Virus record (IMG/VR): IMGVR_UViG_3300045988_134547 | Span: 1-49,846 of that record | Source of the DNA: a virus | Direction: 5' to 3' (one strand) | DNA length: 49,846 nucleotides | In this document: one piece after another, positions 1 through 49,846 of the stretch | How the letters are laid out: each line of letters begins with the position of its first letter | How positions within the stretch are numbered: the stretch's first letter is position 1 | The notes under the pieces: generated by a model | The model's database searches: none | What the model saw: only the letters and a program-made list of their open reading frames with translations | Told to the model about the DNA's origin: nothing | Made by a program: the position numbers and the translations under genes

Positions 1-45
1 CTTTTTTTGTTCCAAAAAAGCAACAAACTTTCGGCTCAAAAAATC

Positions 46-107
46 TTATCGTCTTGGTAACAAAAAACTAACCTAATTGATTGCATCTTTTATTACCTAT
101 ATGGTAA
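46..107. promoter_or_regulatory. OL-like operator cluster: TTATCgtcttGGTAA (46-60), degenerate TAACCtaattGATTG (69-83), perfect palindrome TTACCtatatGGTAA (93-107)
   Basis: Same TTAYC-N5-GGTAA inverted-repeat consensus as the three sites between cI and cro. Centre spacing is 23-24 bp, and the cluster overlaps a sigma70-like promoter. Confidence 0.6.
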
Positions 108-110
108 TAT
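77..110 (+). promoter_or_regulatory. Repressor-controlled early promoter for the plus-strand module (PL-like)
   Basis: TTGCAT (81-86), 18-nt spacer, TAATAT (105-110). An alternative is TTGATT (77-82), 17-nt spacer, TATGGT. It lies directly after the cI-operon terminator and overlaps operator 93-107. Confidence 0.5.
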
Positions 111-116
111 TTGCTT

Positions 117-612
117 ATCAAATTTATAGGACAAGACGATGTTCCTCCAATAAAGACAATTTCAGAATCGGCGCCATGGAGAACTAAACGCCGACGCAGC
201 AGGTAGAAAAAGAACTTGCTAGTGAAAAAATTCGAAACGGCCGATGCAGGCGGTGCTGGTCACGCGAAGGAAGACAATCGAACACCAGCAGTCAGTGAAG
301 TGGATGAGTAAGGCAAACGGTAGCCACGAAACACTTTTCAGCTAGAGACCTCTGACAAATACAGGCATTTGAGATGCACGCAGTATCAAGAACAGCAAAC
401 CTGCGTTGAGGTCCCGAGAAGCTAACCAGATGAGGAAATCAAAACCAAGAACAGAAACTCGGGCGTCCCAGTCTCGTGAACTGGGTGAGCTAAGCGCTCT
501 CGCAAGAGAACTGTAGAGCGCAAACATAAGGGCGTTCCGAACGGTCGGTCAGTAGTTGTAGATCTCCTGAATGGCTTTAATCGGAGTGCCCTTTTGTTTT
601 TAAGGAGCAACA
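117..612 (+). ncRNA. ORF-free, purine-rich ~0.5-kb leader / candidate structured ncRNA
   Basis: No plus-strand ORF of 60 aa or more. Stops of all three kinds occur in every frame. Hairpins at 254-260/284-290, 379-383/401-405, 413-418/458-463, 467-485 and 494-521 (the last with an inner GCAA tetraloop). A ~20-nt direct repeat occurs at 186-204 and 235-254. Confidence 0.35.
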
Positions 613-942
613 ATGAAAGAGATAGTCCACGACAGCGATTGTGCCGTAAACAATGAGCCAGCCTTTCCCGCCGGCCCTTGTGATTGCGGAGCAGAAGCTA
701 GAGCTCAGCGTCGATTCGCGAGAATGCTTTATCAGATTTTTCGTAAGCAGGCGGTTCGCCGGCAAAACGCGCTTCGGTTAGCTCTAGTCCGCGGATTCTG
801 TCGATCAAGAACAGCCGCCAGCAAGGGACTGTTCCTGAATGCGTATCTCCTTCTATTTGGTACCCACGAACGGCAGGCATTCCTGCGGTGGTGTAGCCGA
901 GTGTCGCGCATTCAACGACTCTATCCAGACCATCGTAGTTAA
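613..942 (+). CDS. Questionable ORF; only the first ~28 codons lie outside the antisense WYL-like gene
   Basis: ATG preceded by AAGGAG (602-607, 5-nt spacer). The N-terminus MKEIVHDSDCAVNNEPAFPAGPCDCG looks protein-like. From about 698 onward it runs antisense to a better gene and becomes Arg-rich. Confidence 0.2.
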   Translation: MKEIVHDSDCAVNNEPAFPAGPCDCGAEARAQRRFARMLYQIFRKQAVRRQNALRLALVRGFCRSRTAASKGLFLNAYLLLFGTHERQAFLRWCSRVSRIQRLYPDHRS

Positions 943-1006
943 AGGTCACGATCCTCTTCTCTTTGATAGCAGAGACCAAGAGGATGTACTTGTTAAAGAC
1001 ATTCAT
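698..1006 (-). CDS. Small WYL-like beta-barrel protein, transcribed against the early operon
   Basis: 102 aa with a strong SD (AAGGAAGGAAA before the ATG). The segment RVVECATLGYTTAGMPAVRGYQIEG..GTVPCWRLFLIDRI matches the pattern of stand-alone WYL-domain proteins. Confidence 0.65.
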   Translation of the reverse strand: MNVFNKYILLVSAIKEKRIVTFNYDGLDRVVECATLGYTTAGMPAVRGYQIEGDTHSGTVPCWRLFLIDRIRGLELTEARFAGEPPAYEKSDKAFSRIDAEL

Positions 1007-1191
1007 TTTCCTTCCTTAGAAATTGAGCTTAGACACTTTAATTTTAGGAGGGTGGCGGCTCGGAAAGACGAGCACCATCAAGACCATCTTCATAAGCTCC
1101 CCAGGCTTTTACCAATTTTGTTAGTTCCAATTTTTGCGCTTAGGGGAGCTTTTGAATGTGGTCTTTTTTACATAGTTTTAAGGAGAGAAAA

Positions 1192-1488
1192 ATGATCTTA
1201 TTACCGGACGAGCAAAAGCAGCTCTTTAATTGTGTCATTGACGATCTTCTGAAAGAGCGCGGGTCGGCCCTTTACTTAACTGATGCTCTTGCTTATGCCG
1301 AGCGTGCTGTGGTTTCTGCCCTGCTCAATGGCAAATCCGAGATCACGCTTGATCTTGGTCACGTTGTCCAAACTGCAGAGGCCCAACGGGAAACTAAGGC
1401 GCTCTTCAAGGAGTATGCACAGAATTTCATTTCTGATTTGGCCATTGAAGCGATTGATCACGACATGTACCCAGACGTTAAAAATTAA
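1192..1488 (+). CDS. Hypothetical early protein
   Basis: ATG at 1192 preceded by AAGGAGAG. The listed ORF start at 1156 has no SD. Confidence 0.6.
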   Translation: MILLPDEQKQLFNCVIDDLLKERGSALYLTDALAYAERAVVSALLNGKSEITLDLGHVVQTAEAQRETKALFKEYAQNFISDLAIEAIDHDMYPDVKN

Positions 1489-1492
1489 GGCC

Positions 1493-1522
1493 TTTACAAG
1501 TCTCCATGAAAGTCGCTAAACT
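1493..1522 (+). promoter_or_regulatory. Sigma70-like promoter TTTACA-N18-TAAACT (copy 1 of 2)
   Basis: About 40 nt here are ~85% identical to 9011-9050, including both hexamers and the spacer (CCATGAAAGyCGCTAAACTT). Confidence 0.45.
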
Positions 1523-1570
1523 TATCTTGTCTGCAAAAGCAGATGCGGGCTTGGCGGCCCGAACTACTTA

Positions 1571-1599
1571 GGCGATCAGTCGCCGAAAGGCGTTTTTTT
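1571..1599 (+). terminator. Intrinsic terminator-like hairpins followed by T7
   Basis: GGCGAtcagTCGCC overlaps CGCCgaaaGGCG and is followed by TTTTTTT (1593-1599). Confidence 0.5.
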
Positions 1600-1775
1600 A
1601 TGGCTGATTGCAAGGGTGTCCAGCTTTTGGACTCCCTTTAAAAGTCTCTAATGAGTGAGGCTAAGGGCAGTCGCAAGACTGGCCGTTCCCTAAGTAGCGG
1701 TCCGCCAACCCTTAGACCTTGCTCTCCATCTTGGCGGGTGGAAGTAAGGACAACAAACTTACTTAGGAGACTTAA

Positions 1776-2684
1776 ATGTCATTTCAAAATATCTGTGCCC
1801 CCGCACCGGTTGTTTCTGTTGTGAACAACACTGTTACAGCTCTTTCAACAGACGTTGCCAAACTCTTCAACAAACTCCACAAAGATGTCCTTCGATCTAT
1901 CCGAAGCCTTATAGAGCAAGCCCCTTCGCTTAACGAGCGCAATTTTGCGCTGGTTGAAGTCAAGGACGCAAAGGGAGAAAACAGACCTGCCTACAGAATG
2001 GACCGAAAAGGTTTTGTTCTTTTAGCGATGGGTTTCACAGGAGAAGTTGCCCTAAAGTTCAAAATTGCTTATATCGACACTTTTGACCGGATGGAAGAAC
2101 AACTGCGCAAGCAACAAACTTTTGCTGAGCAGGACAACGCATTAATCTCCAACGAACAGCAGTATGAGCTCTCCAGCCGGGTGATGCGCAAAACTCATGC
2201 TTTGTTTGGAAACAAAAACTACAGCTTTGTTTACCGAGCACTCAAGAGACGCTTCCGCATACCGCGCTACACCTGCCTGCTGCAAAGAGATTTTGAGACC
2301 GCGCTGGCATTCGTTGACGCTCTGAAGGTTTCGGATTTCAATGTGCCGGATGTGAAAGAGGAAAGTCCGGCACCAGAAGTAAAACAGGTGCACGCTAAAT
2401 ACGTCGTTCAGTTTCCAAGCCTCACGATCAGCGCTTCTAACCCTGCACCGTGTCCGGCCATCCCTGCCGTCCCTGTCAGCAAGCATTACATCACTGACAA
2501 TGAGCTGGAGGCGATCAAGTCTTTGATCTATTACTTCGATGACTTGTTCAAGCCGCAAATTCAGTGGGCTTCAAAAGAAGCTTACAGGCAGGGACGCCCT
2601 GACGCTTCCCGCTTCTACGATGTTTGGCATGAACCGATGTGGTTCATCAGCCGAATGAGACAACTTGTTTCTCGTAACTCTTAA
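1776..2684 (+). CDS. Rha-family phage regulatory protein
   Basis: The N-terminus LSTDVAKLFNKLHKDVLRSIRSL...NF...GENRPAYRMDRKGFVLLAMGFTGEVALKFKIAYIDTF is the typical Rha pattern. Confidence 0.8.
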   Translation: MSFQNICAPAPVVSVVNNTVTALSTDVAKLFNKLHKDVLRSIRSLIEQAPSLNERNFALVEVKDAKGENRPAYRMDRKGFVLLAMGFTGEVALKFKIAYIDTFDRMEEQLRKQQTFAEQDNALISNEQQYELSSRVMRKTHALFGNKNYSFVYRALKRRFRIPRYTCLLQRDFETALAFVDALKVSDFNVPDVKEESPAPEVKQVHAKYVVQFPSLTISASNPAPCPAIPAVPVSKHYITDNELEAIKSLIYYFDDLFKPQIQWASKEAYRQGRPDASRFYDVWHEPMWFISRMRQLVSRNS

Positions 2685-2772
2685 CTTCTCTTCTTAAATC
2701 CCCGCCTGAGCGGTAAACAAACTGAACTCCTTGGAGCTCAGGTGGGGAGCCTTTTGCCTATCGGAGGCAATC

Positions 2773-2913
2773 ATGAATAAAAAATTTGATGATCTGTTAG
2801 AGGACGATCTCGCATGTTTCCTCTGCGCTCTGATCGCCTGCGTCCTGTTTTTCGGCACGTTGACCGTAGTCCTGAGCGCCGATGCCTTTCAGCGGTGGCT
2901 GCTATGCATGTAA
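2773..2913 (+). CDS. Small membrane protein (46 aa)
   Basis: ATG at 2773 preceded by GGAGG. One hydrophobic helix (LACFLCALIACVLFFGTLTVVL). Confidence 0.5.
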   Translation: MNKKFDDLLEDDLACFLCALIACVLFFGTLTVVLSADAFQRWLLCM

Positions 2914-3137
2914 CTCCGAGAACGTGCCCCGGGCCAGGAGATCTCTGGCAACTGAGCTGGCAGGAAGAAAAACGGCAAGCCGAATATGAGCGCCTGGTTG
3001 AAAATTTCTTTGAGAAATACATCCCTCGCTACTGTGACGAACGGATCAACGAGCTTGCTGAAGCTGGGGAGGATGAAAGACACCCTGAGATTGAACCGAT
3101 ATTCGACGAGTATCTGAAGGAAAACGAATGGCATTAA
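2904..3137 (+). CDS. Hypothetical acidic protein (77 aa)
   Basis: ATG at 2904 overlaps the stop of the preceding ORF (ATGCATGTAA). The upstream part of the listed ORF (2814-) overlaps the membrane ORF. Confidence 0.5.
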   Translation: MHVTPRTCPGPGDLWQLSWQEEKRQAEYERLVENFFEKYIPRYCDERINELAEAGEDERHPEIEPIFDEYLKENEWH

Positions 3138-3307
3138 AACTCACTGAGAAAGAGAGAAAGCGCCTCTACTACCTCGAGCATCAAGAAGAAATCAAAAAGA
3201 AGGGCAGAGAGTATTACGCGAAAAAAGAAAAACAGAACAGGCAGAAAAAGGCGATTTTTCCGCAAAGACCCTTCTCTGCCTTATTTATTGGAGTAGAAAA
3301 TGACTAA
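3128..3307 (+). CDS. Small basic protein (59 aa; below the ORF-track cutoff)
   Basis: Read by hand: MALKLTEKERKRLYYLEHQEEIKKKGREYYAKKEKQNRQKKAIFPQRPFSALFIGVEND. It overlaps the stops and starts of both neighbours, consistent with translational coupling. Confidence 0.4.
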   Translation: MALKLTEKERKRLYYLEHQEEIKKKGREYYAKKEKQNRQKKAIFPQRPFSALFIGVEND

Positions 3308-4331
3308 TGAAGAACGTACTGCCTGGCTAAATGAACGCCGTACAGGTATCGGCGGCTCCGACGTGGCTGCCGTCCTCGGTCTGAATCCTTGGAAGACGCC
3401 GCTGGACGTTTGGAACGACAAACTCGGACTTTCTGAAGACAAGGGAATGTCCGAGCCTGCTTACTGGGGAACCGTTCTCGAAGATACGGTCGCAAAAGAA
3501 TTTCAGCTGCGCACCGGCAAGAGAGTTCAAAAGGTTTCTCACCAGTTCGCTGATCCGGAAACTCCTTGGGCGATTGCAAACATCGACCGAGCGATTATCA
3601 ATCCTGAGATTGCGGGAAAAGTTCGGCCGCTACTGAAGGTTGAAGAAATTGAGAAGTATGCCGACATCACGGGCGTCGAGCGCATTATTAACACGGATGT
3701 CGCTTTTGAGGCTAAGACGGCAAACGCTTTTACCGCCGATCTCTGGGGCCCTTCTCAGGAGCTGGAGATCAAACAGAACAACCTCAGAACCGAGCATGTG
3801 ATCCCGCTTTACTACGAAACGCAGATTCAATGGTACTGCGGCATTCTGAAGCTCAAAGGAATGTATCTCGCGGTTCTAATCGGAGGATCTGATTTCCGGA
3901 TGTACTGGGTAGATGCTCGTCCGGATGTATTCCAGGTCATCAGGAAAAAATGCTCTGCATTCTGGAACAACTATGTTCTAACTAAAACGCCTCCGGAACC
4001 GATAAACATTGAGGACGTTCTAAAGCTCTACGGGAGATCTAATGGTAAAGCTATCGAAGCTCAAGGTGATCTGGCTATTAACTACGGCGAATATGCTCGT
4101 CTTAATGGCGAAATTAAAGAGCTCAAGAAGCAACAAGACGCGGTTAAGGCAAAGATCGCGATCGACATGAAAGACAACGAAATTCTGACTTTGGATGGCA
4201 AGAAGGTTTTGACGTACAAGACCCAGACATCCAAACGTTTCGATTCAGATTCCTTCCGTGAGGACCATTTGGATGACTATTACGACTACCTCAAGGAATC
4301 CTCAACCCGCGTCATGCGTGTGTGCGCGTAA
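3300..4331 (+). CDS. YqaJ/lambda-Exo-like recombination exonuclease
   Basis: Contains RTGIGGSDVAAVLGLNPWKTPLDVW plus a D..E.K core (NIDRAI...FEAKTA), and lies upstream of recT. Confidence 0.85.
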   Translation: MTNEERTAWLNERRTGIGGSDVAAVLGLNPWKTPLDVWNDKLGLSEDKGMSEPAYWGTVLEDTVAKEFQLRTGKRVQKVSHQFADPETPWAIANIDRAIINPEIAGKVRPLLKVEEIEKYADITGVERIINTDVAFEAKTANAFTADLWGPSQELEIKQNNLRTEHVIPLYYETQIQWYCGILKLKGMYLAVLIGGSDFRMYWVDARPDVFQVIRKKCSAFWNNYVLTKTPPEPINIEDVLKLYGRSNGKAIEAQGDLAINYGEYARLNGEIKELKKQQDAVKAKIAIDMKDNEILTLDGKKVLTYKTQTSKRFDSDSFREDHLDDYYDYLKESSTRVMRVCA

Positions 4332-4554
4332 CCTTTTAGGTTGATGGCTACACAAAATGAGCAGGGTTTCTACTGATAAAAAGAGCGGTTTTGTGTAATA
4401 TTCGCTTCGAGCACTACAGCAAAGTGCACGAAGAAAAGGCTTTCTCGGTTGAGCCAAATCAACCGAGCCAAATTCTCCCAGGCTCGCACACGCGGGCTTT
4501 ATTTTTGCCCTGAGCGTGCCTCTGACTTATTCCTCGCAACTCTTAATCAACTCA

Positions 4555-4579
4555 GCCCCTCCATTTCGAGGGGCTTTTT
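4555..4579 (+). terminator. Intrinsic terminator GCCCCTC-catttc-GAGGGGC-TTTTT
   Basis: Perfect 7-bp GC stem plus T5, 15 nt before the recT ATG. Confidence 0.6.
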
Positions 4580-4593
4580 CATAGGAATTAACT

Positions 4594-5430
4594 ATGTCTA
4601 CATCTGACCAACTCGCCGCCGCTGTCGGCGCTCCCTCTGCACCCGTTGCAAAACCGAAAACGAAAGCGCCGATCATCGTGCAGCAGGTCTTGTCCGACCA
4701 GTTCAAAAAGCAACTGGCCTTGGCTGTTCCGAAGCATCTGAGCGCTGACCGCATGGCAAGAATTGCCGCGACCGAACTGCGTAAAACTCCAGCCCTCCTC
4801 AACACGACCCCGGCCTCCTTCTTGGGTGCCGTGATGCAGTCAGCTCAACTCGGCCTTGAACCCGGTTCTGCCCTCGGTCAAGCCTACCTCGTTCCGTATG
4901 GTAATCAGTGCCAGTTAATTCTTGGTTACCGCGGCATGATTGATTTGGCTCGTCGCTCCGGACAAGTTTTGTCTCTCTCTGCGTTCGCGGTCCACGAAGG
5001 TGACGATTTTAATTATCAGCTTGGCCTACATCCGGACATTCATCACGTGCCGAGTTGTGAAGCCGATCGAGTTAAAAAACCGATCACCTTTGTCTACGCA
5101 GTCGCTAACCTCAAGGGAGGCGGATACCAGTTCGAGGTCATGTCTCGTGCCGAGGTTGAGGCTGTCAAAGCGAAGGCTAAGTCAAAGAATATCTGGAACT
5201 CGTATTTTGAACAGATGGCCCTGAAAACTGTCATCCGCCGCCTATTTAAATATCTGCCTGTTTCAATCGAAGCCCTGCAGATTACAAATGTAGACGCCAA
5301 GAGAGAAGCCGGGGAAAAGATCGACCCGAACGACGTAATCGATATCAATGCTATTTCTGTTGACGATTTCAAAGATATTCAGGACGCCGAAGTCATCGAA
5401 GAACCTCAGGCTCAGGAGGCCACTGCATGA
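4594..5430 (+). CDS. recT: RecT-family single-strand annealing protein
   Basis: SFLGAVMQSAQLGLEPGSALGQAYLVPYGNQCQLILGYRGMIDLARRSG is the RecT core pattern. It is paired with the YqaJ exonuclease. Confidence 0.9.
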   Translation: MSTSDQLAAAVGAPSAPVAKPKTKAPIIVQQVLSDQFKKQLALAVPKHLSADRMARIAATELRKTPALLNTTPASFLGAVMQSAQLGLEPGSALGQAYLVPYGNQCQLILGYRGMIDLARRSGQVLSLSAFAVHEGDDFNYQLGLHPDIHHVPSCEADRVKKPITFVYAVANLKGGGYQFEVMSRAEVEAVKAKAKSKNIWNSYFEQMALKTVIRRLFKYLPVSIEALQITNVDAKREAGEKIDPNDVIDINAISVDDFKDIQDAEVIEEPQAQEATA

Positions 5431-5777
5431 ACAAGTTCTCGAATAAAACAATCGAGCAATTAGCCGAACAGTCGACCAAAAGTGAAAACTGCATAGACCT
5501 AGACGTTATAACAACTCTCGATGTAGTAAACGACGTAAAGCCACTTGATAGTATTGGTGTTTTTGTCGACACGTACCTAAACTTTAGACCGTTCCTAAGT
5601 GATGATGTGTGTGTTTCTTTGATGTTTAGACAAGACCGAATGTTAGAGGGGTGTATTGATCTAGAGATTGATGACGCCGAAAAACTCGGAGAACTTCTTT
5701 TATTCCAGTGCAAAGTCGCACGCCGAGCGCAAGAAAAGAAGCGTCAAATGATAGGGAAAAGCGCACCTGAAATATAA
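5427..5777 (+). CDS. Hypothetical early protein
   Basis: ATGA overlap with the recT stop; 116 aa. Confidence 0.6.
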   Translation: MNKFSNKTIEQLAEQSTKSENCIDLDVITTLDVVNDVKPLDSIGVFVDTYLNFRPFLSDDVCVSLMFRQDRMLEGCIDLEIDDAEKLGELLLFQCKVARRAQEKKRQMIGKSAPEI

Positions 5778-5792
5778 AGCGAATTAACCATG

Positions 5793-5820
5793 AGCCCTGC
5801 GAGAGCGGGGCTTCTCTTTT
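5793..5820 (+). terminator. Hairpin GCCCTGC-gaga-GCGGGGC followed by a T-rich tail
   Basis: 7-bp stem (one G-U pair) with a GNRA loop, then TTCTCTTTT. The next RBS, GGAG, follows directly. Confidence 0.5.
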
Positions 5821-5830
5821 GGAGAAATAA

Positions 5831-6208
5831 ATGTGGAAGATTAAAGATCCGGAATTAAAGCGCAAGATGAATCAGTTCATCTCTGATGAAGGCATTAATC
5901 AATTGTGCAAAAAGCAGATGGAGGGGATATCTAAATGCATATTCTTTTTTGAAGATAGTGGCGTTTCTATTCGGATAGACAAAAGTTTTTTTGAAGAATT
6001 TCCTGAGTACAACCCAGACGGCTGGAACCCGTTCCCGGAGGTTAATCCTCCGGAGTGCGGAGAGTACCTGGTGACATTTAAAGACGAGGATGAAGATTAC
6101 GTGCAGCAAAACTATTTCGACGTGCAGGGAAGATGGGGAACCGCACATTCTGATGTGATTGCTTTTAGGGCCCTTCCCGCCCCATATCAACCGGAGCCGA
6201 ACAAATGA
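5831..6208 (+). CDS. Hypothetical protein with a DUF551-like C-terminal pattern
   Basis: SD TTGGAG. The C-terminus GWNPFPEVNPPECGEYLVTF...VIAFRALPAPY resembles the W..P...vlv...hW.PlP pattern of phage DUF551 proteins. Confidence 0.6.
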   Translation: MWKIKDPELKRKMNQFISDEGINQLCKKQMEGISKCIFFFEDSGVSIRIDKSFFEEFPEYNPDGWNPFPEVNPPECGEYLVTFKDEDEDYVQQNYFDVQGRWGTAHSDVIAFRALPAPYQPEPNK

Positions 6209-6426
6209 AACTAGAACTTGAACACACTGACGATCCCCGCACCCACACTTTTGAAGAGGATGACCAGATCCTTGTGCTTTTAAAAAACGCCGAAACTGGT
6301 GAGTTGTTTTATAGAGTCTTGACGTACACAAGCGGAAGATTTTTAGAAGCTTGCTCGTTACCTGTTGAGTTTGATTTTGATGATGATTTTCCAGAATTGA
6401 TGGGATGGGAAAAAATTGACATTTAA
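6205..6426 (+). CDS. Hypothetical protein (73 aa)
   Basis: ATGA overlap with the upstream stop. Confidence 0.55.
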   Translation: MKLELEHTDDPRTHTFEEDDQILVLLKNAETGELFYRVLTYTSGRFLEACSLPVEFDFDDDFPELMGWEKIDI

Positions 6427-6428
6427 CA

Positions 6429-6450
6429 GCCGCCTTCGGGCGGTTTTCTT
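6429..6450 (+). terminator. Hairpin CCGCC-ttcg-GGCGG followed by TTTTCTTTT
   Basis: UUCG-type tetraloop hairpin, followed immediately by TTGGAG and the ATG at 6462. Confidence 0.5.
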
Positions 6451-6461
6451 TTGGAGAAAAT

Positions 6462-6866
6462 ATGGCAACAAAAATCTACGGATCTTCAGATGATCTGATT
6501 GAGTTTGAAGGTGACATTTACGATGAAATCGGAGCCTATAAAGCTCAGGACAAAGGGATACTTTTATCAGATGGCACAGTGCTTGAATGTTCATATCCTA
6601 AAACTCCTGGCCTTGGGGTTTGGGGATTCAAACTAGTCCGTGCTGGTCGCCTCTTTGATCGAATTGAAGAATGTAATGATGAAAATGCAGAGATTTACTC
6701 TGACATTGTTCACTTCAAAGATGGCCTAACAGACTTTTGGGAAATCATTCCTGAGCATAAACAAAAAGTCCTGGATCTTCTCGATCAACACTGCATAGAA
6801 GACTTTGCCTATGTCAGTCATCACGAAAAACTCATGCAATGTATGTATATCGAGCAAGAGTATTAA
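6462..6866 (+). CDS. Hypothetical protein (134 aa)
   Basis: SD GGAG with a 7-nt spacer. Confidence 0.6.
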   Translation: MATKIYGSSDDLIEFEGDIYDEIGAYKAQDKGILLSDGTVLECSYPKTPGLGVWGFKLVRAGRLFDRIEECNDENAEIYSDIVHFKDGLTDFWEIIPEHKQKVLDLLDQHCIEDFAYVSHHEKLMQCMYIEQEY

Positions 6867-6872
6867 TAAGGC

Positions 6873-6894
6873 GCCCTCTTCGGAGGGCCTTTTT
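6873..6894 (+). terminator. Hairpin GCCCTC-ttcg-GAGGGC followed by a T-run
   Basis: 6-bp GC stem with a UUCG loop, then CTTTTTATT. Confidence 0.55.
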
Positions 6895-6907
6895 ATTGGA
6901 TAGCAAC

Positions 6908-7537
6908 ATGAGAGATCAACGTGTTTCCGATCTTAGGTACACAATAACCTGGAGGAATCCATATAAACCGAGACCTGCAGGCCTTCCGAAGATTTTATGC
7001 AGCAGTCCTTTCGAAGAGGAATTAACGCTTCCTTGGATTATTGCTTCCAACTGGGGCCTTAGCGCGTGGGCCATAGGCATCTACTTCGAGCATCCCAAAC
7101 CGAAAAGGAAGATGGACGAAGAGAAACGAGCGGCCATGAGAAAAAAGAGGATGCACACGCGAATTGAAAAGACTGCTCCACTGTTTGCTGATGAATTTGA
7201 GAAGAAAGAACTCGAGAAGCGGGCTGATTATTTTGCTGGGAAGTCCCAGGTTGATGAAGCTGAACTCAACAAGAGAATGGATGAATTCTCTGGCCTGATG
7301 ACACCAGGGGAGGCTATTAAATACATGCTGAAACTTGGCGTACCTACCGAGCTTTCTGACGAGGATAAAAAACTCGTCGAAGAGGTCAAACGTTTCCGTG
7401 CAAATGAAATGAAGTTTTCTTCGGAAGAATTCAGGCTCAGGTGCCAAAAGAGAGCTGCTGAGAAAGCAGAGAGGGAACGAAAAGCGCTTGAGGCTTTAAT
7501 GGACATCCGGAACGAGCCTCTTTTTGCCGGACTTTAA
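6908..7537 (+). CDS. Hypothetical charged coiled-coil-like protein
   Basis: First ATG after the terminator. The upstream part of the listed ORF (6839-) overlaps the previous gene and the hairpin. Confidence 0.6.
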   Translation: MRDQRVSDLRYTITWRNPYKPRPAGLPKILCSSPFEEELTLPWIIASNWGLSAWAIGIYFEHPKPKRKMDEEKRAAMRKKRMHTRIEKTAPLFADEFEKKELEKRADYFAGKSQVDEAELNKRMDEFSGLMTPGEAIKYMLKLGVPTELSDEDKKLVEEVKRFRANEMKFSSEEFRLRCQKRAAEKAERERKALEALMDIRNEPLFAGL

Positions 7538-7539
7538 AA

Positions 7540-8022
7540 ATGACAGATATTAGTTATATTGACCGCTGGATGGATTACCCAAGAGAATCAATTCCCAAAC
7601 ATCGGATTGTTATGTCCATCACGCGGTCAGATAAGTTTGAAGACCTCGTAGACATAACGTATTACTCAGTGTTGGAGCCGATCCCAACATCTTCATATAC
7701 AACTCATTTCTTTCGCTTCTTGCCAGTCAAATTTGGTGAATATCCTCCGGCACCGGATGAAAGGTATTGGATTGACAGAGACAACCAAACTCCTTCTTTG
7801 TTCGACGACATCGAAAACGAATACCTTCCTGAAGAGCGATGGTTCGGTTATCCGGAGTTCAAGCCGCAGCCGGATCAGATCTGCATTTTCAGATACATGG
7901 ACGAGGGCTTCAATTTTTATGACGTTGATTTCTTCGAAGGAAGAACCTGGCGCCTTCGGGAGAAGACAATTTTCGCCTTTATGCCAGTAGCCTCTCCGGA
8001 GGGATTTCACCGGCGCCGGTGA
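7540..8022 (+). CDS. Hypothetical protein with two DUF551-like half-repeats
   Basis: RWMDYP...FRFLPVKFGEYPPAP and RWFGYPEF...FAFMPVASPEGF repeat the pattern seen in 5831-6208. Confidence 0.6.
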   Translation: MTDISYIDRWMDYPRESIPKHRIVMSITRSDKFEDLVDITYYSVLEPIPTSSYTTHFFRFLPVKFGEYPPAPDERYWIDRDNQTPSLFDDIENEYLPEERWFGYPEFKPQPDQICIFRYMDEGFNFYDVDFFEGRTWRLREKTIFAFMPVASPEGFHRRR

Positions 8023-8076
8023 GCTTTGTAAGCTCAATTTAGAAAAAATAAGCGAAGGACTTTAAAGTAGCCGTCC

Positions 8077-8547
8077 TCAGAAGTATTGGGGCATTTGATA
8101 GGATGCCTCGGTTGAGATTCTAAAAATTGAATCACATGTGAGTTTTATCTTCAAGGTCCCTTTCTCTTTATCTGTGGGTTTAACTGCAAAGTACAAGTTT
8201 CGTTTTTCCCCTGCCTCGTAGTCAATATTCAAACCTATCTTTTTTCTCGTGCACTTTATGCTTTCAGTTGCTTCCCCGAAGGAAAATATTGGAAGCTCTC
8301 CCAAGAGTCCGCCTTTTATTTCGATCTGTGATATTCGGCAGTTTGCATGGCCTCCGTGAATTTCAACGACTAATTGATAATAACCTTCCGCTTGAAGCCT
8401 CTCGGCATCAGAACCTCTTATTTCTGATCCAGAGAGATCAAGTACGTCAGCACGCGCAAAGGGACGCTTCTTCAAGAGTTCGACGTACATAAATACTGCA
8501 GAACAACCCGTAGCAATTGCTATGAAAATCTGGACAAATAATTCCAC
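8077..8547 (-). CDS. Membrane-anchored protein of unknown function (opposite-strand moron)
   Basis: GTG start with AAGGAG and a 5-nt spacer. It has an N-terminal TM helix (ELFVQIFIAIATGCSAVFMYVELL) and its own terminator (GAGGAC..GTCCTT plus a T-run) in 8023-8076. Confidence 0.6.
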   Translation of the reverse strand: MELFVQIFIAIATGCSAVFMYVELLKKRPFARADVLDLSGSEIRGSDAERLQAEGYYQLVVEIHGGHANCRISQIEIKGGLLGELPIFSFGEATESIKCTRKKIGLNIDYEAGEKRNLYFAVKPTDKEKGTLKIKLTCDSIFRISTEASYQMPQYF

Positions 8548-8628
8548 TTTCGCTCCTTGGTTTTAGATTTGATTTCTTGACAATCTCAATTCTAGGACCG
8601 AGGAGCTTTCTTCTCTTTAGGTACTTAA

Positions 8629-8799
8629 ATGAACTTTTCAACCACTGAACTTGTTTTCGATATTTTGTGTCTGGTCGTCAGCATTGCCTGTTTTTCCGGA
8701 CTTGTTTTTTTCTCTTCTCAACGTATTTGCGGATTATTAAGCAACGTCATCAAGCGATTGGAATCCGTTGAAACGACTCTGAAGGAAATAAAGAAATAA
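8629..8799 (+). CDS. Small single-TM protein (56 aa; below the ORF-track cutoff)
   Basis: Read by hand: MNFSTTELVFDILCLVVSIACFSGLVFFSSQRICGLLSNVIKRLESVETTLKEIKK. It has the same architecture as the next ORF, but no clear SD. Confidence 0.35.
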   Translation: MNFSTTELVFDILCLVVSIACFSGLVFFSSQRICGLLSNVIKRLESVETTLKEIKK

Positions 8800-8834
8800 G
8801 CCAAGTAGCCTATTCTCTATCTGGGGCTAAAACA

Positions 8835-9038
8835 ATGACCTTCACTTTTCAAAGCATTTTCTTACTGGGCTGTTTCTGCGTATGCGTGGCCTGCTTTTCG
8901 TACCAGCTCTACCTCTTGGGCAAGTATGTTCGGTTCGCTTTCAAGATGATTCTGGACGAACTGCGAGACCTGCAGAAACAGGTTAAAAGCATCCAGTTAA
9001 ATCAGAATTCCTTTACAGATCGCCATGAAAGCCGCTAA
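8835..9038 (+). CDS. Small single-TM protein (67 aa), paralogue-like of 8629-8799
   Basis: A Cys-rich TM segment followed by an amphipathic helix (ILDELRDLQKQVKSIQ). Confidence 0.45.
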   Translation: MTFTFQSIFLLGCFCVCVACFSYQLYLLGKYVRFAFKMILDELRDLQKQVKSIQLNQNSFTDRHESR

Positions 9039-9041
9039 ACT
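9012..9041 (+). promoter_or_regulatory. Sigma70-like promoter TTTACA-N18-TAAACT (copy 2 of 2)
   Basis: Near-identical to 1493-1522; lies 47 nt upstream of the lipoprotein ATG. Confidence 0.45.
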
Positions 9042-9087
9042 TTTTTCAGGAGGATGAGCCCCTCACCAGTTCAAACACCCAGTGAAA

Positions 9088-9405
9088 ATGAAAAAACTCC
9101 TTTTGCTGCTACCCATAAGCTTCTTAACTTTAACTAGTTGTACCGTCATCGATGGTCAGACAGTTTGGTTAGATGAAATAAAAACCTATCGAGTCTTTCA
9201 AGTTTTGCCGGATGGTAATGCCTTGGCCTTTGAATGTGATTCAGAATACGACAAATACTGTTATGGAGATGTAGCTCTACTTGCTGAAAGGGAAAAACCT
9301 TTTTATGACGGAATTAAAGTAACTATTCCTAAACCAACAATTGAAGGAACCTACCGCTACGAGACAAGGGACAACTTTATTAAGACAGTTCCGATAGTGC
9401 GGTGA
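9088..9405 (+). CDS. Lipoprotein
   Basis: Signal peptide MKKLLLLLPISFLTLTSC with lipobox L-T-S-C. Confidence 0.7.
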   Translation: MKKLLLLLPISFLTLTSCTVIDGQTVWLDEIKTYRVFQVLPDGNALAFECDSEYDKYCYGDVALLAEREKPFYDGIKVTIPKPTIEGTYRYETRDNFIKTVPIVR

Positions 9406-9454
9406 CAGTTCGCATCTAAAGAACTCAATTACGGTTAGAAACTAACACCGTTCC

Positions 9455-9479
9455 GCCCCTCAAATTGAGGGGCTTTTTT
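9455..9479 (+). terminator. Intrinsic terminator GCCCCTC-aaatt-GAGGGGC-TTTTTT
   Basis: Same stem as 4555-4574 and 14957-14975; T6 tail. Confidence 0.65.
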
Positions 9480-9493
9480 ATTGGGAATACAAA

Positions 9494-10048
9494 ATGAATG
9501 AATTAACCACTCTGCCTCCACCGACATTAGAAATTATTGATGGTGTGCCCACCGTCCTGTCAACTGTCGTGGCGGATTATTTTGGATACCGCCATGACAA
9601 CTTGCTCCAGATTATTAGAGGCCTGATAGCTCGAAATTCGGAGCTTTTATGTCTCCTATATTTTCAGGAGACAACCACAAGCCGTCCACATCCTAAAAAT
9701 CCGGATGTCTTTATTGAGTCTCCAGCATTCAGAATGAAGCAAACGGGATTCAATATTCTGGCGATGAAGTTGTCCGGAAAAAGAGCGGAAAGGTATCAAA
9801 TCAGATTTGCTCAAGCCTTCGAAGCAGCGGTGAAGGCTTTACAGAACATCAACCTGTCGACTTATCAAAAGGCCCTGCGACTGGAGGCAAAGTTCGATGA
9901 ACGAAAACGACAGATTAGTTTCTGCGCCTCTTCTCTCGCCAAATGGAAAGATGAAAAGAAGGTGATGCTTTTAAAAATGGACGAGTATCAAAAAGACGTT
10001 CAGATGTCCCTCCCTTTCGATTCAATCCTTATCGAAGTGCCGCACTAA
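9494..10048 (+). CDS. Second Rha-like regulatory protein
   Basis: VLSTVVADYFGYRHDNLLQIIRGL...FRMKQTGFNILAMKLSGKRAERYQIRFAQAF parallels the Rha N-terminal pattern. Confidence 0.65.
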   Translation: MNELTTLPPPTLEIIDGVPTVLSTVVADYFGYRHDNLLQIIRGLIARNSELLCLLYFQETTTSRPHPKNPDVFIESPAFRMKQTGFNILAMKLSGKRAERYQIRFAQAFEAAVKALQNINLSTYQKALRLEAKFDERKRQISFCASSLAKWKDEKKVMLLKMDEYQKDVQMSLPFDSILIEVPH

Positions 10049-10066
10049 ATGAACAAATCAAAACTC

Positions 10067-10097
10067 AGAGCATCCGTTTCCCGGGTGCTCTTTTTTT
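10067..10097 (+). terminator. Hairpin AGAGCA..TGCTCT followed by T7
   Basis: The T-run abuts the ATG at 10098. Confidence 0.55.
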
Positions 10098-10490
10098 ATG
10101 GATAAAACAATGACAGAACCAATGGAATTTACAGAAGCCGTCTTCCAACAGCTGGTCGGGAAGTATCGAATCAGGGTTGAGTACAGAAACTACTGGAGCC
10201 CTCCTATGGCATGTTGGGCTCAGGCATTCAACTCCTATTTTTGCGAAGCCTCTGATGTCTACATGGATGAATGCTACGACTATCCCTGGCGTCCTCTTAT
10301 TCACTCTACAGGCTACTCAGACGACGGGAAACCAATCCCCATCACAAGAGAAGCAGCCGCCAAAGCCATCACCAATGCTTACAAGGAATTGACATTAACA
10401 CCGGAAGAACGACAGGCAAGGCGCGAACGATCAGAAAAGATCAAACAGGAAGTTAAAGAACGGCTTAGAAAACAAGGTCTGATTAAATGA
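10098..10490 (+). CDS. Hypothetical protein (130 aa)
   Basis: Long ORF. The start is uncertain (10098 or 10110) and neither has a good SD. Confidence 0.55.
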   Translation: MDKTMTEPMEFTEAVFQQLVGKYRIRVEYRNYWSPPMACWAQAFNSYFCEASDVYMDECYDYPWRPLIHSTGYSDDGKPIPITREAAAKAITNAYKELTLTPEERQARRERSEKIKQEVKERLRKQGLIK

Positions 10491-10825
10491 ACTTACAAGA
10501 AAAGCTACAAGCTATTGCGAACCATTACGGCATGGACCTTCAGGCCATCAAACTGGCCGAAGAAGGCGCAGAACTGGCCGCTGCTACGTTGAAGAACTTC
10601 GGTCTCATGATTCAGCAAGAGAACGGTGAAGGCGGTGAATCCATCGCTCAAAAACGGACTGAGGCCATGGAAAAAACGGACGAAGAAATGGCTGATGTTC
10701 TCTTAGTGTCTCGGCAAATGGAATATCTGTTGCTTGAGTCCCCGGAATACGACGAAAAAATCACTCGACTAATGAACGAAAAAGCCGACCGCCAGTTATT
10801 ACGAATCAAGGAAGAAACAAAATGA
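10487..10825 (+). CDS. MazG-like nucleotide pyrophosphohydrolase (putative)
   Basis: All-helical, 112 aa, with LAEEGAELAAA ... EEMADVLLV, which matches the EExxE...ExxD MazG signature. Confidence 0.55.
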   Translation: MNLQEKLQAIANHYGMDLQAIKLAEEGAELAAATLKNFGLMIQQENGEGGESIAQKRTEAMEKTDEEMADVLLVSRQMEYLLLESPEYDEKITRLMNEKADRQLLRIKEETK

Positions 10826-11094
10826 ACATTACTAGAATCAGCCTGAAGCACACAACCGAAAGCATTCAAATTCCCGCCTGGGCGAAGACGATCGTCATCC
10901 ACGCAGACACCACGGCACCATACTCAGAGAAAAAACTACAGCAAATCTACTGTCTGTTTTTCAAAACCCTCGGTATCACAGACGAATCCAGAACCAAATA
11001 CACGCTTCGTTTTCACGTGAGATTCGATCGTCCTGACTCTGATTACTACGTTGAGTTTGCTGACATGATCCTCAACGACCGCGTGAGGTTCTGA
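10822..11094 (+). CDS. Hypothetical protein (90 aa)
   Basis: ATGA overlap with the upstream stop. Confidence 0.55.
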   Translation: MNITRISLKHTTESIQIPAWAKTIVIHADTTAPYSEKKLQQIYCLFFKTLGITDESRTKYTLRFHVRFDRPDSDYYVEFADMILNDRVRF

Positions 11095-11096
11095 CA

Positions 11097-11606
11097 ATGT
11101 CCAGGAACAAGAAACCTCGAAAGAAATTCACGTGTCGAAGGATTGAGATTCCGCGCATTTCTGAAGAACGAATTGATGTGATTATCGACACGATGACGAA
11201 TGTCGGATTCTCAGTTGAACTTAAATTGCCCAATGGCACGTTTTATCGAGATGATATGAGAGCTCTAGCCGATTTCTGCAACCTGACAGGCGTGACCTTT
11301 AGTGAACTGGGGGAGGATCGATTGAGCGAAGAAGATCTTATTTTTGCCAATCAGCTGCAGTGTGCTCTCTCTGACAACCTGACATCGTTATATCTCCGGA
11401 CATACAAGAACAAAGCTAAGTTCTACGTTCCGACCAGAGAGGAGCTCAAAACAATTCAGGAGGCTGTCACTTTCTTCCTTCCGGTAATGGAGGAAATTGT
11501 TAAAGACAGCCCAAAACTAATCATCAAATTCTGGAACAAAACAAAGAACTTAATGACGCGCCCGGATGGTGCGTATAACGGAGTGAAAGTATCTAGCTAT
11601 GAATGA
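11097..11606 (+). CDS. Hypothetical protein (169 aa)
   Basis: SD GAGG upstream of the ATG. Confidence 0.6.
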   Translation: MSRNKKPRKKFTCRRIEIPRISEERIDVIIDTMTNVGFSVELKLPNGTFYRDDMRALADFCNLTGVTFSELGEDRLSEEDLIFANQLQCALSDNLTSLYLRTYKNKAKFYVPTREELKTIQEAVTFFLPVMEEIVKDSPKLIIKFWNKTKNLMTRPDGAYNGVKVSSYE

Positions 11607-11898
11607 TATTGACTATGACAAATTGTCCAGCATGGTGGCCGACAAACTCTCAAGTCAGATCGCCGAAAAGCTGATTCAGAAAACAACCAAGCTCACACTC
11701 TCTCGACCAGAAGTAGAGGTTAGGATCGGTTTTGCTCCTGGTTCTTCTGCCGCCCGTGAAATAATGAAGGATCCGAAGTTTCCTAAGCCCGATGCATTCT
11801 CCGAGAATGGGCGTGATCGTTGGTACACAAAAGACATTGATGACTATATGGAAAGCAAAAGACACGCCCGTGCCAAGCTCGCTATTTCAGCCGCTTAG
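11599..11898 (+). CDS. xis: Excisionase-like (AlpA/Xis-type) DNA-binding protein
   Basis: The segment LSRPEVEVRIGF...IMKDPKFPKPDAF..NGRDRWYTKDIDDYM fits the Xis/AlpA pattern. It converges on int and overlaps it by 17 nt. Confidence 0.6.
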   Translation: MNDIDYDKLSSMVADKLSSQIAEKLIQKTTKLTLSRPEVEVRIGFAPGSSAAREIMKDPKFPKPDAFSENGRDRWYTKDIDDYMESKRHARAKLAISAA

Positions 11899-12958
11899 CA
11901 ATTTCTTCTGCGCTCGCTCTGTAGTATCTCTGGAGCATCTTTAAATCTTTGTGCCCCGTTTGTCTTGCAAGCGCCAGGACATCTAAGCGGGGCGCCCCTG
12001 TTTCTGGATCAGGGCTGGCGGCCCAAGTCGCAAAAGTTGCGCGGCCGTCATGAAAATTCAGACCCTCTTTTATCAGTCGGTTTTGTGAATCGTACTCAGG
12101 ACCAAGACCGGCCCTATCCCTCACCTTTCGGAATAACGTGTCTCTGTTGTGATCGTTAAGTCCGCCAAAAATACGTGGTTCATACTCGAGATCCATAACT
12201 AAGTTAAGAATCTCCCGAGCTCGTTCAGATAACGCCACGTCTCTTCTTGACAATGTTTTTGTAGCCTCTGCCGGTACATGAAGCACATTGTCATCAATCC
12301 AAGAATATTCAATCTTTAAAAGTTCCCCGGCGCGCATTCCCGTTTGACAACTGAAAAGGAAAGCAGCCACGGCCAACTGCATTTTATTTTTAGGCACGGT
12401 GTGGCCGTCCCAGCCGCTAGCTTGGAGGAGTTTCTGTATATCCTCGTCTGAAGCAACCCGCTCACGGTGCTCAGGCTCCCGAGGTTTTTCTACACCTCTG
12501 CATGGATTCACGTCCGTGAGTTCGTTTTTAATGGCGTATTGAAAAACGTCGGAGAGAATTGTCAGTTCTCTATTAACCGTTGACGGCAGAATATTGGTGT
12601 CTCGGTGTAATGCCCGCTCATTGAGGCGGCGTTCAATATAGTTCTCTATCGTCCGTTTTGTGAAAGTTGATAGAGTTTTAGCCGCCAGCTTGTCTCTCTG
12701 GAGGCGTCTCAGTCGGATTTCTTCGGTGCGTCTGGAGCGTTTCTTAGCTGTAACCTCGTTAATGTATTCATCAATCAGCGCGGCCAGAGTAATTGATGAA
12801 GAGCGTTCTTCTGCGCTGATGTCCAACTCAGCCGCAAAGCGTTTTGCTTCAGCTCGAGTTTTAAATGTTTTTGAGAATCGCTGTTTGTTTCCGTCTGCTT
12901 GCAGTCGGTAGCCGTAAACCTCGTACGTGCCGCAAGACGTTTTTCTGATTGCCGTCAT
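11882..12958 (-). CDS. int: Tyrosine integrase
   Basis: The C-terminal catalytic region carries ...TGMRAGELLKI...HDGRATFATWAA...LARQTGHKDLKMLQRYY (the R..H-x-x-R..Y pattern). The start is set at the ATG with GAGG, because the upstream part of the listed ORF is made of attP arm repeats. Confidence 0.9.
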   Translation of the reverse strand: MTAIRKTSCGTYEVYGYRLQADGNKQRFSKTFKTRAEAKRFAAELDISAEERSSSITLAALIDEYINEVTAKKRSRRTEEIRLRRLQRDKLAAKTLSTFTKRTIENYIERRLNERALHRDTNILPSTVNRELTILSDVFQYAIKNELTDVNPCRGVEKPREPEHRERVASDEDIQKLLQASGWDGHTVPKNKMQLAVAAFLFSCQTGMRAGELLKIEYSWIDDNVLHVPAEATKTLSRRDVALSERAREILNLVMDLEYEPRIFGGLNDHNRDTLFRKVRDRAGLGPEYDSQNRLIKEGLNFHDGRATFATWAASPDPETGAPRLDVLALARQTGHKDLKMLQRYYRASAEEIAKRLK

Positions 12959-12972
12959 ATCCGCCTCGAAAA

Positions 12973-13208
12973 TTTCCGTTAGCGTTTCCGTTAAATTTCC
13001 GTTATCTAAACCCGAATATAACGAGATATGCCAAAACGGACAACAAAAAATCCCGCAAAACCGAGGCTTGACGGGATATGACAAGTATGTCTGGTGCCCG
13101 GGACTAGCACCACATTATCAATAATATTCAATCAGATAACTTTAACGGTTCCGTTAGATTTCCGTTATATGGATGTAAAACGGAAATTTTTGATGGTTTT
13201 AACGGAAA
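12973..13208. repeat. attP region: at least 8 copies of the TTTCCGTTA arm-type motif flanking a ~130-bp core
   Basis: Direct copies at 12973-81, 12985-93 and 12996-13004. On the other side there is the palindrome TAACGGttCCGTTA (13143-56), one more direct copy (13159-67) and inverted copies (13177-87, 13199-208). The region abuts the int start. Confidence 0.6.
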
Positions 13209-13243
13209 TTTTCGGTTGTTGCATAAAAGCCGAAAAGCTCTAT

Positions 13244-13414
13244 TTATTTGCGACAGCAGCACTTCTTCTCGTCAAAATATTTTCTCTCTGCTACTTCGCC
13301 CTGTTTTCCAATATTAAAACTATCTATCGGACGGTGATAGCCCATAACTCTTGTCCAGATTTCACACTTCGTTCTCTCGCTGTTTGGGATACCGAGTTTT
13401 TCAAGTTCAGTCAT
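13244..13414 (-). CDS. Stand-alone NrdD-type glycyl-radical-motif mini-protein (56 aa; below the ORF-track cutoff)
   Basis: Read by hand: MTELEKLGIPNSERTKCEIWTRVMGYHRPIDSFNIGKQGEVAERKYFDEKKCCCRK. It has an AAGGAG SD and an ATGA overlap with the Rz1 stop. RVMGY...FN.GKQ.EV..R matches the C-terminus of class III ribonucleotide reductase. Confidence 0.6.
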   Translation of the reverse strand: MTELEKLGIPNSERTKCEIWTRVMGYHRPIDSFNIGKQGEVAERKYFDEKKCCCRK

Positions 13415-13674
13415 TTTCCTTTCTCCTTATCTGAGTTGGATGGCGCATCTTTCAATGATTCTTCTATCGCTGACTGCGCGCGCTGCACATTCTGCAAGAG
13501 TTTTTGAAGAGAACTCAAGTGCGCGTCTAAATCGACCACACTCTCCAAGCTCCCTCTGTAGCTTTCGCTGTATCGCGGCGTCTCGCTCGCGCACCCTGAG
13601 AGCAGAATCGTTAAGGACACCAATAGACTTTTCCAACTGTGCAATTTCTTTATCCTTTCTATGTAACGTTTCAA
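13411..13674 (-). CDS. Rz1: o-spanin (Rz1-like lipoprotein), overlapping Rz in another frame
   Basis: Signal plus lipobox SLLVSLTILLSGC. It starts inside Rz and ends 16 nt beyond it. Confidence 0.75.
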   Translation of the reverse strand: MKRYIERIKKLHSWKSLLVSLTILLSGCASETPRYSESYRGSLESVVDLDAHLSSLQKLLQNVQRAQSAIEESLKDAPSNSDKEKGK

Positions 13675-13798
13675 TCTGCTGAGCCAGTAGCCGCTCCCGC
13701 TCCTGCGTCCAGCGCAACTCTGTTTCCTGCTGGCCGAAGTGATAACCCAGGAGACTGGAGAACATCACGGCGGCAATAATCAAAATTACTCGGATCAT
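13427..13798 (-). CDS. Rz: i-spanin (Rz-like)
   Basis: N-terminal TM (IRVILIIAAVMFSSLLGY) followed by a coiled coil; immediately downstream of the endolysin. Confidence 0.75.
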   Translation of the reverse strand: MIRVILIIAAVMFSSLLGYHFGQQETELRWTQERERLLAQQIETLHRKDKEIAQLEKSIGVLNDSALRVRERDAAIQRKLQRELGECGRFRRALEFSSKTLAECAARAVSDRRIIERCAIQLR

Positions 13799-14259
13799 TT
13801 TCTGAAAAATAGTTCTAGTTCTGCGTAACGTCTGCGCCTCAGGCCGTCTTCAAACTTGGAGCCAGGATTCACATACTTCGGCCACCATTCACGGATTCCG
13901 TCCTCATTCTCTGCGTTAATCATTTTGAAGAGTGTGTACCTGCGACACTTCGTAATGCCGAAGTTGAAAACGAAAGACATCAGGGCAATAAATTGATTCT
14001 CGGTAACGGGTACGTGAACGAGCGCTGCCAGCTCCTCTTGTTTATGAATGAGGTCTTTGTCCAGTAGGTCGTAAGCCTCGGCCCGCGTAATGTGCTCTCC
14101 AGGATGTACATCTTTGGTGTGTCCGAACCCGATGGTCCAGACCCCAGCGGGGCATTTGTAGGATTCAAGGGCCGGTCCGCCTTTGGGACCTTGCTCAAAC
14201 TCAGATATGAACTGAGTTGCTAATTCAGGCGGGTACAACAAAATATCTTGCTTTCTCAT
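13795..14259 (-). CDS. GH24 (T4/lambda-type) endolysin
   Basis: FISEFEQG...ALESYKCPAGVWTIGFGHT matches the E-8-D/C-5-T lysozyme catalytic pattern. Confidence 0.9.
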   Translation of the reverse strand: MRKQDILLYPPELATQFISEFEQGPKGGPALESYKCPAGVWTIGFGHTKDVHPGEHITRAEAYDLLDKDLIHKQEELAALVHVPVTENQFIALMSFVFNFGITKCRRYTLFKMINAENEDGIREWWPKYVNPGSKFEDGLRRRRYAELELFFRK

Positions 14260-14570
14260 TTAGGCTCCTTCTTGATACCGTGCAACCTCTGTACTTCAGA
14301 CTTCAAGGTCTCCAGGTCTTGCTGAATTTTCGTTAGCTGTTTGATGCTCTCGGTATTTGATGTCGCTCGGCGGTTAAGCTCGTTGATCTGAAGCCGCTGG
14401 AGCGCGGTTTCGTTCTCCAGACTGTTGATGCGGTCTTGCTGGGACACGATTGTGTACTGATTCAACTGAGCGTTGGTCAGGTAGCCAGCGATGTAAAACG
14501 CGAAAAATAGAATGAGCTTTATTAGCCCTGCAAAAACTGAGCGCATACTAATTGCCATGGTGCTCTCCAT
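14256..14570 (-). CDS. TM plus coiled-coil lysis-cassette protein (second i-spanin-like protein or holin modulator)
   Basis: N-terminal TM (VFAGLIKLILFFAFYIAGYL) followed by heptad-like QRLQINELNRR...LETLKSEVQRL. It lies between the holin and the endolysin. Confidence 0.5.
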   Translation of the reverse strand: MESTMAISMRSVFAGLIKLILFFAFYIAGYLTNAQLNQYTIVSQQDRINSLENETALQRLQINELNRRATSNTESIKQLTKIQQDLETLKSEVQRLHGIKKEPK

Positions 14571-14892
14571 TGTTGTTATGAACAGTGAGTTTCAATTTGC
14601 CCGTGATGACCCCGTATAAGGTGTTCATGATCTTCAGGCCAAAATATGCAGAAACCCCGCTACACGCTCCAATCCATTCCCAAGAGAGTTTGGAGGTGCG
14701 GAGGATCAGATAGACAATGAAGCCAGCGGCACATGAGGTAACAAACTCAATGAACCAGCGCGGAAAATTCCAGCCCCGTTCTCCTCTCACGTACGGCATA
14801 GCCGAGCCCGAGGCGGCGCAGATAAGAATAAGCGCGAACACTATTAGGTTCACCGTGCTGGCAAACTCGCTGAGGCTGAAATCTGTTTCCAT
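14548..14892 (-). CDS. Holin (three predicted TM segments)
   Basis: The hydrophobic segments are VNLIVFALILICAASGSAM, FIEFVTSCAAGFIVYLIL and WIGACSGVSAYFGLKIM. It is the first gene of the lysis cassette. The ATG at 14892 is preferred over the GTG at 14946. Confidence 0.65.
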   Translation of the reverse strand: METDFSLSEFASTVNLIVFALILICAASGSAMPYVRGERGWNFPRWFIEFVTSCAAGFIVYLILRTSKLSWEWIGACSGVSAYFGLKIMNTLYGVITGKLKLTVHNNNGEHHGN

Positions 14893-14951
14893 GTCTATCT
14901 CTCTTTTTAGATATGGTATGAGCGCTTTTTCTTTCAATGCGCACACCTGAC

Positions 14952-14975
14952 GAAAAGCCCCTCACATGGAGGGGC
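14952..14975 (-). terminator. Intrinsic terminator GCCCCTC-catgt-GAGGGGC-TTTT (minus strand)
   Basis: Same palindromic stem as the plus-strand terminators at 4555 and 9455. It separates the cassette array from the holin. Confidence 0.6.
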
Positions 14976-14982
14976 GGAGCGG

Positions 14983-15375
14983 TTAGGAGGTTTGGCCTCC
15001 GACTGCGGGGATGAAATATACGGTTGAGTTGTCTGTATTTCCGTCTAACACCGCGGCCACATATTTGCAACTATCCCCTTTTTTGACGGGCATGTATACA
15101 TCAGGCCATGCTAGGCGAACTTGTCCTGAAGTCAGTGCAACCTGTTGTCGTGAACGGGGACCGTTCCCTACCTCTATGTAACTAGTATTACTTGCTCCGT
15201 CGATGCAGACATATCCGGAACACGGCGCTGTATACGTACCATCAAGAGTTTCCTTGCCTTGTGCGATGACTATTCGATCAGCCCATTTTTTCGGCATTCC
15301 TTGTTGAGCAATGAACTCCGTGTCACTTCTCTTCACGAACTTGGAGAGGAGGAGCGCTAAAACTGATTTCAGCAT
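14983..15375 (-). CDS. Fibre-distal cassette protein, family member 1 of 6
   Basis: Contains MLKSVLALLLSKFVKRSD..., YTAPCSGYV, VKKGD and VYFIP. It shares the N-terminal helix and three motifs with the five upstream paralogues. Confidence 0.65.
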   Translation of the reverse strand: MLKSVLALLLSKFVKRSDTEFIAQQGMPKKWADRIVIAQGKETLDGTYTAPCSGYVCIDGASNTSYIEVGNGPRSRQQVALTSGQVRLAWPDVYMPVKKGDSCKYVAAVLDGNTDNSTVYFIPAVGGQTS

Positions 15376-16136
15376 GACGCACATCCAAACATCTGATCAA
15401 TTGTTCCCCTCGACTTTGTATATTCGAAGATAGGCAGTAGAGAACTGATTTGATCGCCCAATTGCGTAGGTAAGTTCTTGACCTTTTTTAGCGTAAGCCC
15501 AGATCGAAAGATTCCCATTCGCAGATGGTCCGAGATTGATGAGATTGAACCCTCCAATATCGGCAAACCAAACTCCATAACCTCTGAGGTTGACAACCCC
15601 CGTGTATGGCATGGTGAATGGGTGACTTTCTCCATCTGCAATAACAGGTAGTTCAGAAGAGCTTTGAATAGAAATTGCCGACTGCTCCGCCACCCACTCC
15701 CGCTTGTTCTGTAAGAATTTCTCCGCAAAGAGCTGCACAAGTTGCTTAAGCATATTGCACCTCCTTGCAGAAGAGCGTTCTTAAGAGCTGATACCCCCCC
15801 CCAGACCAAAGCATAGAACGTCGCAGAAGTATCTGCGGCAGTCTCAAAAATTATTTTTTTACCCTTAGCAATAGGAACAAAGAGTTTGGCTGCTCGTCCC
15901 TCACGAGGGTAGCTACTAGTCTGTAAAACCTGCCCATACACGTTGATACCGTTGTTTGTTACTGTTGTTATGAATTCCAAATATCCATCGTTGGGCGCAA
16001 CGTATTCGTTGCGGCCACCGGTTACAGATACGCTAGTGCTAACGCTTTTATCTGGTAAGGCCAAGGATGCAACTAAAGCGGATTCCTGTTTGCTGTAAAA
16101 CTTCGATAATAGGAGGCTCAATAAACTTTTCAGCAT
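15369..16136 (-). CDS. Fibre-distal cassette protein, member 3 of 6; as sequenced it reads through a 9-G tract into the +1 frame of member 2 (255-aa ORF)
   Basis: SD AGGAGG. The family-like part ends at ...ATFYALVWGG, at the tract. With 10 G it would end as WGGGISS-stop. Confidence 0.6.
   Translation of the reverse strand: MLKSLLSLLLSKFYSKQESALVASLALPDKSVSTSVSVTGGRNEYVAPNDGYLEFITTVTNNGINVYGQVLQTSSYPREGRAAKLFVPIAKGKKIIFETAADTSATFYALVWGGVSALKNALLQGGAICLSNLCSSLRRNSYRTSGSGWRSSRQFLFKALLNYLLLQMEKVTHSPCHTRGLSTSEVMEFGLPILEGSISSISDHLRMGIFRSGLTLKKVKNLPTQLGDQISSLLPIFEYTKSRGTIDQMFGCASC
15397..15753 (-). CDS. Fibre-distal cassette protein, family member 2 of 6
   Basis: Strong SD AAGGAGGTG. Its N-terminus MLKQLVQLFAEKFLQNKREWVAEQSA is closest to member 4. 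The gene is entirely overlapped by a stop-free +1 frame. Confidence 0.7.
   Translation of the reverse strand: MLKQLVQLFAEKFLQNKREWVAEQSAISIQSSSELPVIADGESHPFTMPYTGVVNLRGYGVWFADIGGFNLINLGPSANGNLSIWAYAKKGQELTYAIGRSNQFSTAYLRIYKVEGNN
15794..15802 (-). repeat. Poly-G tract (9 G on the coding strand) at the 3' end of cassette 3
   Basis: CCCCCCCCC on the plus strand. Confidence 0.95.
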
Positions 16137-16157
16137 AATGCGCCTCCTGTCAAAGGA

Positions 16158-16529
16158 TTAAAAGTCTGAACTTGCTTTGTAGAACCAAAGAGAATAATCG
16201 GTTGTACTTCCGCCACGGCACAAGAACTTAATCTGTGTCCCTTTTTTAACGTAACAACAGATTCCAGCTCCCGCAGTGTTTCCGTTAAGTATGGAAGCAA
16301 GTGCCATCTGCCCGTTCTCGACTTGGATTTCAAGAGCTGAGACTGTAGTTGAATTGCACCGAGAAGTCGCCCAGCCGTTGCACGGTGCGGTGTAGGTAAA
16401 GAAATCCGTGGTGCTTGTGCAAGGAATATTAATGCCCTGATGGATAATAGGAGCTGATTGTTCTGAAACCCAAGATTTTTTGCTCTTAAGAAAACTTTCG
16501 GCAAATAGTTGAACGAGGGCCTTAAGCAT
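16158..16529 (-). CDS. Fibre-distal cassette protein, family member 4 of 6
   Basis: SD GGAGGG. Contains MLKALVQLFAESFLKSKKSWVSEQSA, YTAPCNGW, VKKGT and WFYKA. The gene is entirely overlapped by the stop-free +1 frame 16130-16591. Confidence 0.7.
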   Translation of the reverse strand: MLKALVQLFAESFLKSKKSWVSEQSAPIIHQGINIPCTSTTDFFTYTAPCNGWATSRCNSTTVSALEIQVENGQMALASILNGNTAGAGICCYVKKGTQIKFLCRGGSTTDYSLWFYKASSDF

Positions 16530-16553
16530 GGCAGAGCCCTCCGAACAAGAATA

Positions 16554-16907
16554 TTATCCCCCCCCGAATGATTTGTAGAATTTAACCTCAATATCAGTCA
16601 AGTTATAAAGAGATATAGAGACGGTCTCTCCTTTGCTCACGGGAGCGGTCACGGCTTGACCCCAATCTTTAACAGATTGGAAAGTTCTTAGAAAATAATT
16701 CTCTCCGTTGCTGCTAATTCCAATAGCACTGCCGCCATTTGCTTCAGATTTGCCCTCTACAGTTATGAACCCGTCTTCGGGCGCAGTGTATATCTGTTCC
16801 CCTGTGAAGATACTTGTAGAGGAAGACGTGTTGCGCAAAGCGGAATGCGCCGCCTCGCTCGGAGTAGTTCGGCTATCGAGTAGCCGCTGAATAAGTTGTT
16901 TTAGCAT
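16554..16907 (-). CDS. Fibre-distal cassette protein, family member 5 of 6; ends in an 8-G tract (…KSFGGG-stop)
   Basis: SD AAGGAG. Contains MLKQLIQRLL..., YTAPEDGF, VSKGE and KFYKSF. Confidence 0.7.
   Translation of the reverse strand: MLKQLIQRLLDSRTTPSEAAHSALRNTSSSTSIFTGEQIYTAPEDGFITVEGKSEANGGSAIGISSNGENYFLRTFQSVKDWGQAVTAPVSKGETVSISLYNLTDIEVKFYKSFGGG
16558..16565 (-). repeat. Poly-G tract (8 G on the coding strand) at the 3' end of cassette 5
   Basis: CCCCCCCC on the plus strand, directly before the TAA stop. Confidence 0.95.
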
Positions 16908-16942
16908 TTAAACTCCTTGCCGAGCCTAAATGCTCGGCGTTA

Positions 16943-17357
16943 TTAGATTGGGCAGAAATAGCAATAAACCATTCCGGCACTCATGCCATAGTGGTATTCA
17001 ACTTGCTGTCCTTTTCTGATGTACATGTATGCTCCAAGATTGGAGCCGGGTTGTTGAAGTCTTGTTAGGGTCGGCCATTTATTTTGGGCTTTATTGCGGA
17101 TACCAACAAATATCGCTTGCGTTGCGTAAATCCAAGCAACCCCATCCGCTGGAGCCACATAAATAAAAGAGTCTGTGATAAAAGCGTCTGTGTCCGTAGC
17201 TGTATGGACCAAGATATTTCCTGAAATGAAATCAGAAATGCCTATCTCTGACGACCTTTTCCCATATATAGTTAAACTACCCCCCCCCACAGCCGCCGCT
17301 CACTGATCTGCGAGGAACGAATAAGCTACACAACAGACTTGCTAATTGTTTAAACAT
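16943..17357 (-). CDS. Fibre-distal cassette protein, member 6 of 6; interrupted by a 9-G tract after codon ~26 (frame-OFF as sequenced)
   Basis: The ATG at 17357 has an AGGAGG SD and gives the family-type N-terminus MFKQLASLLCSLFVPRRSVSGGCGGG-stop. The rest of the protein (GSLTIYGK...YVAPADGV...IRKGQ...) continues in the frame reached with 8 or 11 G. Confidence 0.6.
17280..17288 (-). repeat. Poly-G tract (9 G on the coding strand) near the 5' end of cassette 6
   Basis: CCCCCCCCC on the plus strand. Confidence 0.95.
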
Positions 17358-17964
17358 TGAAAAAACCTCCTTGTCTCATAGAGTTGCGGGCATCAACTGC
17401 CTGCTCCAATTCGTAGGCCAAAGCTTCCGGAAATGCCGGATAGTCGATAAAAGGAAAGCTAGGCTTGTCCGGAAGATCTTTAAGTGCTTGGCGATAATTC
17501 AATAACGCCTGTCGATCTTCTTCAGTTAATTGAGCTCTCTTCGCCTTGGCGGCTGACTGCACAGTAATGTCCGGGAGCTGAACATACTTATCAGTGTCAG
17601 AGATTCGAGCATTGCGCTCTCCTCTAACTTCTTGTTCGTAACGCTCTTGGACAAATTTGTCATCCAGTTCAGGAAGTTCTGTTGAAAGGTAGTAATTACC
17701 GTCAGCACTGTGGAAATAGCCTTGAGGACTGGGCTCAAGCTTCCAATATTTGATGATTACTCCATCATCTCGCTTAAATCTTTCGGATAGCTTGTAATGG
17801 CTCTCTGCGTACGCCTCATCTTTGGGATCTGTAAACGCGTGCTGACTCGGTGCATTGGAGGAAACAACAATTCTTCCGTCCGCGTCCTTCAATGAATATT
17901 TTGCAAGAGGCCGACCCATAGCCTTGGCCAACATCTCTTGCCGGACTTCTTCAAGTGTTTTCAT
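17350..17964 (-). CDS. Tail fibre assembly chaperone (Tfa-like)
   Basis: The C-terminal part ...ARISDTDKYVQLPDITV...EEDRQALLNYRQALKDLPDKPSFPFIDYPAFPE is the typical Tfa pattern. It follows the fibre genes. Confidence 0.8.
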   Translation of the reverse strand: MKTLEEVRQEMLAKAMGRPLAKYSLKDADGRIVVSSNAPSQHAFTDPKDEAYAESHYKLSERFKRDDGVIIKYWKLEPSPQGYFHSADGNYYLSTELPELDDKFVQERYEQEVRGERNARISDTDKYVQLPDITVQSAAKAKRAQLTEEDRQALLNYRQALKDLPDKPSFPFIDYPAFPEALAYELEQAVDARNSMRQGGFFNV

Positions 17965-17976
17965 GCTTTGTCCTTT

Positions 17977-18990
17977 TTAAGAGTTTCCTGATTCAGAGTT
18001 GCTACTGGTTTGCGTGTTCTTGGCATCGTCAATTTGTTGCTGTGTACCTCCGTTCTCGAGAATCAGTTCTTCGAGAATCGGGCAGAGGTAGTCATCGACA
18101 TGACCATTGAAATAGGTTTCAGCCCAAGATTCCGCACCGGCTGTAAAGTTGATGTTCGACCGTGCTGTGGTTTGTTGCGTCTCTGTAAGGGCTTGAGCCG
18201 CCTCATATGAGACACTCGGCGTTAAATCCGTGTAGTCAGCAGATAAAAGAGCTGTCCCGGCAGCTGTGTCCACAGACGCAATCGTGAACATTCTTCCATC
18301 AGTTCCGACTACGGTGTCACCAGCTTTAATGTTGCCTTGAGGCTTCAAATCAGAGATTTGAATAGTGGCCGAAACTTGGAGCGCTTGATTGATTACTCTG
18401 ACAGCATAGGCACTTGCAGCCGCCTCAAGAGCTTTCGTTTCGGCAGTCTGCGCGGCGGTTTGGGCAGTTGTTGCCGCCGTTTGTGCGGTTTCGGCATTGC
18501 TCTGGGCAGTTTCTGCCGCCTGTTGCGCCGCCTGTGCAGTTTGCAGAGATTGAGCCGCGTTGTTAGCCGCAGTTTGAGCACTAGCAGCTGAACCTTGAGC
18601 AGCAGTCTGAGCCGCGGAAGCCGAAGTTTGTGCCGAGTTCGCTGTTGTAACTGCCACCGTGGACGCATCGACCGCACTCTTAGATTGAGCAATAGCAGTC
18701 TGTATATCTGCATCCCAATCATCGACTACTTGCTTCAAAGTCTCAACTTTTTCATTTGCAGCATTCGCTTCCGCCAATGCATTTGAAGAAATTGAATTTG
18801 CCGTCTGTGCTGTTTGCCGAGCTTCCTTAGCGATCGATAGAGCCTCTTCGGAATTGTCAGAGGCTTGGTCTGCGTACGCGCCAACATCGTTAATAGCGTC
18901 CTCCGTCTGCTGAAGAACTTCGGGGCCGCTGATAACTCCGGTTCCTGTCGGCGTGTAATGAAATTGGAATTTCGAATCTGCCATGATCAA
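17977..18990 (-). CDS. Tail fibre protein (Ala/Gln/Thr-rich shaft)
   Basis: Long AQTAAQ-type repeats, as in P2 H / Mu S-type fibres. Confidence 0.8.
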   Translation of the reverse strand: MIMADSKFQFHYTPTGTGVISGPEVLQQTEDAINDVGAYADQASDNSEEALSIAKEARQTAQTANSISSNALAEANAANEKVETLKQVVDDWDADIQTAIAQSKSAVDASTVAVTTANSAQTSASAAQTAAQGSAASAQTAANNAAQSLQTAQAAQQAAETAQSNAETAQTAATTAQTAAQTAETKALEAAASAYAVRVINQALQVSATIQISDLKPQGNIKAGDTVVGTDGRMFTIASVDTAAGTALLSADYTDLTPSVSYEAAQALTETQQTTARSNINFTAGAESWAETYFNGHVDDYLCPILEELILENGGTQQQIDDAKNTQTSSNSESGNS

Positions 18991-20034
18991 TTACTCCGGC
19001 AAGCGCAAGAAATAAGCGAGCGTGTAAAAAGGCGGCTCATTGGTAACGCCTGTGATTTTTGCGTTCGCTGTTAAGGTGTGCGTGTGCGTTTGACCTCCAC
19101 CAGTAGAGCCGATACTCAATCCATGCTGATGAGAGCCATTAGAAGATGTTTCTCCCGTCCAAGTTCTGGACGCATCAATATTGAAAACACCTCGACCATT
19201 TTGACGGCCATCGGAGCATCCGGGATGATCACCTACGTAAACAAGAGGACCGTTACCAATCACGCTCAACCAGTTGGCGGAAATTTGTCCGGTGATGTTC
19301 ATTGAACCTCTTGTGTGGGTATGAGCACCTGCAGGAGATGTGCTACCTGAATGAGAATGTGCAGGCATCTGTGCGGCCGTCAGCGCAGTAGCACCAACTG
19401 TGCCGTTGACGGTCAAATCTGGAATCTCAATGGTTGAAGCACCTCCGGTTGTGCCCGAATCTTTTGGTAGAGATCCTTTTATAAATTTTCCAATCAAGTT
19501 TGGAGTTACACCATTCTGCCCGTCACTCTGGCCATCACATAGAATCCAGCCTTCGTCGGCTTGAGTAGTTCCCCAAAAAACTGGGCGTCTCCCATCACTA
19601 CCACCTAATGTCACGTTATGAAAAGGAACTACGGCGCCCGCTGGAACGGTAATGTCGATATTTTTCCAAACTGCTCTGTTAGTTCCGGGCGCCACCTTGG
19701 TACTTGATGGTCCGTTGGCTTGGATGCAGCGGTACTTAGTTCCATTCTGCATAACTTCGTTCCCAACTTCGTAGTCCAAGAGGGCGGAATAATTCATAAT
19801 CCCGCCCTGTTGATACCACAGAAGAAATTGAGAAAGCAGGAAAAAGACGCCATTGAAGTCGGACTTAAATGGAGGAATGCCGCCTTGTTCGATGGGAATA
19901 GCATTTTCTCGTCCCCAACCTATTTGCTGAGAGAGCCGTCCTAATCCAGCTTCTTCTGAAGTTAACGGAGGAATGGTAATTTCTCCGTCCTGTGCGATAG
20001 CTGCACTTAATTGATACTTTGGATAATTACTCAT
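18991..20034 (-). CDS. Tail fibre / baseplate-proximal fibre protein with a tail-collar-like domain
   Basis: GWILCDGQS...LIGKFIKG plus H-x-H repeats (AHSHSG, AHTHT, SHQHG, THTHT). Confidence 0.8.
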   Translation of the reverse strand: MSNYPKYQLSAAIAQDGEITIPPLTSEEAGLGRLSQQIGWGRENAIPIEQGGIPPFKSDFNGVFFLLSQFLLWYQQGGIMNYSALLDYEVGNEVMQNGTKYRCIQANGPSSTKVAPGTNRAVWKNIDITVPAGAVVPFHNVTLGGSDGRRPVFWGTTQADEGWILCDGQSDGQNGVTPNLIGKFIKGSLPKDSGTTGGASTIEIPDLTVNGTVGATALTAAQMPAHSHSGSTSPAGAHTHTRGSMNITGQISANWLSVIGNGPLVYVGDHPGCSDGRQNGRGVFNIDASRTWTGETSSNGSHQHGLSIGSTGGGQTHTHTLTANAKITGVTNEPPFYTLAYFLRLPE

Positions 20035-20660
20035 ATCTCAATGACCTTTGAAGGATTGAAGACACCTTGATTAAATGGCAATAAATTGGATCCGAAAAAT
20101 CCGAATACCAGATTATTTGGAACGACCGTCTCCACATTTGCCAAAACCCCAGCGGGCCTGTTTAACAAGCCGTAGTTTTGCAGAATGGCGATTTGGACAG
20201 CAGAGGGATCACCAACAATGCGAATCGTTATCGTCATGTCCTGGTAGTCGGTGACAAATGCCGGCAGGCCTATCAACCGAGTAAGCAAAGAATTGATAGT
20301 TTCAGCCGTAGAGTTCGAGACGTTTACGACGGCTCGATAAAAAATCAGAAACCGGAAAAACTCATCATCCAGCCGAGTGTCCTGACCGTCGACAACGAGG
20401 TTCCGATTCACGCCTACGCGCCTGCCCCACCAATCCAGCCAAACCCCGGAAGCTGTATCGGGGTTCAATATGAAATTAAAAAACGCGTCCAACTGAGGGG
20501 ACGCGTCTAATTCCGCATTAAAAAGCAACCCTAATTGTCTGTATCGCTCGGAGTGCGAATACTGTGACTGGAGGGCAATAGAAATCAACGATCGGACATT
20601 TGAGAGTTTTCGAAAATCCTCAACACTCAGAATGTTCCGCCAAGTTGCAGAATCTGCCAT
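20031..20660 (-). CDS. Baseplate wedge protein (P2 gpI / DUF2612-like position)
   Basis: Its position after the J-like gene, and its size of 209 aa. Confidence 0.6.
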   Translation of the reverse strand: MADSATWRNILSVEDFRKLSNVRSLISIALQSQYSHSERYRQLGLLFNAELDASPQLDAFFNFILNPDTASGVWLDWWGRRVGVNRNLVVDGQDTRLDDEFFRFLIFYRAVVNVSNSTAETINSLLTRLIGLPAFVTDYQDMTITIRIVGDPSAVQIAILQNYGLLNRPAGVLANVETVVPNNLVFGFFGSNLLPFNQGVFNPSKVIEI

Positions 20661-20662
20661 TG

Positions 20663-21877
20663 TTAGCCTCCTGTCTGGAATACCAGAGAAACATCGGACT
20701 CTTGAATCGTAGGCTCAACATTCGCAGGAATTTGGACACTGGATCCGAAAGCTCCAGAACCTAAAGCAACTTGAATGGATGCAACCGGAACTTCTGTCGC
20801 TGATTGAATTGCGGCATAGAACCGAGAAGCGTAGACAGTCGAGGCCAAAGAAACGCGGTCATTCGAACCTTGTCCAAGAACGTCATTGATCACAGCCTGA
20901 ATGACGTTGTTTTTCTCAGTCGGATTCATTGAAGTAGCAAAGAATTCGATCTTGACTTTCAAGGCTTGATTCTGCGGTCTAACAATGTTGTAGACGTAAG
21001 TTGCGTTGTAGAACCTAGAATCCGTGTAGGAAACCTGATAGGTTCCGGTAGTCCCACAGCCTGCATCTTTACGCTGGTAGATCGTTTGAGCGATCTGCTC
21101 ATCCTCTCCGCCAACGATAGCGACGAGAATGGAATGCGGATTGATGCTCACGCCGAACTGCGTGATGGCAGCATTCGTGGGATTCTCTAAAACTCTAACA
21201 TCGAGAACGCCTTCGAGCGCAGCTAGGTTTGCCTCAATCGCTTCGACATACCCGGTGGCGTTGACAGCATAACTTTCTACCATTCGATTTCTAAGTTCTG
21301 CGTCCGTCTCTTCATCTCGACCGACTACGCCGGCGGCAGGATTGGTGATAGTGTCCCATCCAGCAATCGTTGTGACGATTCTGTTCACTGCTCCCGCTGC
21401 TACTTCAAGCGGGCCGTGCTCAATCGCAGTAAAGGCGGATGTGACACTTCCGGTATCTCCGATTCGCGCACCTGCTGCGGCCGAATGTCTGTACTGATTT
21501 CCGAGGGAATCTTGTGCGATCGCGCCATAGGGGATCACTGTTCCCTTTAAGCCTGTGAGCACGCAGTTGACCACTGTAGGCTCGGAGATCTTGCGGTCTA
21601 AACCGTAAAGAGCTGCCAGTGCATCCAAAAACTTTCCTGTTGCGAGATCCGGATTAACCATGTTCGACAGGAAAAGAATCTCAGAGTTTTTGGCCTCGAT
21701 TTCGGCCACAATCAGATCAAGGACCTGTCCCATTGGCGAACTGGGCTCGATGTTCAAAAGCGGATCCGTTGGCGATGTTTGAAACGCCTGCTGGATCCGG
21801 GAGCCGAGCTCAGAACGAATCTCTTGCGTGCTCGGCAGTTCAACGCCGACCAGCGGATTAAAAATGATTTGAGCCAT
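20663..21877 (-). CDS. Baseplate J-like protein
   Basis: 404 aa, placed between the W-like and I-like genes. The overall pattern resembles the gpJ/gp47 family. Confidence 0.8.
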   Translation of the reverse strand: MAQIIFNPLVGVELPSTQEIRSELGSRIQQAFQTSPTDPLLNIEPSSPMGQVLDLIVAEIEAKNSEILFLSNMVNPDLATGKFLDALAALYGLDRKISEPTVVNCVLTGLKGTVIPYGAIAQDSLGNQYRHSAAAGARIGDTGSVTSAFTAIEHGPLEVAAGAVNRIVTTIAGWDTITNPAAGVVGRDEETDAELRNRMVESYAVNATGYVEAIEANLAALEGVLDVRVLENPTNAAITQFGVSINPHSILVAIVGGEDEQIAQTIYQRKDAGCGTTGTYQVSYTDSRFYNATYVYNIVRPQNQALKVKIEFFATSMNPTEKNNVIQAVINDVLGQGSNDRVSLASTVYASRFYAAIQSATEVPVASIQVALGSGAFGSSVQIPANVEPTIQESDVSLVFQTGG

Positions 21878-21883
21878 AATTTT

Positions 21884-22255
21884 TTAGAACACAAAAGAAA
21901 CTGTTTCGTCCTGCTCTGTCGTGATCGTGATTTCTCCGTGCAGAGTTCTGGTTTCCTCATCGAACTCAGTAATGTCAACAGAATCAACGGACTTCACACC
22001 ATCAACCCTATTTCCAGCCTCATGAATCAATTGAGCAAGGACGGAGGAATCCAGCTTTTTCGCGAGCTGGGCTTCCTTCCATGCAATGCCGTTGGCCTGC
22101 TGGAAATAGGCGTCGTTGGTCCACAAACGAATCTCGTTGGCCAAGTTCTGAGCTATAGCCAAAGCTCCGGACGTAAGAAGGATATTTCCTTCCTTTGTCA
22201 GCTGAAGATCCCATGACTGAGGATTCAGAAGAGCTGTTTTTGCTGTATGCGGCAT
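21884..22255 (-). CDS. Baseplate W/gp25-like small protein
   Basis: 123 aa, located between the spike and J-like genes. Confidence 0.6.
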   Translation of the reverse strand: MPHTAKTALLNPQSWDLQLTKEGNILLTSGALAIAQNLANEIRLWTNDAYFQQANGIAWKEAQLAKKLDSSVLAQLIHEAGNRVDGVKSVDSVDITEFDEETRTLHGEITITTEQDETVSFVF

Positions 22256-22271
22256 GGTCTAACTTCCTCGT

Positions 22272-22982
22272 TTACTGCGGGGCGCCGGTGCTTGAATTTC
22301 CGCTTTGGACGCCTGTGTGCGTGTGGCTGGTGAGGCTGATGCCCTTCGCATTTACATCACCTGTGAATGTTGCATCAGCGCCGCCAGAGCCACCGCCGGA
22401 AATCGGACCGTTCAAGTTGATCTGAGCAGAGTTAACTGTGAAACTGGTGCTTGCATTGACCTCACACTCCGGGGATTCAATCGTGATCTTTGTCGGAGCT
22501 TTAATTTTGATAGTTCCTTCGTCTTCTAAATGAATGAAGACTTCCGGAGCTTTTCCCCAGAATCCTCCGATATAGAACGAATCGGACGGATCAAATTTTC
22601 GATAAGTTGCAGGAACCTTTGGAGTCGTGCTGCCGTTGATGTTTGAAATATCATGCTTTGCTACAACTGCCAGCCCAATGTCTCCGACCTTAGGATCACA
22701 GATAATCGCGGCTTTGCCATGCTGCAAACGAAAATACGGAAGCTTTGGAATAGTAGTCACTTCCAAACCGTCTCCCGAATTGTTTCTTGGCTGGAGAAGT
22801 GGCTTGACCGTAACATATCCGGCGCCGGCATCTTCTCCTTTACGTTCCACTGCCGTCACAACAACAGGCAAGGAGGTACTTACCACTTGAGAGATCAGCG
22901 AACGAATAAAAAACTCCATCGAGTTCAACGGATTGCTGGAGGCGAAGTTGTCATAGTTCGCACTAAGTTCTTTGTCTGACAT
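22272..22982 (-). CDS. Baseplate central spike (P2 gpV / Mu gp45-like)
   Basis: N-terminal OB-like part. The C-terminal part ...GISLTSHTHTGVQSGNSSTGAPQ is typical of gpV/gp45 spikes. Confidence 0.75.
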   Translation of the reverse strand: MSDKELSANYDNFASSNPLNSMEFFIRSLISQVVSTSLPVVVTAVERKGEDAGAGYVTVKPLLQPRNNSGDGLEVTTIPKLPYFRLQHGKAAIICDPKVGDIGLAVVAKHDISNINGSTTPKVPATYRKFDPSDSFYIGGFWGKAPEVFIHLEDEGTIKIKAPTKITIESPECEVNASTSFTVNSAQINLNGPISGGGSGGADATFTGDVNAKGISLTSHTHTGVQSGNSSTGAPQ

Positions 22983-23831
22983 TTACCACCTCGGATAAAT
23001 TCCGGAGATTGAAGTTTTCCAAGAACCTCCGGCCGGATCATTCGCACTCAATTCATGTTTGAGGGAGACGATCTTCCAAGTTCCGGAAGCATGAGGGACG
23101 ATTGATTCCAGTTTGAAATTCGCTCCGATCCTCAACTCCGGACGGAAAAAGCATGAGACGTTGATCCCATTGTTCGAGAATGTCGGATAACCAATCATGC
23201 CGTTGGAGGAGTTAATCAATGGCAATTCGCCCTGTGTCTTCCGGCTCCCCTTCTTCGGCATGAGAACAACTTTCTCATCATCAAACAAGAGATTTGCACC
23301 AACTGCATCAGCAATTCGACGCATTTTTGTCACTGGGTCCCCGTTGATAATGCAATCTCGGATTGAAGCTGTAACTTCATTGTTTTCCAAGACGTATCCA
23401 ACTTCATTTGAAATCTGCTCAATCAAGCCAGAAACTGTTTGGTTACCTGTGACAGAAATCGGAGGCTGTGGAATTAAAGCGGGAAAAAGACCACAATTTG
23501 CCTCGATTTTGAACACCGGACTCGGAGCTGTATTGAAATCCGCCCAAGCATTGATGATCTCGCCTTTGAAAATAACTGATAAGGTCTTCCCTTTCTGACC
23601 TGCGGAAATATTGATTTTGTTCCGCTTCAAAGAAAAGGACTTAAAGCCGAGATGCGTCAGCCGCTCCATTGTGTTCAGAGACAACCCTTTCAAGACAACT
23701 GAAGCTTTTGGATATGCCGGACAACCTGATTTATCAATAGAGACAGACACAGCAAAGTCTTTAAAAGTGATTGCTTCTTGTCCGTCCATAGCGACCGTTA
23801 CAGCAATGTCTTTCTGCGTGTATAGCACCAT
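22983..23831 (-). CDS. Baseplate hub protein (gpD / Mu gp44-like position)
   Basis: 282 aa, immediately upstream of the spike. Confidence 0.6.
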   Translation of the reverse strand: MVLYTQKDIAVTVAMDGQEAITFKDFAVSVSIDKSGCPAYPKASVVLKGLSLNTMERLTHLGFKSFSLKRNKINISAGQKGKTLSVIFKGEIINAWADFNTAPSPVFKIEANCGLFPALIPQPPISVTGNQTVSGLIEQISNEVGYVLENNEVTASIRDCIINGDPVTKMRRIADAVGANLLFDDEKVVLMPKKGSRKTQGELPLINSSNGMIGYPTFSNNGINVSCFFRPELRIGANFKLESIVPHASGTWKIVSLKHELSANDPAGGSWKTSISGIYPRW

Positions 23832-24132
23832 TTAAAACCTCGTTCTCGCTTGCGTACACAAGGATCCAGCGGTCGTTTAATCCTTCATATTGCGGATCTG
23901 AATTGCCCAGAGTGTCGATCATTCTGAGTTTGCCTTTGAAGTTCGGCGAAGGATAAGTATTGATGTCGGTTCCCACGCAAACCTTGCGGCCTTTAAATAT
24001 CTCGACTTCTTCGCATGTCAGATTGCAGTACATGTGCTCGGCCACCTGCCTCAGGCTGATGACACAATTCTGACCGTCCAACACGACAGAAAACTCTTGC
24101 CACGGCAGAGCTGAAATATTGATTTGGATCAT
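23761..24132 (-). CDS. Tail/baseplate assembly protein, unknown
   Basis: ATG at 24132 with a GGTGG SD. Its 3' end overlaps the next gene. Confidence 0.45.
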   Translation of the reverse strand: MIQINISALPWQEFSVVLDGQNCVISLRQVAEHMYCNLTCEEVEIFKGRKVCVGTDINTYPSPNFKGKLRMIDTLGNSDPQYEGLNDRWILVYASENEVLNGAIHAERHCCNGRYGRTRSNHF

Positions 24133-24170
24133 GTTCCACCACCATTGCAACCAGATGGTTAAAAAGGTTT

Positions 24171-24704
24171 CTACTTGCCGAGGCCTCCAGCCCATTTGAT
24201 CAAGCTTTGGGCCATCGTTGGTTTTGTTTGGGCCTGCCCTGTGTTTACCTTGACTGCAGAAGTGGATCGTTTTGGCGAATACGCGATTTTCTGCTGATTC
24301 AGATTGACCGTGATGATCTCAACAAAAGAGGCATGAATCGACAACATGCAGGCATTGGAAGTCTGGGTTCGGGAGAAGTCATAGTGCTCCAGAGCCATAT
24401 TCCGCCAGATTTTTGCCGGAGAAAAAATAGTACAAGTGTCTGTACTGTTCATCCTCCGGTCTAACATTGCGAGGGCCAAAACCTGAACGGCATAACTTCC
24501 GTTGAACAAAAATTCGACGTTTACCCGCTCAGGCTCCCGCACAATGTTGTAAGCGGCCAATTGACCCTTTTCGATCGGTTCAGTCGGAATCCGAGAACTC
24601 TGGTCTGCGTCAACTGCAGCAATCGAAACGTAGGGAATAAACGGAAGCAGGTTGTTTCCAACGACTGCCCACGACAATCCCATGATTGAATTTATAGACG
24701 CCAT
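24171..24704 (-). CDS. Tail protein downstream of the tape measure, unknown
   Basis: 177 aa; its start overlaps the TMP stop. Confidence 0.5.
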   Translation of the reverse strand: MASINSIMGLSWAVVGNNLLPFIPYVSIAAVDADQSSRIPTEPIEKGQLAAYNIVREPERVNVEFLFNGSYAVQVLALAMLDRRMNSTDTCTIFSPAKIWRNMALEHYDFSRTQTSNACMLSIHASFVEIITVNLNQQKIAYSPKRSTSAVKVNTGQAQTKPTMAQSLIKWAGGLGK

Positions 24705-26401
24705 CAGAACTCAACCCCCGAAGCGGCGTTATTCAACATGTCTGTTGACCCTTGCATGGCCTGAGAGACACCTTGATTAACTCCTTGAATAACTTGTTCC
24801 TTGTCCGGATTTCCGTTGAAATTGACTACAGTCTGGTTAGAAATCGGAGAGTTTATGTTTGTCGTTCTGCCTTTTTCTTTGACGACTCCTCCGGCATTTC
24901 CGGCAGTAGCCCCAGCCGGTGCCACCACAGCCTTCTTCTTGTCATCACTTCCGAACCAGTTCATGGGATTAACCCACGAAGGCATTTCAAAGTTTGTGAT
25001 GTCTGACAGTGCACTGGAGATCCAGTCAACGATCGGCTGAATGCTGCTTTTGATAGATTCAAAGGCACCAACAAACTTATCCCTTAATCCGGATACAGAG
25101 TTGATGACCTTCGCGATAACCTCAGCAACCTTCCCTATCGTCAGAACGATTGTCTCAACAGCTACCTTGATGACAGATCCGAAAGCCTGCAGGAAAAGAT
25201 CTCCGACAGGCTTTAGGGCGTCCATCAGATCTTGGATGGCTTTCCACGCATCTTGGAAGCTTTTACGAAGCTCCTTGATTTCATCATCAGACGTGCCCAT
25301 TGATCTGAGCAGGTCTTCAAACGCGCTTGGTCCGCCTTTTGCAAAACTTATTAGGTCATCTAATGCAAGGGCTAAAGCAACAATGCCGGCAACAACCAAC
25401 CCAACAGGACTGGCTAATAAACCTAAGGCCTTTCCTCCCAGCATTAACGCCGACTTCGGGCCTAAAGCTATTGCCGCGGCTCCCGCAACCAATTCCAGTG
25501 CTATTTTGATGAATTCACTATGTTGCGCAACAAAGTCCGTGAACTCACCAAATTTTTTCATCCCCTTATCGACGTACGGAAGAAACACCTTGGCAACCTG
25601 ATTGCCGAGGTTCTTCATCGACATGGTTGTGATTTCCCATTGGATTTTGAACCGTCTGGCGTTTTCCGCGTCTTTAGGAGACAGTGCCATTTGCCGGTAC
25701 TTCCCAACAAGCTCGTTCATTTGCTTGTTGTTCTGAAGAAATACCGCAGCACTTTCCCGGGTAAGACCGAGATACTTCAGGGCATAGTTGGCCTGAGCAT
25801 CGTTCATGCCATTGAGCTGTTTTCCCATGCGCAGAAAAACAGAGGCACTGGCGCCGGTGCGATCGGTGAACGATTTGAGCGCATTAGTGAACGCATCTGC
25901 AGAACCTCCCGCAGCCACGTTCGCTTTTCTCCAAGCATCCAGCTCAGAGACATTCATCCGGACTTCTTTTGAGAGCTTGTCTAACTTATCGCCCTCATCA
26001 ATGAAGTTTGTGAACATCATCTTGGCGCCGAACATGGCCGCCAAGGGACCGGCATATCCCTTTATCGCTGAGAAGACCTTTGAGGCCATTGAGTCGAGTT
26101 TTTGCAGGGCCTGAGATCCCTGTTTCGCTCCCTTCTCAATGTCTTTTCCAGCCTTTTGACCTGCTTGAGAAGCTTGCCTCATTGAAGAAGTAGCAGCATC
26201 AGAATTATTTTTGACTGATTCGACTGCCGCAGCTGTTTGATCGCCAATCGGATTGCCAAGAAGTTCATCAAGATTGTCTCCGGCATCCGCAGACTTTTTG
26301 ATCAAGAAATCGATCTTCTTTGAGAGGCTATCGAAAAACTCAATGATCCCATCGGCATTTAAACCAATGTCGATTAACAGACTGTCAGTTGTTTTTGCCA
26401 T
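24704..26401 (-). CDS. Tail tape measure protein
   Basis: 565 aa, helical and Ala/Gly/Lys-rich with a hydrophobic central segment. It follows the G/GT chaperone. Confidence 0.85.
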   Translation of the reverse strand: MAKTTDSLLIDIGLNADGIIEFFDSLSKKIDFLIKKSADAGDNLDELLGNPIGDQTAAAVESVKNNSDAATSSMRQASQAGQKAGKDIEKGAKQGSQALQKLDSMASKVFSAIKGYAGPLAAMFGAKMMFTNFIDEGDKLDKLSKEVRMNVSELDAWRKANVAAGGSADAFTNALKSFTDRTGASASVFLRMGKQLNGMNDAQANYALKYLGLTRESAAVFLQNNKQMNELVGKYRQMALSPKDAENARRFKIQWEITTMSMKNLGNQVAKVFLPYVDKGMKKFGEFTDFVAQHSEFIKIALELVAGAAAIALGPKSALMLGGKALGLLASPVGLVVAGIVALALALDDLISFAKGGPSAFEDLLRSMGTSDDEIKELRKSFQDAWKAIQDLMDALKPVGDLFLQAFGSVIKVAVETIVLTIGKVAEVIAKVINSVSGLRDKFVGAFESIKSSIQPIVDWISSALSDITNFEMPSWVNPMNWFGSDDKKKAVVAPAGATAGNAGGVVKEKGRTTNINSPISNQTVVNFNGNPDKEQVIQGVNQGVSQAMQGSTDMLNNAASGVEF

Positions 26402-26404
26402 TTT

Positions 26405-26647
26405 CTAATCCGATTTATTTGCAAGCCACGCGTTGTAGTTTTTGACTAGAAGGATCTCATCGAGCTGGTACGCTTCTTCAAGCGTGATCGTTGTCTGCAA
26501 CTCCGTGAGGGTTGCCATTCCTCCGGATATAAGCCGGGAGAACAAAGGCGGGAAGTTGCTAACTTGGGCAACTCCCCGAACCTTCGCGCAATCTGCTAGG
26601 AACTCGGCTCTGCGTGGGAGAACAGTTTCCCGAAATTTTGAAAAAAA
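26405..26647 (-). CDS. -1 frame extension of the tail assembly chaperone (T part of the G-T fusion)
   Basis: After a -1 slip the frame reads SKFRETVLPRRAEFLADCAKVRGVAQ...LVKNYNAWLANKSD. It stops at a TAG 3 nt before the TMP ATG. Confidence 0.65.
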   Translation of the reverse strand, partial: FFSKFRETVLPRRAEFLADCAKVRGVAQVSNFPPLFSRLISGGMATLTELQTTITLEEAYQLDEILLVKNYNAWLANKSD

Positions 26648-26994
26648 CTGAAGTTCACCTTCAGGGATTCCACACGAAGGCGGATCAAAGTCATCGGGTT
26701 ACTAATGTAGCCGTCGGCATCGTCATACGAAAATTGACGCTCATTGTTGCCATCAACCTTGTAGACACAAGTCAGAAGCTCATCTAGGAGGGCCTTCGCT
26801 TCCATGTGAGGGACGGATGCCAGCGCCCTGATAATTTCTTTATACGAAACAGAGGCGTCTAAATCGAGGTTTTTCCCTGTCAAGAGGAGAATCCGGATTA
26901 AGAGGTCTTCTGATTTCGTTGCTGGGAACGGGTAAATTTTGAACGTCAGCTGCTTATCGCCGTCTGTCGTTTTGAAGATAACTGGCTCTCTCAT
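26596..26994 (-). CDS. Tail assembly chaperone (gpG-like)
   Basis: 132 aa, between the tube and the tape measure; contains the slippery site. Confidence 0.75.
   Translation of the reverse strand: MREPVIFKTTDGDKQLTFKIYPFPATKSEDLLIRILLLTGKNLDLDASVSYKEIIRALASVPHMEAKALLDELLTCVYKVDGNNERQFSYDDADGYISNPMTLIRLRVESLKVNFSFFQNFGKLFSHAEPSS
26641..26647 (-). promoter_or_regulatory. Slippery heptamer T_TTT_TTT for programmed -1 ribosomal frameshifting
   Basis: AGT TTT TTT CAA in the zero frame of the chaperone, 45 nt before its stop. Confidence 0.65.
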
Positions 26995-27432
26995 TTAGAT
27001 GCGCTCCATAGACTCGAAGTGGAATACCCAGGTCGTAGCAGCCAAGACTTTATTCAGTCCGGGCATCGGATTTGCTGTCTGCAATACACCGTTGGAGAAC
27101 TGGTAGGTCTTGCCAATTGATGGAATCTTGATTGTCAGATTGCAAACGTAAAGCTGTTTATTTGAACTCATAGCCTCAAACAGCGTTGTAAATGCGGCCG
27201 CTGTCGGGGAGTTTGCTTCAAGCGTGATTGTGACTGGATAAATATTTGGTGTAACGCCGGCGGCCATACGACCGTCAACACCCATTCGAGTCTCGGCAAC
27301 CTGCTGGGAATCGGCAACGATAGCCGCATCTGTGGAGAATCTTTCCAGTTTCAGACCGTTCGGGTAAAGCTCTTCAATCGTCATCACTGCTGACGCATTG
27401 GCGGATGTGATGTCAAAGTTTTGTACGGGCAT
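26995..27432 (-). CDS. Tail tube protein
   Basis: 145 aa, directly after the sheath gene. Confidence 0.7.
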   Translation of the reverse strand: MPVQNFDITSANASAVMTIEELYPNGLKLERFSTDAAIVADSQQVAETRMGVDGRMAAGVTPNIYPVTITLEANSPTAAAFTTLFEAMSSNKQLYVCNLTIKIPSIGKTYQFSNGVLQTANPMPGLNKVLAATTWVFHFESMERI

Positions 27433-27451
27433 TTTTAATCTTTCCTAAATG

Positions 27452-27474
27452 AAAAACCCGCCATCACGACGGGT
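27452..27474 (-). terminator. Hairpin ACCCGTC-gtgat-GGCGGGT followed by TTTT (minus strand)
   Basis: Lies between the sheath stop and the tube RBS. Confidence 0.5.
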
Positions 27475-27496
27475 CTTTGCGGTTGTGAAATTTTGA

Positions 27497-28993
27497 TTAC
27501 ATGACGGCTGTCAAAGGCATCTCAATTCGTTGGATGCTTCCGGCATAGGTGTACCAAAGCCCCAAGCGAGGGCTTCCTCGCTGGGTTCTCACATTTGCCG
27601 ACGGAGATTCAATGAGGTACCAGTAACCCTTCGAATACAGATCCTGTTTGATCGTTGAGTTGTTGGTTTCTGTTAGCAACTGCTGAACCTGCGAGTTAGA
27701 CAGAGCCAATCCTGTATCAATCACGCCATTGCGCTTGGCATCATTGATGGGATCGAGCAACCATGCCTCAACATAAGCAAAGCCGATAGCGTTGTAGGGT
27801 GCGCGATTGATTGCAGCGAACCCGTCCATGATCTGACGCTGAATGCGGGCCTTGAACCAGATCATTCCATACAGAGCGTCAATCCATTGGTAGATTCCGG
27901 AGAGCAGACAGCCACGGTTAATGAAGTCAAACTCTGCATTACGTGTTGCAAATGCGCCGACATAGTTGACCTTGAGATCATCCAGGGCTTCCGCCACTTC
28001 GTCGCTGAGAACGGAAGCCTTAATTCCGGAAGCCGACTTCGCAAACCACGTCTTAATGCCCTGGATAGCGGACCAATCAATAGAAGCGCCAACTGCAAGG
28101 AAGGCCGCGGCATCCTGAGCGGTACCGTAAACAATTGCCAAACAGTTGTAATTGCTTTCAGCTAATTGGGCGGCTTTCGTTGTGGACTGGGTAGATTGAT
28201 CCAGCATCTTTGTGTCTGTGGACCAATCAAAGTACACGTAGTCATCATCAATGTCAGCCCAAGCCGCTAAAGCAGAAGCCTCAGCCACCTCTGTTGCATA
28301 AAGAGTTGTGAATCCGACCCAGTTACGAGAAACGGAAGTCACAAGATTCATGTTTTGAGCAGGTGTCAGAGCATCGGAACCTTGAGAGAGAACGGCTCCG
28401 GAATCCGCCGTCAGTCCGAGCAATGCAGATACATCCGTTCCAGTGGTCGCCTTTGTAGCGAAGGAGATTGAAGCGGTATCGCCTGTCTCTGTAGTGGTCA
28501 GAATGATGGCATTTTGATCAGAGTTAAAGGCGCCGGAAACTGCACCAACTGCAGAAGCCAACTCAGTTGCAACGTCACTGAAAGACTTGGCCGTGGAGAA
28601 GTCGAGGTTCACGACCTCTTTTTCTGTGCCATTGACCGAAATCGTCAGGGAACCGGTCTTAATGGCTGTCAGTTCAGAAAGTTGAGCTGTGATCGGAGCA
28701 GACTTAATCCAAGCGGCGGCATCTGCATTGATTCTGCGGGCTACAAAAAGACGCTGAATCGCTCTCTGCTGATTGTTTACGCCAGAGAAGTACTGGGTAG
28801 CAAAGTCGGCCTCAGGAGACTCCGCACCAAAATAATTCCCGACAGCGGCAGCGGTCACAAATTCCAGTGCCGGAGAATCTGCAGGAATCAGAGCATTCTG
28901 GGTCAGCAGCAGACCATTTGTTTCAAGATCGGCGCTCCCAGCTCCAATGATGCGAGGGGTGATAGAAACCAATCGATTAGCATTGATTGACAT
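27497..28993 (-). CDS. Contractile tail sheath protein
   Basis: 498 aa from the ATG at 28993 (SD GAGG). The size and the position before the tube gene support the call. Confidence 0.8.
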   Translation of the reverse strand: MSINANRLVSITPRIIGAGSADLETNGLLLTQNALIPADSPALEFVTAAAVGNYFGAESPEADFATQYFSGVNNQQRAIQRLFVARRINADAAAWIKSAPITAQLSELTAIKTGSLTISVNGTEKEVVNLDFSTAKSFSDVATELASAVGAVSGAFNSDQNAIILTTTETGDTASISFATKATTGTDVSALLGLTADSGAVLSQGSDALTPAQNMNLVTSVSRNWVGFTTLYATEVAEASALAAWADIDDDYVYFDWSTDTKMLDQSTQSTTKAAQLAESNYNCLAIVYGTAQDAAAFLAVGASIDWSAIQGIKTWFAKSASGIKASVLSDEVAEALDDLKVNYVGAFATRNAEFDFINRGCLLSGIYQWIDALYGMIWFKARIQRQIMDGFAAINRAPYNAIGFAYVEAWLLDPINDAKRNGVIDTGLALSNSQVQQLLTETNNSTIKQDLYSKGYWYLIESPSANVRTQRGSPRLGLWYTYAGSIQRIEMPLTAVM

Positions 28994-29005
28994 ATTTTTC
29001 CTCAA

Positions 29006-29028
29006 AATAAAAAAGCGCCAGATGGCGC
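29006..29028 (-). terminator. Hairpin GCGCC-atct-GGCGC followed by TTTTTTATTTT (minus strand)
   Basis: Lies immediately upstream of the sheath RBS. Confidence 0.5.
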
Positions 29029-29075
29029 CGACGATAATTTTTATGGAGCGGCTATGAGCCACACCAGAAACTCAT

Positions 29076-29225
29076 TTATTTGAAAATATCCTTTACAGCC
29101 TTAATCGCTTTCGCAATCACCCAAACTGCGAGCCCGTAACCGATTAGGTAAACAGGAAGAGCTGCATACAAAGGAACGGCAGTGACCATGGTTAGGGCCT
29201 CCGCTAGGTCGTGTAAAATGTTCAT
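29076..29225 (-). CDS. Small membrane protein (49 aa; below the ORF-track cutoff)
   Basis: Read by hand: MNILHDLAEALTMVTAVPLYAALPVYLIGYGLAVWVIAKAIKAVKDIFK. The SD is weak. Confidence 0.35.
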   Translation of the reverse strand: MNILHDLAEALTMVTAVPLYAALPVYLIGYGLAVWVIAKAIKAVKDIFK

Positions 29226-29472
29226 ATTGACTGATTCCCTTGCAATCAGTTAACTCAAACCCCGCTCAGCTACCAACTGATCGGGGCTATTTTTTCTCTA
29301 AAAGACTACAAACTATTGTCTTTAGGCTTATCTGTTGTTAAAATCACACCTAGATTTTTCAGGCGGCCTGAGGGAAGTCGGTCCTTGACCTTCCTAGAGG
29401 GCCTGAAATTAAAAACCCGATGAACTCTAGCTCTGTGAAGACCATCACCTAGATAAGTCGGGTTTTCTGTTT

Positions 29473-30243
29473 TCAACTCCGGATTCCTACAATCTCATAA
29501 CTTTCCGGAACGAATTCATCTTTTGCGTGCTTGATAGGAATCACCGAGTGTTTCTGTTTCTTGGTAAACCCTTGGTTCCTTGAGTTTCCGACATTGTAAA
29601 TCTGTTTTTCTTTATCCTTTGGTGTGTCCTTCTTTCGGCTTATATCGACACCAAACACGACCTCCCTACCTTGATAGGGAAGTTTTTTATAAATCGTTAT
29701 GAAATCACGGTCTTCATGATGGGCTGGATCGTTAGACCATTTTGTCCTAACGCCATCAGAAAGAATCGTCTCGAGATTTGACATTCCATACAGCTGACGT
29801 TTGGCAATTTCTTTTCTCTTTTTAGGATTCGTCTTACCCTCTCCTGTATAGAGGTACTTCCCACTCTCGTCAACGAAGCTTTTTCCAAGGATCACTTTGC
29901 CCATCCCAATACCGGGAAGACTGACAGAATATGAACCCTTTAAAGACTGAGCTGCTTCTTTGAGAACTGCTCTGGGACTTTTTCCTCCGTCAAGGTCTCG
30001 AGTGAAATCATCCAATTTAAATTTTTGATTTTTTTGAGCCTGTCGTTCTATCTTTTCCCCTACTTTCCCTTCTAACTTTCCTGACTTACCAACAGGAATA
30101 TGGGTGCCCTTGGACGTTATCCACTCTTCCGGATCTTTTTCTGCATCCCTTGCTTTTCCAAGATCTGCATAGGTCCTTCCCAATCCGTACATCATTCCTA
30201 GTTTGAATGCACGCCCAAGTTTGAAAGCAAGTTGCTCATTCAT
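29473..30243 (-). CDS. Lys-rich protein of unknown function between the neck and sheath genes
   Basis: 256 aa. The motif EEWITSKGTHIPVGKSGKLEG and a basic C-terminal domain (WSNDPAHHEDRDFITIYKK...) are reminiscent of domains of phage polyvalent or virion-delivered proteins. Confidence 0.5.
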   Translation of the reverse strand: MNEQLAFKLGRAFKLGMMYGLGRTYADLGKARDAEKDPEEWITSKGTHIPVGKSGKLEGKVGEKIERQAQKNQKFKLDDFTRDLDGGKSPRAVLKEAAQSLKGSYSVSLPGIGMGKVILGKSFVDESGKYLYTGEGKTNPKKRKEIAKRQLYGMSNLETILSDGVRTKWSNDPAHHEDRDFITIYKKLPYQGREVVFGVDISRKKDTPKDKEKQIYNVGNSRNQGFTKKQKHSVIPIKHAKDEFVPESYEIVGIRS

Positions 30244-30818
30244 TCCTTTTCCTTCGGTGGGTAGCTCACATCAACGTTTTTTAGGTCAACATCAACCGCA
30301 CTAAAGAATCCCATCGAAACTTTGATCTGGCTCTGCATGCTGAGGTGAATCATCAGCGTGGATCTCCTGACATAGTTGTCAGAGTCCCCGACGATAGTTG
30401 TGTCTCTTGGGTCGTCTGCATGAAGAAGACTTATTCCTCTGTCAACAAAGAACTGCACGCCTACTTGAGACCTGCATACAGTCTCCAAGGCCTGAGCCCT
30501 CAGCATGGCATTCATTCCGTCGGAGCCGTTTAAAGTCGATGCATAGCAATCGACCTGAACCAAGACTTCTGTAGTCGTTGAGAGGTAAACATTGTCATCG
30601 GTTTGGTCTTTCGTCCAATCCTCGGCACTCGTCCCGTGTCGGACGCTTGAGATGTAGGAATAGATGACGTAATCGTTCCCCTCAGGAGGCAATGCCAGAT
30701 TGTTCTGATTACCGTAGAAAATGTTTTCCGGCGCCACGTCCGGAACTGCAAATATCTCAAGAAACTCCTGGATCGCTGTCCGGATGTTCGGGGTCAGGTT
30801 TTGTGCTTTCATCTTCAT
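30240..30818 (-). CDS. Neck / tail-terminator-like protein
   Basis: Position in the head-tail joining block; 192 aa. Confidence 0.5.
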   Translation of the reverse strand: MKMKAQNLTPNIRTAIQEFLEIFAVPDVAPENIFYGNQNNLALPPEGNDYVIYSYISSVRHGTSAEDWTKDQTDDNVYLSTTTEVLVQVDCYASTLNGSDGMNAMLRAQALETVCRSQVGVQFFVDRGISLLHADDPRDTTIVGDSDNYVRRSTLMIHLSMQSQIKVSMGFFSAVDVDLKNVDVSYPPKEKE

Positions 30819-31239
30819 CCTCTACGATGTTCAGCTTCTGAGGCGTGGTTTGGAATGTGCAGCGGACCGCTTCCCAACCTGCGTCCGAAAAATCCTCGAT
30901 CACCGCAGTGATCAGCCACTGACCTCCCTTGGAGTCTTCGACATAATCTCCCGACCTTGCTAAGGGCCTATAGATTGCCCAAGGCCGCTCCTTCTGGTCG
31001 CTCGATGCGTAGAGGTACAGGCGCCGGATAATGGTGTTCTGTCCGGCTAAGTTGGCATGATCCAACGCACTATCGCCTTCGCTTTGAAAATTCCCTTGGA
31101 TCTCCTCTGCTGGTGCGTAATACGCTTGGACAATCCCTCCTACATTCTTTTGGCCGACCGATCGATACAGCTTAAAAGTCTCGTCCGCGTAGTTGGCGTT
31201 AATTGCCTGGCGGACAATTGCGTGTAGGTTGAGAGACAT
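30757..31239 (-). CDS. Head-tail joining protein
   Basis: ATG at 31239 overlaps the upstream TAA (TAATG). Its 3' end overlaps the next gene by 62 nt. Confidence 0.5.
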   Translation of the reverse strand: MSLNLHAIVRQAINANYADETFKLYRSVGQKNVGGIVQAYYAPAEEIQGNFQSEGDSALDHANLAGQNTIIRRLYLYASSDQKERPWAIYRPLARSGDYVEDSKGGQWLITAVIEDFSDAGWEAVRCTFQTTPQKLNIVEDEDESTKPDPEHPDSDPGVS

Positions 31240-31814
31240 TAGGAAACCTTCCAAGTTATTGAGCTTTGCAGGACGCCACTCAGCGTTAGAGGCTTTGTAG
31301 TCATCACGTTGTTAGGCGGAGTGCCTTTCCCTTTAGCCTTCTTAGCCTTGTCCATTTCTCCTCTTGCCTGCATCAGTGCCATCGTTAGATCTGATCGTTT
31401 AGGAAATGAACCAGCAGGAATACCTGCTTCTCGAATCGTTTGCTTGATGTCATCGGTAGCCATTTGCCCCATGACTCCTAACGAATGCTTTATGTCGAAA
31501 GTTTTTAGGAAGCGGGACCTAAATTTCTCCTGCCAATCCATTCGTTTTTGAGCGTAGGTGGCTCGCATAAACGGACGCGGAGGCATGTACAGGGTCGTGA
31601 ATTTACTGTTCGGAGGAAGCCCTAGCTGAGCTGACAGATAGTGTCCTTGCTTACTCGTCACTGATTGAGTCCACCCATATTCCAAATACATCCCAATGCT
31701 GGCAATGTCCGGAATCATTATTCCGATCTCAAGCTTTTTATTGGCGTCGGCCTTGAGCTTCTCTGACAGCTTTTTGAAAGCATTGTTAGATGTGATGTTG
31801 ATGCCCATCATCAT
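31239..31814 (-). CDS. Virion morphogenesis / head-tail adaptor protein
   Basis: ATGA overlap with the upstream stop at 31811-31814. The PPRPFM motif is typical of the virion morphogenesis family. Confidence 0.5.
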   Translation of the reverse strand: MMMGINITSNNAFKKLSEKLKADANKKLEIGIMIPDIASIGMYLEYGWTQSVTSKQGHYLSAQLGLPPNSKFTTLYMPPRPFMRATYAQKRMDWQEKFRSRFLKTFDIKHSLGVMGQMATDDIKQTIREAGIPAGSFPKRSDLTMALMQARGEMDKAKKAKGKGTPPNNVMTTKPLTLSGVLQSSITWKVS

Positions 31815-32239
31815 CCCCACGGATGGTAATTGTTTCCCGGATAAACTCTGCCGCCAATTCGATATTTGGCCGTCAGGGTCCAGTACATGGCGCCGCATTG
31901 GGTTTGAGCCCACCAATCTCCGACAAAAGTATTCGTTTTCAGAAGGTCAAAGCTGGTACTCACACTTCCCTGCGTAGCACTAGCAATCCTGCCAACCTGA
32001 CCGTTCGGCTGCTGGCTGAGTGTCAGCAGGTGGCAGGTTGCAAGATCAAGAAGGCGCTCCCTTGTATAGATCTTGTTGTCCGGATCATAGGGAGCAAAGC
32101 TGTCGGCGTCTGTATTCCCCACGAACTCCACCGCCACATCAAAGTAGAACTGGAGAGTTTCATCCGGGAATTTAACTTCATCCGAAAACGCAGGATGAAG
32201 GATTCGAAATTTTTCAGGATCAAAGACGACGACAGCCAT
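31811..32239 (-). CDS. Head-tail connector protein (DUF4054-like)
   Basis: MAVVVFDPEKFRILHPAFSDE... resembles the N-terminus of the connector family found downstream of capsid genes. Confidence 0.55.
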   Translation of the reverse strand: MAVVVFDPEKFRILHPAFSDEVKFPDETLQFYFDVAVEFVGNTDADSFAPYDPDNKIYTRERLLDLATCHLLTLSQQPNGQVGRIASATQGSVSTSFDLLKTNTFVGDWWAQTQCGAMYWTLTAKYRIGGRVYPGNNYHPWG

Positions 32240-32243
32240 TTTG

Positions 32244-32723
32244 TTAACCTTCTTCGTTCTTAACTTCTTCAACGTTGACCGATTCAGGATCGATCGGATT
32301 GAGGCCGTGGGACGCTTCTTTTAATTCGTCCTCGCGGCCTCTGAATTCTTGAACGGATTTCATCTCAAGCAGGCATGGAATACCGCCATTCACGCCTGTA
32401 AACACAGCCTCCTGACCATGCATGCGCTTGATATTTTCCCAGTCCTCTTTGTCGATCTGGAACGCAACCGAGTTCCCCTTGCCAAGCAGGATCCCGTCAC
32501 GTTTTCCTCTAAGCGAATCATTAACGCCCGGGAAAACAATCGTCTTTGTTCCGCCATTGCCATTCGGCACATCATCAAATTTGAGGCCGTGTGCCAGGGT
32601 GCAAGCAATGATCACAGTGGACTGAGTTTTAGCAGCGCTCTTCTTCTGGGTATTGCTGAAATTGTCTGCGACAACCTTTCCTGCGGATGTTGCTTTCTGA
32701 GTTGTGGTGTTGGTACGAGCCAT
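32244..32723 (-). CDS. Structural-module protein, unknown
   Basis: ATG at 32723 after AGGAG. It follows the post-capsid hairpin. Confidence 0.55.
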   Translation of the reverse strand: MARTNTTTQKATSAGKVVADNFSNTQKKSAAKTQSTVIIACTLAHGLKFDDVPNGNGGTKTIVFPGVNDSLRGKRDGILLGKGNSVAFQIDKEDWENIKRMHGQEAVFTGVNGGIPCLLEMKSVQEFRGREDELKEASHGLNPIDPESVNVEEVKNEEG

Positions 32724-32738
32724 TATTTTCAATCTCCT

Positions 32739-32766
32739 AAGAAAGAGGCCCGATCTCTCGGGCCTC
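32739..32766 (-). terminator. Hairpin GAGGCCCGA-gaga-TCGGGCCTC followed by TTTCTT (minus strand)
   Basis: Perfect 9-bp stem with a GNRA loop, directly after the major capsid gene. Confidence 0.6.
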
Positions 32767-32785
32767 CGTAGTTGGTTATTTCAGA

Positions 32786-33859
32786 TTAGACGCCAAGCAT
32801 TGTTGCGACGAGACTGGGACGACGAATAACAGCGCCCCAAGTTCCGCCAACGACCTTTTGCTTGTAGCTGGACATTTCCGGAACCACACGACCCAAGAAA
32901 TATTTCTCAGAGAATGCGCAGATACCGGTTTCAATGCCAAACAGGTCAGGAACAGTCATGTACAGCATTTCACCTGCAGTTGTGGTCAACTCAGGAAGCT
33001 GAACAACCTCGATGTTGGGGAATGACTGCTTGAGCATTGTCATGGCCGTAAGACCGAAGGAGTTCGGCTCAGTCAGGTAAGGAGCTCTGGTGTTGCTGAC
33101 AGCGAGAATGATGCGGGAGTTCTGATCAACCAGACCGCCGTTGTTCTTGCTAATTTCCGCCCACAGCTTGTTAATGTCCGTATAGACAATGTTTGCGGTT
33201 TTTTCAGGCTGTGCAGCGCACTTTGCCGCCCACGTAGAGTTAGCGGTAGAACCAGTGGTGATGGAAATCGGAGAAATCGAAGCGTTCAGGTTCGGGTCAT
33301 TTAACAGACCGTAGACCTTCTTACCTTCGACACCATACAGCGAGAACTTGTTGTGAGCCATCGCCATAACGTAGGCAGAGGCCTGTTGTTTAGAAGAAAC
33401 AACATTCAACTTGGCCTTGGCCGCAAGACCCACCTCACGATCACCGTATTTGATGACGGTCTGGAACAAGAAGTTTTCGCGGGTCGGGTACTCCACGTTA
33501 ACGTCTGTGGAGACATTCTCTGCGAAGTCAGAGTAAGGAGTCACATTGCCGGCATACTCTTCGACCGGGAAGGTGAAGAAGTTGTCGGTCCAATCGCCTT
33601 TTCTCTGTTCTCCGAAAATCTTTGTAGCGTTCTGGGCGGCAAACAGGATGGGGACGACCTGCGGGTCAATGAATGTCGTGAAGACGGACGGGACGCCGAC
33701 AGACACAGGAGTCTGTAATGCGGCATCTCGAGCCATCGCCTTAACTGTCGCATCGTAGTCAACGTTGATCTTGCCCTTTGCATCTGTGGAATAGGACATG
33801 AATCCTTTTGCGTCCACACCATGCACGCCCTTTTGTTTTGCTAATTCAAAATCGTTCAT
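32786..33859 (-). CDS. Major capsid protein (HK97-fold; DUF2184-like)
   Basis: 357 aa, positioned after the protease/scaffold and decoration genes and followed by a strong hairpin. Confidence 0.8.
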   Translation of the reverse strand: MNDFELAKQKGVHGVDAKGFMSYSTDAKGKINVDYDATVKAMARDAALQTPVSVGVPSVFTTFIDPQVVPILFAAQNATKIFGEQRKGDWTDNFFTFPVEEYAGNVTPYSDFAENVSTDVNVEYPTRENFLFQTVIKYGDREVGLAAKAKLNVVSSKQQASAYVMAMAHNKFSLYGVEGKKVYGLLNDPNLNASISPISITTGSTANSTWAAKCAAQPEKTANIVYTDINKLWAEISKNNGGLVDQNSRIILAVSNTRAPYLTEPNSFGLTAMTMLKQSFPNIEVVQLPELTTTAGEMLYMTVPDLFGIETGICAFSEKYFLGRVVPEMSSYKQKVVGGTWGAVIRRPSLVATMLGV

Positions 33860-33872
33860 TTTTTACCTCAGA

Positions 33873-34388
33873 TTAGGATCCGCTCGCGGCAGGCTTATAA
33901 CCGAGGCCGTGATTGGAAATGATGATCGTGTCGCCCTTTGCGCCAGCTGTCTGAACTGTCCAACCGGTGTCATTTGTGGCCCCCGCAGCGCCAAATGAGA
34001 TGGCGCCGGTAGTCGGATCGCAGAGAACGGCTTGGCCGAGAGTTGCGGCCGCAGGCGCGACGATGTAGTAATCACCTCTCACTGCAATCGTCAGCTCAGA
34101 TCCTTTCGGATAAATGTCCGGAGTATCTGTGCCTAGTTCGATGGACGCTGTGAACGTGCGCTCAACAAAACCAATCGGCTTGTCCCCTGCAGAGCCCTTC
34201 AAAGAAGCGATAGGGAATTTCACTGCTGTTCCGGTTGTGGAGGCGGCCACAGCAAACGCAAAACTACCGCACTGGACAGTACCGTCAGACAAATAGTTCT
34301 GAGGCGTGTAGACGGCCTGATTGAATGCAACCTGCTGTCCCGGAATGCCGATAGCAGGATAGAGACCTACAGATTTTTGAAGCATCAA
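33873..34388 (-). CDS. Head decoration / cement-like protein (DUF2190-like)
   Basis: 171 aa, Gly/Ala/Thr-rich and beta-type, between the scaffold and capsid genes. Confidence 0.55.
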   Translation of the reverse strand: MMLQKSVGLYPAIGIPGQQVAFNQAVYTPQNYLSDGTVQCGSFAFAVAASTTGTAVKFPIASLKGSAGDKPIGFVERTFTASIELGTDTPDIYPKGSELTIAVRGDYYIVAPAAATLGQAVLCDPTTGAISFGAAGATNDTGWTVQTAGAKGDTIIISNHGLGYKPAASGS

Positions 34389-34400
34389 AAAATCTCCTAT

Positions 34401-35858
34401 TTATTTAACATTGTTCAAAATTGCGCTGACGGCAGTCGGCTTCTCGGTCACCCGCGCGCCGGAGTCTTTCGCACCAGCTAATGCCTTTCGACCCTGCATG
34501 TATGCGCGATACGCAGAACGAGCTTCGGATGCGGGGATGTTTTTCAAACCGAGTTTCTTGAGTGCTGCCACATAGATGGAACCAGCGGAGTCATAAGAAC
34601 CCGCACGGATAACACCTAACACCGGTTTGACTTCTTCGATTGCGGCCAGTTCAGAGTAGATGGCGTTTCTGAGAATCTTCATGGAGTCAGAAGCAGAGCT
34701 CTTCTCTTTCTTGCCTTCTTCAGGTTTCGGATCCTCATCTTGTGCGCCTTCATCTTTCTTCTGGGCGTAATTCAATCCGGCGGCGAAAGCCTTCTTCTCT
34801 TCTTCAGAAGCTTCATCAAGACCACAGGATTTCAGTGCATCTTCCGCTTCTTTTTCGAGATAGCGTTCTTCGCCTTCACGTTCATGATCAGAATCGAGGC
34901 GTTTAGGATCGTCCTTTTCACGCTTTTCACCGTAGAGGACGCCAGCTTCAAAACCAGCCTTGAAGTTCGGATCCTTCATCTTTTCATCGAGCTCCGGATC
35001 GTCGTCCTGCGCCTCTTTTTGATCATCGGGCTTAGGATCTTCGTCTCCTGTAGCCTGAGAGTAAGCCAGGTCAGACAGGGTGTTCTTCAGCTTTTCAGCT
35101 TCTTCGTCCGTCAGGCCTTTTGCCTTCAGTCCTTCGATGATTTTTTGAATCATCGCGTCTTTGTCATCATCTTGAGCGCCGTCAACGATTTTTCCGTTGG
35201 GATCAACGGAATGCAAATCGATAATCGCCTTTGCTAACGTCACTTCAGCCTGCTCAACAGCGTCATCTTTTTCCATATTGAGAAAGTCCTTATTAGAATC
35301 GCGAACTCTTACCTCAGGCCCAGCGCGCCCAGTTTCAACAAGCGCAAGATGGTTCGCTCTGATCTTGCGTTGCACATAGTCGTATTTCTCTCCATCAGGT
35401 GTCTCACCCGGCGTGAAGTCAGGCTCGAACGTGTACGCAAGACTCAGCTCACGCATTGAACCGTCCTCGATCCTGCTGCGTGCGTCCTGGTCGTAAATAT
35501 GGAGAGAGTTAACTAAAAACGGAGCCTCAAAAGCTCCGTCCGTTCCGGTAGTTCCCACCCGAGTTTGTTTGTTCTCGGGGGTTCCGTGATCATCGTGATG
35601 CTCCAGATGAATCGGGATACCGTTTATCGATTGAATAGTTTCGGGAGAACTGAGTTCTTCAGGTGGCCTATAGGCGTGATAGATCTTTTCAGGATCAAGT
35701 CCGAGCTCTCGCCAGCCTGCGATCTCTTTCCCGTAATACGGAGCAACTTGAACTCTTGTTAGGGGAGATTTTTCGACATGGAGAAATCCATTGTCATCTA
35801 CGGTCCTGACACTAGTAGAGTCAAGTGCAACACTTCTGCTTTCTTTACTTGTTTCCAC
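34401..35858 (-). CDS. Prohead protease / scaffold fusion (DUF2213-like)
   Basis: The N-terminal domain (FLHVEKSPLTRVQVAPYYGKEI...INGIPIHLEHH) is followed by a long acidic low-complexity scaffold-like region. Confidence 0.7.
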   Translation of the reverse strand: METSKESRSVALDSTSVRTVDDNGFLHVEKSPLTRVQVAPYYGKEIAGWRELGLDPEKIYHAYRPPEELSSPETIQSINGIPIHLEHHDDHGTPENKQTRVGTTGTDGAFEAPFLVNSLHIYDQDARSRIEDGSMRELSLAYTFEPDFTPGETPDGEKYDYVQRKIRANHLALVETGRAGPEVRVRDSNKDFLNMEKDDAVEQAEVTLAKAIIDLHSVDPNGKIVDGAQDDDKDAMIQKIIEGLKAKGLTDEEAEKLKNTLSDLAYSQATGDEDPKPDDQKEAQDDDPELDEKMKDPNFKAGFEAGVLYGEKREKDDPKRLDSDHEREGEERYLEKEAEDALKSCGLDEASEEEKKAFAAGLNYAQKKDEGAQDEDPKPEEGKKEKSSASDSMKILRNAIYSELAAIEEVKPVLGVIRAGSYDSAGSIYVAALKKLGLKNIPASEARSAYRAYMQGRKALAGAKDSGARVTEKPTAVSAILNNVK

Positions 35859-36004
35859 TTCTTCTGCTCCTAGCCCATAAATTCAAAATCTCCTAAACCG
35901 TTTCTTCTTCACGGGCTAAAATATCGGCAAGTCGAAATAAGCCTCTTCCGTACTCCTGGATTTTGATTTCAGACCGGTACGGATTGAGGCTTTTTCACTT
36001 TTGG

Positions 36005-36901
36005 TTAATCAGGTAAAACGGCCCTGAATTGGCACCTGCAAAAATAAAGTTCTCCTGGCATCACATTTCTGCCGACTTCTTTGTCGTACATGCCCTTAGA
36101 CAAATCAAACTCTTTTCCATTCATTTCGATGTGGCTCTCTCGGCTGGTGTACTTCCCGGGAACGTGAATCCAAATCCCACGAGTGACACCGAGCCCTTTG
36201 CAGTTTGCCTGCTGAATCTGCTGATTCAGTTTGAGAGTTTGGTCAATTGCCACACGCTGAGCTCGTTGAGCCGTAAACGAAGAAGAACGACCAAGGGCTT
36301 CCACAATCTGCGAATACGTGCCATGACCTTCGTAAGCATCCATAAAGGCAGAGCGAATATTTGTCAGCTCGGATGTTGTGATGTTGCTGATGAGGCTCGT
36401 CGTGTCGGCGACCATTCCCGGTAGTTCATTTATTGCCTGAGGCGTGATGAAGAAGTGCTTGCGCGTCTGCCTCATCTCGTAAGCAAAGACGGAATCAGGA
36501 ATGCCCGCTGCCCTGAGTGCTGCCTTTTGAGCTGTCGAGACATCGGCGGCAAGGTTTTTCACGTACCACTCAGCAATCTGACGTGTTTCTCGATCTGCCG
36601 CTCTCATCCAGTTGCCCATGTTGCGAGCAATGAAGTCATCAACATTGCGACGGAATCGATCCGGATCACGAAGAACCAAGCGGTTGATTTTTTCCTTGAT
36701 GTTCCGAAGTCTTGCTCGATCAAGGGGATCGTCCGGACGGAACGTTAATGAAGCGTCCTCAGTCAATCCTCCAGCATCAGACAGATAAAGAAGAATCTCG
36801 TTGAGAATCCTATTTCTGAAGGACTTCAAGAAGGTGTCGAGCTTCTTTTTGAACTTTGCTTGTCGGCCAAGGTTCGGCTGAACAGCACGAGCAGTCTTCA
36901 T
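36005..36901 (-). CDS. Minor head protein, Mu F / SPP1 gp7 family
   Basis: The C-terminus WIHVPGKYTSRESHIEMNGKEFDL...PGELYFCRCQ is the MuF signature. Confidence 0.8.
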   Translation of the reverse strand: MKTARAVQPNLGRQAKFKKKLDTFLKSFRNRILNEILLYLSDAGGLTEDASLTFRPDDPLDRARLRNIKEKINRLVLRDPDRFRRNVDDFIARNMGNWMRAADRETRQIAEWYVKNLAADVSTAQKAALRAAGIPDSVFAYEMRQTRKHFFITPQAINELPGMVADTTSLISNITTSELTNIRSAFMDAYEGHGTYSQIVEALGRSSSFTAQRAQRVAIDQTLKLNQQIQQANCKGLGVTRGIWIHVPGKYTSRESHIEMNGKEFDLSKGMYDKEVGRNVMPGELYFCRCQFRAVLPD

Positions 36902-38487
36902 TAGAAAATCTCTCCAGCTTTGTCTTCATCAACCTTCGGCGCCGGCGCCACGTTCTCTGCCGAGCGCTGTTTCATGAAGTTGTTCATCAGCTCATTCTGC
37001 TGACTGGGATCATCAGTCATGAGTTCGCCTTCCATCCCTTCCGGCAATTCTTCCGGAATGAAGTCCAGACCCATGTCGGAATCGCGACGGACAAACTCAC
37101 GAACCTCTTCAGCACTCAGAACATTGCGATCCTGCAGCACAGCCAACATGTCGACTTTCGTCTTGGCCGTGATTGCTGTAGCGGCGGCGTCAGCTTCTCC
37201 AAGCTCATTGAACTTGAAGGAGATGGACGGATCAACATGGCCAAACTCGACCAACTGGATAGCTTTCAAGACAGTTTGAATTGCGTCTCGATTGAGCTCC
37301 TGTTTGGACTTGATGTGGTCGTAGTAATTCCGGATATCGCTCTGACCGGTAGCATTGAAACCACTAGGAGAAATTCCCAACAGTTTGACAGCAGGCGTGC
37401 GGTTGATAGCCGCAATGAATTCCAAAGCCTGACGGATAATGCCTTCGACACCTGAAATCGTCAGAGTGATGTTCTGGAGATCCTCTGTAGAGTCACAAGC
37501 AAAAATAGCCTCATTAGAGCGGTAACGCTGAAGGAGCATCATCTTCGCGTCTAACTGCTCGATGCCGCCAGTTTGCAAAGCTTCGGCGAAATTCGTCTTA
37601 AATACCGTGAGGTTCAGCTTCTCAAGGATGCTGACACCAGTCTCTCTTGCCTTATTCCAGTGCAGCACATAATCCCAAAGGATTTGCGCCTGCGGAATGC
37701 CTAAGAAGTTGTAAGCAGGACGAAGAAGCAAGGGAGGCTCGTTGTCCACGAGCCTGATCATGCGTGAAGCATGAACCTCTTGGCCGTAAACAAACCAGGA
37801 TTTAGGCTTCAGATAATCGTCTTTGAGCGGCTGGTTGGCGTTATAGAAACCAGGCGAGACATTGACCGGATCAATGACAATAAATTTGACAGACTTATCC
37901 TCGCCAACCAGTTCTGCTGATTTGTCAGAATAGTTGAGAGGTAGCTTTAACGCTTCTCCTTCTACTCCCGTATCAACAAATATAAAGGCTCCGCCCATGA
38001 ACCCGACAATGCTCAGGGCTTCATTAAAAAGCCTTCTCAGTCGATATTTGTTCTCCTGAAGATCTTGGAGCGTCTTCACGTTATCCGCCGATTCGTCTTC
38101 ACCGCCCTCTACCTGAATCCATTCCCGGCACATGTCATCCGCGACAGTCTGAATGCAGGTGCGGATCATGCCGTTTTGGGCGATATTCTGCAGGACACCA
38201 TAGCCAACGAAAGAAGTCATCGGGAACTGTCCTAGATCCAAAGCGTGCTGTGTCAAAGAGGCATAGTACGCATTGAAACTCGAACCAATCGCGGCATCGT
38301 TCGTGAAGCGAGACTCCTCTTTCTCTGGCTCTTTGGTGTTGAGCGTAATCGGAGGATAAAAGAGCGTTTTAGCCTCGTCCTGAGACAACGATGTTCTAGG
38401 AGGCACGAAGCGAGATCCTGCCGCATCGAGGATCTTTTGATTGATCGTTCGGCGTTTGTTTTCGTCTAGTTGATTCATGATTTTCAA
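36901..38487 (-). CDS. Portal protein
   Basis: 528 aa, directly after terL and overlapping its stop. Confidence 0.85.
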   Translation of the reverse strand: MKIMNQLDENKRRTINQKILDAAGSRFVPPRTSLSQDEAKTLFYPPITLNTKEPEKEESRFTNDAAIGSSFNAYYASLTQHALDLGQFPMTSFVGYGVLQNIAQNGMIRTCIQTVADDMCREWIQVEGGEDESADNVKTLQDLQENKYRLRRLFNEALSIVGFMGGAFIFVDTGVEGEALKLPLNYSDKSAELVGEDKSVKFIVIDPVNVSPGFYNANQPLKDDYLKPKSWFVYGQEVHASRMIRLVDNEPPLLLRPAYNFLGIPQAQILWDYVLHWNKARETGVSILEKLNLTVFKTNFAEALQTGGIEQLDAKMMLLQRYRSNEAIFACDSTEDLQNITLTISGVEGIIRQALEFIAAINRTPAVKLLGISPSGFNATGQSDIRNYYDHIKSKQELNRDAIQTVLKAIQLVEFGHVDPSISFKFNELGEADAAATAITAKTKVDMLAVLQDRNVLSAEEVREFVRRDSDMGLDFIPEELPEGMEGELMTDDPSQQNELMNNFMKQRSAENVAPAPKVDEDKAGEIF

Positions 38488-39932
38488 AATCTAAAACGTG
38501 CCTGCTGCATCTGCTCTCGGGTCAAAATGACGCCTGAGCCATTGCGGAAATAGTTCAATGCCTGAGTTGTGCTATCTACCTGGTCATCGTGAGAACCCGC
38601 AGGAAACTCAAGCAACTCACTGACGTAATGCGGCACCCAAGGTGCTGCACAGTCTTCCGGAATAAAAACATTCCCGGCTTCAAAGTAAGGAGTGACGGAC
38701 GAAGCTCGGGCCTCTTTCGATTCGGTAGGCGTTATCGGAACAAATCCCGAAACTGTAGATTTCAACTCAGAGATCACCGCCGATCCGTTAGCCTTGTCTT
38801 CAACCAGCTTCCGGACAACCCGCGGCCACTTCTGTGCAAGAACTCTGACCATCTCTTTTGTCTTCACAAAATCCCATTGGCCTCGTACTTGATCAAGCAA
38901 GTAAAAATTCGGTCCTTTTTTGCCCCAAACCTGACCGACTACATAGTCGGACTTTTTGGAATCTTTGAACGTCATATCCCACGACATGAGCGTATGGTCA
39001 AACTCAGGAGGCAGGCTCGATGCAGTCCATCTTCTAAACCATTCGAGCTTGAATAGGGCCCCACCGTCCGGAACTGGATGCTGCTGATACAGCGCCTCCC
39101 AATCTCGACTGCCTATCGTCTTCTGGATCTGTAGCAGAGTTGAGAGCGGATAACGCTCAGGATGCAGAGCTTCCCCAGCCTTGCGGTGTAATTCGTCATG
39201 TTCGGCGATCGCCGGGTAATTTACGATCCGGAACGTATCGCCCTCTCCCATTCGTTGGATCAGTCGACCAATCAGGTCATCGGTATGCCAACGAGTAGCC
39301 ATTACGATGACTCCGCCACCAGGTGACAATCGAGTGTATGCGGTCGATGTGTACCAGTCCCAGATGGACTCTCGGATCGTCTTAGAACTTGCTTGAGCTC
39401 TATCCTTAATCGGGTCATCGATAATCAGAATATCGGCGCCCTGACCAGTGATGCCACCACCCACACCACAAGAGCGATAGGCGCCGGCATGACCAACGAT
39501 CTCGAATAGGTCAGAGGTTCTTATATACGATCCCCGGGAATCGGTACGCACTCTCGAATTGCTGAGCCGGGTATTCGGGAACAGGTCAAAGTATTTCTCA
39601 TCATCTATTACGCGTTGAACATCCCTGTTGAAACGCTGTGATAGGTCTGAAGAATACGATGTTGCGATGATTTGAAGTTCAGGATTTCTCCCAAGAGCAA
39701 AAGCCGGAAAGCGCCTAGAGACAAGCTCACTTTTCCCGGATCTTGGAGGCATCGTGATAATTAGCCGAGGAGACTTTTTGTCCGCCACGTCCTGCAGAAA
39801 CCTGTCCAGTTCATCACAAATTTCTTTGTGTACCCAGCCGAGCAGGTAGTCAGGTTTTGTGTGCAATGTGAAGTAAGACAAGCCCTTCCGGGCCTTAGCT
39901 AGTCTGATCTCCTGTATCGTTGGAAGCCGCAT
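38484..39932 (-). CDS. terL: Terminase large subunit
   Basis: Walker-A-like MPPRSGKSE, followed by ILIIDDP and nuclease-domain acidic motifs. Confidence 0.9.
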   Translation of the reverse strand: MRLPTIQEIRLAKARKGLSYFTLHTKPDYLLGWVHKEICDELDRFLQDVADKKSPRLIITMPPRSGKSELVSRRFPAFALGRNPELQIIATSYSSDLSQRFNRDVQRVIDDEKYFDLFPNTRLSNSRVRTDSRGSYIRTSDLFEIVGHAGAYRSCGVGGGITGQGADILIIDDPIKDRAQASSKTIRESIWDWYTSTAYTRLSPGGGVIVMATRWHTDDLIGRLIQRMGEGDTFRIVNYPAIAEHDELHRKAGEALHPERYPLSTLLQIQKTIGSRDWEALYQQHPVPDGGALFKLEWFRRWTASSLPPEFDHTLMSWDMTFKDSKKSDYVVGQVWGKKGPNFYLLDQVRGQWDFVKTKEMVRVLAQKWPRVVRKLVEDKANGSAVISELKSTVSGFVPITPTESKEARASSVTPYFEAGNVFIPEDCAAPWVPHYVSELLEFPAGSHDDQVDSTTQALNYFRNGSGVILTREQMQQARFRF

Positions 39933-40344
39933 TCACAATACCCTCCAGCGCGTCTAACTGTTCCAAGGTGAGCTTGCTTAGATCCAGCTGGTTAACTTTA
40001 TCGACCTTGACCGGTTCACCGTCTTTTCCAGTGATCTCCTTCCTGTCAGTCTCCTTCCACCCACAGCGACTCTTCATGTAAAAAATGGTCGCTGCCGGAT
40101 TCCCCTCTCGAATGAGAGCCATCAACTTTCCGCCAACAAAGGCGTTTGCCTTAGCCTTTCCCTTTTTTATAGCGGTCGCAAAATTCGCAAAATCTTTTTT
40201 TCGATTCTGTAGGGTTCGATAACTGATCCCGAGCGCGAGAGCGATCTCCTCCTCGTTGTCACAAACCTGAGCCAGTTGTTCAACCTTCTCTAGGTCAATC
40301 TGAATGCGTGGACGAGTCCGCTTCTTTTGAACTTTTTCTTCCAT
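39895..40344 (-). CDS. terS: Terminase small subunit (HTH)
   Basis: EEIALALGISYRTLQNRKK is an HTH, followed by ...FYMKSRCGWKE. It lies upstream of terL and overlaps it. Confidence 0.7.
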   Translation of the reverse strand: MEEKVQKKRTRPRIQIDLEKVEQLAQVCDNEEEIALALGISYRTLQNRKKDFANFATAIKKGKAKANAFVGGKLMALIREGNPAATIFYMKSRCGWKETDRKEITGKDGEPVKVDKVNQLDLSKLTLEQLDALEGIVNAASNDTGDQTS

Positions 40345-40363
40345 GCCTTCAACCTGCCTTTGG

Positions 40364-40936
40364 TTAACCGGTCATATCGATGATCTTCTGAATTAGATCC
40401 TCGGGTCCGAAACTCTTAACGAAATCCTGAACCTGCTCTTTGTATTCGATCGGAATTGAGAGCGTCAGATTAAAGCTGTCTGCCTCGGGTTCATCTTTTT
40501 CCGGTTCTTCCTCAGCGGGTTCGGTAGTTCCACACAACAAAGCATTCAGCTCCTCGTCTGAGAAACCGGTGACTGGCGACAAATCTGTATCCTGCAATTC
40601 CTGCAGCTCAATTCTCAAGAGATCAATATCCCAACCAGAATTAAGAGCAATTCGATTGTCTGCGAGGATAAAGGCTCTCTTCTGAGCCTCAGATAATCCG
40701 GTTAATTCAATTGTCGGTATTACCTTCAGTCCGAGCTTCTTAGCCGCCTTCAGGCGTCCATGTCCGGCAATCACTCCACCCTGTTCATCAACCAGGATAG
40801 GATTGTTGAACCCAAATTCCTTGATCGAACTGGCGATTTGATTCACCTGTTCCTCAGAATGCGTCCGGGCATTATTTGCGTACGGAATCAAGTCATTGAC
40901 CGGCCTGTAGAGAATTTTGAGTTCAGATTCTTTCAT
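40364..40936 (-). CDS. ParB-like nuclease-domain protein
   Basis: LIPYANNARTHSEEQVNQIASSIKEFGFNNPILVDEQGGVIAGHGRLKAAKKLG is the ParB N-terminal domain pattern. Confidence 0.85.
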   Translation of the reverse strand: MKESELKILYRPVNDLIPYANNARTHSEEQVNQIASSIKEFGFNNPILVDEQGGVIAGHGRLKAAKKLGLKVIPTIELTGLSEAQKRAFILADNRIALNSGWDIDLLRIELQELQDTDLSPVTGFSDEELNALLCGTTEPAEEEPEKDEPEADSFNLTLSIPIEYKEQVQDFVKSFGPEDLIQKIIDMTG

Positions 40937-40940
40937 AGCT

Positions 40941-40977
40941 TTAAAAAGGTGCGCCCAGCATTTTCAGCCGAGCGCAC
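40941..40977 (-). terminator. GC-stem hairpin GTGCGC..GCGCAC followed by CTTTTT, directly before the ParB-like start
   Basis: 6-bp stem with a 17-nt loop, so weaker than the other terminators. Confidence 0.35.
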
Positions 40978-41181
40978 TCCAACCAACCCCAAGGAGATAG
41001 TTTGTTAAGGCGGTTTTCTCCGCCATTCTCGTCAGGAGAATTAGAAATCCAGCGGAGTGAGCATCTTCCCGTTGGGAATCTAGGCTTGCTGGATGTTGTA
41101 AATGGCTCGGTGCTTAAGCCCACCGAGAGGCTGGCGGTTTGTCGATAAACGTTGTGGACAACAATGAAACCGCAAGAGAAA

Positions 41182-41667
41182 TCAAAGAGCCAAGCAACCC
41201 AAGATAATTGACAGAATCAACATGAAATTGATTGTCCGGAGTGCATAGCCTCGTCTGTTATGGATGGCATTAAGTGCATCGATTGAGCGCTGATACTGTT
41301 TGAGCAAATCCTTCTGGACGGATAGAACTGGCACATCATCTTGGTAATGAGTGTTCAGCCATCTCAGGTAATCCTTGCAGATTCCGGAAGGATAAGCAGC
41401 GCCGCTCGAAAAGATTATCGACATCAGCAACGACGCGAACCCTAAAGCGGCGGAAACGATGGCCAACCACATTCTCCAGCCTTGAAAGTAATCGTTGTTG
41501 AACAAGTAAAACAGGACGCCAAGGACCGCAACACAGAAACCTTGATAAAAGGCTAATCGTTTTGTTTGCTCTGGGAGCTCGGCGATAATTTTTCGATCCA
41601 GTTCTCCCTTAGCTGTTTCTAAGAGGATTGATGCAGTCTGGACGTCGTACTTTTCTGAATCGTTCAT
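41182..41667 (-). CDS. Multi-pass membrane protein of unknown function (moron)
   Basis: ATG at 41667. TM helices at FYQGFCVAVLGVLFYLF, WLAIVSAALGFASLLMSIIF and the C-terminal INFMLILSIILGCLAL. The gene is bracketed by terminator-like hairpins. Confidence 0.55.
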   Translation of the reverse strand: MNDSEKYDVQTASILLETAKGELDRKIIAELPEQTKRLAFYQGFCVAVLGVLFYLFNNDYFQGWRMWLAIVSAALGFASLLMSIIFSSGAAYPSGICKDYLRWLNTHYQDDVPVLSVQKDLLKQYQRSIDALNAIHNRRGYALRTINFMLILSIILGCLAL

Positions 41668-41707
41668 TTGAACTTCCGTCGTTGGCCTCTTGGAGGCAAC
41701 AGATAAC

Positions 41708-41729
41708 AAAAAAGCCCCGAAATCGGAGC
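41708..41729 (-). terminator. Intrinsic terminator GCTCCG-attt-CGGGGC-TTTTTT (minus strand)
   Basis: Lies between the lipoprotein gene and the membrane-protein gene. Confidence 0.6.
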
Positions 41730-41857
41730 TCTTATGTAATCGATTGGCTTAGTCCTTGTACCCTCTTTCTTTTGGATACACGGGCTCCTCCGCAAGGAAC
41801 CCGTTCAGATTAAGCCTATCGGCGCCTGAGTATCACAGGCTTGAAATTGTCTTATTG

Positions 41858-41886
41858 ACGATACCACACCTAGACACCCATTGCAA
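41858..41886 (-). promoter_or_regulatory. Candidate promoter TTGCAA-N17-TATCGT (minus strand), ~120-140 nt upstream of terminator 41708-41729
   Basis: The hexamers were read on the minus strand, immediately after the lipoprotein stop. Confidence 0.3.
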
Positions 41887-41892
41887 TAAATG

Positions 41893-42597
41893 CTATTTCT
41901 TAGCCGGTGCTTGCACTTCCTTTAGTTCTCTACCAGGGAATTCTGTAACGGTTACTACCCCACGCCATAGCAGCGCAGAAGCCGCAACATCACTGAGAGT
42001 CATGTAAGCCTGAGTGCGTTCTTTAAAACTCAAATCTTTTAAGTTGTGCAAAGGAACGGTTTTATCACCATCGCCCAAGAAGATGCTAGTAAAGTTGATC
42101 GGCAGATCTTTATTTGTATCGTTTTTAAAGTTTATTCTGACTTTTACATCTTTCGGACCATAAATAGTTGCAGATCTTGTCAACTCATCAAGCTTAGTTT
42201 TTAAATCCTTTCCAATGAAAACATTCATATTCTGGTTATTCTGGGACGACCCGACACATATCTCGTTGTCCGCACAGTCTTTTAACCCTATTCCACCCAC
42301 CTTAAAAGGAATCTGAAACTGAGCAAATGTTGAGTAGCCCTTGCCTCTCTTACAACCTAAATATGTTGCTGAAGGAAATACATAATGGATCTTTTGCTTT
42401 GCTTCTAAGACGGAAGAGCTTTCCAGTTCACTTTTATATTCTTTGCACGCAGGAACTTCAATATCCAACTGAGCAGTCTTAATAACCGGGGCTCCAAAAA
42501 CTTCTGAGTATGTGACTGGCATCGTGATTTCTGAGTCGCATCCAGCCAATAGAAGAGCAGTCAGTCCAACCAGGACAGAAAGGGATTTTTTATTCAT
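41893..42597 (-). CDS. Lipoprotein (moron)
   Basis: ATG at 42597 after AGGAG. Signal peptide MNKKSLSVLVGLTALLLAGC with lipobox L-A-G-C. Confidence 0.7.
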   Translation of the reverse strand: MNKKSLSVLVGLTALLLAGCDSEITMPVTYSEVFGAPVIKTAQLDIEVPACKEYKSELESSSVLEAKQKIHYVFPSATYLGCKRGKGYSTFAQFQIPFKVGGIGLKDCADNEICVGSSQNNQNMNVFIGKDLKTKLDELTRSATIYGPKDVKVRINFKNDTNKDLPINFTSIFLGDGDKTVPLHNLKDLSFKERTQAYMTLSDVAASALLWRGVVTVTEFPGRELKEVQAPAKK

Positions 42598-42705
42598 TTT
42601 CGATCTCCTAGGGTTTTTATGTAATTTTTGAATTTTATCAGGGCAAGTTGAGAAATAATCAGGCGAATATCCCATCTTTACCTGAGACATTCGCACGGTT
42701 TTCCC

Positions 42706-43191
42706 TTATTGTTTTTCTGCTTTAGCCTTTGCCGCTTCATAAGCTCTGAGCCTAAGGGCAAAGAAAACCAAAGATTCCTTAATCCAACCTTCTAGTTTTA
42801 TATCCTTCACTTTCCAGATTTTCCGTCCAGCTCTACGCAGAGCATAATTATTGGAGAACACATAAAGGAGGATGATGTTTTTCGCCGTCTTAACGGTTAG
42901 TCCTCCTTCGCCAATCGTCAAAAATTCGGCTCCGGGCACATCCAAGTATTGCCAAACCAAGTTGAGCAAGTCTGCGTCCCTTTGGTCAACATTCATCCCA
43001 AAATCATCAGATCGATCTTCCGGACCAGAATAATCCTCAGAAAAATCCGTCTTATTTCTCGTCAATGCGAGAGCTCTCTCTACTGCGTAGGCAATTGAGA
43101 CGTTTTTAACAACACGGTCACGATATGCCCGGCGCCAGTTGTCTAAACGAGGTCTGAGATCGTCAATGAGTTTTTGTTCTGTTTCTGTCAT
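42706..43191 (-). CDS. Putative late-gene regulator (Q-type antiterminator-like)
   Basis: It is the last gene of the early-right block. LDNWRRAYRD ... DADLLNLVWQYL ... IILLYVFSNNYALRRAGR loosely follows the pattern of the 82/21-type Q family. This call is weak. Confidence 0.35.
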   Translation of the reverse strand: MTETEQKLIDDLRPRLDNWRRAYRDRVVKNVSIAYAVERALALTRNKTDFSEDYSGPEDRSDDFGMNVDQRDADLLNLVWQYLDVPGAEFLTIGEGGLTVKTAKNIILLYVFSNNYALRRAGRKIWKVKDIKLEGWIKESLVFFALRLRAYEAAKAKAEKQ

Positions 43192-43430
43192 CCAAGAGTC
43201 CTCAAGTAGCTAAACATGCAGTAGAGATAAATAATCCCGAGAGCTGATAGCCCCCAGAACTCAACCTTTTTTCTGAGCTTGTCGCGGTGCTCCAAAAAAT
43301 CCGCAATCTTCTTAGCGACCCAAAGAAGGGCGAAGATTGCCATCACAGAATTGATCCACCAGAAAACAAATGCTTCAACGTTAAAATGCCTGAACATTCC
43401 AACCCCCTCCTTCTTTCTTCGGTTTTTCAA
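43188..43430 (-). CDS. Small two-TM membrane protein
   Basis: The hydrophobic segments are FVFWWINSVMAIFALLWV and GLSALGIIYLYCMF. Confidence 0.45.
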   Translation of the reverse strand: MKNRRKKEGVGMFRHFNVEAFVFWWINSVMAIFALLWVAKKIADFLEHRDKLRKKVEFWGLSALGIIYLYCMFSYLRTLG

Positions 43431-44010
43431 CTTCCATGAAGTGACGGCCTTTCACTGCGCCACCGCGATTTATTGAATACCATATCGCCTGCTTCGTCAC
43501 CCCTAACTCTTTAGCGGCGATTACTGAACTTAAATAGATTTCTTGAGTCTCTATGCACTTAACAGGCTTTCTATTAGCCTTATGAATTTTTGAGAGCTTT
43601 TCTCTGCACAAAGAGCTTGTTTTTTGTCCTTCTCTATTACGAATTTTTGCTAATACAAAATTGTGATTTTCTCGGTTTGTACACCAGCGAAGATTTTCGG
43701 ATTTATTGTTATGTTTATCCCCGTCAATATGATCTACATGATTTCTTTGGTCTGTAAAACCTTTAACAAAAGCAATCGCTACAAGACGATGTATGGCAAA
43801 AATCTTTATTACAGCGTCTTTTGAAAGACTAACGGACAAATAACCGTTTGTTCCTTGACTTTCTTTTAATAATCGTCCTTTAATAAATTTTTTCCTTGGT
43901 TGTCCTTCATTCTCGTAGCTAACTATGCGATCTATAGAACGAACCTTCCCGTAGTTACTAACTTCATAAAATCCTTCATATCCTTGGATTTCTTTCCAAA
44001 TTTCGTTCAT
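43381..44010 (-). CDS. Free-standing HNH homing endonuclease
   Basis: MNEIWKEIQGYEGFYEVSNYGKVRS is NUMOD4-like. HRLVAIAF...VDHIDGDKHNNKSENLRWCTNRENHN is the HNH motif. The gene is visibly AT-rich, has an AGGAGG SD and overlaps the upstream stop (ATGA). Confidence 0.85.
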   Translation of the reverse strand: MNEIWKEIQGYEGFYEVSNYGKVRSIDRIVSYENEGQPRKKFIKGRLLKESQGTNGYLSVSLSKDAVIKIFAIHRLVAIAFVKGFTDQRNHVDHIDGDKHNNKSENLRWCTNRENHNFVLAKIRNREGQKTSSLCREKLSKIHKANRKPVKCIETQEIYLSSVIAAKELGVTKQAIWYSINRGGAVKGRHFMEVEKPKKEGGGWNVQAF

Positions 44011-44369
44011 GGTGCAACCTCCTGAATATCCCATCCGCTGTCTTTTTTACGTCCTTTGGGAAAAACTACATACATGCCGAATGGATAAGCCGTGGCGCAC
44101 ACTTTCATTTTTACTTTACTATCGTCTGACCAAATACGAGGGCTGCCTTTCACATCGTGGAGTTCGACATATCCATTCGGACGTAGAATCATGAAATCAG
44201 GGGTAAACCAGCAAGAACCATTGGCAATTTTTACTTTTATCGACTCAAACCAATAGTCAAGTACGCGCCCTTCGTGTTTTTCTAATTCCAAGTAATCTCG
44301 ATAGGCCGCCTCGGTCCGGTTCATTTCACCGACCTTGAGCCTGCCTTTTGCTTGTAAAAACCTTTTCAT
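44007..44369 (-). CDS. Putative PD-(D/E)XK nuclease (DUF1064 / resolvase-like)
   Basis: ...WFTPDFMILRPNGYVELHDVKG... matches a D...E.K nuclease core. Its position matches that of lambdoid nin-region resolvases. Confidence 0.5.
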   Translation of the reverse strand: MKRFLQAKGRLKVGEMNRTEAAYRDYLELEKHEGRVLDYWFESIKVKIANGSCWFTPDFMILRPNGYVELHDVKGSPRIWSDDSKVKMKVCATAYPFGMYVVFPKGRKKDSGWDIQEVAP

Positions 44370-44705
44370 TTATCCCTCCTGATTGGGTTTGTGTTGTTTG
44401 GTTGAATTCTTTGATGCCGTTTCCAGAACATTAGAGTTCCGCTGAGCGATGATCTGTGCGTGTGAAGGCCAACGCTCAAACTGAGAGAAAAACTCTCTCC
44501 TGCGTTGAATTTGATCGTCTGTTGTGCGTTCGAACTTGGAACAACGAGCAAAGGAGATCGGATAGCACTCTCCCGGGCCTCGAGATTCGTGAAGGCAGAA
44601 AATATTCATGCACCCGAAGCTCGATGCCGGCGGAACATGCTTTTTCCCGTTAGCGTCGACCCAGTACGAAGCTCCGTGAATGCAATAGAGACAGCAGCCG
44701 GTCAT
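44370..44705 (-). CDS. Cys-rich hypothetical protein
   Basis: MTGCCLYCIHG...FGCMNIFCLHE...GECYP...ARC. The ATG at 44705 is preferred over the TTG at 44711. Confidence 0.45.
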   Translation of the reverse strand: MTGCCLYCIHGASYWVDANGKKHVPPASSFGCMNIFCLHESRGPGECYPISFARCSKFERTTDDQIQRRREFFSQFERWPSHAQIIAQRNSNVLETASKNSTKQHKPNQEG

Positions 44706-44707
44706 GA

Positions 44708-44803
44708 TCAATCCTTATTCTGTAGCCACAAAATAAATGCGATTAACAAGGACGCCACGCAGCACATAGAAAGATAAGCAACGTCCTCAAGATCAAAATT
44801 CAT
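44708..44803 (-). CDS. 31-aa hydrophobic peptide (below the ORF-track cutoff)
   Basis: Read by hand: MNFDLEDVAYLSMCCVASLLIAFILWLQNKD. The SD GGAGGGGAG lies upstream. Confidence 0.3.
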   Translation of the reverse strand: MNFDLEDVAYLSMCCVASLLIAFILWLQNKD

Positions 44804-44921
44804 GTCTTTTCTCCCCTCCGATTTCAAACGCCGCCCTCACGAGCAACCCAAACAGCACCAGATTGATAAACACCACCGGCGCCAAAATGATCATCAGCAG
44901 CTGCCATGCACTCTCTGACAT
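44793..44921 (-). CDS. 42-aa single-TM peptide (below the ORF-track cutoff)
   Basis: Read by hand: MSESAWQLLMIILAPVVFINLVLFGLLVRAAFEIGGEKRHEF. It has a strong SD (TAGGAGG) with a 4-nt spacer. Confidence 0.35.
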   Translation of the reverse strand: MSESAWQLLMIILAPVVFINLVLFGLLVRAAFEIGGEKRHEF

Positions 44922-44929
44922 AAAACCTC

Positions 44930-45994
44930 CTAAAAGTAGGGTTCAGGCGCTTGCTCTGACTGCGTTAGCTCCAGCCACGGCCTTACCGGTACACGCGTCC
45001 ACGACGTGCAGAAATTTAGACTGGCGTTATCTCTCCAGAGCTTGATGAACCCCTCCCACGCCCCGTTTCTCTGCTTGCACAAGTTCAGGACAAAATCAGG
45101 CTTGGTGTCATCGACATCCTTTCCCTCTGCCTTTTTCTGAATCTTGGAGATGTCACGAGCCAAGACGAAAACGTTGAATGCAATGTTGGTGATGTTGGAG
45201 CTCCCCTTGATTGATTCCTTCGTTGCAGAATCAAACACCGAATAGTTTTTTGAACCTCCGTCTCCACGCTTCCGACAATGTGCGACCACCACAATGTGGA
45301 CATTGTTGACCTTTGCAAACTCGACCAGTTTTCCCATAACGTAGTCAGTTTCTTTTTTGTCCATATCGTCCCTAACGCACATCATCAGAGAATCGACAAA
45401 GAGGATGTTCGACTTGTAATCGTGGACGGCGGAATCCAGCAGGCGCAGCAGTTCATTAGGCGTGACTTTCCGCTGCAAGTCGCAAATTCGCATTTTTGAG
45501 GCAAATTGTCGAAAAAACAGATCAACATCCGGCGCTTCAATCTTTCGCTTGCCCTGACTGCAAACTGTCTGCATGAGCATGCGTTCAATCGTTCTAACCG
45601 GCGCCATCTCAAAAGAAGCGATGTACAGAGAGGCTCCGCAAGAAATTAGGTGCAGTCCAATCTGCCCCAGCAAAAGAGATTTGCCGGAACCGTTTTCACC
45701 GGCCAATACCGTCAGTTCACCAGGGCGAAATTCAAAATCTATCGGACGCCCGACACAGCCTTCATTCGTTTGAGTGAAGGGAAGCGTGAACTTGGACACA
45801 TGAGTCTTCTTCGCTTCCAAATAGTTCTGAAAATCGTTTTTGAACTCGAGAACGTCCTTGTTGATGAAAAACTCAGGAGACTTGCACGCCCTGCTCTCGT
45901 AGTCTGCGAGCGATGTTTCTATCTCGGCTCCACCCGTCGGATCACCCCAATAGCCATCAAGCTCAGGCGAAACGCTTGTATTTTTTGGATTCAT
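44930..45994 (-). CDS. Replicative helicase-like P-loop ATPase (DnaB C-terminal / RepA-type RecA fold)
   Basis: Walker A is LAGENGSGKSLLLGQ and Walker B is ILFVDSLMM, followed by VVVAHCRK. The first ATG is at 45994. Confidence 0.7.
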   Translation of the reverse strand: MNPKNTSVSPELDGYWGDPTGGAEIETSLADYESRACKSPEFFINKDVLEFKNDFQNYLEAKKTHVSKFTLPFTQTNEGCVGRPIDFEFRPGELTVLAGENGSGKSLLLGQIGLHLISCGASLYIASFEMAPVRTIERMLMQTVCSQGKRKIEAPDVDLFFRQFASKMRICDLQRKVTPNELLRLLDSAVHDYKSNILFVDSLMMCVRDDMDKKETDYVMGKLVEFAKVNNVHIVVVAHCRKRGDGGSKNYSVFDSATKESIKGSSNITNIAFNVFVLARDISKIQKKAEGKDVDDTKPDFVLNLCKQRNGAWEGFIKLWRDNASLNFCTSWTRVPVRPWLELTQSEQAPEPYF

Positions 45995-46403
45995 AGTCAA
46001 ATTTCCATGCAATCAGTTGTTTGTTTTTGAACATCACCGAGACAACAACGGCGGCAGGTAGGGATTTGGGAATTTCGAGCATCCAACGACGGACGGTTTC
46101 TCTGAGTTCGGGTGTATCGTCGACATCGATAAAGTCGATCAGAACAGTCTTGCCTCGGAGAAATTCAGCCTTGATGTGATTGGGTTCGTCGCAGAACGTA
46201 AACAGTATCGTCGGAACCTGAGGACGTCTTCTGGGCAGCACCTCGATTTCATCCTCAAAAATCGCGTCAGCTTGGTAGAGCGCAAGTTCGCTTTCAGTCA
46301 GCCGAGGAAAGAAAACCAGCTGAGTAGTCGTAAAGGCATCAGGATGTTCGTAGAACGTTCTGCCCTGATCATCTCGAACAACGGCAGCAGCGGCAAACAT
46401 CAT
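45963..46403 (-). CDS. Hypothetical replication-module protein
   Basis: 146 aa, overlapping both neighbouring genes. Confidence 0.5.
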   Translation of the reverse strand: MMFAAAAVVRDDQGRTFYEHPDAFTTTQLVFFPRLTESELALYQADAIFEDEIEVLPRRRPQVPTILFTFCDEPNHIKAEFLRGKTVLIDFIDVDDTPELRETVRRWMLEIPKSLPAAVVVSVMFKNKQLIAWKFDYESKKYKRFA

Positions 46404-47560
46404 TTCTGCTCCTTATGGTTCGGGAGGTCCTTAATGTCGAATGCATTCATTCCCGCATGGAGTTTTTCGATGAACATGTCTCTAGCACCGATCGAATACG
46501 TAACGGGAGGAAGTTCTTTGTTGTACTCGGCAGCCGTGACCCAATGAGCATTTGGATCTTTCCAGTCATCCTTAACCCAATCAGCCTTGAACCCCGTCCA
46601 GTTGCGGACCATCATTTCATTGATGACCTCTTCCAACTTCCAACCGGCGGTTTTAGCTTCCTTGCGAAGGAGTGAAACCACTCTTTCCGTTACCGGCGCC
46701 TTCTTTTGCTTTCGATACGCCAAGAAGTCCTGCCAAAACTCGTCAGTCAACTCCTCAGGTTTTTGAAGGCGTTGATCCTTAGCTTCCCTTTTTGGCTTCG
46801 GTTCAACTATTTGCTTTTTGGAAACACTTGTCTCCTGCTCCTTCGGTTCTTCAAGCGGAAGCTCTTCTTCTATGGCTTCGGTTCTTAAAGAAGCAGGCTT
46901 TTCACACACACGCCCCGCGAAACTTTCTGCAACTTCCGGCTGTTTTTCGTTCTTTTCGGTGCGTGTATATGTTTCTTGTTCTTGTTCTTGTTCTTGTTCT
47001 TGGCATCGGAGGGCCTTTGAAGGGGCTTCTATGGGGCTTGATGGGAGCTCTTCTTCCTCTTGTGTCTGAACGCCGAATTCTCGAATTTCGGGTGAAGGAA
47101 TATCCTTGAAGCCAAGATTAAAACACTCGTTATATTCTTTAATAAACAAGTGCTTAAAGTTGTCAGGCATGGATTCGATAGCTGTCCTAATGCCCGTTAC
47201 TCTTTTGTCTGTTGGCTTTAATTCCGGAGCAATCTGGAATAGCGCCATTTTTTTGACGAACACATACTCGCTTTCATAGTCGTAAATGGCGAAATCTTCC
47301 CTTTCAAGGGTCTCCAAAGCCTCTCTAATTCCCTTTAAAGGGCCTTGGAAGGGGCTTGGAAGGGGCACCGAAGGGGCTTCTAACGGAAGACCAGTTTCTG
47401 CTGAGATTTGACACAGCGGACAATAAAAGACTCCGGTCATGTCATTGTTCGGACAAGAGAGCAGATAAGCCGCCACCAATTTGGCCGAAATATCGCCTCT
47501 TAGTTTCCGACCAGTCCTCCCTATCCAGAATTTAGGTGTAATGCTCGAATATTTACGCAT
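46400..47560 (-). CDS. Replication initiator (lambda O-like role) carrying internal iterons
   Basis: It is the first gene after cro. Two clusters of GGGGC-containing ~11-bp-spaced repeats and an AT-richer spacer lie inside the ORF, as with the lambda ori inside O. Confidence 0.6.
   Translation of the reverse strand: MRKYSSITPKFWIGRTGRKLRGDISAKLVAAYLLSCPNNDMTGVFYCPLCQISAETGLPLEAPSVPLPSPFQGPLKGIREALETLEREDFAIYDYESEYVFVKKMALFQIAPELKPTDKRVTGIRTAIESMPDNFKHLFIKEYNECFNLGFKDIPSPEIREFGVQTQEEEELPSSPIEAPSKALRCQEQEQEQEQETYTRTEKNEKQPEVAESFAGRVCEKPASLRTEAIEEELPLEEPKEQETSVSKKQIVEPKPKREAKDQRLQKPEELTDEFWQDFLAYRKQKKAPVTERVVSLLRKEAKTAGWKLEEVINEMMVRNWTGFKADWVKDDWKDPNAHWVTAAEYNKELPPVTYSIGARDMFIEKLHAGMNAFDIKDLPNHKEQK
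46973..47002. repeat. Hexanucleotide microsatellite (TTCTTG)x5, encoding (QE)5 on the minus strand
   Basis: Five perfect tandem units inside the initiator gene. Confidence 0.95.
47009..47049. repeat. Iteron-like cluster A: GGAGGGCC / GAAGGGGC / TATGGGGC / GATGGGAGC at ~10-11-bp spacing
   Basis: Four related G-rich units, each roughly one helical turn apart. Confidence 0.45.
47337..47377. repeat. Iteron-like cluster B: AAAGGGCC / GGAAGGGGC / GGAAGGGGC / CGAAGGGGC at 11-12-bp spacing
   Basis: GGAAGGGGC occurs at 47347-55 and 47358-66, and GAAGGGGC at 47370-77. Confidence 0.5.
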
Positions 47561-47576
47561 TTTTTAGCGCTCCTAT

Positions 47577-47819
47577 TCAAACGGAAGAAATCCGATCGGC
47601 AATAACTCTCTTTGCATCATCCCAAGGAAAATCAGGCCGGAGCTCTTCCATCTTCACTGCACCTTTCGTGAACTGTTCGATTTTTGCGCAGTGACGGGAA
47701 GGAATGGGACGTTCATTCCTAATCCAATTTGAAATATTTGAGGCTGGAACACCTAAATAATCGGCTAATGCCTTCTTGGACGGTGCTCCAGTCAATTCAA
47801 AAAATTCAGCAAGTTTCAT
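47577..47819 (-). CDS. cro: Cro / YdaS-type HTH regulator
   Basis: MKLAEFFELTGAPSKKALADYLGVPASNISNWIRNERPIPSRHCAKIEQFT. It is divergent from the repressor. Confidence 0.75.
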   Translation of the reverse strand: MKLAEFFELTGAPSKKALADYLGVPASNISNWIRNERPIPSRHCAKIEQFTKGAVKMEELRPDFPWDDAKRVIADRISSV

Positions 47820-47830
47820 AAAAACCACCA

Positions 47831-47892
47831 TTACCTATTTGGTTAGATTTTATCATTATCTAATTGGTAAGTGTCAATTATCAATTTGGTAA
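47831..47892. promoter_or_regulatory. OR-like switch: operators TTACCtatttGGTTA (47831-45), TTATCtaattGGTAA (47856-70) and TTATCaatttGGTAA (47878-92), with divergent promoters
   Basis: Three 15-bp inverted repeats have centres 25 and 22 bp apart. The minus-strand promoter is TTGACA (47872-77), 17-nt spacer, GATAAA (47849-54). The plus-strand candidate is TTGGTA (47865-70), 18-nt spacer, GGTAAT (47889-94). Confidence 0.65.
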
Positions 47893-47913
47893 TCTGTGCC
47901 TAAGGAGATAACT

Positions 47914-48606
47914 ATGAAAACAGTTGCTGAAATTCGTCGAGACAACTTAAACACGCTCGTTAGTAGAGCTGGTTCCCTTGCGGAGCTAAACGAACAATTG
48001 GGCAGGAAACGAAATCATCCGTCGCTCGGCCAGATAAGAAACCGATCTGATAGAGGAAATGGAACGTTTTATGAAATGGGCGATAAGCTTGCCCGTGACA
48101 TCGAAGAAAAATTAGGTCTCAGTTATGGCTGGATGGATACCAACCACACTCCGGACGATTGGCCAGATGACAACATCATCAACTTAAAAAGAATCAACAT
48201 CCAAGCCTGCTGCGGGTCAGCTGGCGTCCAGAATTACGAGGATGATGCCTTCGTTGAACAAATCCAGGTCTCACGTCCTTGGTTCCAAGAAAACATTAGC
48301 AAGATTAGAGAGCAAGGGTACGAACTCATAACCGCCTCTGGGGACTCCATGGAGCCAACATTTAGAAATGGCGATTTGATTGTGGTTGACCGTCAGGACA
48401 GAGATCTTAAACGGGACGGTGTTTTCTGCGTTCTCGTTGATGGAGACCTGTACGTGAAACGCGTTCAACGCATCCCCGGGGCCGTTCTCTTTATTTCCGA
48501 TAACTCCCTTTACAGACCGTTCGAAATTCCGCTTAAAGAAGTCGAATTTAGACTACAAGTCCTGGGACGTGTCGTGAATTCAATGAATCTTAAAAGATAC
48601 GATTAA
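47914..48606 (+). CDS. cI: CI-type repressor (HTH plus S24 LexA-like peptidase domain)
   Basis: The C-terminal domain carries GDSMEPTFRNGDLIVVD...LYVKRV (Ser/Lys dyad pattern). ATG at 47914 with AAGGAG. Confidence 0.9.
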   Translation: MKTVAEIRRDNLNTLVSRAGSLAELNEQLGRKRNHPSLGQIRNRSDRGNGTFYEMGDKLARDIEEKLGLSYGWMDTNHTPDDWPDDNIINLKRINIQACCGSAGVQNYEDDAFVEQIQVSRPWFQENISKIREQGYELITASGDSMEPTFRNGDLIVVDRQDRDLKRDGVFCVLVDGDLYVKRVQRIPGAVLFISDNSLYRPFEIPLKEVEFRLQVLGRVVNSMNLKRYD

Positions 48607-48626
48607 ACAAAACTGAGGTGTCAACC

Positions 48627-49688
48627 ATGAGTTTTTTCGGAAAAATTAAAGGCTTTTTTTCTAGATCAGAGGCTGACCCAAACAAGATTGAAACAGTCTC
48701 AGAAAATCGACACCCGAATACTTTGGATGGTCCAGATGTTTCAGACATCGGAATAGTACTTAGGGATCCCGATACGTTACTTGTCGAGGATAATATCAAG
48801 AATGCTATCCCCACGAAGCGTGGTTTGCTGCCTAATGAGCTTAAGTTACTGGACCAAGCAAATCACTTTAAAAATAAGGCAAACCACTTCCAAGCATATT
48901 GGAAATACCAATATGGATTCAACGATGTTCAGGGGGCATTGAGTAAGTTAGAAAAGGGAGGATTTATAAAGGCATCAAACTTTGAAGAAACACTCCAAAA
49001 AACGGTTACGATTCCTCAACTAAAGAAAATTCTTAAGGACCACGGAGAAAAACTTAGTGGTAAAAAGGCAGACCTTGTTCAACGGGTTTTAAACCTTCAG
49101 GACATCGCAGATATTGAAAAGCAATTCGATAACCGCCCTTATAAACTTACCTCCAAAGGAGAGTCTGAATTAGCTGAAAATGGCTATATTAAGAGTCCTT
49201 TTTTCACTGTTTGGGAACTTAATCACTGGGTTCATGAACAACCTCAGGTGGACTGGAAAGAAATAGTGGAGCAAAAATTGCTTGAAGAAGGGAGTAATTA
49301 CAAACTTTACCTTTGGTTTTTAGACAAAAAGGATTATCTGAAATCCTTCAGGTGTTTATTAAGAGAAATAAAGAACAAAATAGAAGGATTTCCTGCTTTT
49401 AATCCTTCTTACTACGGCCTTCCAGACAGAGATAAGGAAAAACTCCTCAACGACATTCAACTATTATCGGATAGTCTGCAAGAGGTTTACCTTCCGAAGT
49501 TGATGTTTTTCCAAGATCTGTTTTCTTTGGATGACAGTAAATTTAGAGAACTCGTAAAGCGAGAATTAGAGTTTGACCGCTCGTCTTCTCAAAAATTCTC
49601 GATTGAAACTCTCATGGCAATCATTTTTGAAGAAGAACTACAAAAAATTGCCCTCATTGAAGGACAAAAGGAAAACTTCACAAAATAG
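48627..49688 (+). CDS. SAP-domain protein of unknown function, co-oriented with cI
   Basis: ATG at 48627 after GAGGTG, 20 nt after the cI stop. TIPQLKKILKDHGEKLSGKKADLVQRVLNL fits the SAP motif. The gene is visibly AT-rich compared with its neighbours. Confidence 0.6.
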   Translation: MSFFGKIKGFFSRSEADPNKIETVSENRHPNTLDGPDVSDIGIVLRDPDTLLVEDNIKNAIPTKRGLLPNELKLLDQANHFKNKANHFQAYWKYQYGFNDVQGALSKLEKGGFIKASNFEETLQKTVTIPQLKKILKDHGEKLSGKKADLVQRVLNLQDIADIEKQFDNRPYKLTSKGESELAENGYIKSPFFTVWELNHWVHEQPQVDWKEIVEQKLLEEGSNYKLYLWFLDKKDYLKSFRCLLREIKNKIEGFPAFNPSYYGLPDRDKEKLLNDIQLLSDSLQEVYLPKLMFFQDLFSLDDSKFRELVKRELEFDRSSSQKFSIETLMAIIFEEELQKIALIEGQKENFTK

Positions 49689-49710
49689 TAACGAAAATCA
49701 TCTTTCTGAG

Positions 49711-49735
49711 AAGACCGCTGCGGCGGTCTTTTTTT
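49711..49735 (+). terminator. Intrinsic terminator AAGACCGC-tgcg-GCGGTCTT-TTTTT ending the cI operon
   Basis: Perfect 8-bp stem plus a T-run. The T-run is the first bases of the terminal repeat. Confidence 0.8.
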
Positions 49736-49846
49736 GTTCCAAAAAAGCAACAAACTTTCGGCTCAAAAAATCTTATCGTCTTGGTAACAAAAAACTAACC
49801 TAATTGATTGCATCTTTTATTACCTATATGGTAATATTTGCTTATC
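49728..49846. repeat. Terminal direct repeat, right copy (identical to 1-119)
   Basis: Base-for-base identical to the window start. Confidence 0.95.

Follow-up and report, generated by a model that had tools for sequence, protein, structure and literature searches.

A phage array of small paralogous genes with periodic poly-G runs as a probable simple-sequence-repeat contingency locus

Host-range switching systems include the Gin/G segment of phage Mu, Cin of P1, shufflons and diversity-generating retroelements (Mtd of Bordetella phage BPP-1). The gene array described here resembles these systems in that several alternative receptor-binding ends would be held in one genome by a Tfa-type gene, with stochastic switching between them. 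In contrast, neither invertase, inverted repeats nor reverse transcriptase is found near the array, as had been predicted for the two enzymes, and the only recombinase present is the prophage integrase (Table 1). Moreover, the choice would be made by frame and translation instead of DNA rearrangement or mutagenic retrohoming, and each head is a small protein of its own and not a C-terminal exon of the fibre. A second point of comparison is offered by separately encoded fibre-tip adhesins of the T2 gp38 type and the retained Tfa proteins of Mu and P2, which are encoded just after the fibre genes, bind the fibre tip and set receptor choice. The array likewise encodes small proteins just after fibre and Tfa genes, but these are related to gp38 neither in sequence nor clearly in fold, occur as 3-9 paralogues per phage and each carry a 12-residue N-terminal helix.

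Poly-G tracts of Campylobacter phages reportedly affect receptor recognition. These hypermutable tracts were described by Sorensen et al. (2021, Cell Rep 35:109214, as cited in PMC10877375), while contingency loci in phages T2 and T4 are the subject of a preprint (Gomez, Barrick & Waters 2025, PMC12633550), which also reports that simple-sequence repeats are under-represented in coliphage tail-fibre genes. Common to these loci and the array is homopolymer slippage in phage genes, leading to heritable, reversible progeny diversity. However, the described loci are single ON/OFF frameshifts in individual genes, whereas the runs of the array are spaced periodically through tandem paralogous cassettes, its three frames end at conserved points overlapping downstream starts, and a selected stop-free path leads across a whole neighbouring gene. 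Homopolymer slippage in phage genes as such is already known, while no prior description of a poly-G-wired paralogue array, or of a periodic array with such a three-frame grammar, was found in the literature searched. The explanation favoured here, with somewhat better than even confidence, is a phase-variable menu of fibre-tip binding modules, chosen by poly-G slippage through translational coupling.

Setting and composition of the array

The window, i.e. the whole stretch of 49,846 nt analysed, is part of a prophage of a temperate myovirus in the gut bacterium Parasutterella. As originally predicted, six related genes (g1-g6, all on the minus strand) lie between the Tfa gene and the holin gene, which is borne out by their coordinates and by the PHROG assignments of both flanks (Table 1). 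They are referred to as first-position (F), A-type, B-type and terminal (T) genes, the last being the commonest type among the listed homologues (64 of the 120 best matches). A product size of about 115-130 aa had been given for all six, from which two depart. In the window, the g3 ORF with G9 in run C comprises 255 aa (15369-16136) and crosses g2 in the +1 frame of g2. The other exception, g6, is broken by a G9 run: from the ATG at 17357, 26 codons are read before a TAG is reached directly after the run. The 3' part of g6 matches the family HMM at positions 29-122 with 63 bits, and at G8 a 138-aa protein is restored which is 99% identical to a protein (P0004) found elsewhere. The poly-G runs are the variation device that the original prediction overlooked.

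Table 1 Features of the array and its surroundings (positions within the window)
Feature	Position	Strand	Remarks
Prophage integrase	11882-13084		only recombinase in window
Holin gene	14548-14946		phrog_785
Intrinsic terminator	14957-14975	-	GCCCCTC-loop-GAGGGGC, then T run; before holin
g1, terminal (T) gene	14983-15375	-	start ATGCTGAAA; without run
g1 start hairpin	15348-15386	-	SD arm 15377-15386, anti-SD arm 15348-15357
+1-frame path over g2	15369-15793	-	stop-free; tail of 255-aa g3 product in window
g2, B-type gene	15397-15753	-	start ATGCTTAAG
Run C, G9	15794-15802	-	3' end of g3; 'long' read-through state in window
g3, A-type gene, homologous part up to run C	15803-16136	-	start ATGCTGAAA
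g3 start hairpin	16112-16147	-	GGAGGC (16142-16147) pairs with GCCTCC (16112-16117); AUG in loop
+1-frame path over g4	16130-16557	-	stop-free; ends in ATGCTGA of g3
g4, B-type gene	16158-16529	-	start ATGCTTAAG; +1 frame stop-free over full length
g5, A-type gene	16554-16907	-	start ATGCTAAAA; 'short' state in window (...SFGGG*)
Run B, G8	16558-16565	-	3' end of g5; three-state switch
Small hairpin after g6 stop	16920-16937	-	CCGAGC-ATTTAG-GCTCGG
g6, 3' part (beta-sandwich head)	16943-17290	-	out of frame with own start in window
g6, first-position (F) gene, 5' part	17277-17357	-	N-terminal helix codons, G9, immediate TAG; phase-OFF
Run A, G9	17280-17288	-	Gly linker of g6, between helix and head; ON/OFF switch
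Tail fibre assembly (Tfa) gene	17350-17964	-	phrog_4912 at E 6e-33; PF16778

In a six-way alignment, the copies are 23-31% identical and share invariant M1, K3, P51, G54, K99 and G100. Since the family HMM matches every one of them at 63-179 bits, their similarity lies far beyond chance, and alignment and homologue comparison together support the earlier view of old paralogues under selection. The motifs (Y/F)(T/V)AP..G and KG noted at that time are present in the copies, albeit loosely in g2 (FTMPYTGV), while the N-terminal pattern M(L/F)K.L..L(L/F)...F is approximate, with V at position 5 in g1 and no final F in g5. Similarly, the notion of an N-terminal helix with an exchangeable head stands in so far as a conserved helix is combined with a variable beta-sandwich, but the conserved N-terminus is, at least partly, a feature of the RNA: ATG-CTN-AAR supplies stop codons to upstream frames, and in genes of the ATGCTGA class CTCCTC in codons 7-10 provides the anti-Shine-Dalgarno arm of a hairpin.

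The array lies downstream of genes for baseplate J, a wedge protein and fibres, and the data support its being part of the tail-fibre transcription unit, closed by the terminator after g1. In the 14 distinct loci whose terminal gene was identified correctly, the terminator follows this gene directly; in L022, its stem carries a compensatory change. Around the array, no promoter-like site stands out above background. At the upstream end, the Tfa stop TAA (17350-17352) falls at +5 of the g6 ATG (ATGTTTAA), and a Tfa stop at +5 of the first array gene is found in 14/14 distinct loci.

Poly-G runs and the reading frames behind them

Only three G/C runs of at least 6 nt occur in the window, all of them in the array and on the coding strand. 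Across 40 related loci, 103 G/C runs of at least 7 nt were counted in 94.9 kb of arrays compared to 4 in 249.9 kb of flanks, an enrichment of about 68-fold. Run A switches g6, which is ON at G8 or G11; two of the three frames terminate within 0-12 codons in all loci, and public contigs hold the ON form (138 aa) twice and OFF fragments 17 times. At run B, G8 leads to a stop at 16554-16556, G9 to TAA at 16522-16524 (+5 of the g4 ATG), and G7 or G10 to read-through of g4 up to TGA at 16130-16132 (+4 of the g3 ATG); only in the latter case is the +1-frame path of g4 (ORF 16130-16591) joined to g5. Depending on run length, the g5 product has 117, 128 or 258 aa, and its short, medium and long (262 aa) states are represented by 8, 24 and 13 public contigs. 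Run C behaves alike: the g3 product of 118, 129 or 255 aa is short at G10, stops on TAA at 15746-15748 (+5 of the g2 ATG) at G8, and ends at G9 with TGA at 15369-15371 (+4 of the g1 ATG). Here, about 22 public contigs are in the short, about 56 in the medium and about 20 in the long state.

Run lengths differ between genomes that are otherwise the same. Loci L033 and L034, without a mismatch in 2272 nt, differ at run A (G9 vs G11) and run C (G10 vs G7); L029 and L030, without a mismatch in 3372 nt, differ by one indel, which is located at run B; and the sole indel between the window and L005, in addition to one mismatch in 2520 nt, is again at run B. Among near-identical loci, run C ranges from G7 to G10, and two Logan contigs (L006 and L008) start exactly at a run, a possible hint of frequent, reversible changes within a single population. 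Overall, lengths range from G7 to G11 in otherwise identical phages and from G6 to G11 across all loci. Homopolymers are error-prone and the lengths were read from consensus assemblies, so that sequencing or assembly errors, or else decaying pseudogenes, might be held responsible for frameshifts and length differences. Apart from the wide span of lengths, however, runs occupy the same positions in several dozen divergent loci that stem from independent studies. All three downstream frames are also under selection, something that neither errors nor decay can produce, and such an origin is very unlikely. By the presence of the runs, their length polymorphism and the altered products, the array has the marks of a simple-sequence-repeat contingency locus, and comparison of the assembled genomes indicates hypermutability of its poly-G runs.

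The frames behind each 3' run are conserved. One frame meets its stop 27-42 nt ahead of the following gene, the middle frame stops at +5 of that gene's ATG (ATGCTTAA), and the third reads through that whole gene to end at +4 of the next-but-one gene's start (ATGCTGA). All three stop positions are met by 40 of 45 distinct 3' runs, three of the five exceptions being scoring artefacts. Codon 2 splits fully between the gene types: B and F genes have CTT, which gives TAA at +5 and no stop in the +1 frame, whereas A and T genes have CTG, CTA or TTA with a stop at +4. Distinct B genes lack a +1-frame stop in 35 of 37 cases, at a median nucleotide identity of 55%, as compared to 106 of 7400 of their synonymous recodings (1.4%), and a stop-free +1 frame is seen in none of 36 A genes and none of 12 F genes. 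The peptide of this frame is not conserved, with an identity of 0.61 vs 0.63 in the non-coding +2 frame and 0.83 in the B frame, which argues that the openness of the frame is selected and not a protein. An overprinted, dual-coding gene was considered for this long open frame as well and rejected, as there is neither amino-acid conservation nor suppressed synonymous change, third positions of B genes varying normally. As judged from these comparisons, both the three-frame grammar and the stop-free frame are products of selection.

Proposed relay of translation

Translational coupling by stop/start overlap or by structure-locked starts is known from the trp operon and from coat and replicase of RNA phage MS2. 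In the array, stops likewise lie within 4-5 nt of a downstream AUG, and ATGCTGA-class genes have Shine-Dalgarno sequence (SD) and AUG in a hairpin. In contrast to classical coupling, terminating frame and receiving start would be set by a mutable homopolymer, a choice for which no description was found in the literature searched. For ATGCTGA-class starts, the unpaired probability of SD and AUG amounts to 0.17 vs 0.30 in synonymous recodings, with 16 of 31 starts in the lowest 5%, whereas B-gene starts show no extra structure (0.37 vs 0.35). Hence, the predicted hairpin lock is confined to starts where read-through ends. The lack of extra structure at B starts speaks against the favoured explanation, as do junction folds that are insignificant against shuffles (z -0.08 to -1.1). 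In the 9-bp helix at the start of g1, 99.3% of cells are paired among 17 sequences and one compensatory change (GC->UA) is seen; covariation support is thin because the pairs are almost invariant. The sole break in this helix is the window's own sequence, and the g1 SD of this phage is mutated from GGAGG to GGATG. For the small hairpin after the g6 stop, a candidate alternative pairing of AGCATTTAGGCTC with GAGTTTAAATGCT, taken from MFE folds of first-A starts of several loci, would sequester SD and AUG of g5.

According to the favoured explanation, poly-G runs would gain or lose a G during replication and in this way set expression: one G more or less moves the stop of the ribosome and, probably, changes which array gene is made. 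The run of the first gene, within the Gly linker, would simply turn this gene ON or OFF, while every later run, at the 3' end of an A gene, would have three settings. In the first, ribosomes would terminate 27-42 nt ahead of the next B gene; in the second, a stop on ATGCTTAA, 5 nt into B, would suit termination-reinitiation at B. In the third, all of B would be traversed in the stop-free frame until ribosomes halt on ATGCTGA, 4 nt inside the A or terminal gene that follows and whose ribosome binding site and AUG would otherwise be locked in the hairpin. Ribosomes in this setting would thus skip B and open up the next unit. If all runs had the commonest length of G9, translation would be relayed to the terminal gene, and the array would act as a one-of-several selector. 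That the first gene is OFF in most assembled contigs is a finding for which the relay model gives no reason. It is from runs, stops and hairpins that we infer such control of translation. In its complete form, single-base homopolymer slippage would redirect terminating ribosomes among stop-start overlaps, the +1 frame of the neighbouring gene would serve solely as ribosome conduit, and one of up to nine receptor-binding heads would be chosen per genome without recombinase or reverse transcriptase. This translational relay selector is advanced tentatively, with a little less than even confidence; if true, it would be a new kind of genetic switch.

The runs might also be real contingency tracts that act on their own protein only, turning the first gene ON or OFF and giving A proteins a native, medium or long junk tail at the C-terminus that would inactivate or destabilise the protein, with no coupling to downstream genes. 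Every array gene has a good SD of its own, which makes independent initiation possible, and the unremarkable structure of B starts as well as the unconserved +1 peptide, whose richness in L, S and R resembles that of out-of-frame sequence, fit this reading. It leaves unexplained, however, why the +1 frame stays open over about 120-135 codons in nearly all B genes when an early stop would equally ruin the C-terminus, why stops fall exactly at +4 and +5 in about 43 of 45 cases, and why only those genes at which read-through ends have the hairpin lock. For these reasons, it is regarded as unlikely, though worth keeping in mind.

Fixed product ratios from one genome are familiar from G/GT frameshifting in tail-chaperone genes. 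By analogy, the G runs could act mainly at the RNA level, by transcriptional slippage or ribosomal frameshifting, so that one genome makes three products per A gene in fixed ratios instead of switching heritably. With 8-10 identical bases, re-pairing can be perfect whichever frame is adopted. Selection has shaped each of the three frames, and G9 is clearly the most frequent length (36 of 54 A-type runs). Against this, differences in run length between otherwise identical genomes are documented at the DNA level, and no conspicuous stimulatory structure follows the runs. A mainly RNA-level action is thus quite improbable, although RNA-level and heritable modes can coexist.

Predicted fold and function of the array proteins

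None of the array proteins has a match in any family library searched. As had been suggested, structures were predicted; the AF2 models, built as monomers for g1 (pLDDT 86, pTM 0.76) and the intact form of g6 (pLDDT 77), agree in their layout of a helix at residues 2-13, a disordered linker and a beta-sandwich of 8 strands, read here as the single fold common to all six. The helix is hydrophobic and about 12 residues long, and run A falls in the disordered linker (residues 15-28) of the g6 model. Fold comparison with the PDB gave weak jelly-roll matches at best (TM 0.3-0.4): CBM35/CBM6 modules and the influenza haemagglutinin head for both models, and cupins in addition for g1 alone.

The kinship to C1q/TNF-like domains that had been read from the motifs is not supported. 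Both are indeed small beta-sandwiches whose C-terminal strand is aromatic, but the 8 strands of the array domain are contained in about 90 residues compared to about 130 or more residues for gC1q. Pfam searches of the array proteins gave nothing at E<=1, including C1q (PF00386) and TNF (PF00229), and comparison of the family profile with PDB sequences gave nothing below E 0.6. In the PDB fold ranking, Cbln1 (28th, TM 0.30) and GITRL (38th, TM 0.37) come below CBM35/CBM6 and the haemagglutinin head, with TM below 0.4 throughout. In BFVD, a 120-aa 'Complement C1q-like protein' from an uncultured myovirus came first (E 8.5e-5, TM 0.45), a likeness by name only.

A 684-aa phage 'baseplate structural protein' in BFVD resembles the g1 model at its end (TMq 0.59), and a Rhizobium phage tail fibre matches the model as well. 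Furthermore, a 685-aa protein (P0287) carries two tandem copies of the array domain at its C-terminus, with YTAPxNG, KG and FYYA motifs. Its N-terminal part looks fibre-like; since it has no annotation, with no match in Pfam or PHROG, its assignment as a fibre rests on the reading of its sequence. The place of the array in the fibre unit, the domain in P0287 and the fold matches to ends of baseplate and fibre proteins and to CBM-type lectin modules therefore make the earlier suggestion of a menu of alternative tip or adhesin modules the best functional reading. Each product would consist of an N-terminal helix and a jelly-roll beta-sandwich head, mounted most likely on the tail-fibre tip or the Tfa protein, and the array products would be receptor-binding parts of the virion.

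Alternatively, the products could be phase-variable accessory or lysogenic-conversion factors outside the virion, involved in superinfection exclusion, surface modification or lysis timing, with the hydrophobic helix as membrane-association element. The array sits at the end of the late region, adjoining the lysis cassette and not far from where the prophage ends, its assemblies come mostly from lysogens, and both the lack of a family-library match and the hydrophobic helix would be in line with such a role. Conversely, the array shares its transcription unit with the fibre and Tfa genes, without a promoter-like site of its own above background, and the Tfa stop overlaps the first array start; a helix of about 12 residues is too short for a membrane span, a search for defence systems gave no match, and the tandem in P0287 and the g1 fold matches point to baseplate and fibre proteins. 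Accessory factors are accordingly considered rather unlikely. In favour of fibre-tip binding modules, the C-terminal part of Tfa (residues 84-201) accompanies the array even in loci with other fibre genes.

Architecture of the gene array and its poly-G runs

Between the genes for tail fibre assembly (Tfa) and the holin lie, in agreement with the original prediction, six diverged paralogous genes (g6 first, g1 terminal), which share a common layout and are all detected by a family HMM with 63-179 bits. Their products are 23-31% identical in pairwise comparison, with M1, K3, P51, G54, K99 and G100 invariant in the six-way alignment. The expected relatedness of the folds was borne out by structure prediction as well: the AF2 models of g1 (pLDDT 86, pTM 0.76) and of the intact form of g6 (pLDDT 77) both consist of a helix (2-13), a disordered linker and an eight-strand beta-sandwich. 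While the array as such is real, the assumption of six separate genes did not hold throughout, as g6 is broken and the ORF of g3 runs over g2. Searches of Pfam, PHROGs, NCBIfam and PADLOC assigned none of the six genes to a family, and Rfam returned nothing within the array. The array also matters for annotation: gene callers split or fuse its genes differently in each assembly (products of 89, 115, 138, 117-135 and 255-278 aa), and all copies are labelled hypothetical.

Features of the array and of other parts of the window
Feature	Position	Strand	Remark
C4 antisense RNA	1647-1730	+	Rfam RF01695
Rha-family ORF	1776-2684	+	TIGR02681, E 1.5e-23
Integrase	11882-13084	-	
NrdD-like ORF	13244-13414	-	56 aa, PF13597
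Spanin-like embedded pair	13411-13798	-	after endolysin
Spanin-like ORF, first	13427-13798	-	123 aa
Spanin-like ORF, second	13411-13674	-	87 aa, other frame
Holin	14548-14946	-	phrog_785
Terminator	14957-14975		after terminal gene
g1	14983-15375	-	array family gene
SD of g1	15382-15386	-	GGATG
g2	15397-15753	-	array family gene
Poly-G run C, G9	15794-15802	-	end of homologous part of g3
g3	ATG at 16136	-	ORF of 255 aa extending across g2
g4	16158-16529	-	array family gene
g5	16554-16907	-	array family gene
Poly-G run B, G8	16558-16565	-	last codons of g5
Small hairpin	16920-16937	-	between g6 and g5
Poly-G run A, G9	17280-17288	-	in g6, directly 3' of helix codons
g6	ATG at 17357	-	interrupted after 26 codons
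Tfa gene	17350-17964	-	phrog_4912, PF16778

The original prediction had overlooked three poly-G runs, which all lie on the coding strand of the array and are the only G/C homopolymers of at least 6 nt in the whole 49,846-nt window. With G8 in place of G9, g6 encodes a 138-aa protein that is found in other samples (P0004, 99% identical). Among 41 related loci collected, 40 carry the array, and in these G/C runs of at least 7 nt number 103 in 94.9 kb of arrays versus 4 in 249.9 kb of flanks. As judged from sequence comparison, the runs are hypermutable, otherwise identical genomes differing only at these positions. Loci L033 and L034, for instance, show 0 mismatches in 2272 nt, while their runs are G9 versus G11 and G10 versus G7; L029 and L030 (0 mismatches in 3372 nt) as well as the window and L005 (1 mismatch in 2520 nt) differ by one run indel each. 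Two Logan contigs, L006 and L008, begin at position 1 exactly with a poly-G run, as could arise if the assembly graph was broken by a mixture of run lengths in one sample. All run states occur in the protein collection among sequences at least 90% identical, with short, medium and long forms in about 22, 56 and 20 g3-type contigs and in 8, 24 and 13 g5-type contigs, respectively, and with 2 ON forms and 17 OFF fragments of g6 type.

Poly-G phase variation as such is shared with Campylobacter phages, for which it is known according to a citation in PMC10877375 (Sorensen et al. 2021). Contingency loci have also been reported for T2 and T4 in a preprint (PMC12633550), which describes such repeats as under-represented in the tail-fibre genes of coliphages, whereas here the runs are located in an array of the fibre operon. 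The literature search yielded no description of periodic runs in a paralogue array, of three conserved termination points overlapping downstream starts, or of an adjacent gene with a frame held open as a conduit.

Three reading frames behind the runs

Across loci, arrays of 3-9 genes are built in a constant order, i.e. a first gene (F, as g6), repeated A-B units (A, as g5 and g3; B, as g4 and g2) and a terminal gene (T, as g1). F genes carry their run after the helix and A genes at the 3' end, while B and T genes have none. Behind the F run, the complete protein is obtained in one frame, and the two others meet a stop within 0-12 codons. Behind the A run, the three frames have distinct fates: setting (i) leads to a stop that precedes the B ATG by 27-42 nt; setting (ii) to a TAA at +5 of this ATG (ATGCTTAA); and setting (iii) to read-through of all of B in its +1 frame until a stop at +4 of the following A or T start codon (ATGCTGA, ATGCTAA or ATGTTAA). 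All three features were scored in 40 of 45 distinct run contexts, and three of the remaining five fail through artefacts of the scoring. A direct fusion of the A gene to the following B frame by frameshifting can be excluded, since a stop precedes B in that frame. Codon 2 is completely partitioned accordingly: CTT in B and F genes creates the TAA at +5 while keeping the +1 frame open, and CTG, CTA or TTA in A and T genes gives the stop at +4. The Tfa stop overlaps the first array gene at the same +5 position in 14 of 14 distinct loci. In the window itself, g6 is OFF, g5 is short and g3 is in read-through, ending on the start of g1. The commonest run length is G9 (36 of 54 A-type runs), which in our reading of the tables for the single loci mostly stands for setting (iii).

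The +1 frame is devoid of stops in 35 of 37 distinct B genes, which have a median nucleotide identity of 55%. Synonymous recoding of B genes, on the other hand, left this frame stop-free in 106 of 7400 cases (3.7 stops on average), and no stop-free +1 frame was observed in A genes (0/36), F genes (0/12) or background chunks (0/80). An overprinted protein domain would be one explanation. Conservation was gauged by codon-position and conserved-codon counts: between B orthologues, identity is 0.83 in the B frame but 0.61 for the +1-frame peptide, against 0.63 in the stop-ridden +2 frame, and third codon positions of B genes vary as in ordinary genes, so that this explanation was rejected. These patterns indicate that the read-through frame is under selection, though not as protein; what is maintained would hence be ribosome passage or the mere absence of termination, and no folded domain. 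It would represent a natural example of a frame kept only for the passage of ribosomes, which bears on the interpretation of 'non-coding' open frames.

A natural in-frame fusion to a second complete head is found in P0192 (244 aa, from the profile search of 1.84 billion representatives), in which an A-type head is followed by GGG, about 35 residues of +1-frame sequence and a return to the B frame.

Start-site hairpins and a putative ribosome relay

In MFE folds of the array genes, the start region forms a hairpin that has the Shine-Dalgarno sequence (SD) in its 5' arm, an anti-SD in its 3' arm and the AUG between them in the loop. In genes of the ATGCTGA class, which are exactly those where read-through ends, the anti-SD (CTCCTC, GCCTCC) falls on codons 7-10 of the 'N-terminal helix'. 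Synonymous recoding served as control, as a codon shuffle keeps the anti-SD codons and is thus uninformative. Sequestration of SD and AUG is significant only in this class (unpaired 0.17 versus 0.30 in recodings; 16 of 31 starts in the lowest 5%) and not at B and F starts (0.37 versus 0.35). Since the helix codons supply both the stops of upstream frames and the anti-SD, demands on the RNA account for part of the conservation originally credited to a docking helix. The helix of the T-gene hairpin is paired in 99.3% of alignment cells and includes one compensatory change, but covariation support is weak as this helix is nearly invariant. Its sole break is g1 of the window, where GGAGG, present in all relatives, is changed to GGATG, which weakens the SD of g1 as well as its start hairpin. 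The idea that terminal genes in general lack an SD was rejected, as it applies to the window alone.

From these sequence features a relay may be derived, in which slippage at a run would shift the termination point. Setting (ii) would deliver ribosomes to B, while setting (iii) would carry them over B, probably disturbing initiation there, and release them at the next A or T start, whose hairpin would open; in setting (i), the relay would end. If G9 mostly equals setting (iii), the terminal gene would be the endpoint reached by default, and this type is the most represented one among the homologues listed. Against a relay stand the SD of its own that every array gene possesses and the whole-junction RNA folds, which are no better than those of shuffled sequences. 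If confirmed, a relay selector would be a new type of switch.

Multi-cassette switching of host range is known from the inversion systems of Mu and P1 and from retroelements. After DNA inversion and diversity-generating retroelements, the relay would, if true, provide phages with a third route to diversity in host recognition, and a cheap, enzyme-free one requiring only homopolymers and overlapping stop-start signals.

The small hairpin between g6 and g5 (CCGAGC-ATTTAG-GCTCGG) competes with a longer pairing that would bury the SD and AUG of g5, and is conserved at the first-A junctions of several loci.

Putative function, spread and further observations

The array forms the 3' end of the fibre operon, with a conserved terminator after the terminal gene (14 distinct loci with the terminal gene correctly identified), and accompanies the C-terminal portion of Tfa even in loci that have other genes in place of the 347-aa and 337-aa fibre genes. 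Its domain and motifs occur twice at the C-terminus of the 685-aa protein P0287, the N-terminal part of which looks fibre-like by sequence. For the g1 model, structural matches are seen to the terminal part of a 684-aa 'baseplate structural protein' (TMq 0.59) and to a tail fibre from a Rhizobium phage; a further match is a protein of 120 aa from an uncultured myovirus, named 'Complement C1q-like protein'. In the PDB, g1 and g6 models retrieve weak jelly-rolls (TM 0.3-0.4), led in both cases by CBM35/CBM6 carbohydrate-binding modules and a haemagglutinin head, with cupins in addition for g1. A kinship to C1q/TNF proteins, as had been proposed, could not be established: sequence profiles gave no such relation, and C1q/TNF members stand far down both lists of fold matches. 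Given the operon position, the domain copies in P0287 and the CBM-like predicted folds, a lectin-like binding head docked via the N-terminal helix is plausible. Hits of the profile in P0232 and P0292 were disregarded, since both are giant repeat proteins (PATR, Big_2) that are matched only partially and over a short length. The tandem domains of P0192 resemble the C-terminus of P0287.

Homology blocks between phages (loci L002-L028 versus window 14900-17420) are bounded by poly-G runs and gene starts, at array-strand positions 856, 1619 and 2032-2035, and P0033 combines a g1-type head with a B-type N-terminus; hence, cassettes appear to be shuffled by crossover at the conserved junctions.

At E<=0.01, 328 homologues were found, all unnamed; those from named sources belong to Parasutterella, e.g. 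HMPREF9439_01061 of P. excrementihominis YIT 11859. The element, a prophage, has a set of baseplate genes of the E217/Pam3 type and adjoins prmC, prfA and hemA in one Parasutterella assembly and two metagenome contigs. In nr, the window's own proteins appear as 'MAG TPA: hypothetical protein [Caudoviricetes sp.]'. Among GenBank phages, no relative was retrieved, either by megablast with the region or by tblastn with g1 and Tfa, and a contig scan with the g1-family alignment gave no confirmed relative. Profile search of 1.84 billion representatives revealed 565 family members at E<=0.001, many of them with the read-through length of 245-277 aa, and a single member protein has index entries in about 2000 of the collection's blocks. 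The element is thus common in a prevalent human gut bacterium and therefore within reach of metagenomic read-level tests.

Elsewhere in the window, a C4 antisense RNA (46 bits, just above the gathering score) is directly followed by an ORF for a Rha-family phage regulatory protein, which suggests a P1/P7-style antisense immunity element in this Parasutterella phage. Beside the integrase, a short ORF with a glycyl-radical-like RVMGY motif matches the C-terminal end of the anaerobic ribonucleotide reductase NrdD and would either replace the 3' end of nrdD at an attachment site within that gene or be a 'spare part' that stands alone. The second ORF of the spanin-like pair contains a lipobox-like LLSGC.

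Follow-up and report, generated by a model that had tools for sequence, protein, structure and literature searches.

A polyG-linked cassette array in a Parasutterella gut prophage, with stop-free off-frames that may conduct ribosomes from gene to gene

Phages can obtain alternative tail fibre tips by rearrangement or mutagenesis, as is the case for the invertible G and C segments of Mu and P1, the DGR of the Bordetella phage BPP-1 and the T2-type gp38 adhesins. The array of small genes in a Parasutterella gut prophage that we describe here resembles these systems in that several small variable modules follow the genes for the fibre and its chaperone. Whereas Mu and P1 invert DNA and BPP-1 relies on targeted mutagenesis, the array would choose among its modules at translation, by reading frame, and the role of these modules as adhesins is putative. 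A choice of this kind exists in the Haemophilus lic1 locus, in which the number of repeats puts alternative ATGs in frame and results in a multi-level phase variation. In both lic1 and the Parasutterella array, repeat length modulo 3 gives three translational outcomes; but lic1 alters the start of one gene, whereas the polyG tracts of the array alter the site of termination and hence, in our model, the downstream gene that is served.

Hypermutable polyG tracts are found in structural and receptor-binding genes of Campylobacter phages (Sorensen et al. 2021, Cell Rep 35:109214, cited in PMC10877375), and contingency loci have been described in T2 and T4 (Gomez et al. 2025 preprint, PMC12633550). 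These loci have in common with the Parasutterella array a homopolymer slippage that generates heritable and reversible phage diversity, seen here as tract-length variation between otherwise identical sequences. On our understanding, the Campylobacter, T2 and T4 cases are frameshifts that turn a single gene on or off, whereas each Parasutterella tract has three defined outcomes, one of which is passage across a whole neighbouring gene in a stop-free off-frame that ends on the start of another gene.

Two further phenomena are relevant. Translational coupling is exemplified by the trp and atp operons and by the coat-lysis pair of MS2, in which a masked start is activated when translation terminates close to it; RNA unfolding and reinitiation are its accepted models, overlaps of -8, -4 and -1 are enriched among coupled spacings, and coupling is 3- to 10-fold weaker once the spacing reaches about +40 nt (PMC12548453). 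The array resembles such coupled genes in its 7-8 nt stop/start overlaps and its hairpin-sequestered downstream Shine-Dalgarno sequences (SDs), and its -8 overlap, NTGNNTGA, is one of the enriched spacings (PMC12548453). Unlike in trp, atp and MS2, a mutable homopolymer would determine the partner, and one of the options would lead through a conduit of ~140 codons inside another gene. With overprinted viral genes the array shares a long +1 ORF wholly inside another gene, the openness of which is conserved; unlike in overprinted genes, this second frame has neither purifying selection on its peptide nor suppression of synonymous sites, and is simply kept open.

The locus lies in the window (the whole stretch of 49,846 nucleotides that was analysed), which belongs to a Parasutterella gut prophage; all genes described here are on the minus strand. 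Pfam and PHROG matches place the cassette array directly downstream of the tail-fibre and Tfa genes (Table 1). Behind a first cassette (c6), the small paralogous cassettes 5-4-3-2-1 alternate as A-B-A-B-A. Our comparison set consisted of 60 related viral contigs and one cultured Parasutterella excrementihominis genome. The A/B alternation is strict throughout the arrays of this set, a polyG tract stands at the 3' end of each A that precedes a B (>50 loci), and the genome of the cultured isolate, P. excrementihominis YIT 11859, has an equal layout. A genome scan with the B-type alignment led to two species-level genomes only, a megablast search of 50,697 phage records with the locus as query gave no match, and in the literature we found no account of the array locus or of polyG tracts in Parasutterella phages.

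Table 1. Position of the array's features in the window, with the basis of assignment and details of initiation regions.
Feature	Position	Strand	Basis and details
Tfa-like tail-fibre assembly chaperone	17350..17964	-	Pfam PF16778 E=2e-11; PHROG 4912 tail fiber assembly E=6e-33
Tfa stop TAA	17352-17350	-	Overlaps first-cassette start as ATGTTTAA; 8-nt overlap, read from sequence
First cassette c6 (ATG at 17357)	16943..17357	-	Sequence, ORF list, paralogy
PolyG tract 1 (G9), putative on/off switch near c6 5' end	17280..17288	-	
Hairpin pairing the intergenic sequence past the c6 stop with cassette 5 SD and ATG	16903..16939	-	MFE fold
Cassette 5, A type, 117 aa at current G8	16554..16907	-	ORF list, paralogy; C-terminus FGGG*
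PolyG tract 2 (G8), putative three-way frame switch	16558..16565	-	
Stop-free conduit 1 (putative), the cassette 4 +1 frame	16130..16557	-	From tract 2 to TGA in cassette 3 ATGCTGA
Cassette 4, B type, 123 aa	16158..16529	-	HMM match, paralogy; a true coding gene in frame 0; N-terminus MLKALVQLFAESF; SD GGAGGGC (16542-16536) pairs with GCCCTC (16520-16515)
Cassette 3 domain, A type	15780..16136	-	Read on to 15369 at current G9 as a 255-aa product; SD AGGAGGC (16148-16142) pairs with GCCTCCT (16117-16111)
PolyG tract 3 (G9), putative three-way frame switch	15794..15802	-	
Stop-free conduit 2 (putative), the cassette 2 +1 frame	15369..15793	-	From tract 3 to TGA in cassette 1 ATGCTGA
Cassette 2, B type, 118 aa	15397..15753	-	AF2 model; orthologues 56-97% identity; SD region masked by a long hairpin, about 15774-15720
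Cassette 1, terminal A type, 130 aa, without polyG	14983..15375	-	Start ATGCTGA takes the conduit-2 stop; SD degenerate in the window (GGATGTG), GGAGGTG in relatives
Intrinsic-terminator-like hairpin followed by TTTT	14957..14975	-	Closes the array

None of the six cassettes could be assigned to a family by Pfam or PHROGs, and in a profile search of PDB sequences there was no match below E=0.15. The AF2 model of cassette 2 consists of an N-terminal helix and an 8-strand beta-sandwich (pLDDT 87.8). Foldseek searches of PDB and BFVD returned weak matches only (TM 0.3-0.54; jelly-roll, CBM6/35, C1q-like phage proteins and lambda J), and because of this weakness we refrain from classing the cassettes as adhesins on grounds of fold. 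At <50% amino acid identity there are 32 families of A and 21 of B; the Tfa proteins of the same phages are 77-99% identical, except for that of L060 (62%). Gene position, this hypervariability and the weak fold similarity suggest that the cassettes probably serve as alternative modules of the fibre tip or for receptor binding.

Two of the cassettes in the window are crossed from end to end by a frame without stops. As the original prediction had it, the ORF list contains open frames at 15369-16136 (255 aa) and 16130-16591 (153 aa), which lie directly behind slippage-prone polyG tracts and cross the start regions of cassettes 2 and 4. The +1 frames of these two cassettes have 0 stops, and those of cassettes 1, 3, 5 and 6 have 9, 7, 7 and 4, respectively. 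Both open frames terminate at the TGA within the ATGCTGA of the next cassette (15371-15369 and 16132-16130). Entry from cassette 5 into the frame that crosses cassette 4 does need G7 or G10, and the frame that crosses cassette 2, entered via a G9 tract, is in force at the present tract length. When codons were resampled with the amino acids kept, cassettes 2 and 4 came out free of stops with probabilities of 0.0027 and 0.013, respectively; a more conservative synonymous shuffle within each gene gave 0.05 and 0.13. Open +1 runs reach at most 113 codons in the window's 54 other genes, which together have 13,088 codons, and the two array frames have ~144 each. Taken alone, the window is suggestive of open frames that are not random.

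The same frames are kept open in the relatives, and the prediction thereby survives the refuting condition of stops in homologues that it had named. All 21 of the B families (<50% amino acid identity) have 0 stops in the +1 frame, with a probability of this outcome between 0 and 0.003 for each, and the A cassettes have ~11. Openness also goes together with QLFAE, an N-terminal motif that was defined independently: of the 74 cassettes with the motif 72 are open, and 133/135 of the other cassettes have >2 stops.

The 49.8 kb of the window contain three G/C runs of at least 7, all of them in the array. Tract length among the relatives ranges from G6 to G11 and varies in 15 of 27 groups of contigs with identical 60-nt flanks, although these lengths come from metagenome assemblies, in which homopolymers are error-prone, and part of the polymorphism could be assembly noise. 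Each length modulo 3 has its own consequence. With G8, translation through tract 2 meets a stop at 16556-16554, 24 nt ahead of the cassette 4 ATG; with G9 it meets the TAA at 16524-16522 within the ATGCTTAA of cassette 4; with G7 or G10 it crosses cassette 4 as far as the TGA of cassette 3. The equivalent outcomes at tract 3 are a TAA at 15783-15781 (G10), a TAA at 15748-15746 within the ATGCTTAA of cassette 2 (G8), and passage across cassette 2 to the TGA of cassette 1 (G9). Of 118 junctions, 115 have their three frames ending before the B SD, at B ATG+5 (an 8-nt overlap) or at ATG+4 of the next A (a 7-nt overlap), and G9 is the read-through length at 97/118. The Leu2 codon of B, which makes the TAA on the B start, is CTT in 73/73 cases, compared with a CTT:CTC ratio of 86:57 ahead of A-starting codons in B bodies, and A starts have the form NT[AG]-A in 92/94. 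The end of Tfa has ATG[CT]TTAA in 53 related loci, so that the Tfa stop and the first-cassette start overlap there as at B. The placement of the stops is itself under selection.

The first cassette is out of frame in the window, with its G9 at codons 24-26 and a TAG at 17279-17277. It would join the body ORF at 17290-16943 with G8 or G11, and versions of it that are in frame occur in L022, L029 and L038. In the modal state, with all tracts at G9, the first cassette is off and the A cassettes carry junk tails, which would be an odd default if these proteins were essential.

The initiation regions of the cassettes are masked. Our evidence on this point consists of ensemble pairing probabilities, calculated for each sequence and compared with those after synonymous recoding. 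The probability that the SD pairs with the early part of the coding sequence is 0.96 for an A that follows a B and 0.80 for a B, against 0.54-0.55 in the synonymously recoded controls, and pairing lies above the control mean in 61/61 of the former and 60/63 of the latter. For the first relay A the masking comes from upstream: over 26 unique homologous starts, pairing with upstream sequence has P=0.62 for the SD and P=0.68 for the ATG. No hairpin common to all sequences emerged when RNAalifold was applied to the starts of 63 B and 60 A cassettes, since from one family to the next the anti-SD partner lies at different codons and changes register. The odd default state counts against a relay between cassettes, and so do two further observations: all cassettes have strong SD cores, which makes some independent initiation likely, and in reporter work a -7/-8 overlap was less efficient than one of -4 (PMC12548453).

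These features suggest a phase-variable translational relay, in which a heritable polyG switch would route ribosomes among alternative cassettes; judged from comparative sequence data, we consider this reading to be probable on balance. The hypermutable polyG sits just past the folded domain of each A that precedes a B, and its length would set the frame, and the frame the site where the ribosome stops, with three outcomes for each tract. In the first, the stop would fall 24-39 nt upstream of the B start, to which it would be weakly coupled. In the second, it would fall on the B start, ATGCTTAA, with an 8-nt overlap, an arrangement like that of the chaperone gene and the first cassette. In the third, the ribosome would cross all of B in the +1 frame and stop on the start of the next A, ATGCTGA or ATGCTAA, with a 7-nt overlap; its passage over the B start may either silence or activate B. 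Since the SDs are locked in hairpins, the site at which the upstream ribosome terminates should decide which downstream cassette is initiated; it is in this way that we infer that coupling occurs and which cassettes would be on or off in each state. Frameshifted ribosomes would never be lost in the middle of the operon. The stop-free +1 frame of B would act as a ribosome conduit, the tail of ~140 aa on A would be its by-product, and tract 1 would provide a further on/off switch at the head of the array. More tentatively, at not quite even chances, we suggest that the array is a three-position heritable frame selector, one route of which leads via the stop-free off-frame of a neighbouring gene, and which, chained 2-4 times, could enable a single prophage to produce combinatorial virions with different fibre-tip cassettes, without recombinases, reverse transcriptases or polar effects. 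We know of no described equivalent of such a polyG-switched ribosome relay.

Other explanations have to be set against this relay. One might attribute the open frames to chance, to codon usage or to homopolymer errors in assembly, given the modest values of the within-gene shuffle in the window and the known unreliability of homopolymer lengths in metagenomes. With 21 divergent B families open and a near-perfect QLFAE association, chance is untenable; the depletion of stops is specific to context, the isolate genome has the same architecture, and this architecture is independent of any given tract length. We accord such an artefact a negligible probability. The original prediction took the frames to be overprinted, functional C-terminal extensions, that is, long isoforms of cassettes 3 and 5. 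The frames are indeed open, conserved and in their modal state, and the openness spans the whole of B, beyond its start; since read-through is the commonest state in the assemblies (74/118 junctions), long A-plus-tail products are very probably made. This part of the claim stands, whereas the tail as a functional protein is unsupported. In a check of the Synplot/FRESCo type, as the prediction had proposed, the synonymous divergence of B was not lowered: pS on independent tree edges is 0.112 for B and 0.116 for A, and a comparison of adjacent A and B cassettes in matched pairs gives 0.060 for B versus 0.032 for A. The +1-frame pN/pS is 1.32 in B, where the frame is open, and 1.33 in A, where it is closed. 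The caveat attached to the prediction, that the extensions look like ordinary off-frame translations, was apt (Leu 17.5 versus 15.2%, Ser 10.6 versus 8.8% and Arg 9.0 versus 8.9% in the extensions and in the A off-frame, respectively), and the tail sequences are wholly different across the 21 B families. Only contexts that create stops are depleted in B cassettes. NTA stands ahead of an A or G codon in 1/990 cases and NTG ahead of an A codon in 1/513, while ahead of C or T codons NTA/NTG occur at 16-20%; an internal Met followed by an A-starting codon is found in 0/57 cases in B versus 45/185 in A. Selection in the B +1 frame targets stop codons only, and no peptide is selected. As far as sequence can tell, the overprinted extension is largely refuted, and we regard it as improbable. 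The converse idea, in which the long ORF would be the true gene and B its pseudogenized passenger, was ruled out by a frame-0 pN/pS of 0.19 for the B family, a confident fold and the possession of its own SD.

A frame that is protected from stops and has no peptide constraint is also what would be expected if it served only as a non-polar off state, sparing the downstream cassettes Rho-dependent polarity or mRNA decay without any routing or coupling. A frameshifted and inactivated A would otherwise leave B untranslated, the B start being occluded; moreover, every cassette has its own SD and the operon terminator is located only past the last cassette. This leaves unexplained why the stops fall exactly at ATG+4 or ATG+5 in 115/118 junctions, why B has an invariant Leu2 CTT, which makes the TAA, instead of CTC, and why SD masking exceeds that after synonymous recoding. 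As a complete account we find it unlikely, although it overlaps with the relay and does not exclude it. The entry into the alternative frames might, on the other hand, not be heritable at all: RNA polymerase slippage or ribosomal frameshifting at the G run would produce the frames in fixed ratios, and so set a stoichiometry instead of a switch. The G8-G9 runs are potentially slippery, and the defined and conserved fates of all three frames would suit such a device as well; but the DNA tract itself varies from 6 to 11 among flank-identical contigs, and we think this possibility very improbable.

Natural selection has thus held an off-frame of 120-130 codons stop-free in at least 21 diverged families while its encoded content is unconstrained. 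The existence of such unconstrained open off-frames means that a long conserved overlapping ORF is no proof of a second protein, and calls for caution in the prediction of overlapping genes. The phase-variable relay that we favour suggests a compact, recombinase-free way of diversifying and choosing tail modules, by a combination of slipped-strand phase variation and translational coupling. As P. excrementihominis YIT 11859 is cultured and bears the locus, the model is directly testable. If confirmed, the relay would provide a template from nature for building multi-output translational switches and would add a mechanism for host-range bet-hedging to those of the gut phages.

The site is part of the late region of a ~50-kb myovirus-like prophage, where every relevant gene is on the minus strand. 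Six paralogous cassettes, numbered against transcription from c6, the first after a tail-fibre assembly (Tfa) chaperone, to the terminal c1, precede the lysis module. Apart from the three polyG tracts listed, the window has no G or C run of 7 nt or more.

Features of the cassette locus
Feature	Position	Strand	Remarks
Tail-fibre gene	17977-18990	minus	
Tfa-type assembly chaperone	17350-17964	minus	PF16778, PHROG 4912
Six paralogous cassettes	c6 16943-17357; c5 16554-16907; c4 16158-16529; c3 15780-16136; c2 15397-15753; c1 14983-15375	minus	~118-130 aa each; after Tfa
PolyG tract G9	17288-17280	minus	
PolyG tract G8	16565-16558	minus	
PolyG tract G9	15802-15794	minus	
Terminator-like hairpin	14975-14957	minus	3' of cassettes, before lysis genes
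Lysis module	13427-14946	minus	directly beyond terminator; by-eye assignment only
Small membrane-protein-like ORF	14548-14946	minus	lysis module; by eye
104-aa ORF	14256-14570	minus	lysis module; by eye
Lysozyme-like ORF	13795-14259	minus	lysis module; by eye
Rz/Rz1-style overlapping ORFs	13427-13798 + 13411-13674	minus	lysis module; by eye

The original prediction suggested that open +1 frames across c2 and c4 are overprinted C-terminal extensions of c3 and c5. Both ORFs are indeed present, at 15369-16136 (255 aa) and 16130-16591 (153 aa), and each terminates at the TGA within the ATGCTGA of the next cassette. There are no +1 stops in c2 and c4, against 4-9 in each of the other four cassettes, and their open runs of ~144 codons each compare with a longest run of 113 codons in 54 other genes of the window. 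For the window alone, the argument that such openness is improbable stood under amino-acid-preserving codon resampling (P of no stop = 0.0027 and 0.013) and weakened under a within-gene synonymous shuffle (P = 0.05 and 0.13).

Relatives were gathered via the chaperone protein, giving 60 IMG/VR loci of 77-99% identity except L060 (62%). Protein matches indicated Parasutterella. When genomes were scanned, the locus turned up in a cultured isolate, P. excrementihominis YIT 11859, and also in a related MAG; the cultured type strain (NZ_GL883695.1, L061) has a full array, in which four tracts are G9 and the read-through ORFs are long. A cassette HMM found 328 copies, and among the 209 that were unique and full length the +1-frame stop count was bimodal. 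Almost all cassettes beginning ATGCTTAAG, ATGCTTAAA or ATGTCGCTT have a fully open +1 frame, and all of those beginning ATGCTA, ATGCTG or ATGTTA then AA contain stops (mean ~11). By an independently defined N-terminal QLFAE, 72 of 74 carriers are open and 133 of 135 non-carriers have more than two stops. We call the open subfamily B (here c2 and c4) and the remainder A. Two B cassettes, the sole exceptions among 76 unique B sequences, have a single +1 stop (L023 7450-7815; L040 8242-8616), which may be a recent mutation or an assembly error. The order is common to every locus: the first cassette carries its polyG tract at the 5' end and is followed by an alternating A-B-A-B-A series containing one to four B units; each A that precedes a B bears a 3' polyG tract, and the last A lacks one.

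The homologues have kept the frame open: all 21 B families (<50% aa identity) have zero stops against 4.6-7.4 expected, with P(0) of 0-0.003 per family. The stop-context depletion is highly context-specific, since in B the NTA codons (Leu, Ile, Val) stand ahead of a codon starting with A or G once in 990 and NTG codons ahead of an A-starting codon once in 513, and the same codons stand ahead of C or T at 16-20%; an internal Met precedes an A-starting codon in 0/57 cases in B versus 45/185 in A. The encoded peptide has fared otherwise. Along minimum-spanning-tree edges, B cassettes have a frame-0 pN/pS of 0.19 and A cassettes one of 0.18; on the same edges synonymous variation is not reduced in B (pS 0.112 vs 0.116 in A), nor is it in matched adjacent A/B units, where B's pS of 0.060 is not below A's 0.032. 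The +1-frame pN/pS is 1.32 in B versus 1.33 in A, whose +1 frame is closed, and in amino-acid composition the +1 translation of B is the same as the off-frame translation of A. A functional overprinted extension is thus rejected at the sequence level, the +1 peptide being unconserved and the frame kept open. Because stop contexts are depleted and the peptide lacks conservation, the open frame is selected whatever peptide it encodes; to judge from the sequences, ribosomes must presumably use B's +1 frame, which we call the conduit.

Entry into the conduit depends on tract length. When this was varied in silico at each of 118 A-to-B junctions, the three frames ended at only three kinds of site in 115: a stop 24-39 nt before the ATG of B; a TAA at B's ATG+5 (ATGCTTAA; ATG+8 in MSLK variants); or, beyond B, a stop at the next A's ATG+4 (ATGCTGA or ATGCTAA). 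At 97 of the 118 it is G9 that gives read-through, and the states observed were read-through (74), on B's start (21), short (21) and other (2); in the window c5 (G8) is short and c3 (G9) reads through. Among contigs with identical 60-nt flanks tract length runs from 6 to 11 (15 of 27 groups vary, some assembly noise being possible), which is consistent with slipped-strand hypermutability. Leu2 of B is CTT, making the TAA, in 73/73, though CTC would likewise avoid a +1 stop, and CTT:CTC ahead of A-starting codons in B bodies is 86:57; NT[AG]-A occurs at 92 of 94 A starts. The stops placed on cassette starts are themselves under selection.

The first cassette has its own switch. The c6 ATG (17357) overlaps the chaperone stop (ATGTTTAA), an arrangement (ATG[CT]TTAA) found in 53 loci, and because this pair overlaps in the same way as the TAA on B's start, the 8-nt overlap would seem to be this phage's normal coupling device. 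Overlaps of -8, -4 and -1 are enriched among coupled ORFs, and coupling, which acts through RNA unfolding and/or reinitiation, drops 3- to 10-fold by ~+40 nt (reviewed in PMC12548453). In the window c6 is off, its G9 tract leading to a TAG at 17279-17277; G8 or G11 would give back a ~137-aa c6, and in-frame and out-of-frame versions both occur in related loci.

All cassettes have a strong Shine-Dalgarno (SD) core, which is paired with the first codons at an ensemble probability of 0.96 for A after B and 0.80 for B, compared with 0.54-0.55 once those codons are synonymously recoded; pairing in the native sequence was above the mean of these controls in 61/61 A-after-B and 60/63 B cases. RNAalifold found no alignment-wide consensus structure at cassette starts, because the SD's partner shifts register between families. 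The first relay A (here c5) is masked by an intergenic arm just 3' of the first cassette's stop (hairpin ~16939-16903; SD pairing 0.62, ATG pairing 0.68), and this pairing is kept across differing sequence variants. The c6-c5 gap (16903-16945) can form two mutually exclusive hairpins, GCCGAGC/GCTCGGC or AGCATTTAGGCTC/GAGTTTAAATGCT; the latter is the MFE structure and sequesters c5's ATG, and a ribosome ending at the c6 double stop (TAATAA) would occupy its 5' arm. The SD of c1 is degenerate here (GGATGTG, 15376-15386) and GGAGGTG in almost all relatives, and c1 may depend even more on ribosomes arriving across c2.

The cassettes share an N-terminal M-L-K, a YTAPxDG-like motif and a KKG motif, and matched no Pfam, PHROG or PDB family. 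A confident AlphaFold2 model of c2 (pLDDT 87.8) has an N-terminal helix (residues 2-22) and then an eight-strand beta-sandwich, with weak structural matches to CBM6/35, C1q-like phage proteins and lambda J (TM 0.3-0.54); the cassettes are putative receptor-binding tips. One c2 relative (P0035) has a 9-residue tandem duplication (GYGVWFTDI x2) within the sandwich, so the fold tolerates insertion at that point. The arrays, ~600-4000 nt past the Tfa match, are highly mosaic in content: at <50% aa identity the A cassettes form 32 families and the B cassettes 21, with 1-4 A-B units per array, in phages whose chaperones, one locus aside, share 77-99% identity. At the DNA level each cassette is conserved over its opening ~60-80 nt (SD and N-terminal helix), and these stretches could serve as recombination points for shuffling.

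These pieces fit a translational relay set by polyG. Ribosomes would be handed from the chaperone gene to the first cassette and, provided that the 5' tract there is in frame, on to the first A, whose start is masked; the 3' tract of each A would then set whether they stop before reaching B, terminate on B's start or, through the conduit, do so on the next A's start. With the conduit no frameshift would strand ribosomes within the operon, and A's long tail would be a by-product that may well inactivate the A bearing it. The tract state would presumably decide which cassettes are on. The main rival, a pure anti-polarity role for the conduit, overlaps with the relay but leaves both the exact stop placement and the masked SDs unexplained.

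PolyG contingency tracts are already known in phages (Sorensen et al. 2021, as cited in PMC10877375; Gomez et al. 2025, PMC12633550), as is translational coupling itself. The literature searched describes neither this locus nor a homopolymer-selected termination site joined to a gene-long stop-free conduit. There is a substantial chance that the array, in combining known polyG tracts with coupling, is a distinct regulatory architecture, and since the cultured type strain YIT 11859 carries it, the system is open to experiment.

Follow-up and report, generated by a model that had tools for sequence, protein, structure and literature searches.

Poly-G tracts as probable contingency loci in a mosaic cassette array of a temperate Parasutterella phage

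Phase variation at poly-G and poly-C tracts is well established in bacterial contingency loci of Campylobacter, Neisseria, Haemophilus and Bordetella, in which slipped-strand mispairing at homopolymers of about 8-11 bases switches the reading frame reversibly, and some tracts fuse adjacent ORFs. To our knowledge, experimentally documented poly-G hypermutability in phages has so far come mainly from lytic Campylobacter phages. Tail-tip switching elsewhere takes other forms, including the invertible Mu G segment with Gin, the P1 C segment with Cin, and the diversity-generating retroelement acting on Mtd of Bordetella phage BPP-1. A G run can also pair with the anti-Shine-Dalgarno sequence, and the +1 frameshift of prfB uses AGGGGG followed by a stop codon. 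The closest described phage system is Campylobacter Fletchervirus, for which accounts of the original work describe hypermutable poly-G tracts in receptor-binding protein genes, with 7-11 G in several tail-associated genes and length changes that shift the frame and make subpopulations (Sorensen et al. 2021, Cell Rep 35:109214, as given in PMC12823448, PMC10877375 and bioRxiv 10.1101/2025.10.21.683753). In the lytic coliphages T2 and T4, contingency loci consist of short repeats (6 or more) that are scattered and under-represented in tail-fibre genes (Gomez, Barrick and Waters, bioRxiv 10.1101/2025.10.21.683753).

The locus described here lies in a temperate myovirus of the gut bacterium Parasutterella, a betaproteobacterium, and was analysed within a window (the whole stretch of DNA under study) of 49,846 bases, the phage genome being complete, circular and 49.7 kb long. 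An adjacent integrase supports the temperate status proposed in the first-pass annotation, as does the occurrence of a related prophage in Parasutterella excrementihominis YIT 11859. The phage resembles Fletchervirus in carrying frame-shifting G tracts in tail-associated genes, but it is temperate, its host is a gut betaproteobacterium, and the large receptor-binding proteins are replaced by cassettes of about 120 aa from an unannotated family of putative function. Most of its tracts stand at the 3' end of a gene. Three outcomes are conserved for each tract, one of them passage through the next gene in a frame recoded to lack stops. With bacterial contingency loci it shares homopolymer length and a predicted slipped-strand, reversible frame switch, whereas the setting differs: a phage genome, a periodic array, and a downstream gene recoded to carry shifted ribosomes. 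The idea of hypermutable simple repeats serving bet-hedging in phage genes is common to T2 and T4, but the Parasutterella phage keeps its long G tracts to a single tail-associated array. Like the invertible segments and the retroelement, the array belongs to a temperate phage and would stochastically offer alternative or variable tail-tip modules beside fibre and chaperone genes; unlike them, it has no invertase, inverted repeats or reverse transcriptase, and relies on homopolymer length, combinatorial over 3-5 sites.

We consider it about 75% probable that the explanation as a whole holds, namely that the tracts act as hypermutable contingency loci in a mosaic array of fibre-operon cassettes, with a predicted routing of ribosomes among the cassettes. 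Three features go beyond the first-pass reading of the locus: a frame design with three conserved states, a +1 frame recoded to be free of stops, and the state that prevails in relatives, with the first cassette OFF and the others read through.

Layout of the cassette array and its poly-G tracts

The array comprises six small paralogous genes, arranged as a mosaic at the 3' end of the tail-fibre operon. The minus strand is the coding strand for the whole tail and lysis module, and the three tracts, seen as C runs of 9, 8 and 9 on the plus strand, are G runs on it. Cassettes ending in a tract are termed A-type and those following a tract B-type; S denotes the immediate-stop state and R the read-through state of an A-type cassette. 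The features, all on the minus strand, are as follows.

17977..20034, minus strand: two tail-fibre genes (347 and 337 aa) lying upstream of the chaperone gene, with PHROG tail-fibre matches
17350..17964, minus strand: tail-fibre assembly chaperone gene (Pfam PF16778, E 2e-11; PHROG 4912)
17277..17357, minus strand: cassette 6 leader, 26 codons, a conserved N-terminal helix peptide ending at the TAG past tract 1
17280..17288, minus strand: tract 1, G9, after codon 23 of cassette 6 (the first cassette); GGG-GGG-GGG-TAG, OFF
16943..17290, minus strand: cassette 6 body (115 codons), joined in frame when tract 1 has 8 or 11 G
16554..16907, minus strand: cassette 5, A-type, 117 aa as observed
16558..16565, minus strand: tract 2, G8, at the 3' end of cassette 5; S state
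16158..16529, minus strand: cassette 4, B-type, 123 aa, start ATGCTTAAG; AlphaFold2 model with pLDDT 84
16130..16557, minus strand: stop-free +1 frame over cassette 4, the read-through lane of tract 2
15369..16136, minus strand: cassette 3, A-type, in the read-through state, with its family domain at 15803-16136
15794..15802, minus strand: tract 3, G9, at the 3' end of cassette 3; R state, 255-aa ORF
15397..15753, minus strand: cassette 2, B-type, 118 aa, start ATGCTTAAG
14983..15375, minus strand: cassette 1, terminal, 130 aa from ATGCTGAAA, without a tract in this genome
14957..14975, minus strand: terminator-like hairpin with a T run after it, separating the array from the holin gene

Neighbouring units are tightly interlocked. 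The chaperone stop codon shares bases with the ATG of cassette 6 (17357) at the junction ATGTTTAA, an overlap present in 58/58 first cassettes of related loci, and the leader peptide ...LCSLFVPRRSVS is likewise kept across them. The lane over cassette 4, contained in a 153-aa ORF (16130-16591), ends in a TGA (16130-16132) sharing bases with the cassette 3 start, and the cassette 3 ORF, fused to the +1 frame of cassette 2, has a stop codon sharing bases with the cassette 1 start. Every cassette in the window has its own Shine-Dalgarno sequence. A promoter and terminator scan gave counts not above those of shuffled sequence, the one convincing terminator-like hairpin being that 3' of cassette 1. 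Against Rfam, the array matched neither a frameshift element nor a regulatory RNA, and the sole match, a C4 antisense RNA, lies elsewhere in the window.

The G9, G8 and G9 tracts are placed inside the array and on the coding strand as the first-pass annotation had them, and its observation that the window holds no other G or C homopolymer of 7 or more extends to a stricter threshold: a scan of all 49,846 bases found no further G or C run of at least 6. A first-order Markov estimate gives 0.52 expected G/C runs of at least 8 per window and a probability of about 1e-5 for three runs on one strand within 1.6 kb, and overlapping 8-mer matches number 5, against a mean of 0.63 in dinucleotide shuffles. 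All three tracts are thus long homopolymers within coding sequence and rare elsewhere, as in contingency loci.

A blastn search of the 5.2-kb region against 50,697 GenBank phage records gave no match. Related loci of Parasutterella phages, about 70 in number and drawn from many samples and an isolate genome, carry tracts at homologous positions and share the layout directly 3' of the PF16778 chaperone gene. These loci (685 kb) contain 196 G runs and 0 C runs. Every run is on the coding strand, and nearly all belong to the array, where they recur at intervals of about 730-800 nt 3' of the chaperone gene; a fourth, occasionally a fifth, tract occurs where cassette 1 has none. Their lengths range from 6 to 11, with G9 the mode at every position (128/196). 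Fibre genes are kept across relatives and cassettes vary: an alignment covering 80% or more of the 337-aa fibre gene is obtained in 61 loci, and fibre and chaperone genes are present in about 60, against 0-28 for the cassettes of the window.

Frame outcomes and the recoded +1 frame

Tract 1 either joins the first cassette to its body (ON) or halts it after the 26-aa leader (OFF), the window being OFF. The frame arithmetic proposed earlier is reproduced exactly. For cassette 6, G9 yields a 26-aa peptide ending at TAG and G8 or G11 a protein of 137 or 138 aa. For cassette 5, G8 yields 117 aa ending at GGG-stop, G9 adds 11 aa (128), and G7 or G10 opens a product of 258 or 259 aa. For cassette 3, G9 yields 255 aa, G10 ends in ...WGGGISS-stop at 118 aa, and G8 gives 129 aa. 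A change of length thus alters both frame and product in the in-silico length series, and the predicted products all occur among public assemblies. Cassettes 5 and 3 are represented there by exact matches to each of their S, C and R products, and cassette 6 by its ON form, each product on 1-21 contigs, with the 255-, 118- and 129-aa forms of cassette 3 taken together occurring on 21, 10 and 2 separate contigs. The 117-, 128- and 259-aa forms of cassette 5 are all found among public assemblies, and the joined 137-aa protein of cassette 6 is found in ENA and Logan assemblies.

At the end of an A cassette, the three frames have distinct and conserved fates. In the S state a stop codon lies 0-4 codons past GGG; in the C state a tail of 12-17 codons ends at a stop at +5 of the next B start codon; and in the R state about 140 codons run through the +1 frame of B, with the stop at +4 of the start codon belonging to the cassette after it. 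At 132 of the 134 A-end tracts one frame stays open for 80 codons or more, with the R-frame stop at +4 of the next start codon in 92/96 contexts and the C-frame stop at +5 of the B start codon in 80/81. Start contexts are partitioned accordingly by cassette type, B cassettes having ATGCTTAAR (118/118) and A cassettes ATG(C/T)T(A/G)AAR (122/126).

Among non-redundant B cassettes, 24 of 27 have an open +1 frame, compared with 0/28 A cassettes and 0/18 tract-less ones, and the probability of an open +1 frame under synonymous shuffling is 0.11. NTA and NTG codons number 5.7 per 100 in B against 13.2 in A, and the base that comes next would complete a stop codon after 3.8% of them in B but after about 52% in A. 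The B cassettes are synonymously recoded to keep the +1 frame without stops. A second conserved protein domain in this frame, with true dual coding, was considered and rejected: third-position substitution bias in B (3.98) is similar to that in A (4.62), substitutions follow the pattern of the B frame, and divergence of the +1 amino-acid sequence is about 2.6x faster. An anti-polarity role shielding the lysis genes was also considered and set aside, being weakened by the hairpin between the array and the holin gene and by the approximately 330 nt left untranslated when the first cassette is OFF.

Replication slippage changes the G number, and with it the frame outcome at each tract, among genomes that are identical apart from it; under the proposed mechanism, tract length would route ribosomes among S, C and R. 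In S and C, the A protein would keep a near-native C-terminus and B would be made, whether on its own or by coupling. In R, a long, non-conserved tail would be added to the A protein, which would probably be non-functional, while B would be bypassed and ribosomes passed on to the next unit, a hand-on that would insulate each switch from its neighbours. These R-state consequences, with A inactive, B bypassed and reinitiation at the next start, are predicted from frame geometry. The full three-position scheme, in which A ends and B self-initiates, or A ends on the B start and is coupled to it, or ribosomes bypass B through the recoded lane onto the next start with successive switches insulated, is put forward tentatively, at somewhat less than even odds. 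Since all cassettes have their own Shine-Dalgarno sequence, coupling may not be required.

That same observation favours a plainer variant, in which the long junk tail of R merely inactivates the A protein as a simple OFF state, with neither hand-off nor bypass of B. The tail is not conserved in amino-acid sequence, and the S-state C-terminus resembles that of tract-less family members, as this variant would have it. A tail of 30-50 residues should already inactivate the protein, yet about 140 codons are kept stop-free in 24/27 divergent B cassettes, and the lane ends so regularly at +4 of the next start codon (the 92/96 contexts above) that we regard this variant as possible and rather doubtful.

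Tract-length variation and alternative explanations

Near-identical genomes differ in tract length. Assemblies from other samples, aligned to the array of the window over 0.5-2.5 kb, show 0-1 mismatches, and the gap count equals the number of differing tracts: L070 matches over 2,502 nt with a single mismatch and two gaps (its tracts are 8/9/9, those of the window 9/8/9), L073 over 1,959 nt with 0 mismatches and 2 gaps (10/8 against 8/9), and L071 over 521 nt with 0 mismatches and 1 gap, while L076 likewise departs from the window in tract length with 0-1 mismatches. At tract 1, L070 and L071 have G8 (ON) between flanks identical to those of the window; at tract 2, L070 has G9 and L073 has G10 in otherwise identical DNA; and at tract 3, G8 is found in L072-L077. 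Among groups with identical 60+60-nt flanks, 16 of 31 contain members differing in tract length alone.

These length variants at near-identical DNA support the first-pass proposal of slipped-strand, frame-switching poly-G tracts acting on a multi-cassette array of a temperate phage. Its expectations for relatives also hold: homologous phages keep tracts at the same positions with other lengths (6-11 over about 70 loci), lengths are not invariant, and comparable tracts are absent from the rest of the genome and nearly confined to the array in relatives. Because near-identical assemblies differ in tract length and the alternative frame products exist in public data, hypermutation of the tracts at the DNA level is well supported by these sequence comparisons.

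Each tract length is one consensus per assembly, and part of the length calls could be homopolymer errors. Extended to the whole locus, this concern would make all the frameshifts sequencing or assembly errors, with one true length per tract and conventional ORFs. Homopolymers are prone to error, the split cassette 6 and the 255-aa run-on cassette 3 look like indel errors, and the lengths come from consensus assemblies alone. Errors of this kind do not account for homologous tract positions in about 70 loci from many samples and an isolate genome, for lengths that span 6-11 and so exceed plus or minus 1, or for each alternative product recurring on several separate contigs (21, 10 and 2 for cassette 3). 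The start-codon partition, the exact stop placement and the recoding of B fit all three frames; neighbouring genes having evolved around all of them, a single real length makes no sense, and we hold wholesale error to be extremely improbable. The G runs might instead serve primarily as recombination junctions for cassette shuffling, their frame effects being incidental. The arrays are indeed highly mosaic, as the uneven distribution of cassettes and fibre genes attests, many breakpoints of blocks of at least 93% identity fall within 60 nt of a tract, and the homology of L072 and L074 starts exactly at tract 2. However, B|A junctions, which carry no tract, hold about as many breakpoints, so that tracts are not needed for exchange, and the exact stop placement and the recoding of B are left unexplained. 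This primary role is very unlikely, and the narrower proposal that tracts are unique cassette-exchange sites was rejected on the same breakpoint counts. A tract replacement sequence named for a recombination comparison is GGAGGTGGC, and a substitution sequence named for locking tract length is GGAGGTGGN.

A mainly RNA-level mechanism, by programmed frameshifting or transcriptional slippage, would give a fixed product ratio from G9 and make DNA variation secondary, a prfB-like +1 shift at the GGG-stop of cassette 6 being its example. The first-cassette tract is present in 52 related loci with lengths of 6-11. In the window and in 30/52 relatives it reads GGG-GGG-GGG-TAG/TAA, the run directly abutting the stop codon. 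This commonest state resembles the prfB type in its order of a G-rich Shine-Dalgarno-like stretch, as a putative stimulator, a shift-prone codon and a stop. The mechanism would also accommodate G9 as the mode everywhere and the small number of first cassettes already in frame (5/52); the commonest state in relatives is the first cassette OFF and the other cassettes read through. In one clade, G6 is common at the first tract, keeping the G9 frame, and G8 (ON) is absent, a pattern unexpected under neutral slippage, so RNA-level recoding may contribute. A conserved site with a conserved shift, as in prfB, was nevertheless not found at tract 1: the site is not invariant, DNA length changes even between near-identical genomes, and the opposite shift would be required by the 17/52 first tracts that occupy the other OFF frame. 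All three frame states are well populated, R-state tracts lack a stop codon to stimulate the shift, and the Rfam search found no frameshift element in the array. The G9 mode could itself reflect the mutational bias of G tracts toward about 9, a bias seen in Campylobacter work. As the main function of the tracts, RNA-level recoding is therefore judged unlikely.

Putative role of the cassettes and biological meaning

The cassette family includes 323 homologues, all unannotated, and searches of Pfam, PHROGs, NCBIfam and PADLOC gave no match for any cassette, while a PDB profile search returned nothing below E = 0.07. The AlphaFold2 model (pLDDT 84) predicts an N-terminal helix followed by a jelly-roll beta-sandwich. 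Foldseek matches are weak and recurrent, with E-values of 1e-4 to 1e-2 and TM-scores of 0.3-0.5, and include C1q/TNF-like heads, phage fibre proteins and carbohydrate-binding modules; among the top matches, cerebellin, collagen X NC1, adiponectin and phage 'C1q-like' proteins (TM 0.30-0.46) stand beside cupins and carbohydrate-binding modules. The fold is possibly C1q-like, and gene position together with this weak resemblance makes a receptor-binding role plausible. The cassette proteins are probably exchangeable fibre-tip or receptor-binding heads, in which case the array would yield virions differing in adsorption, a form of bet-hedging. A comparison of the two fibre types gave only a shared 20-aa C-terminal motif (E = 0.002), too weak to be taken for a docking site.

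The locus extends hypermutable poly-G tracts to widespread temperate phages of a common human gut commensal, in a periodic, multi-site form set within a mosaic library of exchangeable cassettes. In the stop-free +1 frame ending on the next start, selection acts clearly, and with strong statistical backing, on a frame for its translation and not for its product, and the array offers a tractable system in which translational coupling, gene overlap and bet-hedging meet. If the routing is true, a coding gene has been synonymously rewritten to double as a non-coding ribosome conduit. In practice, automated annotation will go on calling split and fused ORFs in these phages, and such calls reflect biology and not error. 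Should the cassettes prove to be receptor-binding heads, virions of many adsorption specificities could come from a single prophage, and this would bear on host-range estimates for the gut virome and on phage engineering.

Poly-G tracts and their genomic setting

Positions 1-119 of the window recur at 49728-49846, the ends being identical over about 119 nt; it follows that the window is the complete genome of the phage, about 49.7 kb and assembled as a circle, and what is said below on G/C runs covers the whole phage. The minus strand carries all genes from 13.4 to 47.5 kb, so that C runs on the plus strand are G runs on the coding strand. In minus-strand order, baseplate J is followed by DUF2612 (Phage_Wedge1), a 347-aa fibre or collar protein, a 337-aa alanine-rich fibre, a tail-fibre assembly chaperone (PF16778), the six small paralogous cassettes 6 to 1, a terminator-like hairpin, holin, lysozyme, a spanin-like gene, and the integrase. 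IMG contains the same contig, its encoded proteins appear in NCBI as third-party annotations (Caudoviricetes sp.), and P. excrementihominis YIT 11859 harbours a related prophage.

15794-15802, plus strand: C run of 9 nt (G on the coding strand), end of cassette 3
16558-16565, plus strand: C run of 8 nt (G on the coding strand), end of cassette 5
17280-17288, plus strand: C run of 9 nt (G on the coding strand), within cassette 6
11882-13084: integrase gene

Beyond these three, no G or C run of at least 6 nt occurs in the whole 49,846-nt window. A Markov estimate gives 0.52 expected runs of 8 or more per window, and the chance of three such runs on one strand within 1.6 kb is about 1e-5. The first-pass annotation, which had placed three tracts on the coding strand and seen no other run of 7 or more, is thus confirmed even at a threshold of 6. 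Its listed frame outcomes for tract-length variants also proved correct throughout when each tract gene was rebuilt at lengths 6-12.

Several other features of the genome were recorded. A candidate C4 antisense RNA (RF01695), the immunity RNA of P1/P7-type phages, lies at 1647-1730 on the plus strand, upstream of plus-strand early genes, with an Rfam score of 46 bits that barely exceeds the gathering score of 45. The 347-aa protein (18991-20034, minus strand) gives a weak CBM_5_12 match and carries His-x-His repeats (HSHSGS..., HTHT, HQHG..., HTHTL) resembling the HxH motifs that bind metal in T4-type fibre needles. Between the cassette 6 stop codon and the cassette 5 Shine-Dalgarno sequence, at the only array junction with neither a tract nor a stop/start overlap, lies a GC-rich hairpin, GCCGAGCATTTAGGCTCGGC (16919-16938, minus strand), of 8 perfectly paired bp and lacking a T tail.

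Three-state frame layout and the open +1 frame

Cassettes ending in a tract (A-type) alternate in the arrays with cassettes that follow one (B-type). The B-type start lies 35-40 nt past the tract, and the next A-type start 21 nt after B in the same frame. The same trio of frame outcomes, S, C, and R, is found at 132 of 134 A-end tracts. State S places a stop 0-4 codons past the G run, while state C adds a 12-17-codon tail, with a stop beginning at +5 relative to the start of B (ATGCT-TAA) in 80/81 contexts. State R runs about 140 codons across B in B's +1 frame, and here the stop begins at +4 relative to the start of the following A cassette (ATGC-TGA/TAA) in 92 of 96 distinct contexts. In accord with this stop placement, the second codon is split by class: B starts are ATG-CTT-AAR in 118/118, leaving +1 open with a stop in +2, and A starts are ATG-(C/T)T(A/G)-AAR in 122/126, with a stop in +1. 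In all 58 first cassettes the start codon overlaps the stop codon of the chaperone gene, with the geometry of state C. Translation across the first tract stops at once, stops 2-3 codons further on, or gives the full-length protein. The window itself has cassette 6 OFF, cassette 5 in state S, and cassette 3 in state R.

Frame states observed at the tracts
First tracts (52): stopped at once in 30; stopped 2-3 codons further on in 17; ON (in frame) in 5
A-end tracts (134): R in 82; S in 27; C in 25

No stop interrupts the +1 frame in 24 of 27 non-redundant B cassettes, versus 0/28 A and 0/18 tract-less cassettes, which carry about 8 such stops each; when the codons of a B cassette are shuffled synonymously, the probability that it remains open is 0.11. 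Per 100 codons, those of the form NTA/NTG number 5.7 in B, 13.2 in A, and 12.4 in the cassettes without a tract, and the base that would complete a stop follows them in 3.8% of cases in B versus about 51-52% in the other two classes. Leucine is encoded by CTT or CTC in 70% of cases in B versus 31% in A. The third-position substitution ratio in the B frame of orthologous B cassettes (3.98; A: 4.62), together with a +1 translation diverging 2.6 times faster than the B protein, indicates that protein is encoded in the B frame, and that the +1 frame is selected for openness and not as a protein.

Only two roles were retained for this frame, which may be an uninterrupted ribosome path or a long tail of arbitrary sequence. 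As a path, state R would let ribosomes bypass B along the +1 frame and reach the next A start codon, with hand-off to that cassette by termination-reinitiation. By inference, hand-off and bypass are favoured over simple inactivation by a long tail, because the +1 frame is kept clear of stops from end to end and terminates precisely at the following start codon. Ribosome routing by the tracts is offered tentatively, at slightly under even odds.

Tract variation among relatives and rival explanations

The 65 related loci collected (60 IMG/VR contigs, an isolate genome, and four metagenome contigs; 685 kb in total) contain 196 runs of at least six G but not one C run of that length. Almost all of these G runs are situated 3' of the chaperone gene, spaced about 730-800 nt, with lengths spanning 6-11 and G9 accounting for 128/196. 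More than one length occurs in 16 of 31 groups sharing identical 60-nt flanks on both sides. The window's own array is present in other samples: locus L070 aligns with it over 2,502 nt, differing by a single mismatch and two gaps (tracts 8/9/9 vs 9/8/9 in the window), L073 over 1,959 nt, differing by two gaps alone (10/8 vs 8/9), and L071 over 521 nt, differing by a single gap (G8 vs G9). Exact matches to the proteins predicted for alternative tract lengths are all present in public assemblies.

Predicted cassette proteins with exact matches in public assemblies
Cassette 5, state S: 117 aa, 4 contigs
Cassette 5, state C: 128 aa, 8 contigs
Cassette 5, state R: 259 aa, 3 contigs
Cassette 3, state R: 255 aa, 10 contigs
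Cassette 3, state S: 118 aa, 2 contigs
Cassette 3, state C: 129 aa, 21 contigs
Cassette 6, ON (joined): 137 aa, 1 contig in the cluster table and 2 in the contig look-up

The length differences between near-identical arrays and within flank groups support real hypermutation of the tracts at the DNA level, as the first-pass annotation had proposed. Of the outcomes that would have refuted that annotation, invariant tract lengths and comparable tracts common elsewhere, neither was observed.

Assembly error is ruled out as the main explanation by the conservation and length variation of the tracts, the three-state design, and the selection on the +1 frame. RNA-level recoding, by ribosomal frameshifting or transcriptional slippage, may contribute, since G9 followed by a stop codon prevails at the first tract, in-frame alleles there are rare (5/52), and one clade has G6 five times and G8 never; however, the tract site varies and all frames are populated. 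A role of the tracts as recombination signals is not needed, because tract-less junctions recombine as often.

Among those first tracts of loci L036-L060 (about locus position 6677) that share identical flanks, lengths are 9 (nine loci), 6 (five), 7 (three), 10 (two), 11 (one), and 8 (none); the in-frame G8 is absent though one step from G9, while G6, in the same frame as G9, is common, which suggests selection against the ON state or favouring the GGG-stop frame. Arrays carry five tracts in L014, four in L012, L017, L030, and L033, and three in the window. The last cassette of the window's array, cassette 1, finishes in ...AVGGQTS, and at the site of the relatives' G run it has an interrupted GGAGGC, possibly a decayed tract.

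Cassette proteins and relation to known systems

The six cassette proteins are 23-30% identical and have in common an N-terminal helix (MLKxLxxLL) and the motifs YxAPxDG and KG; none has a match in Pfam, PHROG, NCBIfam, or PADLOC. Their 323 homologues are all hypothetical proteins from gut metagenomes or Parasutterella. An AlphaFold2 model of cassette 4 (74-sequence alignment, pLDDT 84) comprises an N-terminal helix at residues 2-23 and a seven-strand beta-sandwich. Its Foldseek matches are weak (E 1e-4 to 1e-2, TM-scores 0.3-0.5), mostly to C1q/TNF-like heads (cerebellin, collagen X NC1, adiponectin, phage 'C1q-like' proteins), phage tail-fibre proteins, viral protrusion domains, and carbohydrate-binding modules.

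About 60 loci keep the fibre and chaperone genes, and 0-28 of these have the window's cassettes. High-identity blocks break at both kinds of cassette junction, so each cassette is an exchangeable module. Arrays (14983-17357 in the window, compared with loci L001-L077) are strongly mosaic, with different cassettes beside chaperone/fibre genes 96-99% identical; none of L001-L065 closely matches the window's cassettes 5 and 3 at the DNA level. In relatives with collagen-like fibres the chaperone is retained (52% identity), as is the cassette family. The only part common to those fibres and the alanine-rich fibre is a 20-aa C-terminal motif, LxxxxxELxLxNGxTQxxID (window 18036-18095, residues 302-321 of the 337-aa fibre; L002 4923-4982), which may bind the common chaperone or cassette proteins. 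Late-operon position, hypervariability beside a conserved fibre, and the predicted fold suggest, without proving it, that the cassette proteins are exchangeable fibre-tip or receptor-binding heads; a receptor-binding role is given an even chance.

The closest precedent is the Campylobacter Fletchervirus receptor-binding protein genes, with hypermutable poly-G tracts of 7-11 G (Sorensen et al. 2021, as cited in PMC12823448, bioRxiv 10.1101/2025.10.21.683753). That 2025 preprint treats phage contingency loci generally and reports depletion of simple repeats in coliphage tail-fibre genes. The open-access literature yielded no paper on Parasutterella phage tail genes and no description of a recoded bypass frame tied to a homopolymer. 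The proposal that the tracts are frame-switching contingency loci in a multi-cassette array is supported by the length variants and their public protein products, and we put the probability that they function as DNA-level contingency loci with a three-state layout at about three in four. The mechanism of variation, homopolymer tract length, is already familiar; what is unfamiliar is that the phage is temperate and from the gut, that several tracts recur periodically along one array, that the frames lead to three exact destinations, and that each downstream cassette has been recoded synonymously.
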